NCBI RefSeq assembly: GCF_041886205.1
Contig: NZ_CP169029.1
DNA length: 64,000 nt
Strand: one strand, 5' to 3'
Source of the DNA: Escherichia coli
Lineage (GTDB): Bacteria > Pseudomonadota > Gammaproteobacteria > Enterobacterales > Enterobacteriaceae
Shown: one piece after another, positions 1-64,000 of the stretch
How the letters are laid out: the number at the start of each line of letters is the position of its first letter
Numbering within the stretch: the first letter of the stretch is position 1
The notes under the pieces: generated by a model
Databases searched by the model: none
What the model was told of the DNA's origin: nothing
What the model saw: only the letters and a program-made list of their open reading frames with translations
Translations under genes and position numbers: made by a program

Positions 1-14
1 TCCAGAGGGGCAGA

Positions 15-38
15 ATAACCACACCGGAGTGTGGTTAT
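15..38 (-). other. Perfect 10-bp stem / 4-nt loop hairpin just 3' of yjbE (ATAACCACAC-cgga-GTGTGGTTAT)
   Basis: Read directly: 15-24 pairs with 29-38. No adjacent U-run, so a role as intra-operon attenuator, processing site or stability element is only a guess. Confidence 0.4.
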
Positions 39-106
39 GGTTAATCCCCTTCATATTTCAAGCCACAGATGCGATGACTCGAATTATTTTGGGGATACAT
101 ACTTTA

Positions 107-349
107 TTACTGGGTACTGGTGGTTGTGGTTGTGGTGGTCCCGGTATTAGAACCATCACCGCCACCGGTTGCCGCGAGCGCGACACCCACCGCCGAGCTT
201 ACGGTGCTGACGCTGGTCGCGGAGGAACTCCCCGCCGAAACCGACGTTGCTGCCGACCCTGCCGCTTCGCCCACCTGTACAGGTGCAGCCCACGCAGAAG
301 TCGCCGCAAGCGCAGATATGGCAAAAATGCCATACAGAACTTTTTTCAT
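107..349 (-). CDS. yjbE: YjbE, small secreted Ser/Thr/Gly/Ala-rich protein (first gene of the yjbEFGH exopolysaccharide operon)
   Basis: 80-aa ORF with a signal-peptide-like N-terminus ([21 protein letters not shown]) and a low-complexity remainder. Its position next to pgi matches K-12 order. Confidence 0.85.
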
Positions 350-651
350 AACAATTTCCCTTCATTGAATGAATGGAGATTTACCCAAAAACATTTCGGG
401 CGGGATCGAGTATACACAACTAAAGCATGCGAATTACGGCGCGGGGAATTAGCGATGGTGTTTTAGGATAATTGGAATGAATATCAAATATAAGTTTCAA
501 CTTATATTTAAATAACAATAAAAATCATAAACTTAAAATAAAAACAAAAGTAATTAATCTGCGTATTCTCCGAAATAAACAACGATTAAAAATCTATTTT
601 AGGATTAACCTCACGGTATGATTTCCGTTAAATCACAGACAAGGGGATTTA

Positions 652-692
652 TCTGATAAAACAATACCGACTTATTGTCGGCATTGTTTTTA
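652..692 (-). terminator. Rho-independent terminator downstream of pgi
   Basis: Imperfect 13-bp hairpin 658-690 (aaaacaataccgac / gtcggcattgtttt) with A/T-rich flanks that give a U-run on the minus strand. It lies about 120 nt 3' of the pgi stop. Confidence 0.6.
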
Positions 693-750
693 AGGTTATT
701 TAACTCCTCATACTATGCATTAATGTCGATATTGGCATCAGGCTCCGGTT

Positions 751-785
<35 letters not shown>

Positions 786-810
786 TATCGGCATCAGGCA
801 CGCATGATGA

Positions 811-2460
811 TTAACCGCGCCACGCTTTATAGCGGTTAATCAGACCATTGGTCGAGCTATCGTGGCTGCTGATTTCTTTATCATCTTTCAGCTCTGGCAG
901 AATACGGTTCGCCAGCTGTTTACCCAGTTCCACGCCCCACTGGTCGAAGGTGAAGATGTTCAGGATCACGCCCTGAGTAAAGATTTTGTGCTCATACAGC
1001 GCAATCAACGCACCCAGGCTGAACGGAGTGATTTCGCGCAGCAGGATAGAGTTGGTCGGGCGGTTACCTTCGAACACTTTGAACGGCACCACGTAGTCAA
1101 GCGTTGCCGGATCTTTACCCTGATCGCGATATTCCTGCTCAACCACTTCGCGGGATTTACCAAACGCCAGCGCTTCGGTCTGAGCAAAGAAGTTAGACAG
1201 CAGTTTCTGGTGATGATCAGAGAGCGGGTTATGGGTGATAGCCGGAGCGATGAAATCGCACGGTACCATTTTGGTTCCCTGGTGGATCAGCTGGTAGAAC
1301 GCGTGCTGACCGTTAGTGCCTGGTTCACCCCAGATAATCGGGCCAGTCTGGTAATCCACAACGTTACCGTTACGGTCAACATACTTACCGTTGGACTCCA
1401 TATTGCCCTGCTGGAAGTACGCCGCGAAACGGTGCATATACTGGTCATACGGCAGAATCGCTTCAGTTTCCGCACCAAAGAAATTGTTGTACCAGATGCC
1501 AATCAGCGCCAGCAGGACAGGCAGGTTTTTCTCGGCAGGCGTGGTGGAGAAATGCTTGTCCATCGCGTGTGCGCCAGAAAGCAGTTCAACGAAGTTATCA
1601 AAGCCGATGGAGAGAACAATCGACAGGCCAATCGCTGACCACAAAGAGCAACGGCCGCCAACCCAGTCCCAGAACTCGAACATGTTGGCAGTATCAATAC
1701 CAAACTCGCCAACGGCTTTGGCATTGGTGGAAAGCGCCGCAAAGTGTTTTGCAACGTGTTTTTCATCACCTGCCGCTTTCAGGAACCAGTCACGCGCGCT
1801 ATGGGCGTTGGTCATGGTTTCCTGAGTGGTGAAGGTTTTAGATGCTACCAGGAACAGCGTGGTTTCCGGGTTTACTTTTTTCAGCACTTCCGCGATGTGA
1901 GTCCCATCGACGTTAGAAACAAAGTGCATGTTCAGGTGGTTTTTGTACGGACGCAGAGCTTCGGTCACCATGTATGGGCCGAGGTCAGAACCGCCGATCC
2001 CGATGTTCACTACGTCAGTGATTGCTTTGCCGGTATAACCCTTCCACTCACCGGAAATAATCGCTTCTGAGAAGGTTTTCATCTTCTCCAGCACCGCGTT
2101 GACTTCCGGCATTACGTCTTTGCCATCAACCAGAATCGGGGTATTGCTACGGTTACGCAGCGCTACGTGCAGCACGGCACGGTTTTCAGTGCGGTTGATC
2201 TTCTCGCCAGAGAACATCGACTTAATCGCGCCCGCCAGATCGCACTCTTTCGCCAGATCTTGTAATTTCGCCAGCGTCTCTTCAGTGATGCGGTTTTTGG
2301 AGTAATCCACCAGCATCTGATCGTCGAATGTTGCGGAGAACTTAGAAAAACGATCGCCGTCTTTAGCAAAAAGATCGGCGATCGTAACGTCTTTCATTTC
2401 ATCGAAGTGTTTCTGTAGTGCCTGCCAGGCAGCGGTCTGCGTTGGATTGATGTTTTTCAT
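811..2460 (-). CDS. pgi: Glucose-6-phosphate isomerase
   Basis: 549-aa product starting [15 protein letters not shown]. The ATG at 2460 is preferred over the upstream TTG used by the ORF track. Full-length PGI sequence ending NRYKAWRG. Confidence 0.98.
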
Positions 2461-2699
2461 TAGCAATACTCTTCTGATTTTGAGAATTGTGACTTTGGAA
2501 GATTGTAGCGCCAGTCACAGAAAAATGTGATGGTTTTAGTGCCGTTAGCGTAATGTTGAGTGTAAACCCTTAGCGCAGTGAAGCATTTATTAGCTGAACT
2601 ACTGATCGCCAGGAGTGGATGAAAAATCCGCATGACCCCATCGTTGACAACCGCCCCGCTCACCCTTTATTTATAAATGTACTACCTGCGCTAGCGCAG

Positions 2700-2925
2700 G
2701 CCAGAAGAGGCGCGTTGCCCAAGTAACGGTGTTGGAGGAGCCAGTCCTGTGATAACACCTGAGGGGGTGCATCGCCGAGGTGATTGAACGGCTGGCCACG
2801 TTCATCATCGGCTACAGGGGCTGAATCCCCTGGGTTGTCACCAGAAGCGTTCGCAGTCGGGCGTTTCGCAAGTGGTGGAGCACTTCTGGGTGAAAATAGT
2901 AGCGAAGTATCGCTCTGCGCCCACC
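2700..2925 (+). promoter_or_regulatory. Lysine riboswitch (L-box) in the lysC 5' leader
   Basis: Long structured leader between the divergent pgi and lysC genes. Segments gaggcgcgttgcc...ggaggagcc...gagggg...ggctgaatcccctgg...ctctgcgcc match the known E. coli lysC L-box as I recall it. Confidence 0.8.
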
Positions 2926-2984
2926 CGTCTTCCGCTCTTCCCTTGTGCCAAGGCTGAAAATGGATCCCCTGACACGAGGTAGTT

Positions 2985-4334
2985 ATGTCTGAAATTGTTG
3001 TCTCCAAATTTGGCGGTACCAGCGTAGCTGATTTTGACGCCATGAACCGCAGCGCTGATATTGTGCTTTCTGATGCCAACGTGCGTTTAGTAGTCCTCTC
3101 GGCTTCTGCTGGTATCACTAATCTGCTGGTCGCTTTAGCGGAAGGGCTGGAACCTGGCGAGCGATTCGAAAAACTCGACGCAATCCGCAATATCCAGTTT
3201 GCCATTCTGGAACGTCTGCGTTACCCGAACGTTATCCGTGAAGAGATTGAACGTCTGCTGGAGAACATTACTGTTCTGGCAGAAGCGGCGGCGCTGGCAA
3301 CGTCTCCGGCGCTGACAGATGAGCTGGTCAGCCACGGCGAGCTGATGTCGACCCTGCTGTTTGTCGAAATCCTGCGCGAACGCGATGTTCAGGCACAGTG
3401 GTTTGATGTACGTAAAGTGATGCGTACCAACGACCGATTTGGTCGTGCAGAGCCAGATGTAGCCGCGCTGGCGGAACTGGCCGCGCTGCAGCTGCTCCCA
3501 CGCCTCAATGAAGGCTTAGTGATCACCCAGGGATTTATCGGTAGCGAAAATAAAGGTCGTACAACGACGCTTGGCCGTGGAGGCAGCGATTATACGGCAG
3601 CCTTGCTGGCGGAGGCTTTACACGCATCTCGTGTTGATATCTGGACCGACGTCCCGGGCATCTACACCACCGATCCACGCGTGGTTTCCGCAGCAAAACG
3701 CATTGATGAAATCGCGTTTGCCGAAGCGGCAGAGATGGCAACTTTTGGTGCAAAAGTACTGCATCCGGCAACGTTGCTACCCGCAGTACGCAGCGATATC
3801 CCGGTCTTTGTCGGCTCCAGCAAAGACCCACGCGCAGGTGGTACGCTGGTGTGCAATAAAACTGAAAATCCGCCGCTGTTCCGCGCGCTGGCGCTTCGTC
3901 GCAATCAGACTCTGCTCACTTTGCACAGCCTGAATATGCTGCATTCTCGCGGCTTCCTCGCGGAAGTTTTCGGCATCCTCGCGCGGCATAACATTTCGGT
4001 AGACTTAATCACCACGTCAGAAGTGAGCGTGGCATTAACCCTTGATACCACCGGTTCAACCTCCACTGGCGATACGTTGCTGACGCAATCTCTGCTGATG
4101 GAGCTTTCCGCACTGTGCCGGGTGGAGGTGGAAGAAGGTCTGGCGCTGGTCGCGTTGATTGGCAATGACCTGTCAAAAGCCTGCGGCGTTGGCAAAGAGG
4201 TATTCGGCGTACTGGAACCGTTCAACATTCGCATGATTTGTTATGGCGCATCCAGCCATAACCTGTGCTTCCTGGTGCCCGGCGAAGATGCCGAGCAGGT
4301 GGTGCAGAAGCTGCATTTTAATTTGTTTGAGTAA
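2985..4334 (+). CDS. lysC: Lysine-sensitive aspartokinase III
   Basis: 449-aa ORF starting MSEIVVSKFGGTSVADFDAMNRSADIV; aspartokinase with C-terminal ACT domains. Confidence 0.98.
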   Translation: MSEIVVSKFGGTSVADFDAMNRSADIVLSDANVRLVVLSASAGITNLLVALAEGLEPGERFEKLDAIRNIQFAILERLRYPNVIREEIERLLENITVLAEAAALATSPALTDELVSHGELMSTLLFVEILRERDVQAQWFDVRKVMRTNDRFGRAEPDVAALAELAALQLLPRLNEGLVITQGFIGSENKGRTTTLGRGGSDYTAALLAEALHASRVDIWTDVPGIYTTDPRVVSAAKRIDEIAFAEAAEMATFGAKVLHPATLLPAVRSDIPVFVGSSKDPRAGGTLVCNKTENPPLFRALALRRNQTLLTLHSLNMLHSRGFLAEVFGILARHNISVDLITTSEVSVALTLDTTGSTSTGDTLLTQSLLMELSALCRVEVEEGLALVALIGNDLSKACGVGKEVFGVLEPFNIRMICYGASSHNLCFLVPGEDAEQVVQKLHFNLFE

Positions 4335-4346
4335 TATTTCCCTACT

Positions 4347-4377
4347 GGCGTATAACGCTCACCAATTGTTATACGCC
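4347..4377 (+). terminator. Hairpin 3' of lysC (possible terminator)
   Basis: 10-bp perfect stem ggcgtataac / gttatacgcc with an 11-nt loop, 13 nt after the lysC stop. No clear U-run. Confidence 0.4.
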
Positions 4378-4478
4378 ATCCTCACTGAAAATATAGATTA
4401 AATAATATCTGAAAAATAAAATCACTCCTGTAGAACAGTATTATAATCACCGAAAAATATTATTTAACAGGAGTGTTA

Positions 4479-5405
4479 ATGGCTACTTTAATGGAAAAAG
4501 ATGCACTTTTAAATGGCACCAGTCAGTGCATCGCGTTTTTATCAAATATCGTTGATAATTGCTCAGTTTCGTCACGTCAGGATTCAGGCGATGATCTCAC
4601 ACGATTAGTCAGCTATCGCGATTATCTTTACTCTACCCCCGCTGAACTTGTTGATTTTACACAGGGAAAGAGTCACCTTCAGCAGATTAGAACTCAATAT
4701 CAGCATGAATTCAACAATACTACGCATTCAGAAAATAAAGCATCTTTTGATTCTATTTGGCAGCGTCTGACAAATCATGAAGTCACACCGCAACAGCATC
4801 CCATTGGTTTTGTTTTAGGTGGGCAACCCGGAGCAGGTAAATCATCTCTGATTGAATTAGCCAAAAGAGAGACAAAAGATAATATAATGATTATTAACGG
4901 TGATGATTTTCGATTTCTACACCCTGATTTTAATTATATCTACCAAAATTATGGGGATGATTTTGTTACCCATACAGCGAAATTTTCCGGCGAAACGGTC
5001 GAACGTGCAATTGAGAGAGCGATAGTCAGTAAACTCAACATTGTTGTCGAAGGAACATTTCGTAATGCCGCTACGCCGTTACAAACATTAAAAAAACTCA
5101 AAGATGCAGGCTACCAAACAGAAGTCATGATAAAAACAACCTCAGCGGCATTAAGCTGGGAAAGCACCAATGAACGGTATAATAAGGACAAAGAGGCGGG
5201 AAATATTGCCCGAAAAGTGGATAAAAACCACCATGATATCGTCACCGGTTTGCTGGCAGAAAATGCCCGCAAGGTGTTTGCTTCGAACCTGTCAGATAAG
5301 TTTGCGGTGTATTCGCGTGAGAAGATGATATTTAGTTCACAAGCGGCAACGAATGACGATATTGCAACGCTTATACAGAATGAAATCAGCGGGAATACAC
5401 AATAA
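4479..5405 (+). CDS. ezeT: Zeta-toxin-family P-loop kinase with an N-terminal extension of about 100 aa (EzeT-like single-chain toxin-antitoxin candidate)
   Basis: ATG at 4479 lies 5 nt after AGGAG (4469-4473). Walker A GGQPGAGKSS is at 4818-4847. The downstream IINGDDFRFLHPDF motif resembles the zeta/PezT catalytic Asp region. There is no separate epsilon-like ORF upstream. The symbol is assigned from recalled domain architecture, not from an alignment. Confidence 0.7.
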   Translation: MATLMEKDALLNGTSQCIAFLSNIVDNCSVSSRQDSGDDLTRLVSYRDYLYSTPAELVDFTQGKSHLQQIRTQYQHEFNNTTHSENKASFDSIWQRLTNHEVTPQQHPIGFVLGGQPGAGKSSLIELAKRETKDNIMIINGDDFRFLHPDFNYIYQNYGDDFVTHTAKFSGETVERAIERAIVSKLNIVVEGTFRNAATPLQTLKKLKDAGYQTEVMIKTTSAALSWESTNERYNKDKEAGNIARKVDKNHHDIVTGLLAENARKVFASNLSDKFAVYSREKMIFSSQAATNDDIATLIQNEISGNTQ

Positions 5406-5431
5406 TAATAAGAGCTGATGGCGTGAAATAA

Positions 5432-5452
5432 CGCCGGGCATCACGCCCGGCG
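5432..5452. terminator. GC-rich hairpin between the convergent kinase and NTase genes (possible bidirectional terminator)
   Basis: cgccgggc-atcac-gcccggcg is an 8-bp stem. The NTase stop codon (5441-5443) sits in the loop. No U-runs on either side. Confidence 0.4.
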
Positions 5453-6241
5453 CATTACCGTCTGGTACATTAAGCTATCCAGTTCCTTAACGTCCCCTTC
5501 TCTGCTATCCGGTAACAGCGGTGGAATTTCCCCACGCGCCAGTTCCGCACGAATAAACGCATGTAACAATGGACGGCGCGGACCATATTCCGCTTCTCCT
5601 GCGCGCTGTTTACGTCCCAGTAATTCGTCTATTTCTGCACGTAACGGCGCATCAAGTTCACTTCCCGCCAGTAGCTCAGCAAAGCGCATTGGCGGCACGC
5701 CTTTTCCCGCTTCGACCCAGCGCACGGCCAGCAGCGGACGCAGCACGTAAAAGTATTTTTTCAGTCGAACTTCATCGCCCTGCAAATATCCGCGGAAGTT
5801 TTTCTGCGCCATCGAATAGTAATGCCAGCGCGCACGCAGCGGAGAAAACCACATTGGGACCATTGCCTTAAGCGCCGTTATCGTTTCTTCATCTTGTTGA
5901 TAGACCACCGGAGAATCCAGCCATTCTATCAGCGTCGGGTTCGCGCCTTTCAATAATCCCAGCGCCTTACGCCACTCCCAACCGGAAACATCTAACTCGT
6001 CGTCGATGGGCAGCTCGATAACATCGCGCGGCGGCTCCACCCGCAGATACCATTCCAGCGGGTGAACATACAAAAACCGTACATCGTAGTCGCTGTCGGG
6101 CGAGGCAAACCCCCAGCCGCGGCTCCCGGATTCACAGGCATACAGCACTTTCACGCCGTAGCGCCGTTCTATTTCTTTTAACTGCTGCGATACCCGTTCG
6201 CGCATCGCAGCACTGACTCCATTTAATGGCATGTTACTCAC
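5441..6241 (-). CDS. Pol-beta-superfamily nucleotidyltransferase, COG3541/PF10127 (RlaP)-like
   Basis: 266-aa ORF with the NTase signature GSRGWGFASPDSDYD (6083-6127; hG[GS]-x9-13-DxD). A helical region follows (WEWRKALGLLKGANPTLIEWLDSPVVY). The GTG at 6241 overlaps the upstream stop; an alternative ATG is at 6232. Confidence 0.75.
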   Translation of the reverse strand: MSNMPLNGVSAAMRERVSQQLKEIERRYGVKVLYACESGSRGWGFASPDSDYDVRFLYVHPLEWYLRVEPPRDVIELPIDDELDVSGWEWRKALGLLKGANPTLIEWLDSPVVYQQDEETITALKAMVPMWFSPLRARWHYYSMAQKNFRGYLQGDEVRLKKYFYVLRPLLAVRWVEAGKGVPPMRFAELLAGSELDAPLRAEIDELLGRKQRAGEAEYGPRRPLLHAFIRAELARGEIPPLLPDSREGDVKELDSLMYQTVMRRA

Positions 6242-7365
6242 CCTTTGATATTAACCAACCCATGCAGAACCTGATCCAGACCGCCAAATACAGAGATGTT
6301 ATCGATCCGCTCAGCCACTCTCTCCAGCGTTTCTAGCTCTTTTAAACGCAACGCTACCGGATTGTTCTCCATGACTTTGGCGGTGTTCAGTAACGAGCGC
6401 GTCGCTGCCGTTTCTTCACGTCGGCGAATCACATTCGCCTGCGCAGATTTCTCCGCCTCAACCAGCTGCGCAAGGATATTTTTCATATCGCCAGGCAGGA
6501 CGATATCTTTCACCCCTAATGAAGCAATCTCCATACCAAATGGCAACATGCGCGATTTCACCTGTTCGCTGACAACGTCATCAATGACCTGTTTATCTTC
6601 CAGCAGTTCATCCAGCGTACGAGTACCTACCGCTTCACGCAGGGCAAATTGCAATTCCCGATACAAATGATCAATCGGCTTCGTTAACTGACTAAATGCT
6701 AATAACACGTCGCTGTAGCGCCAGTTAGCCGCGAGGTTAATCCGCAGATTGACCTTATCTTTCGTTAAGATTTCTTGCCCGCTGACTTCCAGTACCTGCA
6801 AGCGGGTGTCAACCACTTCAGTTTCAACCAGATGGTTAATTTTCCAGTACGCGGTAAGCCCCGGCGGTAACAGCGCCTGCGTTTCACCATCGATTTTCAG
6901 CACGCCTACATGCCAGGCCGGAACCTGCACCGTCAGTATCGCATCGCGGCCTTTAACAACTCCTTTGCGCCGTGGCTGTAATACCGCATTCATCACCTCC
7001 GTTTGTACCGGGACTTGCTGCGTATTCATCCGCACCAGCGTCAAATCATCCTCTACACGCCAGTACAAACGACGCGTTGATGGCAGCAGGATCTCCAGCA
7101 AAATACCGTCCATATACAACGCCCCGGCTTCAGTCTCCGACAAGTCTGCCACCAGGCAATATTTCTCCACCCAATCAGGCTGAAAGCGGCGCAAATAGTC
7201 CGCCAGCACGTCGGGAACTTCGCTACCATCCAGCGTAATCAGCAACACTTCCGGGGTATTAAACCAGGGTAAAAAATGCTCGCCTGCATGTAGCACTTTG
7301 TAGTAATCGCCGTTTCTGGAGAGTAATGCCAGCTGATCTTTTCTTACGCTTATTTTTTTAATCAT
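6238..7365 (-). CDS. SPFH/Band-7 (stomatin/prohibitin/flotillin/HflKC) domain protein with no obvious membrane anchor
   Basis: 375-aa ORF. The C-terminal half carries classic SPFH motifs (QEILTKDKVNLRINL, LREAVGTRTLDELLEDK, FGMEIASLGVKDIVLP, AEKSAQANVIRRREETAA, NPVALRLKELETL). AAGGA lies about 8 nt before the ATG at 7365. No long hydrophobic segment is visible. Confidence 0.8.
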   Translation of the reverse strand: MIKKISVRKDQLALLSRNGDYYKVLHAGEHFLPWFNTPEVLLITLDGSEVPDVLADYLRRFQPDWVEKYCLVADLSETEAGALYMDGILLEILLPSTRRLYWRVEDDLTLVRMNTQQVPVQTEVMNAVLQPRRKGVVKGRDAILTVQVPAWHVGVLKIDGETQALLPPGLTAYWKINHLVETEVVDTRLQVLEVSGQEILTKDKVNLRINLAANWRYSDVLLAFSQLTKPIDHLYRELQFALREAVGTRTLDELLEDKQVIDDVVSEQVKSRMLPFGMEIASLGVKDIVLPGDMKNILAQLVEAEKSAQANVIRRREETAATRSLLNTAKVMENNPVALRLKELETLERVAERIDNISVFGGLDQVLHGLVNIKG

Positions 7366-7518
7366 TATCTATTCCTTGCTTAACAGCCGTCGCGGAAGCA
7401 GACACGAAGCGACAGGGGAATTCCCTTTTGCCTGTTACCCGGCGTCTTTATCGGCGACGTTATCGGGGATCGCTGACTGCGCAATCCCTCATTTTTTATT
7501 TAATAAGTTACAACCAGT

Positions 7519-7650
7519 ATTCATTTCAGGAATGAATGTGGGAATCGAACCCATAATTGGCGTCAAAGGCTGACGGAACACGCCCGGAAAACAGCCTGAC
7601 CGTTCCTGGTGTGCCGACGGGGTTTAACCCCCTTTGAAATTCAGTTTCAA
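7519..7650 (-). ncRNA. Candidate tRNA-like non-coding RNA upstream of the SPFH-NTase operon
   Basis: The minus strand has a canonical T-arm, aUGGG-UUCGAUU-CCCAc (7554-7538). Acceptor-like pairing joins 7645-7639 to 7537-7531 (6 of 7 bp). A cgtc/gacg-closed long arm spans 7619-7561, and there is a small GGGG/CCCC hairpin. The boundaries and the fold are hand-drawn, not computed. Confidence 0.4.
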
Positions 7651-7893
7651 CGCATAGGAGTTATTGCGAGAATCGTGCCAGAAGTAAAAAAAACACCTAA
7701 TCAAATGAAAAATAAAGATTTAATAAATTATTGTTTTTTATTGGGGGAAAACTTTTCGCTAAATTTGTATCTGTATTTATCATCAATTATCAAGAAAGAT
7801 AAATATTTCAGAAGAGAATAAAGGAATATTATCAGTTCTGCTTGCAAATGAATTCCCGTACACTGAATCCATCGGCTCACTGAGGGCACCATC

Positions 7894-8166
7894 ATGGCAC
7901 TCCCCCGTATTACCCAAAAAGAGATGACTGAACGCGAGCAGCGTGAACTTAAAACACTGCTGGATCGGGCGCGGATTGCGCATGGTCGCGTACTGACCAA
8001 CTCCGAAACCAACAGCATTAAGAAAGAGTACATCGATAAATTAATGGTTGAGCGTGAGGCTGAAGCAAAAAAAGCCCGCCAATTGAAGAAAAAGCAGGCT
8101 TATAAACCGGATCCTGAAGCGTCATTTAGCTGGTCAGCAAATACGTCGACGCGCGGCAGGCGCTGA
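7894..8166 (+). CDS. yjbD: DUF3811-family small basic protein YjbD
   Basis: 90-aa ORF starting MALPRITQKEMTEREQRELKTLLDRAR. Convergent with and abutting rluF, as in K-12. Confidence 0.9.
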   Translation: MALPRITQKEMTEREQRELKTLLDRARIAHGRVLTNSETNSIKKEYIDKLMVEREAEAKKARQLKKKQAYKPDPEASFSWSANTSTRGRR

Positions 8167-9039
8167 TTAGCGCCCCTTCTTTTTTCGCCCCGGCGAGGTA
8201 AAACGCTTACCGTTGGACGCCGGGCGACCGCCTTTTTCCGCCGTTTTTTCCATCTTAACGACTGGGCGTTTGATGCCCGCCGTTTTCGGTTTGGCCTTCG
8301 CTTTAGGTTTTGCCTCGGAAGAGGAATTTTCGATGAGTTTAAAGAGGTCGATTAACTCATCGTCAGTTAAATCGCGCCACTCACCCAGCGGAATGCCGCT
8401 TAAACTGACGTTCATAATGCGCGTACGTTCCAGCTTTTTCACTTCGTAACCAAAGTGCTCGCACATGCGACGGATCTGACGGTTCAGCCCCTGCACCAGG
8501 GTAATGCGGAAGACAAACGGCGCTTCTTTTTTGACTTTGCACTTTTTCGTCACCGTCCCGAGGATCGGCACTCCCGCCCCCATACCACGAATAAATTCAT
8601 CGGTAATCGGTTTATCGACCGTCACCAGATACTCTTTCTCATGATCGTTACCCGCACGGAGGATCTTATTCACCAGATCGCCGTGATTGGTGAGGAAAAT
8701 CAGCCCCTGGGAGTCTTTATCCAGGCGGCCAATCGGGAACACGCGTTTGCTGTGGTTAACGAAATCGACAATGTTATCGCGCTCGCCATCTTCGGTGGTG
8801 CTGACAATACCGACGGGCTTGTTCAGGGCGATAAGTACCAAATCTTCGGCTTCCCGAGGCTCAATCAACTGACCGTTTACTTTCACAACGTCGCCGGGTT
8901 TCACCTGATCGCCAATGGTGGCTCGCTTGCCATTAAGGAACACATTGCCTTGCTCGATATAGCGATCCGCTTCGCGGCGTGAGCAAATTCCGCTTTCGCT
9001 GATGTATTTATTTAAACGGACTGATGAGTCGGGCAGCAT
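8167..9039 (-). CDS. rluF: 23S rRNA pseudouridine(2604) synthase
   Basis: 290-aa ORF with an S4 domain plus the RsuA/RluF-type motif ([15 protein letters not shown]) and a Lys-rich C-terminal tail. Confidence 0.95.
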
Positions 9040-9250
9040 AAATTCTCCTGTAAAAAACGGAATATACCGTACCTTTGGGTTGATAAAAAATAGTCATGAG
9101 CGAACTATTTGTTATTTCCATTGGCTTGAATTCGTTACCTGCTCAAATCACTTTCCAGAAGCAATGTGCGACATCGTGAGCCATGTCAGTAAGTGGTTAA
9201 ATTCGCAGTGGTAGCATGCCTTCCGTGATTTCTTACTAACCGGAGAAGTA

Positions 9251-9940
9251 ATGGAACTGCTTTTATTGAGTAACTCGACGCTGCCGGGTAAAGCCTGGCT
9301 GGAACATGCACTGCCGCTAATTGCTGAACAGTTGCAGGGTCGCCGCTCAGCGGTGTTTATCCCTTTCGCTGGCGTAACGCAGACCTGGGATGATTACACA
9401 GCGAAAACGGCTGCGGTTCTCGCTCCGCTGGGTGTTTCTGTCACCGGTATTCATAGCGTTGTCGATCCCGTTGCCGCGATTGAAAATGCTGAGATCGTGA
9501 TTGTCGGCGGCGGGAATACTTTCCAGTTGCTGAAACAGTGCCGCGAGCGCGGGCTGCTGGCACCAATTACTGACGTGGTTAAACGTGGCGCTCTGTATAT
9601 TGGCTGGAGCGCAGGCGCTAACCTTGCTTGCCCAACTATTCGTACCACCAACGATATGCCGATTGTCGATCCGCAAGGTTTCGATGCGCTAAATCTGTTC
9701 CCGCTGCAAATCAACCCGCACTTCACCAACGCGCTGCCGGAAGGCCATAAAGGTGAAACCCGTGAGCAGCGTATTCGCGAACTGCTGGTCGTCGCGCCAG
9801 AACTGACGATTATTGGTCTACCGGAAGGTAACTGGATCACAGTGAGTAAAGGTCACGCTACGCTGGGTGGCCCGAACACCACTTATGTGTTTAAGGCTGG
9901 TGAAGAAGCGGTTCCGCTGGAAGCTGGTCACCGTTTTTAA
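9251..9940 (+). CDS. pepE: Dipeptidase E (alpha-aspartyl dipeptidase)
   Basis: 229-aa ORF starting [19 protein letters not shown]; peptidase S51 family (GWSAGAN). Confidence 0.95.
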
Positions 9941-9946
9941 GTGAAT

Positions 9947-10017
9947 TGCCGGATGCATGATCCGGCATCTTGTTCATAGTGCCTGATGCGACGCTTGACG
10001 CGTCTTATCAGGCCTAC
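9947..10017. repeat. REP-type palindromic elements between pepE and yjbB
   Basis: tgccggatgcatgatccggca and gcctgatgcgacgcttgacgcgtcttatcaggcctac match the REP consensus. Confidence 0.85.
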
Positions 10018-10030
10018 AGGATTCACAATA

Positions 10031-11662
10031 TTAATACTCGTCCCGTCCTTCATCTTCATCCGGCTGTTCCAGCACACTGTAAGCCACCGAACAAAACAGC
10101 GAGTTCAGGCGCTGCATATCTCCCAGTAAGCCTAAATGTAGCGAACTGGTTTCAATGCTCTGCACGTTTTGCTGATGCAGGCGATCGACGTGGGCGTGGG
10201 AATAGCGGCGATTAAGAATGCGAAAACGATGTTTGCTGCGACGCAAACGACGAGCGCTGGTGACATCGCCAGAGAAGAACACCGACATTGCCAGTTTTAA
10301 ATTACTGAGCAATTGCTCATAGAGCGCATCCAGTTCCTTCAAGCCATCAAGCGAAAATGCCCGCCGTGCTGCCAGCGATTTATCGGCAATTTCGCTGCCC
10401 ATGCGCTCGACGATATCGGAAGCCTGTTCAAGGTTGAGCGACATTTCGATGATCTCCGCCCAGCGGCGCGACTCTTCTTCTGCCAGTTCCTCTTTTGGCA
10501 TTCGCGCCAGATACAGCTTAATGGCGGTGTAGAGAACGTTGATATCATCTGCCAGCTTACGCAGCTCTTTCTCCTGCCGTGGCTCGCCGTGCATCACTTT
10601 ATTCAGCCCTTCCATCATCTGTTCCATGGCGTCGCCAATGCGCAGGGTTTCGCGCGCGGCGTTCGCCAGAGCAAGCGTGGGCGTATCCAGCGCGCTGACA
10701 TCCAGATGTTTAGGCCGTAGCTGGGTATCCAGTTCCGGTTCATCGCGAATAATCGTTTTGCAAAACCGTGCCATCGGGTCAACAAATGGCAGCATGACCA
10801 GGCAACGTACAAGGTTGTAGAAGACGTGGAAATAGATCACCAGTTCCGCTTTTGGCAATGACAACTTCCCCATTGTCTCTGCCAGCAAATGGACAAACGG
10901 CAGGATAATCAGGCTACCCACCAGCTTAAACAGCAGACTACCCAGCGCGACACGGCGGGCTGCGGCATTGGCGGCACTGTTGTTGAGCATCGCCAGCAGA
11001 CCGGAACCGAGGTTAGCACCAATCACCAGACAGAGCGCCACGGGGAAGGAGATAATGCCTGCGGCGGTCAGAGTCGCGGTCAGCAGTACAGCAGCAAGGC
11101 TGGAGTAGCTGATAATGGCGAACATCGCGCCAATCAGCGCATCCAGCAGAATATCGCCGGTCAGCGAGGCAAAGATCACCTGAACGCCGTTTGCCTGGGT
11201 GATCGGCGTTACGGCCTGCACAATCAACTCCAGCGCTAGCAAAATCAGCCCAAGACCAATACCGACGCGGCCCAGTTGCCCGGCGCGTGACTGTTTGCGT
11301 CCGAGGAAAAAAATCACGCCGATAAAAATAAGTAACGGTGACAGCCAGGATAAGTCGAAGGTGAGAATACGCGCCATTAGCGCCGTCCCGACATCTGCCC
11401 CCAGCACAATGACCAGAGCCGGTGCGAGGGCTACCAGATCCTGAGCGACGAACGAGGTCACCAGCATGGTGGTGGCATTACTGCTCTGTACAAGTGCGGT
11501 AACGCCGATCCCCGCGCAAAAGGCGAGCGGCTTTTTTTCGACGCTCCGGCTAAGGACAGTACGCAAACGCGCGCCGAAGACGCGCATTACGCCGGTTCGA
11601 ACAATATGAGTCCCCCAGACCAGCAGGGCGACGGCAGAAAGCAGGTGAAGCAGCGTTAACAC
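10031..11662 (-). CDS. yjbB: Na/Pi-cotransporter-family membrane protein (putative phosphate exporter)
   Basis: 543-aa ORF, polytopic hydrophobic N-terminal half plus a PhoU-like C-terminal half. Position matches K-12. Confidence 0.93.
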   Translation of the reverse strand: MLTLLHLLSAVALLVWGTHIVRTGVMRVFGARLRTVLSRSVEKKPLAFCAGIGVTALVQSSNATTMLVTSFVAQDLVALAPALVIVLGADVGTALMARILTFDLSWLSPLLIFIGVIFFLGRKQSRAGQLGRVGIGLGLILLALELIVQAVTPITQANGVQVIFASLTGDILLDALIGAMFAIISYSSLAAVLLTATLTAAGIISFPVALCLVIGANLGSGLLAMLNNSAANAAARRVALGSLLFKLVGSLIILPFVHLLAETMGKLSLPKAELVIYFHVFYNLVRCLVMLPFVDPMARFCKTIIRDEPELDTQLRPKHLDVSALDTPTLALANAARETLRIGDAMEQMMEGLNKVMHGEPRQEKELRKLADDINVLYTAIKLYLARMPKEELAEEESRRWAEIIEMSLNLEQASDIVERMGSEIADKSLAARRAFSLDGLKELDALYEQLLSNLKLAMSVFFSGDVTSARRLRRSKHRFRILNRRYSHAHVDRLHQQNVQSIETSSLHLGLLGDMQRLNSLFCSVAYSVLEQPDEDEGRDEY

Positions 11663-11819
11663 GAGTTCAGGTTCTCCTTATCGTTATATGTTCCTGAAGC
11701 AATTGAATGACCAAAGGACCGGAAACACGCTGACTGGCATCTTTACTGTGCCTTTTGACATTCGTTTTTCCGGCTAAGATTATTCCAGCCTGTTTCCAGT
11801 ATAAGTGTTTCATATTAAT

Positions 11820-11850
11820 AAAGAGACAGGGCACTCATTGAGCGCCCTGT
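11820..11850 (-). terminator. Probable metH terminator
   Basis: Hairpin cagggc-N11-gccctg (11827-11849), followed on the minus strand by a T-rich stretch. Confidence 0.5.
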
Positions 11851-11881
11851 TTGTTGTAAGGAAAAGTGACAGATTTGTGAA

Positions 11882-15565
<3,684 letters not shown>

Positions 15566-15764
15566 ACTTGCTCCCGACACGCTCAACCCAGATTTAATAA
15601 AAATTCAACAAACCATACTGGCATAAACGCATCTGTGGTAAAAGCGACCACCACGCAACATGAGATTTGTTCAACATTAACTCATCGGATCAGTTCAGCA
15701 ACTATTGCATTAGCTAACAATAAAAATGAAAATGATTTCCACGATACAGAAAAAGGAGACTGTC

Positions 15765-16589
15765 ATGGTCGCACCCATTCCCGCGAAACGCGGCAGAAAA
15801 CCCGCCGTTGCCACCGCACCAGCGACTGGACAGGTTCAGTCTTTAACGCGTGGCCTGAAATTACTGGAGTGGATTGCCGAATCCAATGGCAGTGTGGCAC
15901 TCACGGAACTGGCGCAACAAGCCGGGTTACCCAATTCCACGACCCACCGCCTGCTAACCACGATGCAACAGCAGGGTTTCGTGCGTCAGGTTGGCGAACT
16001 GGGACACTGGGCAATCGGCGCACATGCCTTTATGGTCGGCAGCAGCTTTCTCCAGAGCCGTAATTTGTTAGCAATTGTTCACCCTATCCTGCGCAATTTA
16101 ATGGAAGAGTCTGGCGAAACGGTCAATATGGCGGTGCTTGATCAAAGCGATCACGAAGCGATTATTATCGACCAGGTACAGTGTACGCATCTGATGCGAA
16201 TGTCCGCGCCTATCGGCGGTAAATTGCCGATGCACGCTTCCGGTGCGGGTAAAGCCTTTTTAGCCCAACTGAGCGAAGAACAGGTGACGAAGCTGCTGCA
16301 CCGCAAAGGGTTACATGCCTATACCCACGCAACGCTGGTGTCTCCTGTGCATTTAAAAGAAGATCTCGCCCAAACGCGCAAACGGGGCTATTCATTTGAC
16401 GATGAGGAACATGCACTGGGGCTACGTTGCCTTGCAGCGTGTATTTTCGATGAGCACCGTGAACCGTTTGCCGCAATTTCTATTTCCGGACCGATTTCAC
16501 GTATTACCGATGACCGCGTGACCGAGTTTGGCGCGATGGTGATTAAAGCGGCGAAGGAAGTGACGCTGGCGTACGGTGGAATGCGCTGA
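15765..16589 (+). CDS. iclR: IclR transcriptional repressor of aceBAK
   Basis: 274 aa from the ATG at 15765, preceded by AAGGAG (MVAPIPAKRGRKPAV...). Confidence 0.97.
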   Translation: MVAPIPAKRGRKPAVATAPATGQVQSLTRGLKLLEWIAESNGSVALTELAQQAGLPNSTTHRLLTTMQQQGFVRQVGELGHWAIGAHAFMVGSSFLQSRNLLAIVHPILRNLMEESGETVNMAVLDQSDHEAIIIDQVQCTHLMRMSAPIGGKLPMHASGAGKAFLAQLSEEQVTKLLHRKGLHAYTHATLVSPVHLKEDLAQTRKRGYSFDDEEHALGLRCLAACIFDEHREPFAAISISGPISRITDDRVTEFGAMVIKAAKEVTLAYGGMR

Positions 16590-16905
16590 CTTTTTCTGGC
16601 GGGCAGAGGCAATATTCTGCCCATCATACCTGAGTGGCAATAGAATAAGGGTGTCTGTTAATCGCATTGACGCCAAAATAACTTAATGTCATACACTTCA
16701 CACACTTTTATTAACTCAGCATTATTTTTAAACATCAAACCACTTAATTATTAACAAAATCGCAAGATCTCATTCCACCGAAACTTTTACGGCTGCATTA
16801 TGAGATTGAGCGATTTATGATATTTCTTTAGTTGTAATCATATTAAATTTTTTCACTGTTCTGATAGTTAAAATTCAAGACATCAATAAATAATGAGATA
16901 TTTAA

Positions 16906-20797
<3,892 letters not shown>

Positions 20798-20825
20798 TTA
20801 GCGCCCTCATCAGGAGCAGAGAATT

Positions 20826-20957
20826 GCCGGATGCGGCGTAAACGCCTTATCCAGCCTACGTTCGGCAACGGTTGTAGGCATGATAAGACGCGCAAGCGTC
20901 GCATCAGGCATCGTGCACCGATTGCCGGATGCGGCGTAAATGCCTTATCCGGCCTAC
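20826..20957. repeat. BIME: three REP elements in alternating orientation between aceA and aceK
   Basis: REP consensus copies at about 20826-20858, 20872-20910 (inverted) and 20924-20957. Confidence 0.9.
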
Positions 20958-20979
20958 AGTCAGCAACGGTTGTTGTTGC

Positions 20980-22284
20980 TTAGAACTGCGATTCTTCGGT
21001 GGAGCCGGTCAGCGCTGTAACCGACGACGTGCCGCCCTGAATAATAGTCGTCACTTTATCGAAGTAACCTGTACCCACTTCCTGCTGGTGAGATACGAAG
21101 GTATAGCCATCTTTCGCGGCGGCAAATTCCGGCTGCTGCACTTTCTCAACGTAGTGCTTCATACCCTCGCCCTGGGCATAGGCGTTTGCCAGGTCAAACA
21201 TGTTGAACCACATGCTGTGGATACCTGCCAGGGTGATGAACTGGAACTTGTAACCCATATCCGACAGCTGCTGCTGGAAGCTGGCAATAGTTTTGTCGTC
21301 GAGGTTTTTCTGCCAGTTGAACGACGGTGAGCAGTTATAAGCCAGCAGTTTGCCCGGATATTTCGCGTGGATGGCTTGTGCAAAGCGACGCGCCAGTTCC
21401 AGATCCGGCGTGGAGGTTTCACACCATACCAGGTCAGCATATGGCGCATACGCCAGGCCACGGCTGATCGCTTGCTCAATGCCCGCATGAGTACGGAAGA
21501 AGCCTTCACTGGTACGTTCGCCGGTAATAAATTCGCTGTCATACGGGTCGCAATCGGAGGTGATCAGATCCGCCGCATCAGCATCGGTACGTGCAACCAG
21601 CAGGGTTGGAACGCCCGTCACGTCAGCTGCCAGACGCGCCGCGACCAGTTTCTGAATAGCTTCCTGAGTTGGCACCAAAACTTTGCCGCCCATGTGACCG
21701 CATTTCTTCACTGATGCCAGCTGATCTTCGAAGTGAACTGCCGCTGCACCGGCTTCAATCATCGCTTTCATCAGTTCAAAGGCATTCAGGACACCGCCAA
21801 AACCGGCTTCCGCATCGGCAACGATCGGCAGGAAGTAATCGACATAGCGCGGATCGCCCGGCTCAATGCCCGCGGACCATTGGATCTGATCCGCACGGCG
21901 GAAAGTATTGTTGATCCGCTCCACCACAGCTGGCACCGAGTTTGCCGGATAGAGCGACTGATCCGGATACATGCTGGCCGCCAGGTTAGCGTCCGCCGCT
22001 ACCTGCCATCCCGACAGATAGACTGCTTCAATACCCGCTTTCGCCTGTTGCAGCGCCTGACCGCCAGTCAGTGCACCGAGGCTGTTGATGTAGCCTTTTT
22101 TCGACTCGCCGTGCAGCAGACGCCACATTTTCGCCGCGCCCAGTTGCGCCAGGGTGCATTCAGGATTGACTGAACCGCGTAATTTCACCACATCTTCCGC
22201 GCTGTATGGGCGAGTAATGCCTTCCCAACGCGGTTGAGTCCACTCTTTCTGTAATTCTTCAATTTGTTGTGTACGGGTTTTCAT
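20980..22284 (-). CDS. aceA: Isocitrate lyase
   Basis: 434 aa from the ATG at 22284 ([15 protein letters not shown]...); KKCGHMGGK active-site motif. Confidence 0.98.
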
Positions 22285-22313
22285 GTGCAGATGCTCCATA
22301 GTTATGTGGTGGT

Positions 22314-23915
22314 TTACGCTAACAGGCGGTAGCCTGGCAGGGTCAGGAAATCTATTAACTCATCGGAAGTGGTGATCTGTTCCATCAAGCGTGCGGCATC
22401 GTCAAAACGCCCCTGGGAGAAACGTTCTTCGCCCAATTCGCTAGCAATGACTTTCATCTCTTCGTCCAGCATCTGGCGGAACAAGGCTTTGGTAACCGGT
22501 TTGCCATTGCTCAACGTTTTTTGATGATGGATCCACTGCCAGATTGAGGTACGGGAAATTTCAGCCGTCGCCGCATCTTCCATCAGGCCATAAATCGGCA
22601 CACAGCCGTTGCCGGATATCCATGCTTCGATGTACTGCACAGCCACGCGAATGTTGGCGCGCATACCTTCTTCGGTGCGTTCACCATCACAAGGTGCCAG
22701 CAGCTGATCGGCAGTAATCGGCGCGTCTTGTTCGCGCATCACTTCAAGCTGATTTTTACGGGAGCCGAGAATGTCGTTGAATACCGCCATTGCCGTGTCC
22801 GCAAGGCCTGGGTGAGCGATCCATGTGCCATCGTGACCGTTATTGGCTTCCAGCGATTTATCCGCTTTTACTTTGTTGAGCACCTGGTTATTGCGCTCTT
22901 CATCTTTGCTCGGAATAAATGCCGCCATGCCGCCCATCGCAAAAGCACCGCGTTTATGACACGTTTTGATTAACAGGCGTGAGTAAGCATTCAGGAAGGG
23001 TTTATCCATCGTCACTGCCTGTCTGTCTGGCAGGACGCGATCGGGATAGTTTTTCAACGTTTTGATATAACTGAAGATGTAATCCCAACGACCGCAGTTC
23101 AGACCAACAATATGGTCACGCAGCGCGTGAAGGATTTCATCCATCTGGAACACGGCGGGCAGCGTTTCAATCAGCAACGTCGCCTTGATGGTGCCGCGCG
23201 GCAGATTAAAGCGATCTTCTGCATAGCTGAAGACTTCGCTCCACCAGGCCGCTTCCTGCCAGGACTGGGTTTTCGGCAAATAGAAATAGGGACCGCTGCC
23301 CTTTGCCAACAGTGCCTGATAGTTGTGGAAGAAATAGAGCGCAAAATCAAACAGGCTACCGGGGATTGCCTCACCACGCCAGGTGACATGTTTTTCCGGC
23401 AAGTGCAGACCGCGTACCCGACAAATCAAAACCGCTGGATTGGGCTTGAGCTGATAAATTTTGCCTGCTTCATTGGTATAGCTGATGGTGCCGTTAACTG
23501 CATCACGCAGGTTAATTTGCCCGTCGATCACTTTGTTCCAGTCCGGGGCCAGTGAATCTTCGAAATCGGCCATAAAGACTTTCACATTGGCGTTGAGCGC
23601 GTTGATCACCATCTTGCGCTCTACCGGGCCAGTTATCTCTACTCGACGATCTTCTAAGTCCGCAGGAATCCCGCGAACTTTCCAGTTAGCATCACGAATG
23701 GAAGCTGTTTCCGAAATAAAATCAGGCAACGTTCCGTTATCAATATCTTGCTGCTGCTGAATGCGCGCTGCCAGAAGTTTATTGCGTTGTGGCGTAAAAT
23801 GCGTCACCAGCTCAGTCAGAAATTCTACCGCTTCGGCAGTAAGAATTTGCTTCTCCTGTTCGCCATACGGCCTTGTGAAAGCCAGTTCATCGGTTGTTGT
23901 TGCCTGTTCAGTCAT
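22314..23915 (-). CDS. aceB: Malate synthase A
   Basis: 533 aa from the ATG at 23915 ([20 protein letters not shown]...). Confidence 0.98.
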
Positions 23916-24112
23916 CGTGCAGCTCCTCGTCATGGATCCGAAAACTTCCCCACTGTGAACGAAGGATCGTTGTGCGCTTTTCGTTCAGCACAACTAAGAC
24001 TACTCATTTAAAAATCAAAATCAAAAACAATTTCCATTTTAATTAAAAATACTTAATAACTTATTGATAACAATATGAATAAAATTTATTCACCTGATGA
24101 GGTGCATTTCGG

Positions 24113-24139
24113 AAATAAAAAAGGCACCCGAAGGTGCCT
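24113..24139 (-). terminator. Rho-independent terminator of metA
   Basis: aggcacc-cgaa-ggtgcct hairpin (24122-24139), followed on the minus strand by a run of T (A-run 24116-24122 on plus). Confidence 0.8.
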
Positions 24140-24183
24140 GAGGTAAGGTGCTGAATCGCTTAACGATCGACTATCACAGAAGA

Positions 24184-25113
24184 TTAATCCAGCGTTGGAT
24201 TCATGTGCCGTAGATCGTATGGCGTAATCTGGTAGACGTAATAGTTGAGCCAGTTGGTAAATAGCAAATTACCGTGACTACGCCAGCTCGCTCGCGGTGT
24301 ATTTTGCGGATCATTGTGCGGGAAATAGTTATACGGTACATCCGGGTCTAGTCCAGCTTCCAAATCGCGGAAAAATTCCTGCGCCAGCGTTTGCGCATCA
24401 TATTCGGGATGGCCCGTCACAAAGGCAATGCGCTTATCTTTGCTGGCAAACAGATATGCATCCCCTTCTTCCGTCTCTGCCAGAATTTCCAGATCGGTGT
24501 AATCACGAATCAACGATGCCGGAAAGTCAGCATAGCGCGAATGCGGTGCCAGGAATGAATCATCAAAGCCACGCGTCAGAAGCGCATGAGGATGGAGAAT
24601 ATGATGCTCGTAAACGCCAGAGAGTTTGTCGGTGCGGGTTTGCTTAGGAATGCCGTAGAGGATATTGAGCGCGGCCTGTACCGCCCAGCAGACAAACAGC
24701 GTCGAGGTGACGTGATCTTTCGACCACTCCAGCACCTGTTTGATCTGCGGCCAGTAAGCGACATCATTAAACTCCACCAGGCCCAGCGGCGCGCCGGTAA
24801 CTATCAGACCGTCAAAGTTTTGTTCCTGAATATCTTCAAAGTTACAGTAGAAGTTGTTCAGATGCTCTGCGGGCGTGTTGCGCGATTCACGGGAATCGAT
24901 GCGCAACAGCTGAATATCGACCTGTAAGGGCGAGTTTGAAAGCAGGCGCAGAAACTGATTTTCAGTTTCAATCTTCTTCGGCATCAGGTTAAGGATCAGA
25001 ACCTTAAGTGGACGAATTTCCTGACCAGACGCACGAGAAGTTGTCATCACAAAGACGTTTTCTTCACGCAAGAAATTGACGGCGGGTAGCTCGTCCGGCA
25101 CACGAATAGGCAT
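24184..25113 (-). CDS. metA: Homoserine O-succinyltransferase
   Basis: 309-aa ORF starting [28 protein letters not shown]. Confidence 0.98.
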
Positions 25114-25269
25114 AACCTGATTACCTCACTACATACGCTTATACGTTTAGACATCCAGATAGCTGAAGATAACCAGAAAATTTGCCAATGTCGAGCCTGC
25201 ATGTTGAAGGTGAGAAAGTTTCAAGGAAAAGACTACGTTAGAATATAAGAATGACTAAAAGGAGAGAAA

Positions 25270-25713
25270 ATGGTTATTAGTATTCGCCGCTCACGGCATG
25301 AGGAAGGGGAGGAACTCGTTGCGATTTGGTGTCGATCTGTCGATGCCACTCACGATTTTTTATCAGCAGAGTATCGGGCCGAGCTGGAGGAGCTGGTTCG
25401 TTCCTTTCTGCCGGAAGCACCGTTGTGGGTCGCGGTTAATGAGCGGGAACAGCCGGTTGGGTTTATGTTGTTAAGTGGGCAGCATATGGATGCGCTATTT
25501 ATCGATCCTGAGGTGCGCGGCTGCGGCGTGGGTCGGATGCTGGTGGAGCATGCGCTCTCGATGGCACCGGAACTGACAACCAACGTTAATGAGCAAAATG
25601 AGCAGGCGGTTGGGTTCTATAAGAAGGTGGGTTTTAAGGTTACGGGACGCTCTGAGGTGGACGATTTGGGGAAACCGTATCCGTTGCTGAATCTGGCGTA
25701 TGTGGAGGAATAA
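25270..25713 (+). CDS. yjaB: GNAT-family N-acetyltransferase YjaB
   Basis: 147-aa ORF starting MVISIRRSRHEEGEELVAIW, with the GNAT acetyl-CoA motif RGCGVGRMLVEHA. Confidence 0.93.
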   Translation: MVISIRRSRHEEGEELVAIWCRSVDATHDFLSAEYRAELEELVRSFLPEAPLWVAVNEREQPVGFMLLSGQHMDALFIDPEVRGCGVGRMLVEHALSMAPELTTNVNEQNEQAVGFYKKVGFKVTGRSEVDDLGKPYPLLNLAYVEE

Positions 25714-25785
25714 GCTGCCCCTGCCGTGCCTGCCCAAGCTGGAGAAGACGCGCCAGCGTCGCACCCGGCATTTTTTTCACCAACG

Positions 25786-25814
25786 CAAAAAGGCCATCCG
25801 TCAGGATGGCCTTC
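25786..25814 (-). terminator. rrnE operon terminator (T1-type)
   Basis: aaggccatcc-gtca-ggatggcctt hairpin with a T-run on the minus strand, immediately 3' of 5S rRNA. Confidence 0.9.
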
Positions 25815-25825
25815 TGCTTAATTTG

Positions 25826-25945
25826 ATGCCTGGCAGTTCCCTACTCTCGCATGGGGAGACCCCACACTACCATCGGCGCTACGGCGTTTCACTTCTGAGT
25901 TCGGCATGGGGTCAGGTGGGACCACCGCGCTACGGCCGCCAGGCA
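25826..25945 (-). rRNA. rrfE: 5S ribosomal RNA
   Basis: The reverse complement reads tgcctggcggccgtagcgcggtggtcccacctgacccc...ctgccaggcat, 120 nt. Confidence 0.98.
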
Positions 25946-26037
25946 AATTCTTTTTTATCAGACCGCTTCTGCGTTCTGATTTAATCTGTATCAGGCTGAA
26001 AATCTTCTCTCATCCGCCAAAACACCTTCGGCGTTGT

Positions 26038-28941
<2,904 letters not shown>

Positions 28942-29134
28942 TCACAACCCGAAGATGTTTCTTACGATTCATCATCGTGTTGCGAAAATTTGAGAGACTC
29001 ACGAACAACTTTCGTTGTTCAGTGTTTCAATTTTCAGCTTGATCCAGATTTTTAAAGAGCAAATATCTCAAACATCACCCGAAGATGAGTTTTGAGATAT
29101 TAAGGCAGGTGACTTTCACTCACAAACCAGCAAG

Positions 29135-29210
29135 TGGCGTCCCCTAGGGGATTCGAACCCCTGTTACCGCCGTGAAAGGGCGGTGTCCTGGGCCTCTAGA
29201 CGAAGGGGAC
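29135..29210 (-). tRNA. gltV: tRNA-Glu (UUC) in the 16S-23S spacer
   Basis: Reverse complement gtccccttcgtctagaggcccaggacaccgccctttcacggcggtaacaggggttcgaatcccctaggggacgcca, 76 nt. Confidence 0.98.
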
Positions 29211-29295
29211 GTATCAGTCTGCTTCGCAAGACGCCTTGCTTTTCACTTTCTATCAGACAATCTGTGTGAGCACTGCAAAGAACGCTTCTTTAAGG

Positions 29296-30837
<1,542 letters not shown>

Positions 30838-30968
30838 AAAAGTTTGATGCTCAAAGAATTAAACTTCGTAATGAATTACGTGTTCACTCTTGAGACTTGG
30901 TATTCATTTTTCGTCTTGCGACGTTAAGAATCCGTATCTTCGAGTGCCCACACAGATTGTCTGATAAA

Positions 30969-30981
30969 TTGTTAAAGAGCA
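30969..30981 (-). promoter_or_regulatory. rrn leader boxA antitermination element
   Basis: The minus strand reads tgctctttaacaa. Confidence 0.85.
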
Positions 30982-31019
30982 GTTGCGACGCGCTTTAGCG
31001 CACTGTCGCGAGGTGGCGT

Positions 31020-31047
31020 ATATTACGCTTTCCTCTTTCAGAGTCAA
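31020..31047 (-). promoter_or_regulatory. rrnE P2 promoter
   Basis: Minus strand TTGACT (31047-31042), 16 nt, TAATAT (31025-31020). Confidence 0.8.
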
Positions 31048-31129
31048 CCCTGAATTTCAGGATTTTTCTCTTCAACCGAACCGGCTGTTTGTGTGAAGTG
31101 ATTCACATCCGCCGTGTCGATGGAGGCGC

Positions 31130-31180
31130 ATTATAGGGAGTTCTCCGCAGGCCGCAATAGAAAAATTGCAGAAAAATGAC
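31130..31180 (-). promoter_or_regulatory. rrnE P1 promoter with A/T-rich UP element
   Basis: Minus strand TTGCGG (31157-31152), 16 nt, TATAAT (31135-31130), then the GC-rich discriminator gcgcc. An AT-rich tract (tcatttttctgcaatttttctat) lies upstream. Confidence 0.8.
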
Positions 31181-31328
31181 TGACTGCTGCATTCCCCAGC
31201 AAAAGCCCGCTTTATACCTTTTTACGCACAGAGTTATCCACAATCATCAATGTAATTTCTGTATTTTGCCCACGGTAACCACAGTCAAAATTGTGATCAC
31301 CATTGAAAGAGAAAAATTCGCGAGCGTT

Positions 31329-31344
31329 GCGCAAACGTTTTCGT
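31329..31344. promoter_or_regulatory. PurR operator (PUR box) in the purHD promoter
   Basis: gcgcaaacgttttcgt matches the aCGCAAACGTTTTCnT consensus. It overlaps a promoter with TACAAT just downstream. Confidence 0.75.
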
Positions 31345-31381
31345 TACAATGCGGGCGAAAAATAAGGATGCCCCGTTAGGG

Positions 31382-31419
31382 GCGTTAGCTGAGTTTTTCG
31401 CGAAAAATTCAGCTAACGC
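31382..31419 (+). other. 38-bp near-perfect palindrome in the purH 5' leader
   Basis: gcgttagctgagtttttcg|cgaaaaattcagctaacgc, with one mismatch in 19 bp per arm. Preceded by the small palindrome ccccgttagggg (31371-31382). Confidence 0.6.
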
Positions 31420-31451
31420 TCTCTGTAATAGTCAAATCCAGGGGATTTACC

Positions 31452-33041
31452 ATGCAACAACGTCGTCCAGTCCGCCGCGCTCTGCTCAGTGTTTCTGACA
31501 AAGCCGGTATCGTCGAATTCGCCCAGGCACTTTCCGCACGCGGTGTGGAGCTGCTGTCTACAGGGGGCACTGCCCGTCTGTTAGCAGAAAAAGGTCTGCC
31601 GGTAACCGAAGTTTCCGATTACACCGGTTTCCCGGAGATGATGGATGGACGCGTGAAGACCCTGCATCCGAAAGTACATGGTGGCATTCTGGGCCGTCGC
31701 GGCCAGGACGATGCCATTATGGAAGAACATCAGATCCAGCCTATCGATATGGTGGTTGTTAACCTGTATCCGTTCGCCCAGACCGTGGCCCGTGAAGGTT
31801 GCTCGCTGGAAGATGCGGTTGAGAACATCGATATCGGCGGCCCAACGATGGTGCGCTCCGCCGCCAAGAACCATAAAGATGTCGCAATCGTGGTGAAGAG
31901 CAGCGACTATGACGCCATTATTAAAGAGATGGATGACAACGAAGGATCGCTGACGCTTGCAACCCGTTTCGACCTCGCCATCAAAGCCTTCGAACACACT
32001 GCCGCCTACGACAGCATGATTGCCAACTACTTCGGCAGCATGGTTCCGGCTTACCACGGTGAAAGCAAAGAAGCCGCCGGTCGCTTCCCACGCACGCTGA
32101 ACCTGAACTTCATTAAGAAGCTGGATATGCGTTACGGCGAGAACAGCCACCAGCAGGCTGCCTTCTATATAGAAGAGAATGTGAAAGAAGCCTCCGTTGC
32201 TACCGCAACCCAGGTTCAGGGTAAAGCCCTCTCTTATAACAACATCGCCGATACCGATGCGGCGCTGGAGTGCGTGAAAGAGTTCGCCGAGCCGGCATGT
32301 GTGATTGTGAAGCACGCCAACCCTTGCGGCGTGGCTATCGGCAATTCCATTCTTGATGCTTACGATCGCGCGTACAAAACCGACCCAACCTCCGCATTCG
32401 GCGGCATCATTGCCTTTAACCGCGAGCTGGATGCGGAAACCGCACAGGCCATCATTTCTCGTCAGTTTGTCGAAGTGATTATTGCGCCGTCCGCCAGCGA
32501 AGAAGCCCTGAAAATCACCGCCGCCAAACAGAACGTACGCGTTCTGACCTGCGGTCAGTGGGGCGAGCGTGTTCCGGGCCTCGATTTCAAACGCGTGAAC
32601 GGCGGTCTGCTGGTTCAGGATCGTGACCTGGGGATGGTCGGTGCGGAAGAACTGCGCGTGGTGACCAAACGTCAGCCGAGCGAACAGGAACTGCGTGATG
32701 CGCTGTTCTGCTGGAAGGTGGCGAAGTTTGTGAAATCCAACGCTATCGTCTATGCCAAAAACAATATGACTATCGGCATTGGCGCGGGCCAGATGAGCCG
32801 CGTGTACTCCGCAAAAATCGCCGGTATTAAAGCGGCCGATGAAGGCCTGGAAGTGAAAGGTTCCTCGATGGCTTCTGACGCGTTCTTCCCGTTCCGCGAC
32901 GGTATTGATGCCGCCGCCGCTGCGGGCGTGACCTGCGTAATCCAGCCTGGCGGTTCTATCCGTGATGACGAAGTGATTGCCGCCGCCGACGAGCACGGTA
33001 TTGCGATGCTCTTCACCGACATGCGCCACTTCCGCCATTAA
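31452..33041 (+). CDS. purH: Bifunctional AICAR transformylase / IMP cyclohydrolase
   Basis: 529-aa ORF starting [27 protein letters not shown]. Confidence 0.98.
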
Positions 33042-33052
33042 TGGAGCAATAG

Positions 33053-34342
33053 ATGAAAGTATTAGTGATTGGTAACGGCGGGCGCGAGCACGCGCTGGCC
33101 TGGAAAGCGGCCCAGTCGCCGCTGGTTGAGACTGTTTTTGTTGCTCCGGGTAATGCAGGCACTGCACTGGAACCCGCGCTGCAAAACGTTGCTATTGGCG
33201 TGACCGATATCCCGGCGCTGTTGGATTTCGCACAAAACGAAAAGATTGATCTGACCATCGTCGGCCCGGAAGCGCCGCTGGTGAAAGGCGTGGTCGATAC
33301 CTTCCGCGCCGCCGGGCTGAAAATCTTCGGCCCAACCGCAGGTGCGGCCCAACTGGAAGGCTCAAAAGCGTTTACCAAAGATTTCCTGGCCCGCCATAAG
33401 ATCCCTACGGCGGAATACCAGAACTTCACCGAGGTAGAACCTGCGCTGGCGTATCTGCGTGAGAAAGGCGCGCCAATCGTCATTAAAGCGGACGGTCTGG
33501 CTGCCGGGAAAGGCGTTATCGTGGCGATGACGCTGGAAGAAGCGGAAGCGGCTGTTCACGATATGCTGGCGGGCAACGCTTTTGGCGACGCGGGTCATCG
33601 CATCGTTATCGAAGAGTTCCTCGATGGCGAAGAAGCGAGCTTTATCGTGATGGTGGACGGCGAGCATGTGCTGCCGATGGCTACCAGCCAGGATCACAAA
33701 CGCGTAGGCGATAAAGATACCGGACCAAACACCGGCGGGATGGGCGCTTACTCCCCCGCGCCGGTAGTAACCGATGACGTTCATCAGCGCACCATGGAAC
33801 GTATTATCTGGCCAACCGTGAAAGGCATGGCGGCGGAAGGCAACACCTACACCGGTTTTCTCTACGCGGGCCTGATGATCGACAAACAGGGCAATCCGAA
33901 GGTTATTGAATTTAACTGCCGCTTTGGCGATCCGGAAACCCAGCCGATTATGCTGCGCATGAAGTCCGATCTGGTTGAGCTCTGCCTGGCGGCCTGTGAA
34001 AGCAAACTGGACGAGAAAACGTCCGAGTGGGATGAACGCGCTTCTCTCGGCGTGGTGATGGCTGCGGGTGGATATCCGGGTGATTACCGCACCGGTGACG
34101 TGATCCACGGCCTGCCGCTGGAAGAAGTGGCAGGCGGCAAAGTGTTCCACGCGGGCACAAAACTGGCGGATGACGAGCAGGTAGTGACCAACGGCGGGCG
34201 CGTACTGTGCGTCACCGCGCTGGGTCATACCGTGGCAGAAGCGCAGAAACGCGCCTATGCCTTAATGACCGATATCCACTGGGACGACTGCTTCTGCCGG
34301 AAAGATATCGGCTGGCGCGCTATCGAACGCGAGCAGAACTAA
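33053..34342 (+). CDS. purD: Phosphoribosylamine-glycine ligase
   Basis: 429-aa ORF starting MKVLVIGNGGREHALAWKAAQSP. Confidence 0.98.
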   Translation: MKVLVIGNGGREHALAWKAAQSPLVETVFVAPGNAGTALEPALQNVAIGVTDIPALLDFAQNEKIDLTIVGPEAPLVKGVVDTFRAAGLKIFGPTAGAAQLEGSKAFTKDFLARHKIPTAEYQNFTEVEPALAYLREKGAPIVIKADGLAAGKGVIVAMTLEEAEAAVHDMLAGNAFGDAGHRIVIEEFLDGEEASFIVMVDGEHVLPMATSQDHKRVGDKDTGPNTGGMGAYSPAPVVTDDVHQRTMERIIWPTVKGMAAEGNTYTGFLYAGLMIDKQGNPKVIEFNCRFGDPETQPIMLRMKSDLVELCLAACESKLDEKTSEWDERASLGVVMAAGGYPGDYRTGDVIHGLPLEEVAGGKVFHAGTKLADDEQVVTNGGRVLCVTALGHTVAEAQKRAYALMTDIHWDDCFCRKDIGWRAIEREQN

Positions 34343-35664
34343 CGCGACAGTTTTGCCAATAGCGTTTTGCGCGTGATCCCTAACTGACGGGCGGCTTCGG
34401 TTTTGTTGCCGCCCGTTTTCTCCAGCGCCGCCAGAATCACCTCTTTTTCCACTTCCACCAACGGCTGAATATCCTGACTTTGTCCCAGCGGGATCGGCGT
34501 ACTGGCAATCGCCAGCGGCAGCTCGCGTTCGGAAATATATTCCCCGGTCAGCAGCACCACTGCCCGTTCCACCGCGTTTTCCAGCTCACGAATATTTCCC
34601 GGCCAGTCGTAATGAATCAACAGATCCATCGCCTGGGGCGTAAAACCTTTTACCGCCTTGCGATTACGCTCGGCAAAGCGCTGCAGAAAATGGCCAGCCA
34701 GCAGAGGGATATCTTCCCGCCGTTGCCGCAGCGATGGTACTTCAATCGCCACCACATTCAGGCGATAGTAGAGATCCTGGCGAAAACGCCCGGCATTCAC
34801 CTCTGCGGCAAGATCGCGATGGGTCGCCGCAATCAGCCGGACATCAACCGAGATAATCTGGTTGCTACCGACACGCTGAACTTCGCGCTCCTGAATCGCA
34901 CGCAGCAGACGCACCTGCATCATCGGCGAGATATCGCCAATTTCATCGAGAAACAGCGTGCCGCCGTCCGCCTCAACAAAGCGCCCTTCCCGGCGTTTAT
35001 CGGCTCCAGTAAACGCCCCTTTTTCGTGACCGAACAATTCAGATTCCAGCAAGGATTCGTTGAGTGCCGCACAGTTGAGCGTTACCAGCGGTTTTTCGCT
35101 ACGTGCGCTACTGGCGTGAATCGCCCTGGCGACCAGCTCTTTACCGGTGCCGGAATCGCCGTGGATCAGTACCGTGGCTTCCGATGGCGCGACGAGGGCG
35201 ATTTCACTGAGCAGGTGTTGCATCGCCGGGCTTTTACCGACCATACCGAACTGGCTGGCAGTCACCGCAGGTGTTTCAGCATCAATACTGTGCGTATGCG
35301 CGAGCGCTTTTTCCAGCGTCGCCTGTAGGTTATCGAAATCCAGCGGCTTGATGAGATAATCCAGCGCCCCAGTTTTCAGTGCCTCTACCGCCGTCTCGAC
35401 GCTGGAGTACGCAGTCATAATCAGCACCGGAATTGCCGGGTTTAACGCTTTGATCTCTTTCAGCGTGGCGATGCCGTCCATCTCCGCCATTCGCACATCG
35501 CAAAGCACAAGATCAAAAACCTGTTCCCGCACCTGCTCCAACGCCTGTCGCCCGCTGTTCGCCAGCGCGACGTTATAGCCCCAGCCGCGCAGTAAAGCCT
35601 GCAAAATAGTGCAGTGGCTAATGTCATCATCCACCACCAGAATATCGATATTATCGTGCGTCAT
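34339..35664 (-). CDS. zraR: Sigma-54-dependent response regulator ZraR (HydG)
   Basis: 441-aa ORF with receiver domain, AAA+ domain (GESGTGKE-like [17 protein letters not shown] loop) and a Fis-type HTH. Confidence 0.96.
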
Positions 35665-37058
35665 CCTTGTGGGTCCTTACGCGTAATATTGACCGGAAGC
35701 CAGAGGGTGAACGTTGAGCCTTTTCCCTCCTGGCTTGCGACCTGAATTGTACCACCGTGTTGTTCAACAATATTATGCACGACCGCCAGCCCCAATCCGG
35801 TGCCTTCGGCTTTAGTGGTGAAGTACGGAGTGAAGATGGCATCAAGCTGATCTGCCGCAATTCCCTTACCGCTGTCGGTAACGCTGATTTTCACGCCCGC
35901 GCCGCTTTCGCTGGCCGTCACGCTAATCACGCCATGCTGACCAATCGCCTGAATAGCATTGAGATAGAGATTCAACAGGACCTGAGTCAGCCTGTCCGGG
36001 TCGGCCTGAATTTCCGGTAATGTGTCGTTGGCGGTAAAGCGTAACTGGATCTCCCGGCTGTTTGCATCCTGACTTACCAGCTGTAATGAGTGGTTAATCA
36101 GCGTGTTGAGATCCACCGCCTGCAAAGCCAGATGCGTTGGCTTAACCAGTTCCAGCAACTCGCTTACCACGCGGTTTAAACGGTCGACCTCTTTCGCCAT
36201 CACCTGCGCCAGTTGATGCGCTTCTCCCCCTGCAGGCGCGCGCTCGGCAAAGTATTTCGCCAGTCCTTTAATCGAGGAAAGTGGGTTACGGATTTCGTGG
36301 GCAACGCCTGCCGCAAGATGCCCCAGCGCCACCAGCTTCTCTTTGCGCTTCATTTCATCTTGTAGAAGCTGGCGCGAGCGCAGATAGCGGCGATACCAGA
36401 AGAATGACAATACGCTTGCCAGCAAGACCGTCGCCAGGGCGAAGAGGATAATCAGGGTATTGCGCTTTTCCCCACTCTGGGTTGCAACCAGATCACTGGC
36501 ATCAACGGCGATAAAAATAGCCTGTTGTGCATCTACTTGTGGCACAGCTTTGCCGTTACAGCGCGGCATATTGTGCATTCCATGCCGCCAGGGCGCTGAC
36601 ATTGGCTGGAACAAACGATAGACCTCAAGTGCAGGCGTAGTTTCCGTTTTCCCAAGCAGCCGCCAGCGGGAGTTTTCCTCTGGCTTTAATTTCTGCATTT
36701 CATCCGGCGAATAGAGCGCACGCCCGACCTTATCGGGGTCGCTATGAAGAATAATGATGCCCTGCGCATCGGTGACTGCGAACCACAACACTCCCGGCTG
36801 TCCCGCCATCTCTTCCAGAAGCGCCTGTTGCTGTACATGGTGCATTCGCATCCCCATCCCTACGCGGCTTCCCGACTCCAGAGCGCGGATAAGCACATTA
36901 CCTTTTTCCAGTAATGCCTGGCGGTCTGCCTCGCTTGCCCGCCCATAATCACGAATCACAGTTACCGCAAACAATCCCACCAGCCCAACAATGACCACGG
37001 GGAGGATCGCGCTTAACCATTTAGCTAAGGAGTCTTTAGAACGTTGCATAAAATGCAT
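35661..37058 (-). CDS. zraS: Sensor histidine kinase ZraS (HydH)
   Basis: 465-aa ORF with H-box HEIRNPLSS and an HATPase domain. A 4-nt overlap with zraR is present. Confidence 0.95.
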   Translation of the reverse strand: MHFMQRSKDSLAKWLSAILPVVIVGLVGLFAVTVIRDYGRASEADRQALLEKGNVLIRALESGSRVGMGMRMHHVQQQALLEEMAGQPGVLWFAVTDAQGIIILHSDPDKVGRALYSPDEMQKLKPEENSRWRLLGKTETTPALEVYRLFQPMSAPWRHGMHNMPRCNGKAVPQVDAQQAIFIAVDASDLVATQSGEKRNTLIILFALATVLLASVLSFFWYRRYLRSRQLLQDEMKRKEKLVALGHLAAGVAHEIRNPLSSIKGLAKYFAERAPAGGEAHQLAQVMAKEVDRLNRVVSELLELVKPTHLALQAVDLNTLINHSLQLVSQDANSREIQLRFTANDTLPEIQADPDRLTQVLLNLYLNAIQAIGQHGVISVTASESGAGVKISVTDSGKGIAADQLDAIFTPYFTTKAEGTGLGLAVVHNIVEQHGGTIQVASQEGKGSTFTLWLPVNITRKDPQG

Positions 37059-37090
37059 CTTCTTCTTTGCCTGCTCATCCCTTTCTGACA

Positions 37091-37105
37091 GCAGAAATCA
37101 TGCCA
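37091..37105 (-). promoter_or_regulatory. Sigma-54 (-24/-12) promoter of zraSR
   Basis: The minus strand reads TGGCATgatttCTGC. Confidence 0.6.
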
Positions 37106-37155
37106 TCTTTTATCAGCGCTTACCCTGCGCTGTAACACAAAGGCTTAAGTTTCAA

Positions 37156-37203
37156 CGAGTAAAAATGACTCGCTACCCGCAGCAGGCGAGTCATTTTTAC
37201 TCG
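37156..37203. promoter_or_regulatory. ZraR upstream activating sequence: perfect 17-bp inverted repeat
   Basis: cgagtaaaaatgactcg (37156-37172) and cgagtcatttttactcg (37187-37203) are exact reverse complements separated by 14 bp, centred between the divergent zraP and zraS promoters. Confidence 0.75.
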
Positions 37204-37244
37204 TTTATCATGCCAGATTACCCGTCATATCAGCGTTTTATCGT

Positions 37245-37260
37245 TGGCACGGAAGATGCA
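37245..37260 (+). promoter_or_regulatory. Sigma-54 (-24/-12) promoter of zraP
   Basis: TGGCACggaagATGCA matches TGGCAC-N5-TTGCA. Confidence 0.8.
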
Positions 37261-37295
37261 ATACCCGAAGTAAGACAACCACTGGAGGATTAACC

Positions 37296-37721
37296 ATGAA
37301 ACGGAACACGAAAATTGCCCTGGTAATGATGGCGCTTTCAGCAATGGCGATGGGATCGACATCTGCATTTGCTCACGGCGGACATGGTATGTGGCAGCAA
37401 AATATAGCGCCCTTGACCAGCGAACAACAAACTACGTGGCAAAAAATCCATAATGACTTTTACGCTCAAAGCAGCGCGCTGCAACAACAGCTAATGGCTA
37501 AGCGTTATGAATACAATGCCCTGTTAGCCGCGAACCCACCGGATAGCAGCAAAATTAACGCGGTCGCCAAAGAGATGGAGAATTTGCGTCAGTCGTTAGA
37601 TGAGTTACGGGTGAAACGGGATATTGCGATGGCTGAAGCGGGTATTCCGCGCGGAGCCGGAATGGGCATGGGCTACGGCGGCTGCGGTGGTGGCGGTCAT
37701 ATGGGTATGGGCCACTGGTAA
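37296..37721 (+). CDS. zraP: Zinc-resistance-associated periplasmic protein/chaperone
   Basis: 141-aa ORF with a signal peptide and a Gly/Met/His-rich C-terminus (GMGMGYGGCGGGGHMGMGHW). Confidence 0.95.
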   Translation: MKRNTKIALVMMALSAMAMGSTSAFAHGGHGMWQQNIAPLTSEQQTTWQKIHNDFYAQSSALQQQLMAKRYEYNALLAANPPDSSKINAVAKEMENLRQSLDELRVKRDIAMAEAGIPRGAGMGMGYGGCGGGGHMGMGHW

Positions 37722-37722
37722 A

Positions 37723-38418
37723 TCAGAACGTTTTCTCGTTGGGTTGCCAGCGACAGAAATCAGAGTTTGCCACTAACAGTAATTGCGAACCTTCGGGCGC
37801 TTCCAGCCATGCCACGCTGACATCAACAGAAGAGCGGCTCTGGCGGCGCTCGATATGCGCTATCGCCTGCGAATCTAAATCAGGTTTAATGGTTTGCCCT
37901 TCGCAGGTGGTCACGGTCTGTTCCATCGCATGCCAGCGCCCCTGGCGCAGCACGACTCTCCCCTGACGTAAGGCATCGCTAATCTGGCGGATCTGATCAG
38001 CACGATAACGGTATAAATCGATTTGGTCGTTAGAAAGCTGCTGCTTTTCCCCATCGGATTCACGTTGCATAAAGCTCAGATCGCCGCGATCGTCAAAACG
38101 CGCGCGAATATTCACCGGCGGTTTGCTGTAAACATTGATGTTGATGAGCGTAAGGTTATCACCCTGCCAGCGATACTCTCGCGTCGTGGTATCGCCACTG
38201 CGCCACGGGCTAAACACGGCAAGCAGATGCACATTATCGCCGCTGTCTTTTCGCCAGATGCGTACCGCGCCCTGGTCTTCAGCAAATCCACTGGCGGTAA
38301 AGGGAGGAAGTGAAGAGTTGTGGCTACAGGCAGTGAGAAACAGCGCACCTGCCAGCATCAATGATCGACGCCAGAAAGACAAAAGGGGTGAAACCACCCC
38401 TTCGTTAAAACTGTTCAC
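37723..38418 (-). CDS. yjaH: DUF1481 lipoprotein-like protein YjaH
   Basis: The ORF ends ...RWQPNEKTF and has a lipobox-like LTACS. I chose the GTG at 38418 (231 aa, as I recall for K-12); an alternative GTG lies at 38424. Confidence 0.85.
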   Translation of the reverse strand: MNSFNEGVVSPLLSFWRRSLMLAGALFLTACSHNSSLPPFTASGFAEDQGAVRIWRKDSGDNVHLLAVFSPWRSGDTTTREYRWQGDNLTLININVYSKPPVNIRARFDDRGDLSFMQRESDGEKQQLSNDQIDLYRYRADQIRQISDALRQGRVVLRQGRWHAMEQTVTTCEGQTIKPDLDSQAIAHIERRQSRSSVDVSVAWLEAPEGSQLLLVANSDFCRWQPNEKTF

Positions 38419-38430
38419 TGCCACGCAATC

Positions 38431-38703
38431 TTACTTAACTGCGTCTTTCAGTGCCTTGCCAGAAACAAATGCCGGTACGTTAGCTGCGGCAATTTTGATT
38501 TCTTTACCGGTCTGCGGGTTGCGGCCAGTACGCTCAGCGCGGTGGTTCACTTTGAAGGTACCGAAACCAACCAGTTGTACAGCATCGCCTTCTTTCAGAG
38601 ACTCAGTAATTGCAGCCAGAGTGGACTCCAGAGCAGCTTTAGCCTGGGTTTTGGACAGTTCTGCTTTCTCTGCAATTACATCAATCAGTTGAGTCTTGTT
38701 CAT
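38431..38703 (-). CDS. hupA: Nucleoid protein HU alpha
   Basis: 90-aa ORF starting [28 protein letters not shown]. Confidence 0.98.
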
Positions 38704-38889
38704 AAGTTATCCTTACAATGTGTTTATCGCTTGCTAAGCATCGAGTGCGACGGAAATGCCAGAATAGCACTCTCCTGCATACACGCACCGATAGCCACTT
38801 TTTTTCGCCCCCCAAATGTAGACCAGACGGGGGGCGAAAGGGAAGACTCCAGGTACGACAAATCAGGCGTTAAATCACGTTTTCTGGTC

Positions 38890-39480
38890 TTATTGCTGAA
38901 AAATTATACCAATATTGCTCTCACCCGCCTCACGCAGGTCTGCCCTAAGGCCTTTTATCAGCTCGATATCGCGTTCTTCGCACTCAGCTAAAAGTCGGAA
39001 TATTTCCCACTGAATGTCCCATTCTTGCTCTACAGCTGGGTTTTCTTTAAGCTCTTCATCGCTCATTTCGCGACCAGCCTGAGTCATTTCCAGCATCGCA
39101 ACGGTCGTGATGGAGGTCTTACTCACTTCCACCGCGTGTTCGAGCGTTTCACCACTCAAACGCGAATGGACCAGTTCACTTAACGCCACGCATGCATCGA
39201 TTGCCGGATAAACGCCGTACAGATCGAAATCGTCGGCTGAAGGAATCGCTTCTTCAAATTTCTCCAGTTGGCTGTCGAAATTTACTTTTGCGTCTTTAAC
39301 GGTCAGCGTTTCCCAGATGAGATCGAGAATGCGACGGTAAATTTGCCCATCACCAAAACCGGTTTGCTGGCAGAACATGGCGTAATTGGGGTACATGCGT
39401 TCGCATAAGCAAGCCATGAAAGTGACATGCTGCCAGCTTTCCAGGCGCTCCAGACGCAGATGAATTGGGTTTTGTAACAT
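38890..39480 (-). CDS. yjaG: DUF416-family protein YjaG
   Basis: 196-aa ORF starting MLQNPIHLRLERLESWQHVTFMACLCERM. Confidence 0.92.
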   Translation of the reverse strand: MLQNPIHLRLERLESWQHVTFMACLCERMYPNYAMFCQQTGFGDGQIYRRILDLIWETLTVKDAKVNFDSQLEKFEEAIPSADDFDLYGVYPAIDACVALSELVHSRLSGETLEHAVEVSKTSITTVAMLEMTQAGREMSDEELKENPAVEQEWDIQWEIFRLLAECEERDIELIKGLRADLREAGESNIGIIFQQ

Positions 39481-39522
39481 GTTGAGTTCTCAAATACGGA
39501 AATTATCCGCAGTTTACCTGAA

Positions 39523-40194
39523 TTAGGGCTGATTTGCTGTATAGCGCACGAACGCCGGACGTTCCGAGGCCACCGCGTCCGCCCAGCGCGTTGGCTCCGG
39601 CAGACGATAGCCTTTCATGCAGCGTTGTACCCACGCCAGCGCGCTGTCCACGCTGACCCGATGGCCGGTAGCGATAAACAACGGGTTACAGCGCGCTTTG
39701 CTGCGCCAGACCCAGGCCAGCTGCTCGCCTTTATCCATCAGTGGGGCCAGCGCGCCCGGTTCGCTGGAGAGCGGTTCGAATTTACCGCAGAGCCGTTTTT
39801 TCGCCACGCCAATGGTCGGCACATCCACCAATAAGCCAAAATGGCTGGCGACGCCAAGACGGCGAGGATGCGAGATCCCATGACCATCGACAAACACTAA
39901 ATCCGGCTTTTGCGACAGCATCTCCCACGCTGCCAGCAGCGCAGGATATTCGCGGAAGGAAAGAAAACCTGGAATGTAAGGCATGGTGGTGGCGATGCGG
40001 GCAACTTTATACTCCACCAGCTCAAGCGAGGGATATTTCAGCAGCACCATCGCCGCTCGCGTCACTTCTCCGCCCTGCTCAAACCCGACATCGGCTCCGG
40101 CGATCAGATCCGGTGGATCTTTATCGAGTCGATCCTCGCGGATCACAGAAGAAGCCAGTTCGATTTGTTGAGCGCGTAATGACGCGAGATCCAT
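39523..40194 (-). CDS. nfi: Endonuclease V
   Basis: 223 aa from the ATG at 40194 ([17 protein letters not shown]...). Confidence 0.96.
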
Positions 40195-40203
40195 AATCAC
40201 TCC

Positions 40204-41268
40204 TTAGCGGTGATATTGTTCAGACAGTCGATGCACTGCCTCCACGAACACGCCAGCATGTTCTGGCGGCACATCCTGATGAATGCCGTGACCAAGGTTA
40301 AAGACATGACCTTCGCCGTGACCGAAACCTGCAAGTATAGTCGCTACTTCTTCTTCAATGCGGGCAGGCGGCGCGTACAGCATCGACGGATCCATATTAC
40401 CCTGCAACGCGACTTTATTGCCCACACGGCGGCGCGCATCGGCGATATCCGTTGTCCAGTCGAGGCCCAACGCATCGCAACCGGTTTCTGCCATCGCTTC
40501 CAGCCACTGTCCGCCGCCTTTGGTAAACAGCGTGACCGGTACGCGGCGACCGTCGTTTTCACGCAGTAAACCATCAACAATTTTATGCATGTAATAGAGC
40601 GAGAACTGTTGATAATCGCGCCCGGTAAGCACACCGCCCCAGGTGTCGAAAATCATCACTGCCTGAGCACCGGCTTTAATCTGCGCATTCAGATACAAAG
40701 TGACGCTTTTCGCCAGTTTATCGAGTAGAGCGTGCAGCGCCTGCGGATCGGCATACATCATTTTTTTGATCACGGTGAACGCTTTGCTGCTGCCGCCTTC
40801 CACCATGTAGGTCGCCAGCGTCCACGGGCTGCCGGAAAAACCAATCAGCGGCACTTCGCCTTTCAGTTCGCGACGAATGGTACGCACCGCGTTCATCACG
40901 TAACCCAGCTCATCTTCCGGGTCCGGAATTGGCAGTTTATCGACGTCGGCTTTGCAGGTGACTGGCGAGGTAAAACGCGGACCTTCTCCGGCTTCAAAAT
41001 AGAGCCCTAACCCCATCGCGTCCGGCACGGTGAGGATATCGGAAAAGAGGATCGCCGCATCCAGCGGGTAGCGACGCAGCGGTTGCAAAGTCACTTCGCA
41101 CGCCAGCTCGGCGTTTTTGCACAGCGACATAAAATCGCCCGCCTGGGCGCGCGTGGCTTTATATTCCGGTAGATAGCGACCCGCCTGGCGCATCATCCAT
41201 ACTGGAGTGACATCAACGGGCTGGCGCAGCAGCGCCCGCAGATAACGATCGTTTTTAAGTTCGGTCAT
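40204..41268 (-). CDS. hemE: Uroporphyrinogen decarboxylase
   Basis: 354-aa ORF starting [36 protein letters not shown]. Confidence 0.98.
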
Positions 41269-41307
41269 TTTGGCTGTTCCTTAGTGCGTCAGGCGGTCAG
41301 TGTATCA

Positions 41308-42081
41308 TCACTCATACTCTGCCCGACACATCGCCACAGTATCTTCTATCAGACGGCGCGCTACGGTGCCGGGCGGCGGGAGTAACGGCAAATCGTCATA
41401 GCGATACCAGTTCGCCTCAAGCAATTCTTTCGGGTCGATCACGATGTCGCCGCTGTCATATTCCGCCATAAACGCGGTCATTAAAGACTGAGGAAACGGC
41501 CACGGCTGGGAAGTCACATAACGCAAGTTTTTAACTTTAATTCCGCTCTCTTCCATCACTTCCCGCGCGACCGCCTGCTCGAGGGTTTCGCCCACTTCGA
41601 CGAATCCGGCAAGTACCGTATGGACACCGTTACGATGGCGGGTATGCTGGGCGAGGAGGATCGAATCATCGCGACGGATGGCAACAATAATGCAGGGGGC
41701 GATTTGCGGGTAGTAACGCTCACGGCAATGGCTGCACAGCATCGCCCATTCGGTTTTGCTCGGATACATTTCATGCCCGCAGTAACCACAGTATTTATGC
41801 GATCGGTAAAACTCCGCCAGTTGTACGCCTCGTCCGGCCAGTTGAAACAGCCCAACATCGAGATCAATGACCTGACGTACCGACCCCATATCGTGACGCC
41901 GCTGCTGTTGTACTAACCAAACAGGTTCCCCCTGCCATTCGCCGATTTGTAGTGCGCGCTGACCCACAAGATCGAAATTTGCCGCTTCGCCATATGGCAA
42001 TTCTCCCTTCGGCAACCATAATTTTTGTTCATGGCTGACGACCCACCAGCCGTGATCTAATTTTTCAATTATACGATCCAT
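41308..42081 (-). CDS. nudC: NADH pyrophosphatase / RNA NAD-decapping Nudix hydrolase
   Basis: 257-aa ORF with a zinc-ribbon CGYCGH...CSHC and the Nudix box [22 protein letters not shown]. Confidence 0.97.
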
Positions 42082-42175
42082 AGCTCTTGCACTACCTTTG
42101 CATCACTGGCATGTTTAACATGGTTTTTACATTTCTCACTGAGCAGTTTTTGAATACAAACTTGCGGAGTCAATC

Positions 42176-42652
42176 ATGCTTAACCAGCTCGATAACCTGA
42201 CGGAGCGCGTCAGAGGAAGTAACAAACTGGTTGATCGCTGGCTACATGTACGTAAGCATCTGCTCGTGGCTTACTACAATCTGGTTGGCATTAAGCCTGG
42301 CAAAGAATCGTACATGAGGCTAAACGAAAAAGCCCTTGATGATTTTTGTCAGAGCCTGGTCGATTACTTGTCTGCCGGACATTTCAGTATTTATGAGCGC
42401 ATTCTTCATAAGCTGGAAGGCAACGGGCAACTCGCGCGCGCCGCGAAGATTTGGCCGCAACTCGAAGCCAATACTCAACAGATTATGGATTACTACGATT
42501 CCAGTCTGGAAACCGCCATCGATCATGATAATTACCTTGAGTTTCAACAGGTTTTATCTGACATCGGCGAGGCGCTGGAAGCGCGCTTTGTGCTGGAAGA
42601 TAAGCTGATTCTGCTGGTGCTTGACGCCGCCCGCGTCAAACATCCTGCTTGA
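42176..42652 (+). CDS. rsd: Regulator of sigma D (anti-sigma-70)
   Basis: 158-aa ORF starting MLNQLDNLTERVRGSNKLVDRWLHVRKHLL. Confidence 0.97.
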   Translation: MLNQLDNLTERVRGSNKLVDRWLHVRKHLLVAYYNLVGIKPGKESYMRLNEKALDDFCQSLVDYLSAGHFSIYERILHKLEGNGQLARAAKIWPQLEANTQQIMDYYDSSLETAIDHDNYLEFQQVLSDIGEALEARFVLEDKLILLVLDAARVKHPA

Positions 42653-42686
42653 GTTCTGCGCTGTTAACGCGTAATTTACATTCAAT

Positions 42687-42710
42687 GCCCCATTTGCGGG
42701 GCTAATTTCT
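42687..42710 (+). terminator. Probable rsd terminator
   Basis: gcccc-atttgc-ggggc hairpin followed by taatttctt. Confidence 0.5.
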
Positions 42711-42796
42711 TGTCGGAGTGCCTTAACTGGCTGAGACCGTTTATTCGGGATCCGCGGAACCTGATCAGGCTAATACCTGCGAAGGGAACAAGAGTT
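42707..42796 (+). promoter_or_regulatory. TPP (thi-box) riboswitch of the thiCEFSGH operon
   Basis: Conserved thi-box core ctgagaccg...ggaacctgatcaggctaatacctgcgaagggaac, with P1 pairing tcttgt/acaaga. Confidence 0.88.
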
Positions 42797-42881
42797 AATC
42801 TGCTATCGCATCGCCCCTGCGGCGATCGTCTCTTGCTTCATCCGTCGTCTGACAAGCCACGTCCTTAACTTTTTGGAATGA

Positions 42882-44779
<1,898 letters not shown>

Positions 44780-44780
<1 letters not shown>

Positions 44781-45415
44781 TGTATCAGCCTGATTTTCCT
44801 CCTGTACCTTTTCGTTCAGGACTGTACCCGGTGGTGGACAGCGTACAGTGGATCGAACGTCTGTTGGATGCAGGCGTACGTACTCTCCAGCTACGCATCA
44901 AAGATCGGCGCGATGAAGAGGTGGAAGCCGATGTCGTGGCGGCAATTGCGCTGGGCCGCCGCTATAACGCGCGATTGTTTATCAACGATTACTGGCGGCT
45001 GGCGATCAAGCATCAGGCGTATGGCGTCCATTTGGGGCAGGAAGATTTGCAAGCCACCGATCTCAATGCCATCCGCGCGGCAGGCCTGCGGCTGGGCGTT
45101 TCGACACATGACGATATGGAAATCGACGTCGCGCTGGCAGCACGCCCCTCTTATATCGCGCTGGGACATGTGTTCCCGACGCAAACCAAACAGATGCCTT
45201 CTGCACCGCAGGGGCTGGAACAGCTGGCACGGCATGTTGAGCGACTGGCGGATTATCCCACCGTGGCGATTGGCGGTATCAGTCTGGCACGCGCGCCTGC
45301 GGTGATAGCAACGGGTGTCGGCAGTATCGCCGTCGTCAGCGCCATTACTCAAGCCGCAGACTGGCGTTTGGCAACGGCACAGTTGCTGGAAATTGCAGGA
45401 GTTGGCGATGAATGA
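44780..45415 (+). CDS. thiE: Thiamine-phosphate synthase
   Basis: 211 aa from the ATG at 44780, which overlaps the thiC TGA (TGATG). Starts [19 protein letters not shown]. Confidence 0.96.
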
Positions 45416-46163
45416 CCGTGACTTTATGCGTTATAGCCGCCAAATCCTGCTCGACGATATCGCTCTGGACGGGCAGCAAAAACTGCTCGACAGCCAGGTG
45501 CTGATTATCGGTCTGGGCGGGCTGGGTACACCTGCTGCGCTGTACCTGGCGGGCGCTGGCGTCGGGACGCTGGTACTGGCAGATGACGACGATGTGCATT
45601 TAAGCAATCTGCAACGACAAATCCTCTTTACCACTGAAGATATCGATCGCCCGAAATCGCAGGTCAGCCAACAGCGACTGGCACAGTTGAATCCCGACAT
45701 TCAACTGACAGCATTACAACAACGGTTAACGGGTGAGGCGTTAAAAGATGCGGTTGCACGGGCCGATGTGGTGCTCGACTGTACCGACAATATGGCGACT
45801 CGCCAGGAGATTAATGCCGCCTGCGTGGCACTCAACACGCCGCTTATCACCGCCAGCGCGGTCGGATTTGGCGGTCAGTTGATGGTACTGACGCCGCCCT
45901 GGGAGCAGGGGTGTTACCGCTGCCTGTGGCCAGATAACCAGGAGCCAGAACGCAACTGCCGCACGGCGGGCGTGGTTGGCCCGGTGGTCGGGGTTATGGG
46001 CACTTTGCAGGCACTGGAAGCCATTAAGTTATTAAGCGGTATAGAGACACCTGCGGGAGAACTCCGACTGTTCGACGGTAAATCGAGCCAGTGGCGCAGC
46101 CTGGCGTTGCGCCGCGCCAGTGGTTGCCCGGTATGCGGAGGAAGCAATGCAGATCCTGTTTAA
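45408..46163 (+). CDS. thiF: ThiS adenylyltransferase
   Basis: 251 aa from the ATG at 45408 ([15 protein letters not shown]...), with the E1-like motif [19 protein letters not shown]. Confidence 0.96.
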
Positions 46164-46347
46164 CGATCAAGCGATGCAGTGCGCCGCCGGGCAAACTGTT
46201 CACGAACTACTGGAGCAACTCGACCAACGACAAGCGGGCGCGGCTCTGGCGATTAATCAGCAAATCGTCCCGCGTGAGCAGTGGGCGCAACATATCGTGC
46301 AGGATGGCGACCAGATCCTGCTTTTTCAGGTTATTGCAGGGGGTTGA
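46147..46347 (+). CDS. thiS: Sulfur-carrier protein ThiS
   Basis: 66 aa from the ATG at 46147, [12 protein letters not shown]...FQVIAGG, with a C-terminal GG. Confidence 0.95.
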
Positions 46348-46348
46348 A

Positions 46349-47119
46349 ATGTTACGTATTGCGGACAAAACGTTTGATTCACATCTGTTTACCGGCACAG
46401 GGAAATTCGCTTCTTCACAACTGATGGTGGAGGCGATCCGCGCTTCCGGCAGCCAGCTGGTGACACTGGCGATGAAACGTGTCGACTTGCGCCAGCACAA
46501 CGACGCTATCCTCGAACCGCTTATCGCGGCGGGTGTGACCCTGCTGCCAAATACATCCGGGGCGAAAACAGCGGAAGAAGCCATTTTCGCCGCCCATCTG
46601 GCTCGTGAAGCGTTAGGCACAAACTGGTTAAAATTAGAGATTCACCCTGACGCCCGCTGGCTGTTGCCCGATCCCATCGAAACCCTGAAAGCCGCCGAAA
46701 CGCTGGTACAACAGGGATTTGTCGTGCTGCCTTACTGCGGGGCCGATCCGGTATTGTGTAAACGTCTGGAAGAAGTCGGCTGTGCAGCGGTGATGCCGCT
46801 CGGCGCGCCGATTGGCTCGAATCAGGGACTGGAAACCCGCGCCATGCTGGAGATTATTATCCAGCAGGCCACAGTGCCGGTGGTTGTCGATGCTGGCATC
46901 GGCGTTCCCAGCCATGCCGCGCAGGCGCTGGAAATGGGGGCCGACGCGGTGTTAGTGAATACGGCGATTGCCGTCGCGGACGATCCCGTCAACATGGCGA
47001 AGGCATTTCGTCTGGCGGTAGAAGCAGGCCTACTGGCACGTCAGTCCGGACCGGGCAGCCGCAGTTATTTTGCTCATGCCACCAGCCCGCTGACCGGATT
47101 TCTGGAGGCATCGGCATGA
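46349..47119 (+). CDS. thiG: Thiazole synthase
   Basis: 256 aa from the ATG at 46349 ([20 protein letters not shown]...). Confidence 0.96.
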
Positions 47120-48249
47120 AAACCTTCAGCGATCGCTGGCGACAACTGGACTGGGACGACATCCGCCTGCGTATCAACGGCAAAACGGCTGCTGACGTAG
47201 AGCGGGCGCTAAATGCCTCGCAACTCACCCGCGACGACATGATGGCGCTGTTATCGCCTGCCGCCAGTGGCTATCTGGAACAACTGGCCCAACGGGCGCA
47301 GCGTCTGACCCGTCAGCGATTTGGCAACACAGTTAGTTTCTACGTCCCGCTTTATCTTTCCAATCTTTGCGCTAACGACTGCACGTACTGTGGATTTTCC
47401 ATGAGTAATCGCATCAAGCGCAAAACGCTGGATGAAGCGGATATTGCCAGGGAAAGTGCCGCTATACGGGAGATGGGCTTTGAACATCTGCTGTTAGTCA
47501 CTGGTGAACATCAGGCGAAAGTGGGGATGGATTACTTTCGTCGTCATCTCCCTGCCCTTCGTGAACAGTTCTCTTCACTACAGATGGAAGTACAACCGCT
47601 GGCGGAGACGGAATACGCCGAGTTAAAGCAACTTGGTCTGGATGGCGTGATGGTTTATCAGGAGACATATCACGAGGCGACTTATGCCCGCCATCATCTG
47701 AAAGGCAAAAAACAGGACTTCTTCTGGCGGCTGGAAACGCCGGATCGGCTGGGGCGTGCGGGGATTGATAAGATAGGCCTCGGCGCGCTAATTGGCCTTT
47801 CCGACAACTGGCGCGTTGACAGCTATATGGTTGCCGAACATTTGCTATGGCTGCAACAGCATTACTGGCAAAGCCGTTACTCTGTCTCCTTTCCGCGCCT
47901 GCGCCCGTGTACTGGCGGCATTGAGCCTGCGTCGATTATGGATGAACGCCAGTTAGTGCAAACCATCTGCGCCTTCCGACTGCTTGCACCGGAGATTGAA
48001 CTGTCACTCTCCACGCGGGAATCACCGTGGTTTCGCGATCGCGTTATTCCGCTGGCGATCAATAACGTCAGCGCCTTCTCGAAAACGCAGCCAGGTGGCT
48101 ATGCCGATAATCACCCCGAGTTGGAACAGTTCTCACCGCACGACGATCGCAGACCGGAAGCGGTTGCTGCCGCGTTAACCGCTCAGGGTTTGCAGCCGGT
48201 ATGGAAAGACTGGGACAGCTATCTGGGACGCGCCTCGCAAAGACTATGA
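47116..48249 (+). CDS. thiH: Tyrosine lyase (radical SAM) ThiH
   Basis: 377-aa ORF with the [10 protein letters not shown] radical-SAM cluster motif. Confidence 0.97.
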
Positions 48250-48634
48250 GACGGAATGTAAGAACGTAAATTTATTCCGAGCCGCTACGGAAGATGAAAA
48301 ACGCAAGGTTGTTGAAAGCGTTGTGTTTTTTTATGGTAGTGCCGTCAGCAGGAATGTTGTCCAGGGCGAAAAGCTTCTTCCTCGTTTCGCCCTGCCTTTC
48401 TTAAAAATTCCGTAATGCAAAGTCTGAAGCCATCGCCTGTTGAGCAATGAAAGAGATCTGATTGTAAGAGAGTAAATACTCAACTATGATAGAGACGAAA
48501 ATAAGAACACATGTTCTCATCTTCCAGGATGCAGCAGACTGAAGAAATTCAGACATCCCGCAACCTGCGATTATCGCAAGGTCAAGGCAAAGTCCGGTAA
48601 TGGCGTTCTGAATACCAGAGATAATTCTCTGGCG

Positions 48635-48669
48635 AAACCCACCTTAAGGTGGGTTTTGTTATTTTGAGG
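48635..48669 (+). terminator. Rho-independent terminator on the plus strand, about 390 nt past thiH (3' end of a thiH-downstream transcript, possibly the sRNA SroH)
   Basis: aaacccacc-ttaa-ggtgggttt hairpin followed by tgttatttt. I recall that K-12 has the sRNA SroH in the thiH-yjaZ spacer, but I cannot define its 5' end from the sequence. Confidence 0.6.
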
Positions 48670-49198
48670 GCTGAGGAAGCTGCTTATTTCTCAATAAGTT
48701 GTAGGCAATGGTGAAAAATTTCACTGATTTACCTTTCTGTTTTTCAGAAATGGGATAAGCGCTAGTTACATGCAAACGGAGTTTTTTCTTTTCCCTGAAA
48801 GCCCTGAACGCAACAAAGTAAAATGCCTTATCTCCTCCGTCTAAGTCCACCTCAATCACGGCATAGCTACCATACCCGGCATGAATAACGTTGCTTTCTG
48901 GCAGCGCCAAAATAGTTCTTTTTAAGTGTATGCGCGCTAAGTTATAACGGTGCTGGCAGAAGGGACGAGATTCTTTAGGCGCGTGGTACATTAACGATTG
49001 TTTTTCTTCGTTCGTCTGATGTTCATAATCTTTTGTGAAGCAGTGAAGAGAGTAGGTAACCCAAAAGCGATACTCTAAAGGCTCTTTGCCCTCATGATGC
49101 TGAACGTAGACAGCCTGATGAGCATCAAGAAATGATAAATCACGAATATCACCATCCGGATGTCCAAAAGGTCGCCACTTTTCCACTTCCTGTTTCAT
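48659..49198 (-). CDS. yjaZ: YjaZ (HtrC), function unclear
   Basis: 179-aa ORF starting MKQEVEKWRPFGHPDGDIRDLSFLDAHQ, in AT-rich DNA between thiH and rpoC as in K-12. Confidence 0.85.
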   Translation of the reverse strand: MKQEVEKWRPFGHPDGDIRDLSFLDAHQAVYVQHHEGKEPLEYRFWVTYSLHCFTKDYEHQTNEEKQSLMYHAPKESRPFCQHRYNLARIHLKRTILALPESNVIHAGYGSYAVIEVDLDGGDKAFYFVAFRAFREKKKLRLHVTSAYPISEKQKGKSVKFFTIAYNLLRNKQLPQPSK

Positions 49199-49363
49199 TC
49201 TCGTTCCTTAAGAAAGTTACACAGGAATAGTATCGAATCCTTGCCGAGTTTGACTCAATTAGTTCAGTCAGTTTCAGGATATTAGTCATCTCTACATTGA
49301 TTATGAGTATTCAGAAATTCCTTAAATATTCTGACAAATGCTCTTTCCCTAAACTCCCCCCAT

Positions 49364-49389
49364 AAAAAAACCCGCCGAAGCGGGTTTTT
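49364..49389 (-). terminator. rpoBC operon terminator
   Basis: aaacccgc-cgaa-gcgggttt hairpin with a run of seven T on the minus strand, 20 nt past the rpoC stop. Confidence 0.9.
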
Positions 49390-49410
49390 ACGTTATTTGC
49401 GGATTAACGA

Positions 49411-52400
49411 TTACTCGTTATCAGAACCGCCCAGACCTGCGTTCAGCAGTTCTGCCAGGCTGGCAGATGCGTCTTCTGCAGTCATCTGCGGTGCAGCCGG
49501 AGCTTCACCCGCAGCACGGCGACGCATACGATCCTGGTGGTACGCGTAACCGGTACCTGCCGGGATCAGACGACCCACGATAACGTTCTCTTTCAGGCCG
49601 CGCAGTTCGTCGCGTTTGCCCGCAACGGCTGCTTCGGTCAGCACGCGAGTGGTCTCCTGGAACGATGCCGCGGAGATGAAGGACTCGGTTGCCAGAGACG
49701 CTTTGGTGATACCCAGCAGATCGCGGGAGTAAGTTGCACCCACTTTGCCGTTCGCTTCCAGTTCGCGGTTTGCGATCTTGACGCGAGAGTATTCAACCTG
49801 TTCGCCTTCCAGGAAGTCGGAGCTACCCGCGTTAACGATGGTAGCTTTACGCAGCATCTGACGAACGATAACTTCGATGTGTTTATCGTTAATCTTAACG
49901 CCCTGCAGACGGTATACGTCCTGTACTTCGTTAACGATGTAACGAGTAACAGCATGAACACCACGCAGACGCAGAATGTCGTGCGGCGCTTCCGGACCGT
50001 CGGAAATTACGTCACCACGTTCTACACGTTCACCTTCGAACACGTTGAGCTGACGCCATTTCGGAATCATCTCTTCGTACGGATCGCTACCGTCTACCGG
50101 GGTGATAACCAGACGACGTTTACCTTTGGTTTCTTTACCGAAGGAAACGATACCGCTGATTTCAGCCAGGATTGCCGGCTCTTTCGGACGACGTGCTTCG
50201 AACAGGTCCGCAACGCGCGGCAGACCACCGGTGATGTCCTTGGTACCGCCGGATTCCTGCGGAATACGCGCCAGGGTGTCACCAGAGCTGATCTGTACGC
50301 CATCTTCCAGCTGAACAATCGCTTTACCCGGCAGGAAGTACTGCGCAGGCATATCGGTACCCGGGATCAGAACGTCGTTACCCTGAGCATCAACGATTTT
50401 CAGTGCCGGACGCAGATCTTTACCACCTGCGGTACGTTCTGCGGAATCCAGAACCACCAGCGAAGACAGACCGGTCAATTCGTCTGTCTGACGAGTAATG
50501 GTCTGACCGTCGATCATGTCAGTAAAGCGTACAAAACCACTTACTTCGGTGATAACCGGCATGGTGTGCGGGTCCCAGTTTGCAACGGTTTCGCCGCCAG
50601 CAACCTGTTCGCCATCGCCTTTCGCCAGTACCGCACCGTAAGGCACTTTGTAGCTTTCTTTGGTACGACCGAATTCGTCGATCAGTTTCAGTTCAGTATT
50701 ACGGGAAGTGATAACCAGTTTACCGCTGGAGTTCACAACCGACTTCACGTTGCTGAGCTTGATGCTACCTTTGTTTTTCACTTGGATGCTGGATTCAGCA
50801 GCCGCACGAGATGCCGCACCACCGATGTGGAACGTACGCATGGTCAGCTGTGTACCCGGTTCACCGATGGACTGTGCCGCGATAACACCGATTGCTTCAC
50901 CCTTGTTGATGATGTGGCCACGCGCCAGGTCACGACCGTAGCAGTGCGCACATACACCAAAGTCGGTGTCACAAGATACAACAGAACGTACTTTAACCGC
51001 GTCGACAGAGTTCTCTTCCAGCAGGTCACACCACTGTTCGTGCAGCAGCGTGTTGCGCGGAACGAGGATATCAGCAGTACCCGGCTTCAGAACGTCTTCA
51101 GCAGTTACACGACCCAGTACGCGATCGCGCAGCGGCTCTTTAACGTCACCACCCTCGATAACCGGAGTCATCATGATACCTTCATGGGTACCACAATCGT
51201 CTTCGGTAACCACCAGGTCCTGCGCCACGTCAACCAGACGACGAGTCAGGTAACCGGAGTTCGCAGTTTTCAGTGCGGTATCCGCCAGACCTTTACGAGC
51301 ACCGTGGGTGGAGATGAAGTACTGGAGTACGTTCAGACCTTCACGGAAGTTCGCGGTGATTGGCGTTTCGATGATGGAGCCATCCGGCTTCGCCATCAGA
51401 CCACGCATACCAGCAAGCTGACGAATCTGTGCCGCAGAACCACGCGCACCGGAGTCGGCCATCATGTAGATGCTGTTGAAGGAAACCTGCTTCTCTTCCT
51501 GACCGTCACGGTTAATCACGGTTTCAGTTTGCAGGTTATCCATCATCGCTTTGGATACACGATCGTTCGCCGCAGCCCAGATATCGATAACTTTGTTGTA
51601 GCGTTCGCCCGCAGTTACCAGACCAGACTGGAACTGCTCCTGAATTTCAGCAACTTCTGCTTCTGCCTCGGAGATGATTTCGTGTTTCTTCTCCGGGATG
51701 ACCATGTCATCGATACCAACAGATGCACCAGAACGCGCTGCATAGGCGAAGCCGGTGTACATGATCTGGTCCGCAAAAATAACGGTCGGTTTCAGACCGA
51801 GAATGCGGTAGCAGGTGTTCAGCATTTTGGAGATTGCTTTTTTACCCAGCGCCTGGTTGACGATGGAGTAAGGCAGACCTTTCGGTACAATCATCCACAG
51901 AATGGCACGGCCAACAGTCGTGTCTTTCAGGCTGGTTTTCGCTACTAATTCACCGTTAGCATCTTTTTCATACTCGGTGATACGCACTTTAACGCGCGCA
52001 TGCAGAGAAGCCAGACCAGAGCGATACAGACGTTCTGCTTCTTTCGGGCCAGTCAGCACCATGCCTTCGCCTTTGGCGTTAACACAGTCACGGGTCATGT
52101 AGTACAGACCCAGTACAACGTCCTGAGACGGAACGATGATTGGTTCGCCGTTCGCCGGGGACAGGATGTTGTTGGTAGACATCATCAGCGCACGCGCTTC
52201 CAGCTGGGCTTCCAGCGTCAGCGGTACGTGAACAGCCATCTGGTCACCATCGAAGTCGGCGTTATATGCCGCACAAACCAGCGGGTGCAGCTGGATAGCT
52301 TTACCTTCGATCAGTACCGGTTCAAATGCCTGGATACCCAGACGGTGCAGAGTCGGTGCACGGTTCAGCAGTACCGGGTGTTCGCGGATAACTTCGTCCA

Positions 52401-53634
52401 GGATATCCCAAACGACAGCTTCTTCGCGCTCAACCATTTTCTTCGCAGCTTTAATGGTGGTAGCAAGACCACGCAGTTCCAGCTTGCCGTAGATGAACGG
52501 TTTGAACAGCTCCAGTGCCATTTTCTTCGGCAGACCGCACTGATGCAGACGCAGGTATGGACCTACGGTGATTACAGAACGACCGGAGTAGTCAACACGC
52601 TTACCGAGCAGGTTCTGACGGAAACGACCCTGTTTACCTTTGATCATGTCGGCCAAAGATTTCAGAGGACGCTTGTTAGAACCGGTGATCGCACGACCGC
52701 GACGACCGTTATCCAGCAGGGCGTCTACCGCTTCCTGCAGCATACGTTTTTCGTTACGTACGATGATGTCCGGCGCAGCCAGATCCAGCAGACGTTTCAG
52801 ACGGTTGTTACGGTTAATGACGCGACGATACAGATCGTTCAGGTCAGAAGTCGCGAAACGACCACCATCCAGCGGAACCAGCGGACGCAGATCTGGCGGC
52901 AGTACCGGCAGAACGGTCAGGATCATCCACTCTGGTTTGTTACCAGACTGAACGAACGCTTCCAGCAGTTTGATACGCTTGGTCAGCTTTTTACGCTTGG
53001 TTTCGGAGTTGGTTTCGTTCAGCTCTTCACGCAGCTGTTCGCACTCTTGCTCCAGATCCATGCTCTTCAGCAGAGCCTGGATTGCTTCCGCCCCCATCTT
53101 CGCGTCGAATTCGTCACCGAACTCTTCCAGCGCGTCCAGATACTGCTCTTCAGTCAGGATCTGCTGACGTTCCAGGTTGGTCATACCGCCTTCGATAACC
53201 ACATAGGATTCAAAGTACAGTACGCGTTCGATATCGCGCAGCGGCATATCGAGCAGCAGACCGATACGGGACGGCAGCGATTTCAGGAACCAGATGTGCG
53301 CAGTCGGGGAAGCCAGTTCGATGTGGCCCATACGCTCACGGCGTACTTTAGTCTGGGTCACTTCAACGCCGCACTTCTCACAGATGACGCCACGGTGTTT
53401 CAGGCGCTTGTACTTACCGCACAGGCACTCGTAATCTTTTACCGGCCCAAAGATACGGGCGCAGAAAAGGCCGTCACGTTCTGGTTTGAACGTACGGTAG
53501 TTGATGGTTTCCGGCTTTTTAACTTCACCGAAAGACCATGAACGGATCATGTCTGGCGAAGCCAGAGCAATTTTGATCGCATCAAACTCTTCGGTTTTAG
53601 TCTGCGCTTTCAGAAACTTTAATAAATCTTTCAC
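49411..53634 (-). CDS. rpoC: RNA polymerase beta-prime subunit
   Basis: 1407-aa ORF with a GTG start ([18 protein letters not shown]) and the NADFDGD catalytic motif. Confidence 0.99.
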
Positions 53635-53710
53635 GGATTTGCTCCCGTCGGAGTTAGCACAATCCGCTGCCGGGTTTTAACCCGACAGCAGTGACCTGTT
53701 TGAGCGAGAA

Positions 53711-56700
53711 TTACTCGTCTTCCAGTTCGATGTTGATACCCAGCGAACGAATCTCTTTCAACAATACGTTGAAGGATTCTGGCATGCCCGGCTCCATCTG
53801 ATGGTTGCCGTCCACGATGTTTTTATACATCTTGGTACGACCGTTCACGTCATCAGACTTAACGGTGAGCATTTCCTGCAGGGTGTATGCTGCGCCGTAT
53901 GCTTCCAGCGCCCACACTTCCATCTCCCCGAAACGCTGACCACCGAACTGTGCCTTACCACCCAGCGGCTGCTGAGTAACCAGGCTGTAAGAACCGGTGG
54001 AACGCGCGTGCATCTTGTCGTCGACCAGGTGGTTCAGTTTCAGCATGTACATGTAACCAACGGTTACCGGACGCTCGAACTGTTCACCAGTGCGACCATC
54101 GTACAGGCGGATCTGACCAGAAGTCGGCAGGTCGCCAAGTTTCAGCAGCTCTTTAATTTCTGCTTCTTTCGCACCGTCGAACACCGGCGTTGCGATTGGC
54201 ATACCTTTGCGCAGGTTTTCAGCCAGACGCATAACTTCTTCATCGCTGAAGGTACTCAGGTCAACTTTCTGACGAACGTCAGCGCCCAGATCGTACGCAC
54301 GCTGGATGAATTCGCGCAGTTTCGCGACTTCCTGCTGCTGTTTCAGCATGGCGTTGATCTTGTCGCCGATACCTTTCGCAGCCATACCCAAGTGGGTTTC
54401 GAGGATCTGACCGATGTTCATACGAGACGGTACGCCCAGCGGGTTCAGTACGATGTCTACCGGCGTACCGTTTTCATCGTAAGGCATATCTTCGATCGGG
54501 TTGATCTTAGAAATTACACCCTTGTTACCGTGACGACCTGCCATCTTGTCACCAGGCTGGATACGGCGTTTAACCGCCAGATATACCTTAACAATCTTCA
54601 GCACGCCCGGTGCCAGATCGTCGCCCTGGGTGATTTTGCGGCGTTTCGCTTCGAGTTTCTTCTCGAACTCGTGTTTCAGTTCGTCATACTGCTCAGCCAG
54701 CTGTTCCAGCTGATTTTGTTTCTCTTCGTCGGTCAGACCCAGCTCCAGCCAGCGATCGCGCGGCAGTTTGTCGAGCTTCTCAGCTTCAACGCCACCGGCT
54801 ACCAGCACAGCACGGATACGGCTGAACAGACCCGCTTCGAGGATCTGCAGTTCTTCAGACAGGTCTTTCTTCGCCTGTTTGAGCTGCATTTCTTCGATTT
54901 CCAGCGCACGTTTGTCTTTTTCTACGCCATCGCGAGTAAAGACCTGAACGTCGATAACCGTACCGGATACACCGTTTGGTACGCGCAGAGAAGAGTCTTT
55001 AACGTCAGACGCTTTCTCACCGAAGATCGCACGCAGCAGTTTTTCTTCTGGGGTCAGCTGGGTTTCACCTTTCGGCGTTACCTTACCAACCAGAATGTCG
55101 CCACCGGTTACTTCCGCACCAATGTAAACGATACCGGATTCATCCAGTTTGGAGAGCGCAGCTTCACCCACGTTCGGGATGTCAGCGGTGATCTCTTCTG
55201 GCCCCAGCTTGGTGTCACGGGACACACACGCCAGTTCCTGAATGTGGATGGTGGTGAAACGGTCTTCCTGAACAACACGCTCGGATACGAGGATGGAGTC
55301 TTCGAAGTTGTAACCATTCCACGGCATGAACGCTACGCGCATGTTCTGACCAAGCGCCAGTTCACCGAGGTCGGTGGACGGACCGTCTGCCAGCACGTCG
55401 CCACGTTCAACCGGTTCACCCAGAGACACACACGGCATCTGGTTGATACAGGTGTTCTGGTTAGAACGGGTGTATTTGGTCAGGTTGTAGATGTCGATAC
55501 CTGCTTCACCCGGATACATCTCGTCCTCGTTAACTTTGATAACGATACGGGAAGCATCCACGTACTGAACGACACCACCACGTTTAGCTACCGCAGTTAC
55601 ACCGGAGTCAACGGCAACAGCACGTTCCATACCAGTACCAACCAGCGGCTTATCAGCGCGCAGAGTCGGAACGGCCTGACGTTGCATGTTCGCACCCATC
55701 AATGCACGGTTGGCGTCATCGTGTTCCAGGAACGGGATCAGGGACGCACCGACGGATACCACCTGCTGGGTGGATACGTCCATGTAGTCAACCTGGTCGC
55801 GGCTGAACAAGCTGGATTCGCCTTTGCTACGGCAAGTTACCAGGTCTTCTACGAAGTGGCCTTCTTCATCCAGGTTGGAGTTCGCCTGGGCGATAACGTA
55901 GTTGCCTTCTTCGATAGCAGACAGGTAGTGAATTTCGTCAGTTACAACACCGTCGGTCACTTTACGATACGGAGTCTCAAGGAAGCCGTATTCGTTAGTC
56001 TGTGCGTACACGGACAGAGAGTTGATCAGACCGATGTTCGGACCTTCAGGGGTTTCGATTGGACATACGCGACCGTAGTGAGTCGGGTGTACGTCTCGAA
56101 CTTCGAAGCCTGCACGTTCACGGGTCAGACCACCTGGGCCGAGTGCGGAGATACGACGTTTGTGCGTAATCTCAGACAGCGGGTTGTTCTGGTCCATAAA
56201 CTGAGACAGCTGGCTGGAACCGAAGAACTCTTTCACTGCTGCGGAAATCGGCTTGGCGTTGATCATATCCTGAGGCATCAGGGTATCCAGATCGCCCAGA
56301 GACAGACGCTCTTTCACCGCACGCTCTACACGTACCAGGCCAACGCGGAACTGGTTTTCCGCCATTTCGCCAACGGAACGGATACGACGGTTGCCGAGGT
56401 GGTCGATATCATCGACTTCGCCTTTACCGTTACGGATATCGATGAGCTTTTTCATAACATCAATGATGTCGTCTTTGCTCAGGATACCGGAACCTTCGAT
56501 TTCTTCGCGCAGCAGAGAACGGTTGAACTTCATACGACCAACCGCAGACAGGTCATAACGGTCTTCGGAGAAGAACAGGTTCTCGAACAGGCTTTCCGCT
56601 GCTTCACGAGTCGGCGGCTCGCCAGGGCGCATCATGCGGTAGATTTCTACCAGTGCGCTCAGACGGTCGTTAGTTGGGTCGACACGTAAGGTTTCAGAGA

Positions 56701-57739
56701 TATATGGGCCGTGATCCAGATCGTTGGTGAACAGCGTTTCGATACGCTTGTGACCAGACTGGCTCAGCTTAGCCAGCAGATCCAGGCTCAGCTCCATGTT
56801 CGCTGCGCAGATCAGCTCGCCGGTAGACTCATCAATATAGTCTTTAGCAACCACTTTACCTGCGATGTACTCAACCGGGACTTCGATCAGTTTGACGTCG
56901 TCTTTTTCCAGCTGGCGAATGTGGCGCGCAGTGATACGGCGGCCTTTTTCTACGTACACTTTACCGTTAGCTTCGATGTCAAAAGATGCGGTTTCACCAC
57001 GCAGGCGTTCCGGCACCAGTTCCATCTGCAGCTTGTTATCACGGATTTCAAAGATAACTTTTTCAAAGAACAGGTCGAGGATCTGCTCTGTGGTGTAGTT
57101 CAGGGCACGCAGAATGATGGTCGCAGGCAGTTTACGGCGACGGTCGATACGTACGAACAGGTTGTCCTTCGGATCGAATTCGAAGTCCAGCCAGGAACCA
57201 CGGTAAGGGATGATGCGCGCGTTATACAGCACTTTACCCGAAGAGTGGGTTTTACCTTTGTCGGAGTCAAAGAAGACGCCCGGACTACGGTGCAGCTGGG
57301 AAACGATAACACGCTCAGTACCGTTGATAACAAAGGTACCGTTGTCTGTCATGAGCGGAATTTCGCCCATGTAGACTTCTTGTTCTTTAATGTCTTTTAC
57401 GGTGCCTTCCGGCGCTTCGCGCTCATAGATCACCAGACGCAGTTTAACGCGCAGCGGTGCGGAATAGGTCACGCCACGGATTTGACATTCCTGGACGTCA
57501 AACACCGGTTCGCCAAGGCGGTAGCTGACGTATTGCAGCTCGGAATTACCGCTGTAGCTCTGAATCGGGAATACGGAACGGAAAGCAGCTTCCAGACCAT
57601 ACTGCCCTTCAGGATCTTGCTCGATAAATTTCTGAAACGAGTCAAGCTGGATAGAAAGGAGATAAGGTACATCCAGAACTTGTGGACGTTTACCAAAATC
57701 CTTACGAATACGTTTTTTCTCGGTATAGGAGTAAACCAT
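53711..57739 (-). CDS. rpoB: RNA polymerase beta subunit
   Basis: 1342 aa from the ATG at 57739 ([17 protein letters not shown]). Rif cluster I reads [24 protein letters not shown], which looks like the wild-type sequence. Confidence 0.99.
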
Positions 57740-57987
57740 AGGGTTCCTCAGCTCGCTGACAAGTCGACCCATCTGTCCATTGAGCGGACAGTTTGTGCAA
57801 CACTATTTTGTTGACCGGAAAATGGAACACTTTCCGCAATGCCTGTTGCTATCACGCTTAAACCATTTCATTGCGATTTACACAGAACGGGCGTCCTGTC
57901 GCAGTATATTAAGTCGTCGATAGAAACAAGCATTGAAAGGCACAGCAGTAGTCAAACAGTGTGAAACGCTACTGGCGCCTTACAGCG

Positions 57988-58019
57988 CAAAAAGGCTGGT
58001 GACCAAAAAGTCACCAGCC
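57988..58019 (-). terminator. rplL-rpoB intergenic attenuator
   Basis: ggctggtgac-ttttt-gtcaccagcc hairpin followed by TTTTT on the minus strand, between rplL and rpoB. Confidence 0.85.
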
Positions 58020-58058
58020 ATCAGCCTGATTTCTCAGGCTGCAACCGGAAGGGTTGGC

Positions 58059-58424
<366 letters not shown>

Positions 58425-58490
58425 TTAAATTGTTCCTGAATATCAGAATAAGTTTATACGTAAGCGAATGCGTTAAAAAGATAACTGCGA

Positions 58491-58988
58491 TTAAGCAGCT
58501 TCTTTCGCATCGCGTACAGCAGCCAGAGTACGAACCAGTTTGCCAGCCGAAGCTTCTTTCATGGTTGCCATCAGGCGTGCAATTGCTTCTTCGTAGGTCG
58601 GCAGAGTTGCCAGGCGGTCGATCTGAGACGCCGGGATCAGCTCACCTTCAAAGGCAGCGGCTTTGACCTCAAATTTTGCATTCGCTTTCGCGAACTCTTT
58701 GAACAGACGAGCAGCAGCGCCCGGGTGTTCCATAGAGTATGCAATCAGGGTCGGACCAACAAACGCGTCTTTCAGGCACTCGAACGGAGTACCTTCAACA
58801 GCACGGCGCAGCAGGGTGTTACGAACAACACGCATGTATACGCCAGCTTCGCGACCTGCTTTACGCAGTTCAGTCATTTTATCTACAGTTACGCCACGGG
58901 AATCCGCAACTACTGCAGACAGCGCGCCTTTGGCTACTTCGCTGACTTCAGCAACAATCGCTTGTTTGTCTTGAAGATTTAAAGCCAT
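58491..58988 (-). CDS. rplJ: Ribosomal protein L10
   Basis: 165-aa ORF starting [32 protein letters not shown]. Confidence 0.99.
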
Positions 58989-59360
58989 TAGCTTTGCTCC
59001 TGGATGTTTGCCAGAGAAAATCTCTGGAACTCACTTCACTCCTCCAAACGGAGAGAGCGTCTTAATTACGGTGAGCAGAAACAAGCCAGAATATAAAAGA
59101 ATAATCTTAGCGTTCTGTCACCGTCTACGCAGGGGATTAAGTTTCTTGCGAAACTCCTGCGGTCTTCGACGGAGGCCTGGATAGGCCAGGCTCCAACGAA
59201 CAAATCTTTTCTATCCGTCGCTATTCAACTTGTGGCGGCGTTGGCTTCCTTCATTCGCACCAGTCACATAGTTAGCTATGCTCCTGGCGACTCACTCAGT
59301 TGCCGCCTTGCCACAACCCGAATATCTCGGATATACGTCTGCATTAAGCATTATACGTGG
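58989..59360 (-). promoter_or_regulatory. rplJ long 5' leader (L10-(L12)4 autoregulatory target) and PL10 promoter region
   Basis: A 412-nt non-coding spacer between rplA and rplJ. Assignment comes from established knowledge of rplJL translational feedback; I did not map exact motif limits. Confidence 0.55.
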
Positions 59361-59400
59361 GGGTAAGATTGTAGACAAAATCACCGCCCACGTAAAGGCA

Positions 59401-60600
<1,200 letters not shown>

Positions 60601-60695
60601 TTACGGGCAAGGCCCATAAAAACAAAAGGCGCGAAATTGTATTCCAATCTCACGCCTTGTGCAACGATTAAATCGCCGCTTTTTTGATCGCTGGG

Positions 60696-61241
60696 TTAGG
60701 CTTTTTCAACCTGGCTGAAGTCCAGCTCTACCGGGGTCGCACGACCGAAGATAGAAACAGACACTTTCAGACGAGATTTCTCGTAATCCACTTCTTCAAC
60801 AACACCGTTGAAGTCAGCGAACGGACCATCATTAACACGGACCATTTCACCCGGTTCAAACAGCGTTTTCGGACGCGGCTTATCACCAACCTGCTGCAGG
60901 CGGTTCATAATCGCATCGACTTCTTTATCGCTGATTGGCGCAGGACGATCGGAAGTACCGCCGATGAAGCCCATCACACGCGGTACGCTGCGCACCAGGT
61001 GCCAGCTCGCGTCGTTCATCACCATCTGAACGAGGACGTAGCCAGGGAAGAATTTACGTTCGCTTTTGCGACGCTGACCGCCACGGATTTCAACCACTTC
61101 TTCGGTTGGTACCATGACTTCACCAAACAAATCTTCCATGTTGTGTAATTTGATATGCTCACGCAGCGACGTTGCTACGCGGCCTTCAAAACCGGAAAAC
61201 GCCTGAACGACGTACCAGCGCTTTTTAGGAGCTTCAGACAT
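60696..61241 (-). CDS. nusG: Transcription elongation/antitermination factor NusG
   Basis: 181-aa ORF starting [22 protein letters not shown]. Confidence 0.99.
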
Positions 61242-61242
61242 C

Positions 61243-61626
61243 TCAGAACCTCAGGCCAGTGATAAAGGATACCAGGCGAACCAGAATACCATCCAGTCCC
61301 CACAGGATCAGTGACATTACTGCGGTAACCGCAGCCACAATCAGCGTGGTGTGCAATGTTTCCTGGCGAGTCGGCCAAATGACCTTACGGACTTCGGTAC
61401 GCGCTTCACGGGCAAAAGCAACGGTAGCTTTACCTTTTGTCGTTAACAGCGCGACACCACCCGCTGCAGCAATCAGAATTACTACGGCCAGCGCACGCAG
61501 CGGCAGCATAATGTCGCGATAAAGATAGTTGCCGACAATCGCCACCAGGAGCAATGCCACCACAACGACCCACTTCATCGCTTCCAGGCCGCGCCCGCTT
61601 CCTTGAGCTTCGGTATTCGCACTCAT
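61243..61626 (-). CDS. secE: Preprotein translocase subunit SecE
   Basis: 127-aa ORF with three hydrophobic segments, immediately upstream of nusG. Confidence 0.98.
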
Positions 61627-61796
61627 AAACCAACCTGTCAGAAGTTTTCTACAAACATTTTCACCCCGCGATCGCGAGGCAAACCAAATCGAAACGCGTA
61701 TTAGCTTTTCGGATTATACGCCCTCAACAGAGCCTGTCTCAGCAATGATTATGACAAAGAAAATCACTGATGAGCCAGGTTCTGGTACGAAAGCGT

Positions 61797-61825
61797 GCAA
61801 AAAGGGCATCAAATGATGCCCTTTT
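61797..61825 (-). terminator. tufB terminator
   Basis: gggcatc-aaat-gatgccc hairpin followed by TTTTT on the minus strand. Confidence 0.85.
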
Positions 61826-61855
61826 AGTGCGCATTGCGTCAAATGTTATCGGCAA

Positions 61856-63076
<1,221 letters not shown>

Positions 63077-63154
63077 TCACCACATCAACCAGGCAACATG
63101 CCCGACTTGTTGAATGCAATAAACAGAAGGAAAAAACAGGGAGGAGAAAAGAAG

Positions 63155-63230
63155 TGGTGCTGATAGGCAGATTCGAACTGCCGACCTCACCCTTACCAAG
63201 GGTGCGCTCTACCAACTGAGCTATATCAGC
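63155..63230 (-). tRNA. thrT: tRNA-Thr (GGU)
   Basis: Reverse complement gctgatatagctcagttggtagagcgcacccttggtaagggtgaggtcggcagttcgaatctgcctatcagcacca, 76 nt. Confidence 0.98.
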
Positions 63231-63236
63231 ACATCT

Positions 63237-63311
<75 letters not shown>

Positions 63312-63427
63312 ATCCTGGAACTCGGCTACCTGATTTTCATTCTGCACTGAATATCGAGAGAAGCTCTCTTTATTCGAGCCGGTAAGCGAACTTATCGTCT
63401 CGGGCTACGCCATCGCGTGGCCGAAAT

Positions 63428-63512
<85 letters not shown>

Positions 63513-63520
63513 GGACTTGA

Positions 63521-63596
<76 letters not shown>

Positions 63597-63610
63597 ATCA
63601 AGTAGCGCGC

Positions 63611-63660
63611 ATTCTATGGAGACATGCGAGTTCATGCAACTAAAAAATTGCATAATTTGT
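63611..63660 (-). promoter_or_regulatory. Promoter of the thrU-tyrU-glyT-thrT-tufB operon
   Basis: Minus strand TTGCAT (63639-63634), 17 nt, TAGAAT (63616-63611), then the GC-rich discriminator gcgcgc. An A/T-rich UP-like tract lies upstream. Confidence 0.75.
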
Positions 63661-63957
63661 TTTATTGGTCACATTTTATGCGACACGATGAAGAAACAGC
63701 CGAACGGAGGGCAGATTAGCACACTTTTTCAACATCATTGTGCTCAACAATGCGCTCCTGCTAAACCATAATTCTTTTTATCAGATGGAATATCTGTCAC
63801 ATTGCTTTTCAACGATAGCTTCCTGGCAGAGATTTTTTCTTATTATTCCTCCCCATCTGGTGTTACCCTCCTGCCCATTAACCCATTCAACAGAACTGTG
63901 ACGCGCCATGGCAAATATCGCTTTGCCGATAGAGCTATGACCGCCAGAAACATGCTT

Positions 63958-64000
63958 ATGAGTATAAAAGAGCAAACGTTAATGACGCCTTACCTACAGT
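63958..64000 (+). CDS. coaA: Pantothenate kinase, 5' end only (truncated by the window edge)
   Basis: ATG at 63958 followed by MSIKEQTLMTPYLQ, matching the CoaA N-terminus. Divergent from thrU as in K-12. Confidence 0.85.
   Translation, partial: MSIKEQTLMTPYLQ

Follow-up and report, generated by a model that had tools for sequence, protein, structure and literature searches.

The lysC-yjbD interval of Escherichia coli holds ezeT beside a probable remnant of an RtcR/sigma-54 RNA-repair operon

Gene content of the interval

The window analyzed here, a stretch of 64,000 nucleotides of Escherichia coli DNA, carries a lysC-yjbD spacer of 3,559 bp (between the lysC end at 4334 and the yjbD start at 7894), compared with 252 bp in K-12 (L001). 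The spacer holds three genes, a zeta-toxin family kinase gene on the plus strand and genes for an RlaP/Pol-beta nucleotidyltransferase (NTase) and an SPFH/slipin protein on the minus strand, and a 528-bp noncoding stretch (7366-7893) lies beyond the SPFH gene. A preliminary description had proposed about 3.5 kb of extra DNA with three extra genes and a structured noncoding region; all of this is present, with Pfam matches for each gene and a predicted leader RNA of about 290 nt. The features are as follows.

4347..4377, plus strand: hairpin GGCGTATAAC...GTTATACGCC, directly 3' of the lysC stop codon in the AT-rich left edge (sequence reading)
4479..5405, plus strand: ezeT, fused antitoxin and zeta-toxin UNAG kinase (PF06414, 1.5e-40)
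5432..5452, no strand: GC-rich hairpin, GCCGGGC / GCCCGGC, where ezeT and rlaP converge; it overlaps the stop codon of rlaP
5441..6232, minus strand: rlaP, RNA-ligase-associated Pol-beta nucleotidyltransferase, 263 aa from the RefSeq start (PF10127, 3.4e-95, full length)
6238..7365, minus strand: SPFH/Band-7 slipin-type gene (spfh), 375 aa (PF01145, 8.9e-27)
7366..7654, minus strand: structured 5' leader/noncoding RNA, about 290 nt, nine covarying helices including a T-arm mimic
7538..7554, minus strand: tRNA T-arm mimic AUGGG-UUCGAUU-CCCAC, with conserved core GGUUCGAYUCC and a covarying stem
7665..7680, minus strand: sigma-54 (-24/-12) promoter TGGCACGATTCTCGCA, upstream of the SPFH leader
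7764..7806, no strand: AT-rich boxes, including the inverted repeat TTATC-N6-GATAA, overlapping the yjbD upstream region

The suggestion of a compositional mosaic without mobility genes also stands. The left edge (4335-4478; 30.6% GC), the right edge (7656-7893; 31.5%), and ezeT (40.3%; GC3, 35.3%) are AT-rich, whereas rlaP (54.8%; GC3, 56.4%) and spfh (50.2%; GC3, 56.1%) resemble lysC, rluF, and the window as a whole (mean, 51.9%). Among the open reading frames (ORFs) of the interval there is no integrase, transposase, or IS end, ARAGORN called no tRNA gene in 4000-8300, and no att repeats were found at the interval. The left edge has no counterpart that we could find in the K-12 spacer, and its hairpin is likely the lysC terminator of the ezeT-bearing haplotype. 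The hairpin between ezeT and rlaP is a probable bidirectional terminator; the terminator-like Rfam match on its minus strand, SorX, is weak (19.6 bits, E 0.42). Two unrelated modules, both of known kinds, lie side by side in the interval: ezeT (module A) and the spfh-rlaP segment with its leader and promoter (module B). Neither came as a mobile island, and the interval is not a newly inserted one.

Module A is ezeT

The ezeT reading frame truly starts at the ATG at 4479, which is preceded by AGGAG (4469-4473), rather than at the GTG at 4473. Residues ~1-82 constitute a cis-acting antitoxin domain, and residues ~85-308 constitute a zeta/PezT-type UDP-GlcNAc kinase in which the Walker A motif GGQPGAGKS and the GDDFR motif are intact and which matches the PezT structure 2p5t at 5e-33. 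EzeT of E. coli was reportedly described by Rocker and Meinhart in 2015 (Mol Microbiol 97:589). In DNA the window gene shares 98.1% identity, and in protein 97%, with the gene for WP_000212693.1, which occupies this same locus in O111:H8; that protein has been named EzeT and placed next to lysC (PMC10532202). Published work reports UDP-GlcNAc kinase activity and a lytic phenotype for EzeT (PMC10532202, PMC4826407). The published and window genes share both the lysC-adjacent locus and the order of N-terminal cis-antitoxin and C-terminal kinase, with no material difference, and the window gene is an allele. By its sequence, then, ezeT is a single-polypeptide type II toxin-antitoxin, a known self-inhibited toxin already described at the lysC locus, and for that reason the idea that the kinase is an unknown toxin was rejected. 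As the preliminary description proposed, the genes of the interval have to do with toxins and RNA damage.

The gene is AT-rich and horizontally acquired. Its N-terminal domain shares 50% identity with a separate 82-aa ORF that lies 5' of a 232-aa zeta kinase in another enterobacterium (L008), and this split version would fit an origin of EzeT by fusion of two genes, the alternative being a frameshift that split a fused gene.

Module B: SPFH, RlaP, promoter, and leader RNA

The SPFH protein opens with three repeats of the first beta-hairpins of the SPFH domain (residues 1-~180) and continues as a stomatin-like SPFH core with a long coiled-coil helix (residues ~183-373). No membrane anchor was found in it, and it is predicted to be soluble; its N-terminal domain contains no recognizable RNA-binding fold. 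It differs from the membrane stomatin/slipin-NfeD pairs (QmcA-YbbJ, HflK/C) in having no anchor and no NfeD partner, in its unique N-terminal triple repeat, and in being partnered by an RNA nucleotidyltransferase gene. Characterized Pseudomonas members of the RlaP family add 1-2 NMP to RNA 3'-OH ends (PMC12776372). Both proteins are under strong purifying selection: dN/dS is 0.05-0.09 for the two genes, within E. coli too (0.05-0.08 for rlaP), and the comparison of E. coli haplotypes gives 0.05-0.09 at a dS of up to 0.39.

The leader was studied in an alignment (A2) of 22 nonredundant sequences, with structure predicted by RNAalifold and the 5' end (7654) set from the promoter position. TGGCACG-N4-YKGCA occurs in 22/22 aligned leaders with those columns invariant, the promoter having itself been a selection criterion by which 10 of the 78 leaders first collected, lacking a regex match, were excluded. 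The K-12 rtcBA promoter, TGGCACGACGGTTGCA, is of the same form; the -12 element of the four aligned E. coli leaders reads TCGCA, one base different from the TGGCA of other taxa. In A2, 92.3% of cells are paired, compared with 44-50% when partners are slid, and 37 pairs show compensatory changes, compared with 9-16; the observed values were matched by 0/500 shuffles. The T-arm stem covaries as well (columns 158-172; CG:9, UA:7, UG:3), and the conservation of its GGUUCGAYUCC core is partly by construction because that core was in the search pattern that gathered most of the sequences. The leader matches no Rfam family, and neither it nor the T-arm mimic is called in the window by ARAGORN or by the Rfam models for tRNA and YrlA. 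Five lineages with the ligase-less SPFH-RlaP form (E. coli, Klebsiella, Superficieibacter, Mangrovibacter, and Lonsdalea) have kept the promoter and all nine helices, with compensatory changes. A shared 5' module (GGGG/CCCC hairpin, long hairpin, and T-arm) recurs 5' of a canonical tRNA-like gene (b7a-tRNA) in Betaproteobacteria. Farther upstream, the AT-rich boxes, which K-12 retains, show a weak similarity to the sequence beside the start codon of Klebsiella rtcR (scores reached by 21/2,000 shuffles for K-12 versus the K. oxytoca intergenic region and by 69/2,000 for the window versus K. oxytoca); they may be an upstream site for RtcR or IHF.

Relatives and known systems

A search with an SPFH alignment (A1) returned 594 related loci in species-representative genomes, and neighborhood counts were drawn from the 80 that were kept. 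RlaP lies 3' of SPFH on the same strand in 21/80 and is immediately adjacent to it in 6/6 Enterobacterales loci carrying RlaP. Most RlaP-bearing loci have a divergent upstream ORF of rtcR size, and Pfam searches verified RtcR at the K. oxytoca locus, RtcB at two loci, and RtcA at one. In Pseudomonas and Betaproteobacteria, SPFH and RlaP belong to rtcR / tRNA-like RNA-SPFH-RtcB-RlaP-RtcA operons in which the rlaP orthologues are 3' of RtcB, and ARAGORN finds tRNA-like genes 250-450 nt 5' of most nonenterobacterial SPFH homologues.

The loci of K. oxytoca (L010) and of another Klebsiella species (L011) read yjbD ... rtcR / SPFH-RlaP ... lysC, with a divergent rtcR (PF06956, 5.8e-81) upstream of the sigma-54 promoter. 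The dS values relative to K. oxytoca are 1.74 (spfh) and 1.51 (rlaP), next to 1.56 (lysC), 1.47 (yjbD), and 2.01 (rluF). Given this orthologous synteny and a dS matching that of flanking core genes, SPFH-RlaP is old at the locus. The earlier proposal of at least two acquisition layers holds insofar as two layers of different origin are present, an AT-rich kinase gene and core-like SPFH and NTase genes.

One close known system is the Rtc operon (rtcR/sigma-54/rtcB/rtcA in E. coli; rtcR / SPFH(PaFlo8)-rtcB-rlaP-rtcA in Pseudomonas). The Pseudomonas SPFH and RlaP proteins are orthologous to those of the window (54-58% identity), but rtcR, rtcB, and rtcA are all missing in cis from the window, where just the two accessory genes and the leader remain; the leader of the K-12 rtcBA operon is short, and that operon includes no SPFH or RlaP gene. 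In Anabaena, a slipin is co-induced with an rtcB and tRNA operon under translation stress (PMC10272220). A Band-7 gene with a tRNA-like RNA beside RtcB was described by Burroughs and Aravind (2016), as relayed in a preprint (bioRxiv 10.1101/312249); as far as that account goes, the likeness is an SPFH/Band-7 gene preceded by a same-strand RNA with tRNA features in an RNA-repair context, and the difference is that the enterobacterial element is a T-arm alone within a larger nine-helix leader, not callable as a tRNA. Salmonella rsr-yrlBA-rtcBA (RF02553) is likewise an RtcR/sigma-54 operon that opens with a scaffold protein, Ro60 (Rsr), and noncoding RNAs, YrlA/YrlB, with a tRNA-like T-arm. The analogy is a functional one: a scaffold protein is combined with an RNA that mimics tRNA. 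Its scaffold is a TROVE/vWA protein rather than SPFH, and the YrlA model has no match in the window (a relative reaches 20.6 bits, where the gathering score is 69).

Two haplotypes and a deletion scar in K-12

The genes are accessory within E. coli, as had been proposed, rather than present in essentially all strains. Among 5,426 complete genomes, SPFH+RlaP occurs in 1,631 and the kinase gene in 1,433, chromosomal and single-copy without exception; all three are together in 1,424, and K-12-type genomes lack all three. Two haplotypes, occupied (30%) and scar (69.5%), make up 99.5% of the sample (5,401/5,426), and the rest are prophage or IS insertions into those two (e.g., L002, L003, L004, and L091), a distribution at odds with a hotspot for alternative cargos. 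About 200 genomes have SPFH-RlaP with no ezeT detectable by megablast, including the prophage-disrupted L002 and L091, which lack ezeT, and O145:H28 carries a diverged, frameshifted ezeT.

Is the K-12 spacer an ancestral empty site? Part of the leader (7432..7457) survives there as a 26-nt relic at spacer nt 81-106, collinear and identical at 23/26 positions (score, 20; shuffle mean, 11.8; sd, 1.4; matched by 0/2,000 shuffles). Because this relic and the AT-rich boxes are retained, the spacer reads as a deletion scar and K-12 as a deletion derivative, which contradicts the preliminary picture of an island inserted in a K-12-like empty site. Deletion of module B, with nothing but relics left behind, has taken place in about 70% of E. 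coli, among them K-12; module B is, by the same token, dispensable.

Weighing the alternatives

The preliminary description saw in the interval a small defense or conflict islet, built by at least two horizontal steps into a short spacer that receives other cargos elsewhere. Variable presence, a foreign-looking ezeT, occasional prophage and IS insertions, and a combination of toxin and RNA-end-modifying genes typical of conflict systems all speak for it, but they have to be set against the K-12 relics, the Klebsiella synteny with its core-like dS, the core-like GC3 of SPFH and RlaP, the two-haplotype population, and the lack of att repeats and mobility genes. A PADLOC run gave no defense model above noise (best, the kinase; 15.8 bits, E 0.0026). 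For SPFH-RlaP this reading is largely refuted, and for the locus as a whole we regard it as quite unlikely.

Could module B instead be a functionless remnant, persisting by inertia and heading for loss after rtcR (perhaps with a ligase) was lost? Strong constraint between E. coli haplotypes, the maintenance of promoter and helices across five ligase-less lineages, and the retention of at least 80% of the two-gene segment in 1,623/1,631 carriers make this unlikely, even though module B is missing from most E. coli, its cis regulator and ligase are absent, decay intermediates exist (an internal deletion in XJ6-3, the IS and prophage insertions), and deletion of PaFlo8, the P. aeruginosa homologue, is phenotype-free in standard assays (PMC13086221). 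That the three genes form one system, with the zeta-type kinase as, e.g., the missing RNA 3'-kinase that makes RlaP products ligatable by RtcB, we consider very improbable. The genes adjoin and occur together in 1,424 genomes, and an RNA 3'-kinase "is yet to be discovered" according to the RlaP study (PMC12776372); however, EzeT is reported to phosphorylate UDP-GlcNAc, ezeT and rlaP converge and are unlike in composition, an EzeT homologue occurs in 0/80 SPFH loci of other species while EzeT homologues elsewhere sit in unrelated contexts, and SPFH-RlaP is found with ezeT undetected or frameshifted.

Proposed model

In total, we think it probable that the interval consists of ezeT plus an orphan remnant of an RtcR/sigma-54 RNA-repair operon, vertically old and lost by deletion in K-12. 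In module A, the N-terminal domain of EzeT would restrain its own zeta-type UDP-GlcNAc kinase. Module B (5441-7680, minus strand) would derive from an ancestral enterobacterial RNA-repair accessory operon whose cis rtcR, retained at the locus in Klebsiella, was lost in E. coli. Given that loss, the driver is probably the damaged-tRNA-responsive RtcR encoded at the rtcBA locus; the rtcB-rtcR locus occurs in 4,838/5,426 genomes, so that, as a lower bound from the totals, at least 1,043 carry both loci. We posit that the transcript from the promoter (7680-7665) would open with the structured RNA and its T-arm mimic, an enterobacterial counterpart of the "Band-7-associated tRNA" and YrlA-type RNAs, and would continue into the genes for a cage-forming soluble SPFH protein and for RlaP. 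The SPFH oligomer, in analogy to Ro with Y RNA, would scaffold the tRNA-like RNA, and RlaP would add 1-2 nucleotides to damaged RNA 3' ends. Because the interval contains no RNA ligase, cyclase, or rtcR, a role in repair would depend on factors in trans, and the products of module B would act together with RtcB and RtcA supplied from elsewhere in the genome.

Contents of the lysC-yjbD interval

The window runs in the reverse orientation of the K-12 map and carries the following features around the interval under study.

Features around the lysC-yjbD interval
First gene of the window order: pgi, minus strand
2697-2893: lysine riboswitch upstream of lysC (Rfam, 99.5 bits)
2985-4334: lysC
4335-7893: lysC-yjbD interval, 3,559 bp
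4479-5405, plus strand: zeta-toxin-family kinase gene (PF06414, 1.5e-40)
5441-7680, minus strand: leader, SPFH gene and rlaP
Within it, minus strand: RlaP nucleotidyltransferase gene (PF10127, 3.4e-95)
6238-7365, minus strand: SPFH/Band-7 protein gene (PF01145, 8.9e-27)
Between the SPFH gene and yjbD: non-coding stretch of 528 bp
7894-8166: yjbD, followed by rluF, pepE, yjbB and metH

The contents of the interval are of known kinds: the EzeT kinase, RlaP, and the Band-7/tRNA-like RNA module of Rtc operons. New in detail are the ligase-less enterobacterial variant of that module, a nine-helix leader outside Rfam, and the K-12 spacer as a deletion scar. The preliminary description had proposed a compositional mosaic, and this stands: the kinase gene (GC 40%, GC3 35%) and both interval edges (~31% GC) are AT-rich, while rlaP and spfh (GC3 56%) are core-like, next to values of 57% for lysC and 61% for rluF. 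Its report that mobility genes are missing also holds, as none occurs among the interval ORFs and ARAGORN finds no tRNA gene in the interval; no boundary repeats were seen on reading the sequence and alignments by eye. In Rfam searches of the interval, and of the leader alone, the lysine riboswitch was the only match, with tRNA, YrlA, and Y RNA unmatched. A scan for sigma-70 promoters and terminators gave fewer sites than in shuffled sequence.

The SPFH-RlaP pair and Rtc-type operons

The SPFH-RlaP pair belongs to an RNA-repair operon of the Rtc type. The RlaP family assignment draws on the protein rather than on gene context: the match to PF10127 (318.9 bits) spans residues 13-259 of the 266-aa ORF and positions 1-248 of the 249 in the profile. 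The PDB held no sequence relative of the window RlaP. Enzymes of this family extend RNA 3'-OH ends by one or two NMPs, with a preference for damaged RNAs (PMC12776372).

A single-sequence search with the SPFH protein in a 90% cluster database returned near-identical E. coli entries only. For genomic context, we therefore went from 50% representatives through a profile of diverse full-length SPFH homologues to species-representative genomes, keeping 80 of 594 related loci. The window SPFH protein is an orthologue of those of rtc/RtcB operons: its full-length identity to these 80 is 42-82% (54-58% to the Pseudomonas loci). RlaP lies downstream of SPFH on the same strand in 21 of them. It directly adjoins SPFH in the six Enterobacterales loci with RlaP (two Klebsiella, Superficieibacter, two Mangrovibacter, and Lonsdalea). 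In Pseudomonas, Burkholderiales, and Rhodocyclales, its distance downstream is 1.3-4 kb. The genes between or around them in these relatives, as identified by Pfam, encode RtcB, a treble-clef zinc-finger protein, a HEAT-repeat protein, and RtcA; RlaP adjoins RtcB in Pfam-checked loci, and among the checked loci RtcB/RtcA were found in the operon at L045 and L089. No ligase ORF is present in 4335-7893, and neither RtcB nor RtcA is encoded in the window interval. The divergent 526-aa gene of Klebsiella oxytoca is rtcR (PF06956 plus a sigma-54 interaction domain), and most other RlaP-bearing loci have an ORF of rtcR size at the same upstream position. No ORF lies between 7366 and yjbD, so the divergent rtcR is missing from the window locus; E. 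coli rtcR is located at the rtcBA locus.

The same arrangement as in the SPFH-RtcB-RlaP-RtcA relatives is seen in P. aeruginosa, whose SPFH gene, for PaFlo8, is part of the rtc locus (PMC13086221) and where RlaP lies between rtcB and rtcA (PMC12776372). [quoted passage not shown] A recent survey reported PaFlo8 homologues to be absent from Enterobacterales (PMC13086221). Our data contradict that absence, with identity measured to Pseudomonas rtc-locus proteins other than PaFlo8: full-length members of the family are present in 30% of complete E. coli genomes as well as in Klebsiella, Superficieibacter, Mangrovibacter, Lonsdalea, Providencia, and Gilliamella.

A separate observation concerns tRNA genes. 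In many non-enterobacterial SPFH/rtc loci, SPFH is closely preceded, and sometimes followed, by a long array of ordinary-looking tRNA genes on its own strand, with 28 genes in L071, 25 in L089, and 16 in L052; the other loci noted are L055, L031, L067, L056, L073, L016, and L037 (SPFH lies at ~6001 in most of these loci and elsewhere in L031 and L067). In the Nostoc SPFH loci, tRNA-Met genes occur as tandem pairs. TrcR represses a slipin gene, rtcB, and an operon of 26 tRNAs together in Anabaena, and translation stress induces them (PMC10272220). A dedicated survey of a general link of tRNA arrays with SPFH/Rtc modules seems worthwhile.

The SPFH fold is present in the protein encoded at 6238-7365, for which AlphaFold gives a pLDDT of 85.7 over the full length and 94.3 over residues 1-182. 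The protein is predicted to be soluble: its maximal 19-residue Kyte-Doolittle hydropathy is 1.13, and it has no hydrophobic segment. Classical membrane slipins have an N-terminal anchor or hairpin and often an NfeD partner, whereas the window protein has neither, and no NfeD-like ORF occurs in the interval. Residues 1-180 form a triple repeat of the first SPFH beta-hairpins, with the motif ExGLLxxDGxxxxxLxPGxHxxW; no close structural neighbor was found for this N-terminal half despite the pLDDT 94 model. Some homologues have an additional N-terminal extension of 130-280 residues.

Promoter and leader RNA

Upstream of the SPFH gene, a sigma-54 -24/-12 promoter with GG-N10-GC geometry, TGGCACGATTCTCGCA, lies at 7680-7665 on the minus strand; the K-12 rtcBA promoter is TGGCACGACGGTTGCA. 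The upstream regions of K-12 rtcB and of the window locus are both GATA-rich, and no convincing common motif that could serve as a shared RtcR operator was found between them.

A pattern scan of metagenome contigs, together with the genome loci, gave 78 leaders followed by an SPFH gene; 68 of these carry the promoter pattern, and 22 non-redundant leaders (SPFH identity 62-100%) were kept for alignment. The promoter pattern is present in 22/22, an invariance that is partly by construction since leaders lacking a match to the promoter regex were left out. RNAalifold predicts a multi-helix fold for the leader. Pairs touching the promoter (columns 1-4 and 13-15) were dropped as non-transcribed, and one hairpin was added by eye, giving a final model of 55 pairs in nine helices.

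Pairing measures for the 22 aligned leaders
Cells paired: observed, 92.3%; partners slid by 1-3 columns, 44-50%
Pairs with compensatory double changes: observed, 37; partners slid by 1-3 columns, 9-16
Covariation score: observed, 0.364; partners slid by 1-3 columns, 0.07-0.11

Across 500 shuffles, no measure came up to its observed value. At 7554-7538 of the window, a hairpin with a covarying stem and the loop GGUUCGAUUCC forms a tRNA T-arm; conservation of the motif is expected in this set because it was part of the search pattern. A full cloverleaf with an acceptor stem (GCCGG paired with CUGG) was also tried and was dropped as covariation support was absent.

Beyond Enterobacterales, most SPFH genes have one or two tRNA-like genes, as called by ARAGORN, 250-450 nt upstream; the anticodon loops of these are often aberrant, and one of them scores 52 bits as an Rfam tRNA. 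These are the predicted b7a-tRNAs. In Azonexus, the 5' module of the enterobacterial leaders (a GGGG/CCCC hairpin, GCCGG, a long hairpin, and a T-arm) precedes a canonical tRNA-like gene of this kind, and in the Azonexus caeni locus L021 (5610-5660), the YrlA model (RF02553) weakly matches, at 20.6 bits where the gathering score is 69, a stretch running from the T-arm of the leader module into the D-arm of the b7a-tRNA after it. An architecture of T-arm then D-arm may thus be common to b7a-type leaders and YrlA. Enterobacterales leaders retain the 5' module together with the 3' helices and have no canonical tRNA-like unit; the window leader has only the T-arm mimic where its relatives have that unit. 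ARAGORN finds no canonical tRNA in it, Rfam tRNA is unmatched at E<=10, and YrlA RF02553 gives no hit in the window. The window leader is therefore a relative of the b7a-tRNA and YrlA class that falls outside both the tRNA and the YrlA models.

RNAalifold also pairs GGA in the Shine-Dalgarno sequence of SPFH with UCC within GUUCCG of the leader (positions 7373-7376 and ~7575-7578, minus strand; UCC and GGA at alignment columns 111-113 with 380-382; 20-21 of the 22 sequences). Such pairing could sequester the SPFH ribosome-binding site; both sides are invariant and so show no covariation.

The kinase gene is ezeT

By its position and close identity to a described gene, the kinase gene is assigned to ezeT. 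Its start is the ATG at 4479, just after AGGAG; the 308-aa product begins MATLMEKD, in agreement with RefSeq models and all homologues. The gene at the same position in O111:H8 strain 9662 encodes WP_000212693.1, to which the window gene is 98.1% identical in DNA and 97% in protein. WP_000212693.1 is EzeT, adjoining lysC in B1 strains (PMC10532202, a 2023 review; also PMC4826407, which cites Rocker and Meinhart [2015] for EzeT). EzeT is reported to phosphorylate UDP-GlcNAc and to be toxic once its N-terminal domain is removed (PMC10532202, PMC4826407).

Residues ~85-308 align to PezT and zeta (PezT 2p5t, 5e-33), with the Walker A motif (GGQPGAGKS) and the GDDFR motif (aligned as INGDDFR) intact. 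Residues 3-82 share 50% identity with a separate ORF of 82 aa in the enterobacterial contig L008 (5763-6699), where this antitoxin-like ORF overlaps the start of a 232-aa zeta kinase. The two-ORF version and EzeT would be split and fused forms of one toxin-antitoxin pair. The split pair, on a metagenome contig, adjoins cysJIH and a Cas3 gene; a fused 310-aa relative lies at an unrelated locus in Pseudocitrobacter (L005, 7288-9668), between HEAT-repeat and HD-domain proteins.

EzeT homologues are scarce, with Helicobacter, Treponema, and Fusobacterium the named sources beyond Escherichia and Pseudocitrobacter, and these sources together with the AT-rich composition suggest a foreign origin for ezeT. 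None of the 80 SPFH loci of other species carries an EzeT homologue, which makes this layer of the interval an independent, already characterized gene.

Haplotypes and ancestry of the locus

The interval is accessory in E. coli, as the preliminary description had it. SPFH and RlaP occur in 1,631 of 5,426 complete genomes (30%), the kinase gene in 1,433 (26%), and all three together in 1,424, invariably chromosomal and single-copy; the K-12-type spacer of 252 bp occurs in 3,770. The further suggestion of a hotspot with alternative cargos is not borne out, in that the occupied and K-12-type haplotypes make up 99.5% of the genomes and the other variants are secondary events involving IS elements, prophages, frameshifts, or internal deletions. 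Strain PT62 (L004), from a pigeon, is the only genome 100% identical to the window apart from an IS1 (1968-2665 of L004) inside the 5' end of ezeT, which severs the start of the antitoxin domain and is absent from the window; its chromosome is rearranged and has many IS1 copies. A prophage sits between lysC and rlaP in MS6198 and TCM3e1, GN25 has a Mu-like prophage remnant at the locus, the kinase gene of O145:H28 is frameshifted, and an internal deletion in XJ6-3 takes rlaP and half of spfh.

Was this locus inserted into an empty site, as the preliminary description proposed? Evidence from Klebsiella and from the K-12 spacer argues for the opposite polarity. K. oxytoca and a second Klebsiella have the order yjbD, SBF-family transporter, rtcR, divergent SPFH-RlaP, and lysC (the transporter is Pfam-checked in K. 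oxytoca and is an ORF of similar size in the second genome), and their SPFH-RlaP slot is the same as that of the window. Between E. coli and K. oxytoca, dS is 1.74 for spfh and 1.51 for rlaP, against 1.56 for lysC, 1.47 for yjbD, and 2.01 for rluF. The yjbD-proximal ~135 nt of the K-12 spacer correspond to window ~7760-7893 and hold TTATC-N6-GATAA boxes that align beside the Klebsiella rtcR start, a weak match in that between 21 and 69 of 2,000 shuffles score as high. Within the leader, window 7432-7457 has its counterpart in spacer nt 81-106, identical at 23/26 positions, collinear, and in the same orientation, a score reached by 0/2,000 shuffles. This 26-nt leader relic and the boxes indicate that K-12 descends from an occupied locus, having lost ~7458-7755 (the promoter and 5' leader) plus everything from the lysC end to ~7431. 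Thus, the supposed island is an ancestral locus, and K-12 represents the derived state here.

The left 74 nt of the K-12 spacer show only weak positional resemblance, to the Klebsiella lysC terminator; the lysC-proximal hairpin is nearer to that terminator than to the AT-rich left edge of the window, and this weak likeness suggests that the deletion occurred in a haplotype still without ezeT. The most economical account would begin with a Klebsiella-like ancestor, followed by loss of rtcR and the transporter in Escherichia, after which one lineage gained ezeT by insertion beside lysC and another, now predominant, deleted the operon. K. oxytoca (L010, 8059-8994) has at the same junction as ezeT, between rlaP and lysC and on the opposite strand, a 311-aa ORF that is unrelated to EzeT and Pfam-unmatched; small cargo may enter the rlaP-lysC junction time and again. 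Between E. coli haplotypes, dS is 0.12-0.39 for spfh and rlaP and 0.038 for lysC, a 3- to 10-fold excess, and the allelic lineages of spfh and rlaP are much deeper than those of the adjoining lysC.

The reading of the interval as a mobile defense islet therefore survives in part. It is accessory, has two layers, and includes a toxin-type gene; mobility and the empty site fall away, and so do defense models, as SPFH and RlaP match no family in PADLOC-DB v2 and the kinase gives the sole match, at 15.8 bits.

A proposed model for the SPFH-RlaP module

The model builds on the observed gene parts and homology, the conserved promoter and RNA structure, and the record of selection and population history. 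In it, RtcR from the rtcBA locus would drive the orphan promoter when damaged tRNAs accumulate; the leader RNA would associate with an SPFH oligomer as Y RNA does with Ro; and RlaP would repair or extend 3' ends, which RtcB acting in trans would then ligate. The Rtc system responds to damaged tRNA, according to work cited in PMC10272220. As a further possibility, one that we ourselves regard as doubtful, the ~290-nt leader would be more than a 5' UTR and would be, or yield, a stable tRNA-mimic RNA held in a soluble SPFH cage, a ribonucleoprotein analogous to Ro-Y RNA or vaults. With RlaP, it would then form a minimal, RtcR-controlled RNA end-healing satellite of the Rtc regulon in ~30% of E. 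coli, with RtcB and RtcA encoded 670 kb away. The Rtc genes of the rtcBA locus (rtcB-rtcR) are present in 89% of complete E. coli genomes, so that, as an arithmetic bound on their co-occurrence with SPFH-RlaP, at least 1,043 genomes carry both loci.

The main rival is that the leader-SPFH-rlaP module is under functional decay. Decay sits poorly with selection on both genes, for which dN/dS is below 0.1 (0.05-0.09 for spfh and rlaP, E. coli haplotype pairs included), and with the RNA covariation, which is kept across five enterobacterial lineages, each with the ligase-less form. Apart from this comparison, ~11% of complete E. coli genomes have lost rtcB and most of rtcR by deletion at the malT-glpR locus (L093; matches H121 and H122), which makes the Rtc system itself a presence/absence polymorphism.

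Implications

A role for Band-7 proteins and tRNA-like RNAs in RNA repair has reportedly stood as an open prediction since 2016, that of Burroughs and Aravind, and in bacteria it has so far been predicted by computation alone. The analysis corrects two easy misreadings, in that the kinase is the known EzeT and the "island" is an ancestral locus, and it carries a warning for the mining of defense islands: variable presence between core genes, even with toxin-type genes, is insufficient to call a mobile defense islet. What remains is a ligase-less SPFH-RlaP pair with a sigma-54 promoter and a strongly covarying, non-Rfam leader, present in several other Enterobacterales as well as in ~30% of complete E. 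coli genomes. The role can be tested directly in the two-gene version of E. coli, for which RtcR, RtcB, and RtcA are available in trans and natural deletion strains can serve as controls. If the reading as an end-healing satellite is true, the roles of Band-7 proteins and tRNA-like RNAs in RNA repair would have their first tractable system in natural E. coli isolates.

Follow-up and report, generated by a model that had tools for sequence, protein, structure and literature searches.

The DNA analysed here is a stretch of 64,000 nucleotides from Escherichia coli (the window), in which a gene at positions 4479-5405 lies between lysC and a gene pair encoding an NTase and an SPFH protein. The locus raises the question whether this gene is ezeT, encoding a zeta-type toxin that is restrained by its own N-terminal domain, and whether it cooperates with the neighbouring SPFH-NTase pair. 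EzeT of E. coli was reportedly described and characterised by Rocker and Meinhart (Mol Microbiol 2015). The data presented below make it very probable that we are dealing with a natural ezeT allele, that it encodes a cis-inhibited zeta toxin and that it is independent of the adjacent SPFH-RlaP operon. The coding sequence can be divided into the following parts:

4479..5405, plus strand: ezeT coding sequence, 308 amino acids plus stop (ATG 4479, TAA 5405)
4479..4727, plus strand: N-terminal cis-antitoxin domain, residues 1-83, with the limit set according to two published constructs, deltaN83 and 1-82 (PMC4803016)
4728..5402, plus strand: zeta/PezT-type UDP-GlcNAc kinase domain, residues 84-308, assigned by sequence and fold matches
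4818..4847, plus strand: Walker A motif (P-loop) GGQPGAGKSS, residues 114-123
4890..4931, plus strand: motif IINGDDFRFLHPDF, residues 138-151, containing Asp142, which is aligned to zeta Asp67 and PezT Asp66

The sequence-only reading had described a 308-aa open reading frame in AT-rich DNA, and the nucleotide composition bears this out, since the GC content of ezeT is 40.5% as against 54.5% for lysC, 54.8% for the NTase gene and 50.2% for the SPFH gene. The ATG at 4479 is the start codon, because all homologues, stand-alone antitoxins included, open with the common N-terminus MATLMEKDALLNG. A GTG at 4473, two codons upstream of this ATG, represents a possible alternative start. The gene is flanked only by short gaps, with 144 bp between the lysC stop (4334) and the ezeT start and 35 bp between the ezeT stop and the NTase stop (5441). 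As had been stated earlier, no epsilon/PezA-type or other separate antitoxin ORF flanks ezeT among the listed open reading frames, the sole candidate (4243-4401) mostly overlapping lysC. Three elements were noted in the DNA upstream of the coding sequence:

4346..4378, plus strand: perfect hairpin with an 11-bp stem, an inverted repeat just 3' of lysC at the left edge of the ezeT cassette
4442..4447, plus strand: TATAAT hexamer, a putative -10 site 31 nt 5' of the ATG, with no recognisable -35 hexamer
4469-4473, plus strand: Shine-Dalgarno sequence AGGAG ahead of ezeT

A two-hexamer consensus scan detected no sigma70 promoter upstream of ezeT, which fits the published '-10 only' promoter of the gene and in itself proves nothing. 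The ezeT promoter was reported to be weak (PMC4803016). The hairpin at 4346..4378 is likely to act as the lysC terminator. A search of positions 4300-8000 with Rfam yielded no family match, the only sub-threshold hit being SorX over the terminator hairpin (E 0.23), and no tRNA was found by ARAGORN in positions 7300-7950.

A comparison with WP_000212693.1, the validated EzeT that is located near lysC (PMC10532202), revealed 299 identical residues out of 308 (97%) in a full-length alignment without gaps. The earlier suggestion of ezeT, or a near relative of it, as the probable identity of the gene is thus confirmed by the identity of the product and by the position next to lysC. Both proteins have the same length of 308 aa, both genes are preceded by lysC and followed by the NTase/SPFH pair, and both combine an N-terminal cis-antitoxin and a zeta kinase in one chain and dispense with a separate antitoxin gene. 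The kinase domains are 99.6% identical, and eight of the nine substitutions that lead from the window allele to the reference (T14A, V25I, R33H, D39A, T41K, S65I, H66L, I70V and N235S) are located in the antitoxin domain; this clustering of allelic variation could help to locate the surface through which inhibition is exerted.

The present analysis itself shows the identity of the gene, its motifs and fold, the history of the locus and the existence of split relatives. For the kinase activity, the lysis, the neutralising effect of the N-domain and the restriction of toxicity to temperatures below ~30 C, we draw on the literature on the 97%-identical protein. The deltaN83 variant of EzeT was toxic, permeabilised the cells and led to the accumulation of UNAG-3P, residues 1-82 provided rescue in trans, and toxicity was confined to temperatures below ~30 C and absent at 37 C (PMC4803016; PMC4826407). 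No evidence contradicts the identification of the gene as ezeT. It is an already known gene and not a new finding, because the 97% identity to the characterised EzeT is accompanied by the family matches and the conserved catalytic residues.

[quoted passage not shown] The Pfam family Zeta_toxin (PF06414) scored 139.2 bits, well above its curated threshold of 22.3 bits (E 1.5e-40). Of the 199 profile positions, 9-189 are covered, and the match begins near residue 101, in agreement with the claim that roughly 100 residues precede the kinase core. A phmmer search of the PDB indicated similarity to PezT (2p5t, E 5.1e-33) and to zeta (1gvn, E 5.4e-27). The full-length protein was modelled by AF2 with a pLDDT of 90.5 and a pTM of 0.89; the kinase part of this model matched zeta chain 1gvn_B in Foldseek with an E-value of 1.6e-15 and an rmsd of 1.7 A over 218 columns, and a TM score of 0.81 was obtained for PezT 2p5t.

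The alignments also confirmed the placement of the Walker A motif at residues 114-123 and the resemblance of the second motif to the catalytic Asp region of zeta and PezT. Lysine K121 within Walker A aligns with zeta K46 and PezT K45, and D142 within NGDDF aligns with zeta D67 and PezT D66. Moreover, residues E175, E191, T193, R195, T203, R233 and R245 align with E100, E116, T118, R120, T128, R158 and R171 of zeta, which are said to bind UNAG and ATP (work of Meinhart in 2003 and of Mutschler in 2011). As judged from the alignment, every zeta catalytic or UDP-GlcNAc-binding position that was checked is conserved in the window EzeT. Among 39 homologues, residues G114, G115, Q116, P117, G120 and K121 of the P-loop are invariant, as are E191, T193, R195, R233 and R245; conservation of at least 90% was found for G118, A119, S122 and D142, and S123 is variable. 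In zeta, Asp67 is the catalytic aspartate that deprotonates the 3'-OH of the sugar, and zeta toxins act by 3'-phosphorylation of UNAG and the subsequent inhibition of MurA (PMC5923241). The C-terminal ~225 residues of EzeT form a P-loop kinase of this zeta/PezT type that, when unrestrained, would transfer phosphate from ATP to the 3'-OH of UDP-N-acetylglucosamine. The UNAG-3P formed in this way would block MurA and therefore peptidoglycan synthesis, leading to cell lysis.

The N-terminal ~83 residues, a predicted three-helix domain, would keep the kinase inactive in cis. Helices are predicted at residues 4-27, 30-52 and 60-73, with high confidence in the full-length AF2 model, and the lowest model confidence is found at the linker comprising residues ~79-89, which is therefore plausibly exposed. 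A single-sequence AF2 model of the isolated domain was poor (pLDDT 67.8) and gave Foldseek matches only at E > 2. When the N-domains of eight family members were compared with Pfam at E-values up to 10, no match was obtained, Epsilon_antitox (PF08998) included, and a profile of the domain retrieved neither epsilon nor PezA chains from the PDB, nor a sequence match to any other solved chain. Because the domain has no detectable similarity to epsilon, PezA or solved chains, we only infer an epsilon-like mode of inhibition, in which a three-helix bundle would block the ATP site.

A comparison with the zeta-type systems of other bacteria shows which features EzeT shares with them. The toxins of PezAT from Streptococcus pneumoniae and of epsilon/zeta from pSM19035 have the same kinase fold as EzeT (Foldseek TM 0.75-0.81) and the same P-loop, catalytic Asp and UNAG-binding residues, but they are only ~30% identical to it. 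Their antitoxins are separately encoded, whereas that of EzeT is fused in cis and does not resemble epsilon or PezA in sequence; in contrast to both systems, EzeT is also devoid of an HTH or omega-type regulator. The zeta-type kinase superfamily additionally includes ng_zeta1 of the ng_epsilon1/ng_zeta1 system of Neisseria gonorrhoeae and AvrRxo1, which phosphorylate a sugar hydroxyl (PMC5923241). ng_zeta1 differs from EzeT in substrate and regiochemistry, as it acts on the 4'-OH of UNAM/UNAG (PMC5923241), and its antitoxin is also different. AvrRxo1, which phosphorylates NAD if one follows the title of a work cited in PMC5923241, has an antitoxin unlike that of EzeT and is a distant structural match to the EzeT model in Foldseek. 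EzeT is much closer to PezT and zeta than to either ng_zeta1 or AvrRxo1.

Counterparts of the N-domain are stand-alone ORFs of 81-82 aa that are homologous to EzeT residues 1-79 and that abut or overlap a zeta kinase gene. The antitoxin position of these ORFs lends indirect support to the published neutralisation of the kinase by the N-domain. Such split forms were encountered in Neisseria, on a chromosome of enterobacterial type and in what is putatively the leading region of a plasmid, with ArdA, PsiA and ParB neighbours. In the enterobacterial two-gene relatives, the 82-aa ORF is 50-57% identical to EzeT 1-79 and the kinase 68-70% identical to EzeT 86-308, and the end of the antitoxin gene extends 11 nt into the toxin gene, which is read in another frame. 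In the relative from Neisseria, the 81-aa ORF is located directly 5' of the kinase gene with a gap of 2 nt, and an hhalign comparison of this ORF with the N-domain gave a probability of 98.4% (E 4.9e-15). Unlike these relatives, EzeT is encoded in one continuous frame with the short extra linker NTTHSE. It has been proposed in the literature that EzeT arose through the fusion of a bicistronic operon, and the split relatives support this proposal at the level of sequence: the N-domain may have originated as a stand-alone antitoxin of ~80 aa, encoded by a gene that adjoined or overlapped that of the toxin and then became joined to it in frame. The two-gene relatives, for which no experimental characterisation was found in the literature consulted, are a modest addition to the known ezeT story and represent natural controls for studying the release of cis-inhibition. 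The fused form is known from Escherichia, Pseudocitrobacter, P0111 and P0251. A scan of genome contigs yielded 11 loci only, so that the taxonomic census of fused and split forms is thin. With respect to carriage on plasmids, full-length ezeT matches in PLSDB were restricted to two mislabelled chromosome-sized records (4.8 Mb and 1.0 Mb), and a megablast search of plasmids with the split operon yielded no match.

The second question concerns the relation of ezeT to the genes downstream, and it can be addressed by comparing the locus with those of other genomes. The relevant elements are:

4335..5440, no strand assigned: ezeT cassette, 1.1 kb with 39% GC
5432..5452, no strand assigned: GC-rich hairpin CGCCGGGC-ATCAC-GCCCGGCG at the convergent ends of ezeT and rlaP
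5441-6241, minus strand: RlaP-family NTase (Pfam RlaP, E 3.4e-95), context outside the ezeT system
6238-7365, minus strand: SPFH protein (Pfam Band_7, E 8.9e-27), context outside the ezeT system

The slot between yjbD and lysC was compared in Citrobacter, Klebsiella, Enterobacter and Franconibacter, where it contains rtcR, the SPFH gene and RlaP, in some cases together with RtcB, and is free of any zeta kinase. In place of the ezeT cassette, only ~40 bp with one hairpin separate the 3' ends of lysC and rlaP in these other Enterobacteriaceae. The DNA from ~5422 on, including the hairpin at 5432..5452, is common to genomes without ezeT. In E. coli itself, about 200 genomes have kept the SPFH-NTase pair and carry a 16.5-kb phage-tail gene cluster in the position of ezeT, and this variant joins the shared DNA at ~5422 as well. 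No convincing direct repeats that could represent target-site duplications were detected around the cassette. These data indicate that the SPFH-RlaP operon is the ancestral state, with its synteny conserved throughout the Enterobacteriaceae, and that ezeT is a younger, Escherichia-specific insertion. The gene would thus have entered the genus Escherichia as a self-contained, AT-rich cassette of 1.1 kb between lysC and the older operon. What appears as a 'toxin plus RNA-repair' island accordingly consists of two layers of unequal age, the older one being the RtcR-type SPFH-RlaP operon, and guilt-by-association between ezeT and SPFH-RlaP therefore does not apply.

Functional linkage of this kind had been raised as a possibility, with EzeT as a working part of the SPFH-RlaP module that would serve as an RNA end-healing kinase, for instance as an RNA 3'-kinase making RlaP products ligatable by RtcB. 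We consider this reading extremely unlikely. It could draw on the position of ezeT next to an RlaP-family NTase gene and on the near-constant co-occurrence in E. coli, where at most ~9 of the 1433 genomes with ezeT lack the SPFH-NTase pair; the single chromosomal locus shared by these genes explains the pairing, although this alone does not exclude coupling. It could also draw on the phosphorylation of a 3'-OH by zeta kinases (PMC5923241), on the distant structural match to the zeta-like AvrRxo1 and on the statement of the RlaP preprint that the RNA 3'-kinase 'is yet to be discovered' (PMC12776372). The four genera with a syntenic operon and no zeta kinase argue against it, as do the neighbourhoods of EzeT/zeta-kinase relatives outside Escherichia, where 0 of 19 loci (~14 distinct contexts, mostly with several kb of flank per side) contain an SPFH or RlaP homologue. 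Within the window, ezeT is encoded on the plus strand and the NTase and SPFH genes on the minus strand, so that the convergent arrangement noted earlier precludes co-transcription, and the GC content of 40% for ezeT stands against 50-55% for its flanks. SPFH-RlaP is moreover intact where ezeT has been pseudogenised, disrupted by an IS element or replaced by the tail cluster.

The kinship with polynucleotide kinases that had been pointed out holds as far as generic P-loop similarity is concerned, but nothing specific to these enzymes was found. In phmmer, Pnkp1 was matched in the P-loop region only (E 0.11), and PNKP and Cth Pnkp gave Foldseek E-values of 1e-3 to 7e-3 as compared with 1e-15 for zeta. 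The UNAG-binding residues, by contrast, are all conserved among those checked, and the accumulation of UNAG-3P caused by EzeT is published (PMC4803016). With the four-genus synteny, the homologue neighbourhoods, the generic-only similarity and these residues taken into account, the reading as an RNA-repair kinase was rejected, and the linkage between ezeT and SPFH-NTase is very probably positional and not functional. Barely conceivable is the related scenario that, in Escherichia, EzeT was co-opted by SPFH-RlaP as the missing RNA 3'-kinase, acting on the 3'-OH of RNA or nucleotides besides or instead of UDP-GlcNAc, with its cis-inhibition released by the very signal of RNA damage that activates the sigma54 promoter (7665-7680) and the structured leader 5' of the SPFH gene.

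The variability of the slot between lysC and rlaP, as exemplified by the phage-tail cluster, is also relevant to a possible role of the independent toxin EzeT in abortive infection. In this scenario, the N-domain would be displaced or cleaved by a factor that is encoded by the phage or induced upon infection, for example a protease or a binding protein, and lysis of the infected cell would follow. The location of split relatives near ArdA, PsiA and ParB and near other toxin-antitoxin and methyltransferase genes is in line with such a role, as is the plausibly exposed linker at residues ~79-89, and protease cleavage, chaperone binding and modification have been named as candidate triggers (PMC4826407). 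Among proteases, FtsH is a frequent partner of SPFH proteins. On the other hand, PADLOC-DB contained no credible match to EzeT, the best one being PDC-M04B (E 0.0026) without any significant stretch, and a search of phages revealed distant PezT-like genes only and no close EzeT homologue. No experimental report of phage defence by ezeT was found in the literature consulted, and a plain selfish or addiction role accounts for the same data. We therefore regard a defence function as unlikely. An annotation as a defence system was rejected, as nothing credible was obtained from PADLOC; the NTase and the SPFH protein had no matches in PADLOC-DB either.

With ezeT understood as a cis-inhibited toxin gene, it can finally be asked whether the window allele is a non-functional relic, in which an intact frame would be left over from a gene lacking activity or expression. 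The gene has decayed elsewhere, being frameshifted in O145:H28, interrupted by IS1 in PT62 and truncated by IS1 in CUWW06, and the weak promoter and the absence of toxicity at 37 C (PMC4803016) would be compatible with loss of function. Nevertheless, the frame in the window is intact with all catalytic residues present, and the kinase domain differs from the reference in only 2 of 223 codons, which makes this alternative very unlikely. A comparison of the kinase domain with that of Escherichia sp. MOD1 revealed 18 non-synonymous and 48 synonymous codon changes, a ratio consistent with purifying selection at the sequence level. Moreover, 1433 of 5426 genomes still contain ezeT, with at least 80% of the gene spanned in 1430 of these matches.

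The gene under study lies downstream of lysC and is convergent with an SPFH-NTase gene pair, in the following arrangement:
4442-4447, TATAAT hexamer without a -35, upstream of the ezeT ATG
4469-4473, AGGAG upstream of the ezeT ATG
4479-5405, + strand, ezeT, an intact ORF of 308 aa from ATG to TAA
5441-6241, - strand, RlaP-family NTase gene
6238-7365, - strand, SPFH gene

The sequence-only reading had described a 308-aa ORF in AT-rich DNA, with the motifs GGQPGAGKSS and IINGDDFRFLHPDF and no separate antitoxin gene on either side, and this observation was confirmed in all particulars, the motifs being located at residues 114-123 and 138-151, respectively. The GC content of ezeT is 40.5%, compared with 54.5% for lysC, 54.8% for the NTase gene and 50.2% for the SPFH gene. 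The start codon follows the lysC stop codon after 144 bp and only 35 bp separate the ezeT stop codon from that of the convergent NTase gene, so that no room is left for a separate antitoxin gene. The ezeT promoter has been described as containing a -10 without a -35 region (PMC4803016). A 20-nt inverted repeat with 80% complementarity (4423-4442 / 4456-4475; CACTCCTGT...ACAGGAGTG) surrounds the -10 hexamer and includes the Shine-Dalgarno sequence in its right arm; it could represent an operator or a hairpin sequestering the Shine-Dalgarno sequence.

The deduced protein matched the Pfam Zeta_toxin family with an E-value of 1.5e-40 (139 bits; cut-off 22.3) and, among solved structures, PezT (2p5t; E 5.1e-33) and zeta (1gvn; E 5.4e-27), followed by generic P-loop ATPases with E-values above 0.07. 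It is identical in 299 of 308 residues, without gaps, to WP_000212693.1, which a review of the PezAT family specifies as the experimentally validated EzeT, located near the gene for lysine-sensitive aspartokinase (PMC10532202), and which is annotated in E. coli 2013C_3653 at the same locus as the window gene. On the basis of these matches and the shared locus, the gene proposed to be ezeT or a close relative is ezeT itself; the finding is thus real and its interpretation correct, but already known.

Zeta toxins use UDP-GlcNAc to form UNAG-3P, an inhibitor of MurA, and thereby cause lysis; the catalytic residue of zeta is Asp67, and epsilon, a bundle of three helices, obstructs the ATP site (PMC5923241). 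The EzeT deltaN83 variant is toxic, permeabilises cells and leads to accumulation of UNAG-3P, with toxicity being limited to temperatures below 30 C, and residues 1-82 supplied in trans provide rescue (PMC4803016). HMMER alignments paired the EzeT residues K121, D142, E175, E191, T193, R195, T203, R233 and R245 with zeta K46, D67, E100, E116, T118, R120, T128, R158 and R171, respectively. In an alignment of 39 homologues K121, E191, T193, R195, R233 and R245 were invariant and D142 was conserved to at least 90%. The AlphaFold2 model derived from this alignment (pLDDT 90.5, pTM 0.89) contains three N-terminal helices (residues 4-27, 30-52 and 60-73), a linker of lower confidence at about 79-89 and the kinase domain, which superposes on zeta with an E-value of 1.6e-15 and an rmsd of 1.7 A and on PezT with a TM-score of 0.81; polynucleotide kinases matched the model at an E-value of about 1e-3 only. 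Sequence searches of Pfam and PDB with the N-terminal domain retrieved neither epsilon nor PezA nor any other PDB chain, and the model of this domain predicted on its own from a single sequence was of too low quality for a fold search.

The N-terminal domain alone yielded only 14 matches among 1.84 billion representative proteins; these comprised both separately encoded proteins of 74-88 aa and a single fused form of 334 aa, among others. Outside Escherichia the nearest relatives of EzeT are either fused or split. A full-length fused relative with 59% identity is present in Pseudocitrobacter, and a more distant fused form (P0111) shares 37% identity with EzeT. Split relatives were found in the following loci:
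L010:7763-8801 and L011:7763-8801, split operons among ArdA, PsiA and ParB_N genes, a gene content typical of a plasmid leading region
L008:7763-8699, split operon on a scaffold from a metagenome, among chromosomal genes of enterobacterial type
L034:2753-3891, split relative in Neisseria wadsworthii, adjoining a PrlF/YhaV toxin-antitoxin pair

The split-form kinases (P0010-P0013) are 68-70% identical to EzeT residues 86-308 and are preceded by an 82-aa ORF with 50-57% identity to residues 1-79 (E 7e-31 and 2e-27). The 81-aa ORF directly upstream of the Neisseria kinase was likewise recognized as homologous to the N-terminal domain by hhalign (probability 98.4%, E 4.9e-15). In the split enterobacterial operons the end of the antitoxin ORF and the beginning of the kinase ORF share 11 nt, which are read in two different frames. 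EzeT is a single-frame read-through with the short additional linker NTTHSE, and its fusion point corresponds to the boundary of the published deltaN83 variant.

The antitoxin domain harbors eight of the nine substitutions that distinguish the window protein from WP_000212693.1. Comparison with the allele at L004:3145-4068 revealed differences in 14 of 85 codons of the N-terminal domain and 2 of 223 kinase codons, along with 24 of 266 in the NTase gene and 46 of 375 in the SPFH gene (9-12%); identities to more distant Escherichia alleles were 78% for the N-terminal domain and 92% for the kinase. Divergence concentrated in the N-terminal domain is typical of faster antitoxin evolution, and the mosaic pattern in these sequences points to recombination in ezeT or in its surroundings.

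Among 5426 complete E. coli genomes, ezeT was detected in 1433, the SPFH-NTase pair in 1631 and all three genes contiguously in 1424. Thus ezeT almost never occurs without the pair, and about 200 genomes contain the pair but lack ezeT. In the latter, the slot between lysC and the NTase gene is occupied by a 16.5-kb cluster (L016:22618-39110 in E. coli IMT16316; also L001, L002 and L012) of phage-tail genes, comprising a Mor activator, holin, lysis genes, sheath, tube, tape measure, baseplate and fibres, with its junction at about 5422, just beyond the ezeT stop codon. The annotation of this cluster includes neither capsid nor replication genes, and it is therefore similar to a tailocin; IS1 insertions or truncations occur in some of its copies. 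The SPFH-NTase pair is also intact where ezeT is frameshifted (O145:H28, RM12581), carries IS1 in its 5' end (strain PT62, otherwise 100% identical to the window in this region) or is truncated by IS1 (CUWW06).

Since all E. coli copies share one chromosomal locus, co-occurrence within this species says little on function, and other genera provide the decisive evidence on linkage. In Citrobacter, Klebsiella, Enterobacter and Franconibacter (L028, L029, L031 and L032, compared with window 5441-7893) the yjbD-lysC interval contains rtcR divergent from SPFH, which is followed by RlaP or, in two of these genera, by RtcB and RlaP; the NTases are 78-87% identical to that of the window. The 3' ends of rlaP and lysC are about 40 bp apart there, filled by a single hairpin, and no zeta kinase was found at these syntenic loci. 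Conversely, no SPFH or RlaP homologue was found beside non-Escherichia EzeT/zeta-kinase relatives in the recovered flanks, which reach 7-8 kb on contigs of sufficient length. These data speak against a functional linkage to the SPFH-NTase pair, and the speculative connection of ezeT with RNA repair is very unlikely to hold. The cassette is present with the same synteny in Escherichia sp. MOD1-EC7003 of a cryptic clade, and tblastn detected no remnant of rtcR or the adjacent SBF-like transporter gene in the window. The data are best explained by the loss of rtcR, and of rtcB where present, from an old RtcR-type SPFH-RlaP operon in Escherichia and by the insertion, within this genus, of an AT-rich cassette of 1.1 kb with ezeT (4335-5440) between the lysC and rlaP genes, the linkage being positional; the transporter gene was likewise lost. 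In K-12 MG1655 only 122 bp separate lysC and yjbD, compared with 3.4 kb in the window (4335-7763), and the synteny in other genera identifies this as a deleted state rather than an ancestral empty site.

Despite the loss of rtcR, Escherichia keeps a sigma54-type promoter upstream of SPFH (7665-7680, - strand; TGGCACGATTCTCGCA). Downstream of it, within the region 7366-7690 (- strand), lies a leader of about 290 nt that is conserved and structured and contains a tRNA T-arm-like motif, GGGTTCGATTCCC, at 7540-7552. The leader is conserved to 76-78% in Citrobacter, Klebsiella and Enterobacter and in short matching segments only in Franconibacter, and RNAalifold predicted 64 pairs, of which 19 show compensatory changes. 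Rfam (E up to 1) and ARAGORN yielded no family match and no tRNA, respectively, and the leader could represent a Y-RNA/YrlA-like element, previously undescribed, that belongs to the SPFH-RlaP operon. The Rfam features of the window are ordinary annotated RNAs:
546-695, STnc430
2697-2893, lysine riboswitch upstream of lysC
25828-30837, rRNA operon with tRNAs
42704-42804, TPP riboswitch
48497-48657, sroH

Follow-up and report, generated by a model that had tools for sequence, protein, structure and literature searches.

The window, a 64,000-nucleotide stretch of Escherichia coli DNA, carries an accessory island that is probably a reduced descendant of a widespread RNA-repair operon controlled by RtcR and sigma-54. 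The ligase and regulator genes would have been lost from the island, and the rest, an SPFH/Band-7 gene, an RlaP nucleotidyltransferase gene and a structured leader RNA, retained under strong selection, most likely working by RtcR-triggered repair. Gene families, homology of the locus, conservation of promoter and enhancer motifs, covarying RNA structure, purifying selection and co-occurrence with rtcR were all observed, whereas the biochemical function proposed for the operon is inferred. An earlier, sequence-only reading of this DNA had correctly picked out the genes and an upstream T-arm, but had overlooked three things: the sigma-54 promoter, an enhancer of RtcR type and the connection to the Rtc regulon.

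Genes of the island

Both genes lie on the minus strand, the SPFH/Band_7 ('slipin') gene at 6238-7365 (375 aa) and the gene for the Pol-beta-type nucleotidyltransferase RlaP at 5441-6232 (263 aa from the ATG at 6232). Their coupling, proposed earlier, was confirmed on inspection of the sequence: the SPFH TGA at 6240-6238 is overlapped by a GTG at 6241-6239 (minus strand), an alternative RlaP start giving an ORF of 266 aa (5441-6241), and the ATG, which is the start chosen by PGAP, lies five bases past the SPFH stop and is preceded by GGGUGAG. An intrinsic terminator hairpin on the minus strand at 5425-5453 (CGCCGGGC-GUGAU-GCCCGGCG, then UUAUUU) takes in the stop codon of RlaP and lies where the RlaP and EzeT genes converge; the Rfam search also picked it up, below threshold, as a SorX-like stem-loop. 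Neither RtcB nor an ATP-grasp ligase was found in the E. coli island, leaving RlaP here without an adjoining RNA ligase.

The 375-aa product is an SPFH/Band-7 protein, as had been predicted: residues 147-318 match Pfam PF01145 above the curated cut-off (E 8.9e-27), and its alpha/beta SPFH fold leads into a coiled-coil helix. It is soluble, its N-terminus being composed of beta-rich repeats rather than a membrane anchor or hairpin, and no membrane segment was found in it (highest 19-residue hydropathy 1.13). Among solved folds, stomatin, HflK/C and prohibitin come closest, with MVP also among the matches, and NCBIfam profiles gave nothing beyond weak HflK/C matches. These folds and the PGAP name 'slipin family protein' would suit a classical membrane-microdomain or protease-regulating scaffold for which the link to RNA is incidental, but this is extremely improbable for a protein with no hydrophobic anchor and no NfeD-type partner gene beside it (its only neighbors are RlaP and EzeT), and whose steady neighbors across loci are RtcB, RlaP, RtcR and tRNA-like RNAs or tRNA arrays.

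The second product (266 aa from the GTG) belongs to the PF10127/RlaP family, again as anticipated, on the evidence of a near-full-length Pfam match (E 3.4e-95, 318.9 bits, profile positions 1-248 of 249) and the Pol-beta catalytic motif GSRGWGFASPDSDYD (GS...DSD). A search of the PDB returned no sequence relatives. RlaP has been predicted in the literature to restore lost RNA 3' nucleotides (PMC7824862, PMC6514570), and its predicted activity is template-independent nucleotide addition to RNA 3' ends. Both island proteins are acidic (pI 5.5 for SPFH, 6.0 for RlaP), and direct RNA binding by either is therefore not obvious.

The neighboring gene, previously taken for a zeta/PNK-like end-healing kinase, is instead EzeT, a characterized self-inhibited UDP-GlcNAc (UNAG) kinase toxin. 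EzeT is not conserved together with the SPFH-RlaP operon, and a role for it as the module's RNA 5'-kinase was discarded. The abortive-infection role that had also been raised gained no support. An anti-phage or abortive-infection defence in a variable hotspot would fit an accessory island beside a toxin in about 30% of strains, and in Citrobacter the lysC-yjbD site also holds a RelE/XRE toxin-antitoxin pair. Such a function is nevertheless unlikely, as none of the three proteins convincingly matches PADLOC 2.0 (no match for SPFH or RlaP, and one marginal partial match for EzeT, E 0.0026), the operon is without a recognizable effector or toxin domain, and its conserved partners elsewhere are the repair enzyme RtcB and the repair regulator RtcR. 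In an O145 strain, moreover, EzeT is frameshifted while SPFH and RlaP stay intact.

Homologous loci in other bacteria

A survey of gene neighborhoods found RtcB, RlaP and RtcR at homologous loci, where SPFH is also preceded by tRNA-like RNAs. The diversity of SPFH was drawn from a representative search, a plasmid tblastn and a genome scan, the plain homologue search having given near-identical E. coli sequences only, and neighboring genes were counted by tblastn, single-linkage ORF clusters having been dropped because overlapping frames contaminated them where loci are GC-rich. Among Beta- and Gammaproteobacteria the SPFH clade of the island is found with a divergent rtcR, a sigma-54 promoter, a tRNA-like leader RNA and SPFH-RtcB-(RlaP). 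The full set, rtcR with SPFH-RtcB-RlaP, is present in Citrobacter amalonaticus at the lysC-yjbD site, the one that the E. coli island occupies, and at this same site Citrobacter freundii has rtcR with SPFH-RlaP. Burkholderia, Pseudomonas, Dechloromonas and others have rtcR with SPFH-RtcB(-RlaP), Subdoligranulum has SPFH-RtcB-RlaP, and island-linked rtcR also occurs in Klebsiella. RlaP adjoins an RNA ligase in relative loci L003, L005, L011, L012, L014-L017 and others. Enterobacterial copies other than that of C. amalonaticus are without RtcB, and in E. coli both RtcB and RtcR are absent from the island across the genomes that carry it. Read from these arrangements, the ancestral layout is rtcR, a sigma-54 promoter, a structured leader with tRNA-like units, and SPFH-RtcB-RlaP. 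The earlier description of a minimal, ligase-less module of SPFH, RlaP and a tRNA-like RNA is thus supported by the profile matches and the homologous loci.

The leader units of the relatives pass the Rfam tRNA model at 43–54 bits, yet where a tRNA has its anticodon loop they have a tetraloop. Unit 1 carries an encoded CCA in 14 of 46 loci, with unit 2 immediately after, a layout which is that of tRNA genes excised by tRNA-processing enzymes. One relative gave a sub-threshold match to YrlA (24 bits against a cut-off of 69), and the window gave none. SPFH homologs also adjoin large tRNA arrays, and in phage-like elements members of the same clade were seen next to GOLLD RNA as well as large tRNA arrays; a scan of viral contigs found four relatives only, one of them E. 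coli-like.

Promoter and putative enhancer

A sigma-54 (-24/-12) promoter, TGGCACGATTCTCGCA, is predicted on the minus strand at 7665-7680 from its match to the consensus TGGCAC-N5-TTGCW and its positional conservation. The motif alone is not rare, with six one-mismatch matches in the window against 3.3 expected. It occurs, however, at the equivalent position in around 30 homologous loci, most of them with a divergent rtcR, and is identical between E. coli alleles, the N5 spacer excepted. No sigma-70-like site was found on the operon (minus) strand.

An inverted repeat at 7787-7802 (no strand assigned), TTATC-N6-GATAA, is a putative RtcR enhancer (UAS), judging by its uniqueness, its conservation and the homologous loci. 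It occurs once in 64 kb, where 0.03 occurrences are expected, and the block that holds it (7759-7809) is 0–4% different between E. coli alleles, compared with 17–19% in the adjacent spacer. In 18 of 31 RtcR-linked loci the start of rtcR has TATC-N6-GATA directly next to it, and the distance from the repeat to the sigma-54 promoter is 131–133 or 143–146 nt, against 121 nt in E. coli, so that the enhancer-promoter distances lie about one helical turn apart. No experimentally defined RtcR enhancer was found in the literature, and the region upstream of canonical rtcBA has merely a loosely similar repeat. Canonical E. coli RtcR and the island-type RtcR are 62% identical, with the C-terminal DNA-binding end largely conserved, and cross-activation of the island by the canonical protein is plausible from this comparison.

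Structure of the leader RNA

The transcript is predicted to start at around 7653, where the conservation between E. coli alleles has a sharp onset, giving a leader of about 290 nt in all on the minus strand. Its 5' part (7504-7655) consists of P0/P1 closing a three-way junction, hairpin P2 (7619-7632), the long hairpin P3 (7577-7615), a T-arm (7539-7553; UGGG-UUCGAUU-CCCA) and hairpin P5 (7519-7537), the hairpins being placed by the covariance model and RNAalifold. The 3' domain (7366-7503) comprises an AU-rich linker, a hairpin and a long irregular stem that reaches the SPFH ribosome-binding site.

Covariance model R1 scores 129.7 bits at the window leader. In a set of 15 sequences pairing is kept in 88.6% of cells and compensatory change is seen at 33 of the 42 pairs, a level that none of 500 shuffles attained. 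RNAalifold, run independently on an alignment made with MAFFT, yielded the same helices for the 5' leader. Folding of 7480-7700 as a single sequence was uninformative (z = -0.5), the structure being seen only on cross-species comparison. The 3' domain is unusually stable (MFE -47.9 kcal/mol, z = -3.3, with 0 of 200 shuffles equally stable), diverges by 0.7–3.6% between E. coli alleles, and has a stem with compensatory pairs in RNAalifold (A2 columns 257-289 with 324-356). RNAalifold pairs touching the promoter (A2 columns 6-21) were left out, as that sequence precedes the transcription start. A rival helix between the 5' 'CUGAAU' and the strand past the T-arm was dropped because it is absent in Superficieibacter, Mangrovibacter and Lonsdalea, where P5 is kept.

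The T-arm noted in the sequence-only reading is real. Its stem and 7-nt UUCGAUU loop lie 174–188 nt upstream of the SPFH ATG, and nearly every proteobacterial homologous locus has the loop motif ahead of its SPFH gene, with a chance expectation of around 0.15 per 800 nt by arithmetic from the search motif. The stem covaries, with CG, UA and UG pairs (90.7% paired). A full cloverleaf was not recognized: neither ARAGORN nor the Rfam tRNA model RF00005 called a tRNA at the window element, even at E <= 10, and no Rfam family matched the window RNA. A single T-arm is left of the ancestral tRNA-like pair, together with the 5' three-way junction and the 3' domain, and 'tRNA-like' therefore overstates the E. 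coli RNA, as the full unit seen in relatives has been lost.

No terminator or evident processing site was found on the minus strand between the leader and the coding region, with which it is contiguous, leaving room for a purely cis-acting role. The leader may thus act purely in cis as a regulatory 5' UTR, such as a sensor or attenuator tying SPFH-RlaP translation or stability to a tRNA-binding factor, which would be compatible with Rtc regulation and accords with the extension of the 3' domain to the ribosome-binding site and the acidity of both proteins. This is a possible reading, with perhaps one chance in a few of being correct, and it has to contend with the tandem units of relatives, which resemble processed tRNA genes, and with the AU-rich single-stranded linker at 7490-7510, which could be an entry site for RNase E. 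It also has to contend with the Y-like RNAs encoded within the RtcR-controlled rtc operon of Salmonella (PMC9879122). On the preferred reading, repair triggered by RtcR, the leader RNA would associate with the SPFH and RlaP proteins.

Distribution and selection in E. coli

Of 5426 complete E. coli genomes, 1641 (around 30%) carry the island. A chimeric query of island plus rtcR matched 4858 genomes at 6497 places, implying canonical rtcR in about 1639 of the 1641 island genomes against about 85% of island-less genomes, these being raw counts that ignore phylogeny. Among the matches listed, all 14 that bore the island had both island and rtcR. Since nearly all island genomes carry canonical rtcR, the operon is read as an orphan within the Rtc RNA-damage regulon, which RtcR would activate in trans; the island thus appears to be wired to the resident RtcR.

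Values of dN/dS for both genes are 0.04–0.09, E. coli allele pairs included, indicating strong purifying selection; for RlaP, divergent pairs give 0.05–0.09. The leader differs by 1.4–3.1% between E. coli alleles, compared with 17–19% in the spacer and 12–39% at synonymous sites. With three ancestral components gone (RtcB, RtcR and the tRNA-like unit), the operon could be regarded as a decaying, functionless remnant. This is poorly supported and very unlikely, however, given that all the copies analyzed, three E. coli alleles and four from other enterobacteria, have both ORFs intact, that 1424 complete genomes retain 80% or more of the island, with both genes in the annotations sampled, that dN/dS is 0.05–0.09 between deeply diverged E. 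coli alleles, and that leader, promoter and enhancer are far more conserved than nearby non-coding DNA.

Proposed function

RtcR is activated by tRNA halves, which in Salmonella are halves ending in 2',3'-cyclic phosphate (PMC7790460, PMC10159003). In the mechanism proposed for the island, RNA damage would activate the RtcR encoded at the canonical rtcR-rtcBA locus, which would bind the inverted repeat and fire the sigma-54 promoter. The resulting transcript would contain the folded leader, with its three-way junction, T-arm stacked on a hairpin and 3' domain, followed by SPFH and RlaP. Rings and cages are known for other SPFH proteins and for the vault protein, and the membrane-less SPFH protein may likewise oligomerize into a ring or cage that, with the leader RNA, would form a platform. 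On this platform RlaP would refill nucleotides at trimmed RNA 3' ends, which are its likely substrate, and RtcB, supplied in trans from rtcBA, would cooperate with it by resealing the RNA ends. A more speculative extension, offered tentatively, is that the soluble SPFH forms a cytoplasmic vault-like cage which, with the T-arm leader RNA, catches damaged tRNAs or rRNA fragments for RlaP and RtcB as a 'mini-vault' RNP, the E. coli version having become a detachable add-on to the Rtc regulon, under the control of RtcR acting in trans. Against the proposal, deletion of PaFlo8, a P. aeruginosa SPFH gene within an rtc locus that is likened to the island here by locus and not by sequence, produced no phenotype when standard assays were applied (PMC13086221).

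The SPFH/RlaP/tRNA-like module is widespread, and around 30% of E. coli strains have it in compact form, as two genes and one RNA with no ligase or regulator. This makes the island a tractable model for the role of a cytosolic SPFH scaffold, the additions RlaP makes to RNA ends, and the reason for tRNA mimics in repair operons. If the proposal is true, the E. coli RtcR/sigma-54 regulon extends past rtcBA in a strain-dependent manner, which would be relevant to strain differences in tolerating ribosome-targeting antibiotics and RNA-targeting toxins.

Comparison with known systems

The closest known systems include the eukaryotic vault particle, which consists of MVP, vault RNA and TEP1, and the SPFH-NfeD pairs (QmcA-YbbJ, HflK/C-FtsH). 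The latter share with the island protein the SPFH domain and coiled-coil helix, but the island SPFH has neither membrane anchor nor NfeD partner and stands in another gene context.

The E. coli Rtc RNA-repair system is well studied genetically. The canonical rtcR-rtcBA locus resembles the island in promoter type and in the similarity of its RtcR to the island-type protein, but encodes the enzymes RtcB and RtcA behind a short unstructured leader, where the island has a scaffold, a nucleotidyltransferase and a long structured leader. The rsr-yrlBA-rtcBA operon of Salmonella, controlled by RtcR and sigma-54 and encoding Ro60 and Y-like RNAs with a tRNA-like domain (PMC7790460, PMC9879122), is alike in its sigma-54 promoter and divergent rtcR (as seen in relatives of the island), in placing tRNA-mimicking non-coding RNAs inside a repair operon, and in having a ring- or cage-forming scaffold protein alongside RtcB, a property that SPFH may share. 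The island differs in having SPFH rather than Ro60/TROVE as scaffold, RlaP in place of RtcA, and a leader unrelated in sequence to the Salmonella RNA.

A repair module of Band-7/SPFH, RlaP and a tRNA-like RNA was reportedly predicted computationally by Burroughs and Aravind (Nucleic Acids Res 2016), and no experimental test of any component of such a module was found in the literature searched. The island agrees with this module in both protein families, in the upstream structured RNA with tRNA features and, among relatives, in being associated with RtcB and RtcR. Three of the four components (SPFH, RlaP and structured RNA) are present in the island, the ligase being available only in trans from rtcBA. 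The island differs in being without a ligase, end-healing enzyme or regulator of its own, and in an RNA with one T-arm and non-tRNA domains.

Operon and neighboring genes

The interval between lysC (2985-4334, plus strand, by ORF call and annotation of the homologous region) and yjbD (7894-8166, followed by rluF and pepE in that annotation) holds a 3.5-kb island in the window, and island-less genomes align to the window only from 7838 on (match row H15). The minus strand encodes a 375-aa SPFH protein (6238-7365) and a 266-aa RlaP protein counted from a GTG (5441-6241). This GTG (6241-6239) overlaps the SPFH stop codon TGA (6240-6238), while PGAP chose the alternative ATG at 6232, which is preceded by GGGUGAG. 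The sequence-only reading had proposed this pair with these overlapping signals, and ORFs, sequence and Pfam bear it out, both proteins landing in the predicted families: Band_7 (E 8.9e-27, residues 147-318) and, over the whole profile, RlaP/PF10127 (E 3.4e-95), which Pfam titles 'RNA repair pathway DNA polymerase beta family'. RlaP carries the Pol-beta motif, and a sequence search returned no relative with a solved structure. The SPFH protein is acidic, and its predicted structure (pLDDT 87.5) combines beta-rich repeats over residues 1-146 with the SPFH domain and a helix of 60 residues. The rival reading, in which it serves in a classical membrane SPFH role, is opposed by the lack of a hydrophobic anchor in its sequence and of an NfeD partner, and a PADLOC search without a match speaks against the operon being an anti-phage defence system. 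The sole experimental datum found in the literature search is on PaFlo8, an SPFH gene inside the rtc locus of P. aeruginosa: assays of growth, virulence, motility, biofilm and peroxide showed no phenotype upon its deletion (PMC13086221).

Searching plasmid and chromid records by tblastn and 185,579 species genomes by a profile-guided scan turned up 84 loci that encode an SPFH member of this clade, onto which RtcR, RtcB, RlaP and EzeT were mapped with Pfam checks. The usual order in Beta- and Gammaproteobacteria is a divergent rtcR followed by SPFH-RtcB, often with RlaP next. Citrobacter amalonaticus has rtcR and SPFH-RtcB-RlaP; Klebsiella, Superficieibacter, Mangrovibacter and Lonsdalea have rtcR and SPFH-RlaP, as does C. 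freundii, exactly between yjbD and lysC; E. coli has SPFH-RlaP alone, and no complete E. coli genome carries a Citrobacter-type rtcR or rtcB inside the island. Since E. coli has only SPFH-RlaP where relatives also have rtcR or RtcB, no other form of this Rtc-type operon is as reduced as the one in the window. This upholds the earlier idea of a minimal, ligase-less module, and the neighborhood survey agrees, with RtcB, RlaP and RtcR recurring beside SPFH and T-loops upstream in typical loci.

Other gene settings were also observed. In Subdoligranulum (Firmicutes, locus L005, 1010-2593) a WYL-domain protein takes the place of RtcR ahead of an operon ordered RNA-SPFH-RtcB-RlaP, which hints at a swapped ligand-sensing regulator. 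Loci without rtcR (L022-L024, L029-L031, L038, L043, L046, L056, L060, L061, L065, L066 and L079) share a conserved gene for a ~190-aa HNH endonuclease on the same strand near SPFH, upstream in most and downstream in L060 and L061, and seven loci (L012, L016, L020, L021, L026, L035 and L039) carry a small treble-clef zinc finger (zf_Tbcl) between SPFH and RtcB. In two loci from uncultured Gammaproteobacteria (L060, 1171-6150; L079, 33-4169, the latter also with RtcB and RlaP downstream), the SPFH homolog directly follows a GOLLD RNA (RF02032, ~154 bits) set within an array of at least 25 tRNA genes. On a 94-kb IMG/VR viral contig (L090; 33-4551, 5001-6029), an SPFH homolog (37% identity) comes right after a single array of 35 tRNA genes, the third instance of a clade member closing such an array. 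Cyanobacterial members (L064, L068-L084; Nostoc, Calothrix, Scytonema and others; 43-45% identity) lack RtcB, RlaP and RtcR in the fetched flanks, as well as any T-loop in the 800 nt preceding SPFH, so the RNA-repair context is not universal for the clade.

The plus-strand neighbor (4473-5405, 310 aa) matches PezT (E 5e-33) and also zeta. Its SRY157 counterpart, WP_000212693.1, is EzeT, a characterized single-chain toxin-antitoxin UDP-GlcNAc kinase known beside lysC (PMC10532202, PMC4826407), with an N-terminal cis-antitoxin domain of 80-100 aa. The neighbor had been taken for a zeta/PNK-like kinase. EzeT is missing from the other genera among the related loci and is frameshifted in O145 strain RM12275-C1, where SPFH and RlaP are intact, and it is an independent module. 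At the same site in C. freundii (L002, 1254-1945), a RelE/ParE-XRE toxin-antitoxin pair lies beside rtcR, so the lysC-yjbD gap acts as a hotspot where accessory modules insert.

Promoter, putative enhancer and likely regulator

A sigma-54 promoter motif (-24/-12), TGGCACGATTCTCGCA, lies at 7665-7680, ~315 nt upstream of the SPFH ATG, and no sigma-70-like site was found on the operon strand. The motif alone is not rare in the window (six one-mismatch matches vs 3.3 expected); the assignment carries weight because of its position, equivalent in ~30 homologous loci. In 18 of 31 RtcR-linked loci the start codon of rtcR directly adjoins an inverted repeat, TATC-N6-GATA, which precedes the promoter by 131-133 or 143-146 nt. 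Its extended form TTATC-N6-GATAA occurs once in the whole 64 kb (0.03 expected), at 7787-7802, and precedes the promoter by 121 nt, so that the spacings differ by about one helical turn. We infer this to be a putative RtcR enhancer, as the literature searched gives no experimental definition of one. Canonical E. coli RtcR shares 62% identity with the Citrobacter island type, and the C-terminal DNA-binding end is mostly conserved, with an identical NDADRLRKYLARFGL stretch.

The island is chromosomal. Among 5426 complete E. coli genomes 1641 carry it, 1424 of these with 80% or more of it, and it is annotated only as slipin, nucleotidyltransferase-domain and zeta-toxin family proteins, with no RNA feature. 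A chimeric query (1.5 kb of island, 0.8 kb of rtcR) matched 6497 places in 4858 genomes. Assuming one place per element and ignoring kinship, ~1639 of the 1641 island genomes also carry rtcR, vs ~85% of island-less genomes. Each of the 14 island-bearing rows listed was matched at two places, including the closest genome, PT62, whose island is 100% identical to that of the window except for an IS1 insertion, located within window 4335-5500 at the EzeT end.

Leader RNA and its relation to tRNA

RNAalifold on nine enterobacterial leaders aligned with MAFFT gave conserved helices with compensatory change in 27 of 63 predicted pairs. P0/P1 close a three-way junction with hairpin P2 (GGGGG-UUAAA-CCCC) and the long hairpin P3, followed by a conserved strand, GURUKCCGYC, a linker, the T-arm and the directly adjoining hairpin P5. 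The T-arm, already read from the sequence on the operon strand, is indeed canonical (UGGG-UUCGAUU-CCCA, 7539-7553, minus strand). The 3' domain (7366-7503) is stable (z = -3.3) and covaries. R1, a covariance model covering the 154 positions at the 5' end, scores 129.7 bits at 7504-7655 and, in 823 kb searched, matches non-training loci in Providencia (E 6e-5) and in Burkholderiales, Dechloromonas, Accumulibacter, Rhodocyclaceae and Azonexus (E 2e-4 to 2e-3). Among the 15 best sequences, in an alignment fitted to the model and thus favoring structure, 88.6% of cells are paired (73% when shuffled, 39-47% when slid), with double changes in 33 of 42 pairs and none of 500 shuffles as good.

Leaders of typical related loci contain a pair of T-loops separated by 62-79 nt. 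Unit 2 forms an almost complete cloverleaf (43-54 bits with the Rfam tRNA model; 'tRNA-???' or Met by ARAGORN) with an acceptor stem of just 4-5 bp, often with a UUCG or GAAA tetraloop replacing the anticodon loop, and never carries CCA in typical loci. Unit 1 (e.g., L023, 4080-4236; L043, 4088-4244) has a 7-bp acceptor stem and discriminator base and directly abuts unit 2. In 14 of 46 loci its positions 74-76 encode CCA, with four more off by one (chance ~1 in 64). This layout suggests excision by tRNA-processing enzymes. Model alignments place the E. coli T-arm in unit 1 and the 'ACUGG' 3' of P5 at the first bases of unit 2, so enterobacteria have deleted unit 2. The description 'tRNA-like' is thus accurate for the family and overstated for E. 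coli, where unit 2 is gone and neither ARAGORN nor Rfam finds a tRNA, or Rfam any other family, in the leader. One related locus (L014, 4101-4163) shows a sub-threshold Rfam match to YrlA, a Y RNA-like family (24.2 bits, E 0.008, model positions 23-85), which covers the T-arm of unit 1 and the beginning of unit 2; no comparable match occurs in the window leader.

Sequence conservation

Alignment of three diverged E. coli alleles showed 0-4% divergence in the enhancer block (7759-7809), 17-19% in the enhancer-promoter spacer, 27-45% in the 11 nt from promoter to predicted start, and 1.4-3.1% over all 288 nt from ~7653 to the SPFH ATG; this abrupt edge at ~7653 is predicted to mark the transcription start. 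Synonymous divergence in these alleles is 0.13-0.16 for SPFH and up to 0.39 for RlaP, and dN/dS is 0.05-0.09 in divergent pairs. Leader, promoter, enhancer and both proteins are thus under purifying selection in E. coli, which contradicts the rival view of the operon as a decaying remnant. The island alleles within E. coli are unusually deeply diverged (window 5441-7365 vs the related locus L088: RlaP dS 0.39, SPFH dS 0.16, leader only 3%), suggesting ancient allelic lineages or acquisition from another species.

Proposed role and comparison with known systems

The best-supported reading makes the island operon an orphan within the Rtc RNA-damage regulon. The activating signal for RtcR is tRNA halves that end in a cyclic phosphate (PMC7790460, PMC10159003), and the predicted task of RlaP is to restore trimmed 3' ends ahead of ligation (PMC7824862). 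From there on, we infer that RtcR acting in trans would drive the sigma-54 promoter, that the transcript would provide, besides a structured RNA, the soluble scaffold SPFH and the nucleotidyltransferase RlaP, and that these would complement RtcB and RtcA from rtcBA. A rival reading, compatible with Rtc control, is that the leader is purely cis-regulatory. A 2016 study reportedly predicted this kind of system computationally. What seems new for the window is the E. coli variant without ligase or regulator, the retained enhancer and promoter, the near-obligate co-occurrence with rtcR, the leader anatomy (a family-wide 5' junction domain with unit 2 lost) and the neighbor's identity as EzeT, and the island makes the predicted repair module testable in E. 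coli.

Follow-up and report, generated by a model that had tools for sequence, protein, structure and literature searches.

An Escherichia coli SPFH protein with a triplicated entry module and no predicted membrane anchor belongs to a family linked to RNA repair

Introduction

SPFH proteins are usually described as scaffolds of membrane microdomains, and the E. coli proteins HflK/HflC, QmcA and YqiK have N-terminal transmembrane anchors. We asked what role could fall to an E. coli SPFH protein in which these anchors have no predicted counterpart and whose gene lies between a structured leader RNA and a nucleotidyltransferase gene. The protein is encoded in a 64,000-nt stretch of the E. coli chromosome (the window), which also carries pgi, lysC, yjbD, rluF, pepE, yjbB and metH. 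A first-pass annotation had suggested that it might be a soluble oligomer holding an RNA, or the nucleotidyltransferase, in a cytoplasmic cage or scaffold, an idea that the genomic context described below supports.

By its sequence, the protein belongs to the Rtc-linked Band-7 RNA-repair family already predicted in 2016. Burroughs and Aravind reportedly arrived computationally at the family, its RNA-repair context and the idea of a scaffold, and are also said to have predicted a 'b7a-tRNA' beside Band-7 proteins in RtcB operons. The RNA-repair function has been hypothetical ever since: the searchable literature reports no experiment on the assembly or function of an Rtc-linked Band-7 protein, and the sole deletion study used conditions unrelated to RNA damage. 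The family is of interest as it places cage-building parts on an apparently anchorless subunit tied to RNA repair. What may be new here is the replacement of the anchor by repeats of the SPFH entry module, a series of homologs with three, five or seven modules, and an E. coli operon that is reduced and has a derived RNA. In E. coli, the most tractable organism, the set comes down to a minimum of one RNA, one SPFH protein and one nucleotidyltransferase, and some strains naturally carry it while others do not. These features make the roles of Band-7 proteins and of tRNA-like RNAs in RNA repair directly testable. The same system lets a soluble SPFH cage, and its resemblance to the vault particle, be tested.

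Results

The interval 6238..7365 on the minus strand is exactly one open reading frame, running from 7365 down to 6238 and encoding 375 amino acids, and its translation contains both peptides quoted in the first-pass annotation. Pfam Band_7 (PF01145) covers residues 147-318 with 94.7 bits (cut-off 23.6; E 8.9e-27), the alpha/beta fold of SPFH proteins is present, and RefSeq names the product 'slipin family protein'. The NCBIfam equivalog models for HflC and HflK score it far below their cut-offs (30.2 vs 134.4 bits and 27.9 vs 159.4 bits, respectively), the HflK/HflC models overall giving 20-30 bits against cut-offs of 134-660.

The absence of a transmembrane anchor, claimed earlier for this protein, is a prediction from hydropathy, lipobox and cysteine content, and all three agree with it. 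The 19-residue Kyte-Doolittle mean peaks at 1.13 (usual limit 1.6), and no more than 11 consecutive residues lack a charged or amide residue. The sequence contains no lipobox and a single cysteine, at position 70; its N-terminus has no amphipathic segment and consists of a beta-module. Over 67 family members the same hydropathy maximum has a median of 1.16, with four members at 1.7-1.8. The protein is acidic, with a net charge of -8, and the modules R1 and R2 described below are not basic; charge was therefore rejected as support for RNA binding. The dN/dS ratio is 0.09 for the whole protein and 0.13 for the N-terminal modules (Klebsiella pair), with an overall range of 0.05-0.13. Thus the entire protein, N-terminal modules included, is under purifying selection.

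The N-terminal region had been described as an internal duplication of the SPFH entry motif. The repeat is real, but the copies are three rather than two, and family profiles are needed to see them (HHalign 98-99%). In a single-sequence test the pair originally proposed, residues 5-47 and 145-204, obtained a local score of 23 against 19.8 +/- 3.9 for shuffles (p = 0.21), and the top internal match on the single sequence joined residues 80-121 to 153-197 (p about 0.03-0.05). When family profiles were compared by HHalign, R1 (1-50) matched R3 (143-190) with a probability of 98.9% (E 2e-17), and R2 (70-118), the copy that had been missed, matched R1 at 98.7% and R3 at 99.1%. Likewise, the consensus of 67 family members has three copies of the motif E.aL...dG.....L.PG. 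With a module HMM, the protein scores significantly at residues 2-45, 72-118 and 144-190; the HMM was built from the family including the E. coli query, and its E-values for this query are somewhat circular. An AlphaFold2 monomer model, made with the alignment of 67 family members, has a mean pLDDT of 91.6 and shows a five-strand pattern three times. Such a model had been put forward as a check on the duplication, and in it residues 1-142 are predicted to form two five-strand modules like R3, the SPFH entry. Together the profiles and the model indicate an N-terminal architecture of one five-strand module in triplicate, R1, R2 and R3 (Table 1).

Table 1. Features of the SPFH operon and its convergent neighbour in the window
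Feature	Position	Strand	Basis or description
Sigma-54 type -24/-12 promoter (predicted), TGGCACgattcTCGCA	7665..7680	-	One mismatch to TGGCAC-N5-TTGCA
Structured leader RNA, putative derived tRNA-like element	7529..7645	-	Comparative folding; perfect tRNA T-arm UGGGUUCGAUUCCCA at 7539-7553
Conserved remainder of the 5' leader, T-arm element to start codon	7366..7528	-	Blocks across E. coli, Klebsiella, Superficieibacter, Mangrovibacter, Lonsdalea
R1 (five strands, residues 2-44) and two helices (52-69)	7159..7365	-	AlphaFold pLDDT >90; HHalign 98.7-98.9%
R2 (five strands, 70-114), helix (122-129) and linker, residues 70-142	6940..7158	-	AlphaFold, HHalign, module HMM
R3 (143-186; canonical SPFH/Band_7 entry) and alpha/beta SPFH core, residues 143-290	6496..6939	-	
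Long 'wall' helix, residues 291-334	6364..6495	-	Model helix 292-334 (43 residues); aligns with stomatin helical region
Cap helix 336-353, putative barrel strand NISVFGGL 355-362, C-terminal helix 362-372	6241..6363	-	Residues 335-375
RlaP-family (PF10127) nucleotidyltransferase	5441..6241	-	Pfam RlaP E 3.4e-95
Terminator-like GC-rich hairpin and U-run, CGCCGGGC-GUGAU-GCCCGGCG-UUAUUU	5426..5453	-	Seen in the alignment of a weak SorX match
Zeta-toxin-family P-loop kinase, convergent	4473..5405	+	Pfam Zeta_toxin E 1.5e-40

The best match in both sequence and structure is to stomatin and the prokaryotic stomatins or slipins (human 16-mer 9oh9; P. horikoshii PH1511). The phmmer alignment with human stomatin (9oh9) covers query residues 185-373 and places NISVFGGL on STIVFPLP, a strand of the 16-strand barrel. 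The SPFH core, wall helix, cap helix and barrel-strand motif of stomatin (nomenclature of PMC12344292) all align with the E. coli protein, which thus keeps the wall helix, cap helix and barrel strand that hold the stomatin, HflK/C and prohibitin rings together. What stomatin has and this protein, by prediction, lacks are the hydrophobic hairpin or transmembrane segment and the palmitoylation-type cysteines; 142 residues of duplicated beta-modules occupy that place. Residues 354-361 have a low pLDDT in the monomer model (55-67), which would be compatible with a segment that becomes ordered only in the oligomer. When the N-terminal profile was compared with PDB sequences nothing significant was found, the HflK entry region ranking second at E 0.44. 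The major vault protein (MVP) shares with the E. coli protein an SPFH-like shoulder followed by a cap helix, but its repeat domains (Pfam Vault) were not found there, and an assignment of the N-terminal modules as MVP repeats was rejected.

We then examined the family at large. The first homolog search returned near-identical E. coli proteins only, and the diversity reported here comes from a search of representatives, which when run exhaustively gave 4914 cluster representatives with E values of 1e-3 or lower, 544 of them at 1e-30 or lower. Members are mostly ~375 aa long and match end to end, while in longer ones (500-700 aa) a 146-residue N-terminal unit occurs two or three times. The module HMM counted three modules in 95 proteins, five in 14 and seven in 2, suggesting that the wall of the assembled structure comes in two-module steps. 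PA4582/PaFlo8 of P. aeruginosa, described as 'of unknown function', is a member. Its deletion gave no phenotype in growth, motility, biofilm formation, oxidative stress or virulence; RNA damage was not assayed (PMC13086221).

The neighbours of the SPFH gene in other bacteria point to RNA repair. RtcB ligates RNA ends, RtcA cyclises them and RtcR responds to damaged tRNA. In a sample of 80 loci from Proteobacteria, Cyanobacteria, Chloroflexota and others, with neighbours assigned by Pfam and counted by tblastn, RtcB was encoded in 35 loci (32 downstream on the same strand) and RtcR, a sigma-54 activator, in 29 (28 of them divergent and upstream of the SPFH gene). RtcA was found in 14 loci. RlaP was found in 18, always downstream of the SPFH gene and with the strand shared; 12 loci encode an HNH nuclease and 7 a treble-clef zinc-finger protein. 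No Rtc or RlaP gene was present in the fetched DNA of about half of the 80 loci. The proteins encoded in the RtcR/RtcB/RtcA/RlaP loci are 40-82% identical to the E. coli SPFH protein over residues 1-375. Across the 80 loci the SPFH gene has no conserved membrane-protein or NfeD neighbour. NfeD is the typical operon partner of prokaryotic stomatins (PMC2644673; compare PaFlo3/4, PMC13086221), whereas the E. coli SPFH gene neighbours RlaP and a zeta-toxin kinase, in a context of RNA repair and not of membrane proteins.

The fullest layout in the family comprises a divergent rtcR, a sigma-54 promoter, one or two tRNA-like RNAs and the genes for SPFH, RtcB, RtcA and RlaP in this order. Of 78 loci scanned for a sigma-54 -24/-12 motif, 29 have one upstream, compared with 3 in a coding-region control, and ARAGORN calls at least one same-strand tRNA-like gene within 700 nt upstream in 47 of 79, for which we estimate from typical tRNA gene density a chance rate well under 1%. 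A covariance model from 36 of these genes found six more. Their D-arm and T-arm are almost invariant and their anticodon arm is hypervariable; several anticodon arms end in GAAA or UUCG tetraloops, and thus at least those RNAs cannot decode. These genes match the predicted b7a-tRNA.

In E. coli the operon lies on a 3.4-kb island (about 4335-7763) that stands in for ~120 bp of the K-12 lysC-yjbD spacer. The island is matched in 1641 of 5426 complete E. coli genomes (about 30%), always on the chromosome, and is covered to at least 80% in 1424; a 26-nt piece of the leader (7432-7457) persists in K-12 as a remnant. On the minus strand the order is sigma-54 promoter motif, structured RNA, further leader, SPFH, RlaP and hairpin, the last lying between the convergent RlaP and zeta genes. 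The GTG start of RlaP overlaps the SPFH stop (GTGA), the RefSeq start being an ATG 9 nt further downstream; the two genes are presumably co-transcribed. RlaP adds 1-2 nucleotides to RNA 3'-OH ends with a preference for damaged RNA, shows little NTP specificity in vitro and labels ribosomal RNA as well as full-length and cleaved tRNAs (bioRxiv 10.64898/2025.12.29.696909).

Like the Rtc-linked Band-7 loci, the E. coli locus has an RlaP neighbour, a sigma-54 promoter motif and an upstream RNA with a tRNA T-arm; unlike in those loci, adjacent rtcR, rtcB and rtcA are missing, and none of the three is on the island. RtcB and RtcA have their genes elsewhere in the E. coli genome. At the corresponding chromosomal site, Klebsiella, Superficieibacter, Mangrovibacter and Lonsdalea also have the SPFH-RlaP pair, there with rtcR, which E. 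coli has lost at this site; rtcR matches occur in 4990 of 5426 E. coli genomes, the top ones being annotated rtcR. The -24/-12 motif is not rare in the window (4 matches vs 1.8 expected). It is invariant and identically placed across six enterobacterial loci; the motif and GATA-rich blocks ~100 nt further up can also be aligned with the DNA between rtcR and rtcB in the resident E. coli rtc operon. The alignment with the resident rtcBA promoter and the presence of rtcR in most genomes make control in trans plausible, and resident RtcR probably switches the operon on upon RNA damage.

The leader RNA differs from the canonical element. The b7a-tRNA covariance model matches the E. coli leader in the T-arm alone (13.2 bits; E 4e-4 within 528 nt), and the Lonsdalea and Providencia leaders match it weakly in an acceptor-like stem plus T-arm. 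RNAalifold of six enterobacterial leaders gave 30 pairs, 13 of which show compensatory changes; 93.9% of cells are paired, compared with 38-46% with slid partners, and none of 500 shuffles reached the observed value. As six related sequences are few, this support is good but not conclusive. Minimum-free-energy folding of the leader was no better than that of shuffles (z = -0.49), and default ARAGORN and Rfam called no RNA near the SPFH gene. With relaxed settings ARAGORN reported a 'tRNA-Glu with a 27-nt intron' at 7645-7529; comparative folding favours another structure, and on that ground the call was not accepted as a tRNA. At the position that the canonical b7a-tRNA takes in relatives, E. 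coli thus has a conserved structured RNA that keeps the T-arm alone and has a different, covarying 5' domain with two hairpins. By comparison with the model, then, the E. coli RNA looks like a derived form, and it may have lost the role of the canonical element.

Discussion

We suggest, with a probability of roughly 0.6, that the protein is the SPFH component of an RtcR/sigma-54-type RNA-repair module and forms a cytoplasmic ring or cage that scaffolds RNA and repair enzymes; our confidence in the family assignment and the architecture is much higher. The subunit would be of the stomatin type, with the membrane hairpin swapped for two extra tandem copies of the first SPFH five-strand module. 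Since every element of the stomatin ring is kept and the membrane hairpin alone is missing, assembly into a soluble cytoplasmic ring or cage appears most likely, with R1-R2 lengthening the wall at the end that in other SPFH cages contacts the membrane. By binding the co-transcribed tRNA-like RNA and RlaP, and in most relatives RtcB and RtcA, such a cage could act as a scaffold or compartment that unites them on damaged tRNA or rRNA. In E. coli a reduced module of promoter, derived leader RNA, SPFH protein and RlaP, presumably under RtcR control, would work with the resident RtcB and RtcA.

Two other readings give the protein a different role. The ring could be a negative regulator, a sequestering cage that keeps RlaP or RtcB from acting before there is damage, the tRNA-like RNA serving as decoy or trigger. 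Known SPFH cages do enclose and restrain their clients (HflK/C-FtsH structures), the unspecific activity of RlaP in vitro suggests that it could be harmful if unrestrained, and the start-stop overlap of the SPFH and RlaP genes suggests coupled production. As far as the cage itself is concerned, a positive and a negative role could equally account for the data; the presumed co-induction of all components from one promoter, however, fits a standing inhibitor poorly, and we regard this reading as unlikely. Slightly harder to sustain, in our judgement, is a membrane-microdomain protein after all, which a partner or the R1/R2 surface would bring to the inner membrane to organise or regulate a membrane protein there, in the manner of stomatin, QmcA or HflK/C. 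Nearly all characterised SPFH rings are membrane-bound (PMC12624060), and peripheral binding is compatible with the hydrophobicity plots. The SPFH protein SamI (YdjI) of B. subtilis is described as cytosolic and recruited by the membrane proteins SamG and SamH (bioRxiv 10.64898/2026.02.06.704340). SamI is thus a precedent, likened by description and not by sequence, for an SPFH protein without an anchor of its own; unlike the E. coli protein it is recruited to the membrane and belongs to a PspA envelope-stress operon, with no described link to RNA repair. Against membrane recruitment, what is conserved around the gene in the 80 loci is a set of cytoplasmic RNA enzymes together with an RNA and a transcription factor, not membrane-protein or NfeD genes, and the protein has neither lipobox nor amphipathic N-terminus and but one cysteine.

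Still less probable are two readings of the island as such. The E. coli copy might be a decaying, non-functional remnant of a fuller rtc-type operon: the island is without rtcR, rtcB and rtcA, its tRNA-like RNA is degenerate, and in K-12 the island is lost except for a short piece. Decay, though, is very hard to reconcile with both reading frames being intact in at least 1424 genomes, with dN/dS of 0.05-0.13 including the N-terminal modules and with compensatory changes in the leader RNA; moreover, Klebsiella, Superficieibacter, Mangrovibacter and Lonsdalea maintain the same short SPFH-RlaP arrangement, in their case alongside rtcR. Least credible of all is that SPFH, RlaP and the zeta-toxin kinase work together as a toxin-antitoxin or anti-phage abortive-infection cassette. 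The significant zeta match on the same 3.4-kb island and the variable presence of the island invite this idea, which is largely refuted: the zeta gene is convergent, separated by the terminator-like hairpin and confined to the E. coli island, with no homolog in any of the 80 related loci, and it was rejected as part of the SPFH system. Of SPFH, RlaP and zeta, the PADLOC defence models matched zeta alone, and that marginally.

Within the scaffold model that we favour, a more far-reaching and rather doubtful version would have the subunits form closed, membrane-free, vault-like nanocompartments. Stomatin-type cap rings would be extended by a barrel of modules, the number of which (three, five or seven) would set the height, and two halves meeting at their N-termini would enclose the tRNA-like RNA and the RNA-repair enzymes, making the particle a bacterial counterpart or even an evolutionary relative of the eukaryotic vault, which has a vault RNA.

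An analogous pairing of a ring protein with a tRNA-like RNA occurs in the rtcBA operons of Salmonella and others, where Ro60 (Rsr) and Y RNA/YrlA stand with RtcB under RtcR. An Rfam search of the window at E up to 1 gave no match to YrlA or Y RNA. The Ro60 fold is unrelated to SPFH; Ro60/Y RNA and Band-7/b7a-tRNA have been proposed as interchangeable.

tRNA-like elements and tRNA arrays upstream of SPFH genes

Among the b7a-type elements, tRNA-like RNAs that precede the SPFH gene, several carry a GC-rich stem capped by a GAAA or UUCG tetraloop in place of the anticodon loop, with the D-arm and T-arm nearly invariant. Many loci display a tandem pair of such tRNA-like elements, spaced ~75 nt apart. 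In the window, the b7a covariance model also matched an ordinary tRNA gene cluster (63158-63596, minus strand) and, weakly (21 bits), the stretch at 29142-29207 (minus strand).

In many family loci, tRNA genes of ordinary appearance are lined up in arrays directly 5' of the b7a-type element and SPFH gene; each array holds between 9 and more than 20 of them, all on the SPFH strand. A spare tRNA set beside an RNA-repair module could provide a back-up supply against anticodon nucleases. The array of one locus from an uncultured gammaproteobacterium (L062) also contains a GOLLD RNA, positioned 5' of the SPFH-RtcB-RlaP genes, whose score of 153.5 bits barely exceeds the Rfam gathering score of 150.

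The leader, the zeta-type kinase and probable loss of the E. coli island

The ~160 nt running from the T-arm element to the SPFH start codon (window 7366-7528, minus strand) are kept across enterobacterial genera and hold further hairpins, one of which is listed in the table. This conserved leader may form a second RNA domain or serve to control translation.

A gene for a zeta-toxin/PezT-family kinase with an N-terminal extension of ~100 residues is found on the E. coli island specifically. No obvious antitoxin gene accompanies it, and the gap to lysC is merely 138 nt. Because zeta-type kinases are P-loop kinases, a putative role as an RNA-end kinase is conceivable in this RNA-repair context.

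E. coli K-12, which is devoid of the island, retains a 26-nt remnant of the leader (window 7432-7457, 88% identity, E 2e-4) as well as the GATA-rich sequence 5' of the promoter (window 7764-7800), suggesting a deletion of the module in K-12, as opposed to its absence from the start. In two pigeon isolates (NZ_CP090448.1 and NZ_CP101866.1, matches H1 and H2 of the search against complete E. coli genomes) an IS1 element interrupts the island; the match is split into two pieces and an IS1 transposase is annotated beneath.

Recurrent neighbour genes

In 12 loci, five of which are listed in the table, the SPFH strand carries a gene for an HNH endonuclease (Pfam HNH_5), in most cases located after the tRNA array and before the b7a element. 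In some operons of beta- and gammaproteobacteria, a gene for a small treble-clef zinc-finger protein (zf_Tbcl; seven loci, three listed) is inserted between those for SPFH and RtcB. The Nostoc locus L054 carries a reverse transcriptase gene flanked by a tRNA-Met-like gene pair on one side and the SPFH gene on the other; its protein cluster has 3 members in 3 loci.

Features at SPFH-family loci (L-numbers) and in the window.
Feature	Locus	Coordinates	Strand	Remark
HNH_5 endonuclease gene	L007	4890-5483	SPFH	
HNH_5 endonuclease gene	L016	4201-5475	SPFH	
HNH_5 endonuclease gene	L052	4819-5415	SPFH	
HNH_5 endonuclease gene	L062	4807-5373	SPFH	
HNH_5 endonuclease gene	L073	4268-4915	SPFH	
zf_Tbcl protein gene	L011	7200-7562		Pfam
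zf_Tbcl protein gene	L015	7180-7539		Pfam
zf_Tbcl protein gene	L020	3776-4228		Pfam
Reverse transcriptase gene	L054	894-2000	+	RVT_1, E 1e-24
tRNA array	L033	1687-5740	SPFH	
tRNA array	L017	1332-3294	SPFH	
tRNA array	L036	4420-5406	SPFH	
tRNA array	L045	32-2864	SPFH	
tRNA array	L049	3370-7426	SPFH	
tRNA array	L062	1533-5669	SPFH	
GOLLD RNA	L062	2333-2820	+	Rfam RF02032
Tetraloop b7a-type element	L012	5652-5724		example
Tetraloop b7a-type element	L011	5678-5749		example
Tetraloop b7a-type element	L019	5681-5752		example
Tetraloop b7a-type element	L079	5498-5567		example
Zeta-toxin/PezT-family P-loop kinase gene	window	4473-5405	+	
Leader hairpin	window	~7490-7468	-	GGGAUUGC-GCAGUCA-GCGAUCCC

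Follow-up and report, generated by a model that had tools for sequence, protein, structure and literature searches.

Locus and genes

In the window (the whole stretch of 64,000 nucleotides of Escherichia coli DNA that was analysed), a structured RNA element is encoded on the minus strand in a 528-bp spacer between yjbD (7894-8166, plus strand) and a slipin gene (Table 1). The chromosome segment in the window runs in the reverse of the K-12 orientation. The islet that lies between yjbD and lysC is carried by 1657 of 5426 complete E. coli genomes (about 30%) and is missing from K-12, in which homology to the window ends at 7764 and restarts at 4334, the two islet junctions. The yjbD-lysC gap of K-12 retains just a 23-nt patch of the leader, equivalent to 7454-7432.

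The gene order of the islet was taken from the RefSeq annotation of identical strains and from Pfam. The slipin belongs to the Band-7 (SPFH) proteins, its nearest relatives with a solved structure are stomatins, and no N-terminal hydrophobic segment is seen when the translation is read by eye. It is followed by a nucleotidyltransferase of the RlaP type and then by a convergent zeta-toxin-like kinase, beyond which lies lysC. Among these islet genes there is no integrase and no Ro60/Rsr (TROVE) gene, and yjbD occupies the place that rtcR would have, adjacent rtcR and rtcB having been lost. PADLOC matches neither Band-7 nor RlaP to a defence system, phage genomes yielded no homologue of Band-7, and the only "plasmid" matches of Band-7 are records of megabase size; the element is chromosomal.

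Table 1. Features of the islet and of its leader RNA, in window coordinates
Feature	Position	Strand	Sequence and remarks
GATAA/TTATC repeat block	7767-7803	-	TTTATCTTTCTTGATAATTGATGATAAATACAGATAC; 87-123 nt upstream of the promoter
Sigma-54-type promoter (predicted)	7663-7680	-	TGGCACGATTCTCGCAAT; -24 GG at 7679-7678, -12 GC at 7667-7666
5' three-way-junction domain (P1, hp1, LH)	7560-7653	-	minimum free energy (MFE) fold and covariation
P1a	7653-7646 with 7567-7560	-	8-bp version in E. coli
P1b	7644-7641 with 7573-7570	-	CUGA with UCAG; 100% paired in 27 sequences
hp1	7632-7619	-	part of the MFE fold
Long hairpin LH	7616-7574	-	93% paired; at least 5 pairs with compensatory changes
T-arm mimic	7539-7553	-	UGGG-UUCGAUU-CCCA; from sequence, stem covaries across taxa
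Closed acceptor-like hairpin	7519-7537	-	AUUCAUU-CCUGA-AAUGAAU; 1 nt after the T-arm; pair probability 0.7-0.83
Invariant tail	7510-7518	-	ACUGGUUGU; invariant in 15/16 group A leaders; possible D-loop-like GG segment
Remaining leader downstream of the tail, as one unit	7366-7509	-	alignments, RNAalifold
AU-rich spacer	7509-7489	-	leader
Leader hairpin	7488-7466	-	compensatory changes between genera (alignments, RNAalifold)
Second conserved leader domain	7459-7388	-	CGUCGC/GCGACG and GUAACAGG/CCUGUCGC; compensatory changes between genera (RNAalifold)
Shine-Dalgarno sequence	7377-7372	-	AAGGAA; upstream of the Band-7 gene
Slipin/Band-7 (SPFH) gene	6238-7365	-	375 aa; Pfam Band_7, E 9e-27
RlaP nucleotidyltransferase gene (PF10127)	5441-6241	-	Pfam RlaP, E 3e-95
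Zeta-toxin-like P-loop kinase gene	4473-5405	+	convergent; then lysC

Promoter and candidate regulation

Homologous loci were collected by a scan with the Band-7 protein, one genome per species, and the best 80 of about 578 or more loci were compared; they span Enterobacterales to Burkholderiales. The predicted E. coli promoter (TGGCACGATTCTCGCA at 7680-7665) has correctly spaced -24 GG and -12 GC elements and resembles the sigma-54 consensus TGGCAC-N5-TTGCW. The pattern TGGCACG-N4-TSGCA stands at a fixed distance, about 125 nt 5' of the T-loop, in 38/38 Enterobacterales loci among the best 80, and it also occurs in several Orbales and Neisseria loci; the window holds two matches to it against 0.39 expected. 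The spacing places a predicted RNA start near 7654, about 12 nt downstream of the promoter. This predicted start coincides with the very beginning of the element as it was delimited in the preliminary description.

The GATAA/TTATC block upstream of the promoter is a candidate enhancer site for an activator of the RtcR type. Similar repeats, TTTATCC-N5-GATAA...GATA, adjoin the rtcR start codon in other genera, and the rtcR-rtcB spacer of K-12 also has GATA repeats. Because the block is like those near rtcR, the unlinked RtcR of E. coli is a plausible regulator; that RtcR acts on this promoter in trans is assumed in what follows. RtcR is activated by tRNA fragments (PMC7790460).

Fold of the RNA

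Two alignments were used, one of 16 leaders of the Escherichia, Citrobacter, Klebsiella, Enterobacter, Phytobacter and Yokenella type (group A, alignment A1) and one of 27 leaders that comprises the group A type and a sister type, group B (alignment A3). The MFE fold of the E. coli RNA is the same three-way junction that covaries between genera, and the energy of the single-sequence fold is unremarkable (z = -0.84). P1a reads GUCA/UGAC in most genera, GCCA/UGGC in Phytobacter and GUUA/UAAC in K. oxytoca. P1b covaries at two positions in the 27 sequences, with CG:19, UA:4 and UG:4 at one and AU:18, GC:6 and GU:3 at another. The hairpin GGGG-UUAAA-CCCC (7631-7619), which the preliminary description had pointed out, is present and is hp1 of this fold. 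In a model alignment of 41 sequences, which was fitted to the model so that its covariation counts are biased towards it, 86.7% of cells are paired vs 72% in shuffles, double changes are found at 28/31 pairs, and the covariation score is 0.515 vs 0.242 in shuffles (0/500 as high) and at most 0.158 in slid controls. Counts for P1b and LH based on the MAFFT alignment of 27 leaders agree with these in direction. The G-U intermediates in the covarying pairs are consistent with the minus strand.

A covariance model of the junction and T-arm, built from the 27 leaders, gives 29-65 bits for held-out Xenorhabdus, Proteus and Providencia and 20-29 bits for some Burkholderiales; it detects no further copy, either elsewhere in the window or in the yjbD-lysC and rtcBA-rtcR regions of K-12. 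Three other pairings were discarded: a local 5' hairpin UUGAAA/UUUCAA is only 30% paired, a small hairpin GUCA..UGAC is superseded by the long-range helix P1, and a long-range GYCRG/CUGGU pairing from RNAalifold has zero double changes and conflicts with a covarying pair.

The preliminary description had drawn a cloverleaf-like four-way junction of about 115 nt, with a 3' acceptor strand that switches between a distal partner (7645-7639) and a local one (7525-7519). The distal complementarity is real in E. coli (6/7 with 7537-7531), the pairing is 82% paired in group A, and one of its positions appears as A-U, G-U and G-C. As a structure, however, it is unsupported. Elsewhere it shrinks to a 4-bp UGAR/YUCA core, and its position 2 (C7644) is never paired; C7644, always mismatched in the distal helix, covaries instead with G7570 of P1b, the helix that is paired in all 27 sequences and that takes up the CUGA of the proposed acceptor 5' strand. 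The distal pairs have a predicted probability of about 1e-4 and cost +7.6 kcal/mol when forced, and forcing the whole cloverleaf costs +12 kcal/mol. Two further stems of the four-way junction lack conservation: the closing CGUC/GACG is 71% paired, and the inner 9-bp stem, which does not covary, is 64% paired. The GGAAC/GUUCC pairing that would cross the inner stem is conserved in sequence, never covaries and competes with the covarying LH. In sister lineages the partner of the strand that follows the T-arm is found directly 5' of the T-arm, and the two strands covary. Against a functional switch stand the compensatory changes of the local hairpin and the occupation of the distal partner by P1b, for which the evidence is stronger. 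In one clade a U-to-C change improves the distal pairing and breaks a pair of the local hairpin, so that a transient alternative retains a slight probability; as an account of the element the cloverleaf is very unlikely.

The evidence thus supports a structured RNA that is not a cloverleaf, with a three-way junction, a T-arm, a closed acceptor-like hairpin and the invariant ACUGGUUGU in that order. This degenerate architecture persists, with compensatory changes, in Escherichia, Citrobacter, Klebsiella, Enterobacter, Phytobacter and Yokenella.

The tRNA-like part

The T-arm is present as had been claimed, with the G53-C61 pair and the UUCGA loop core, and glyT has the same motif. The window has four copies of GGTTCRANTCC where 0.32 would be expected, and the other three are inside called tRNA genes, including glyT. 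One pair of the stem is GC:26 and AU:14 across taxa. A covariance model made from 29 canonical band-7-associated tRNAs and run on the window matches the T-arm alone (13.8 bits, E about 1e-3). The element is not a canonical tRNA gene: ARAGORN calls no tRNA at 7519-7650, Rfam 15 searched at E<=10, including with a 301-nt slice, returns only chance-level snoRNA and RNase P matches and no tRNA match, and the cloverleaf carries the energetic cost given above.

The 7-bp hairpin AUUCAUU-CCUGA-AAUGAAU (7537-7519) is also present as described and has compensatory changes between genera, with the variants UUCAUU/AAUGAA, UUCACU/AGUGAA, UUUCAU/AUGAAA and UCACC/GGUGA. The order of parts in group A is T-arm, closed hairpin of 6-7 bp, 1-2 nt and the invariant CUGGUUGU. 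The E. coli tail is similar to AAGUCGGUUU, which stands 3' of the acceptor 5' strand in sister lineages. A helix between linker and tail that would close the T-arm junction does no better than shuffled linkers, and no helix enclosing the tRNA-like part is supported. No terminator-like site was found after the structured domain, so a free small RNA would require processing.

Relatives at Band-7 loci

In 76/80 loci (the best 80 of at least 578) the Band-7 start is preceded, at 180-420 nt, by a T-loop motif whose stem covaries. In Orbales, Neisseriaceae and many Burkholderiales this position has, according to ARAGORN, a tRNA-like gene or two such genes in tandem. The predicted anticodons are unusual and vary (ATT, AGG, ACC, TTA, or of 2 or 4 nt), and some of the genes have a complete acceptor stem and an encoded CCA. 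In group B, Xenorhabdus and Proteus, the pairing of the post-T-arm strand with a strand directly 5' of the T-arm makes mini-tRNAs of 45-57 nt; it covaries (GCGAA/UUCGC, GCAAA/UUUGC, CGAUA/UAUCG, GAUG/CAUC), and the mini-tRNAs are matched end to end by the model of canonical members. That model gives a gradient, from 50-75 bits in Burkholderiales to 15-23 bits for the mini-tRNAs (acceptor plus T-arm) of sister Enterobacterales and Morganellaceae, and down to the T-arm alone in E. coli.

The gene neighbourhood also varies. Loci such as L008, L014, L021, L030 and L042 have a divergent rtcR, the promoter, the RNA, Band-7 and RtcB. RlaP follows RtcB in L008 and L014 and directly follows Band-7 in L021, and none was detected in L030 or L042. 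The L014 operon adjoins lysC, like the E. coli islet, and in E. coli, Citrobacter and Klebsiella RlaP comes directly after Band-7.

An RNA of this kind has been named before. According to the account of Burroughs and Aravind 2016 given in Wang et al. 2018 (bioRxiv 10.1101/312249), RtcB is sometimes found beside Band-7 and a predicted RNA that resembles tRNA, the b7a-tRNA. The same account proposes that it is functionally redundant with the tRNA-mimicking YrlA, and describes experimental validation as still absent in 2018. A full-text literature search for "b7a-tRNA" returned Wang et al. 2018 alone, and no expression, end-mapping or binding data on the E. coli islet RNA were found in the searchable literature. 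Set against b7a-tRNA as summarised there, the E. coli RNA likewise lies directly 5' of Band-7 in an Rtc-type operon (RtcR, sigma-54, RtcB and RlaP in homologous loci), with Band-7 and RlaP directly downstream. Homology and positional continuity with canonical members are found in the T-arm and its position, the same promoter, the upstream junction domain and the mini-tRNA intermediates of sister lineages. The E. coli RNA differs in having no D-arm, anticodon arm or open acceptor stem, its acceptor-like stem being closed by a loop, and in that its operon has neither rtcB nor an adjacent rtcR. In all the loci examined a conserved three-way junction precedes the tRNA-like part, a feature that the 2018 summary does not mention. 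The strong resemblance to authentic tRNA by which that summary characterizes b7a-tRNA is lacking in E. coli (13.8 bits vs 50-75 bits in Burkholderiales), and the RNA is therefore best described as a degenerate variant within a larger conserved RNA that is absent from Rfam. Judged by that summary, the b7a-tRNA of Burroughs and Aravind 2016, an RNA that stands before Band-7-RtcB(-RlaP) operons in other Proteobacteria, has its degenerate enterobacterial homologue here.

Conservation and constraint

Constraint was estimated by comparing the window strain with E. coli O103:H2 12009. Between these two lineages the RNA core (7644-7510) is identical at 135/135 nt and the whole leader (7644-7366) differs at a single position of 279, while identity is just 82% in the sequence 5' of the promoter. 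Divergence of the Band-7 and RlaP genes is 4-6% and largely synonymous (36 synonymous vs 10 nonsynonymous codon differences in Band-7, 39 vs 7 in RlaP), and both genes are under purifying selection; the zeta-like gene, with 8 synonymous vs 10 nonsynonymous differences, is under relaxed constraint. Within E. coli, conservation of the leader greatly exceeds that of the neighbouring coding genes. The spacer is also conserved among genomes that share the gene pair, with its position kept in the 38/38 Enterobacterales loci and with strong covariation.

These figures bear on the proposal that the element is a decaying remnant without function, an eroding copy of an ancestral tRNA-like gene in an islet from which rtcR and rtcB have gone. 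Such decay would be in keeping with the match of the T-arm alone to the canonical model, with the absence of the islet from K-12 and most other E. coli, the 23-nt leader patch being what is left, and with the relaxed zeta-like neighbour. It is at odds with a leader that has stayed nearly unchanged while adjacent synonymous sites diverged and with an architecture maintained by compensatory changes across six genera, and because of this constraint a functionless remnant is improbable.

The preliminary description had also considered a relic of tRNA-targeted integration, that is, an att-site scar in which the 3' end of a tRNA gene was duplicated when an island inserted. Integrases that target tRNA genes do duplicate the T-arm and the following 7-mer, and the islet is absent from K-12. 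The T-arm, however, is well inside the islet, 210 nt from the left junction and more than 3 kb from the right one; none of the islet genes encodes an integrase; and the element has the same place with respect to the promoter and Band-7 in the 76/80 loci (again the best 80 of at least 578), travelling with the operon through varied genera and unrelated chromosomal contexts. Position, the missing integrase and conservation with the operon together make this origin so improbable that it is effectively excluded.

YrlA and other tRNA mimics

A second RNA of comparable design is YrlA, a bacterial Y RNA that mimics tRNA. Its parts are ordered as T stem-loop, closed acceptor stem-loop, U and A, and D stem-loop, and the T-arm of one tRNA together with the D-arm of the next imitates it (Chen 2014, PMC4201824). 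In Salmonella YrlA is encoded in the operon rsr-yrlBA-rtcBA (Wang 2018, bioRxiv 10.1101/312249; PMC7790460). The E. coli RNA shares with YrlA its place as a non-coding RNA in a sigma-54/RtcR RNA-repair operon (Chen 2014, PMC4201824; Wang 2018), a T-arm followed by a closed acceptor stem-loop, 1-2 nt (U, A) and a GG-containing segment, the lack of a free CCA end, and a modular build of scaffold plus tRNA mimic. It differs in that the islet has no Ro60/Rsr gene, both P1 strands lie upstream of the T-arm and a stem between the 5' and 3' ends is absent. Its T-arm and closed hairpin covary; no D stem-loop was found, and at the corresponding position the E. coli RNA has the single-stranded tail. No Rfam family matches it.

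The segment AAUGAA-UA-CUGGUUGUAAC of E. coli, in which CUGGUU follows UA, resembles by eye the acceptor 5' strand and D-arm of Orbales, UUUUGAA-UA-GUUCAUCAGGUAGAAC, and AAUGAA-UA-CUGGUU likewise resembles GCGAA-AA-GUCGGUU of group B. These likenesses, taken with the remark of Chen et al. on tandem tRNAs, suggest that the E. coli form may be a circularly permuted remnant of tandem tRNA-like genes.

Other RNAs that imitate tRNA also bear comparison. The tRNA-like domain of tmRNA, the viral tRNA-like structures and the mascRNA of MALAT1 carry a CCA end, whether free or generated, or else a site for RNase P. All share with the E. coli RNA a mimic of the T-loop and elbow outside a decoding tRNA, but the acceptor-like stem of E. 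coli is closed and there are no evident features for aminoacylation or RNase P. To our knowledge, no function has been established for the tRNA-like RNAs of Rtc RNA-repair operons, whether YrlA or b7a-tRNA.

Proposed function

The preliminary description favoured a structured RNA of the SPFH/nucleotidyltransferase operon, placed in its leader, over an integration relic. Position, covariation and conservation bear this out in kind, and its function is argued by analogy. The element, about 145 nt long (7653-7510), is probably a structured domain with which the transcript of a reduced Rtc-type RNA-repair module begins, and a degenerate homologue of b7a-tRNA, and it may function as a tRNA mimic or a ribonucleoprotein scaffold. 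Transcription would start from the sigma-54 promoter (7680-7663), presumably switched on by RtcR, and the first bases of the transcript would pair into P1 of the P1/hp1/LH three-way junction. Next would come a mimic of the top half of a tRNA, made of the T-arm, the closed 7-bp hairpin that could stack on it and the GG-containing tail, and the same transcript would run on into the Band-7 and RlaP genes.

RlaP enzymes add 1-2 NMP to RNA 3' ends, a reaction that has been proposed as the final step in repairing over-trimmed tRNAs (PMC12776372). The SPFH protein PaFlo8 of P. aeruginosa is likewise embedded in an rtc locus. By analogy with Ro60 and YrlA, the junction domain could be a protein-binding scaffold, with an oligomer of the soluble stomatin-like Band-7 protein as candidate partner, and the mimic of the tRNA elbow could serve as a handle or decoy for RlaP, RtcB or tRNA-directed toxins during a response to tRNA damage. 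The RNA might be released by processing and act as a small RNA, or it might act in place, as the leader of the mRNA.

The second of these modes has a narrower counterpart, in which the RNA is purely a cis-acting mRNA leader and has no role in trans as a ribonucleoprotein. It would shield the Band-7-RlaP mRNA or govern how that mRNA is translated or processed, for instance by serving as a tRNA-like signal for processing. The operon transcript does begin with the element, which is not followed by a terminator, the 5' end of the element is buried in P1, and the whole 290-nt leader is conserved, including the second domain near the Shine-Dalgarno sequence. However, relatives have full tRNA-like genes at the same position, some with CCA and a complete acceptor stem, with which an excised RNA fits better than a leader, and Salmonella encodes YrlA within its repair operon. 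A purely cis-acting leader is rather unlikely, and since roles in cis and in trans are compatible, both may coexist.

A wider reading of the tRNA-mimic or scaffold RNA is offered tentatively and is somewhat doubtful. The RNA would be more than a stray tRNA-like gene and would belong to a distinct family of composite non-coding RNAs that join a conserved three-way-junction scaffold to one or two tRNA-like modules, the tRNA-like part being reduced in Escherichia, Citrobacter, Klebsiella and Enterobacter to a top half with a loop-closed acceptor stem, possibly by circular permutation. With a cage of the soluble stomatin-like protein and with RlaP it would form a particle like those of Ro and Y RNA or like a vault, which would handle damaged tRNAs and be wired in trans to the E. 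coli RtcR regulon.

About 30% of sequenced E. coli thus carry a minimal system composed of a structured RNA, Band-7 and RlaP behind a predicted sigma-54 promoter. The RNA, whose fold is well supported by covariation and which is absent from Rfam, stands at the start of a candidate stress-inducible pair of RNA-repair genes, and its relatives document the stepwise erosion of a tRNA gene to a mimic that keeps the T-arm alone. The islet offers a genetically tractable system for the role of the tRNA mimic, for the ligand of a soluble SPFH protein and for the targeting of RlaP to damaged RNA ends.

Conserved structure in the leader

Conserved structure in the leader extends 3' of the tRNA-like RNA, at 7388-7488 of the window on the minus strand, where a hairpin and a second domain both carry compensatory changes between genera, and a motif GGCARAA...CCCCU...UUCG is recognisable out to Orbales and Neisseria. 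This could represent either another RNA module or a structure with a regulatory role close to the Shine-Dalgarno sequence. In Burkholderiales-type loci, a pair of tRNA-like genes stands in tandem ahead of Band-7. The acceptor stem is perfect in the first, which often encodes a CCA, and degenerate in the second. The domain formed by hp1 and the long hairpin also precedes the tandem genes in both of the pair loci inspected (L065 and L070), and likewise lies 5' of the tRNA-like part in the fetched loci L045, L053, and L060.

Features of the window and of Band-7 homologue loci from other species (L numbers)
Feature	Location	Coordinates	Strand	Remark
Zeta-toxin/AAA_33-like P-loop kinase gene	window	4473-5405	+	convergent
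Leader hairpin	window	7488-7466	minus	compensatory changes between genera
Second leader domain	window	7459-7388	minus	compensatory changes between genera
Repeat block TTTATCTTTCTTGATAATTGATGATAAATACAGATAC	window	7767-7803		likeness to rtcR-adjacent motifs
Sigma-54 promoter pattern, second match, TGGCACATGGATCGCT	window	22815-22830	minus	pattern search
Tandem tRNA-like pair	L052, L065, L068, L070, L071, L078	about -430 to -270 relative to Band-7		
tRNA arrays	L050, L060, L063, L066, L067, L070, L075, L080, L082	upstream of Band-7 gene (at ~3001)		
Second tRNA array	L080	4175-5468		downstream of Band-7 gene

Variation within and around the islet

The zeta-like kinase gene, which may encode a toxin or an RNA kinase, was found only in the Escherichia loci (the window and L004). 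Two E. coli lineages show 8 synonymous and 10 nonsynonymous differences in it, so that it seems to be under weaker constraint than Band-7 and RlaP. At the other edge of the islet, yjbD (7894-8166) of the window strain shares only 88.6% identity with that of O103:H2 12009, a divergence far above that of neighbouring core genes such as lysC, which is 98.7% identical to its K-12 counterpart; a recombination boundary here, or an allele that has diverged, could account for this. Strain PT62 (L001), whose sequence is the same as that of the window across the tRNA-like leader RNA, has an IS1 (L001 9413-10110) in the stretch separating the zeta-like gene from lysC; the window has none there.

K-12 has no islet, yet 23 nt of the leader, tccgataaagacgctggttaaca (window 7432-7454), survive in its yjbD-lysC spacer (L003, 2763-2884), and the GATAA-repeat block that lies upstream of yjbD is also retained. 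The spacer therefore has the look of a scar left by deletion of the operon, and not of a site that was always empty. The block resembles motifs adjoining the rtcR start codons of other genera, as well as the GATA repeats of the K-12 rtcR-rtcB spacer, and is a candidate RtcR enhancer site. A pattern search for sigma-54 promoters returned a second match in the window.

tRNA gene arrays beside Band-7 loci

Arrays of 7-25 canonical tRNA genes, for many amino acids, lie immediately beside the Band-7 locus in several MAGs of Burkholderiales and Gammaproteobacteria, which suggests that tRNA-array islands are coupled to the module of Band-7 and the tRNA mimic.
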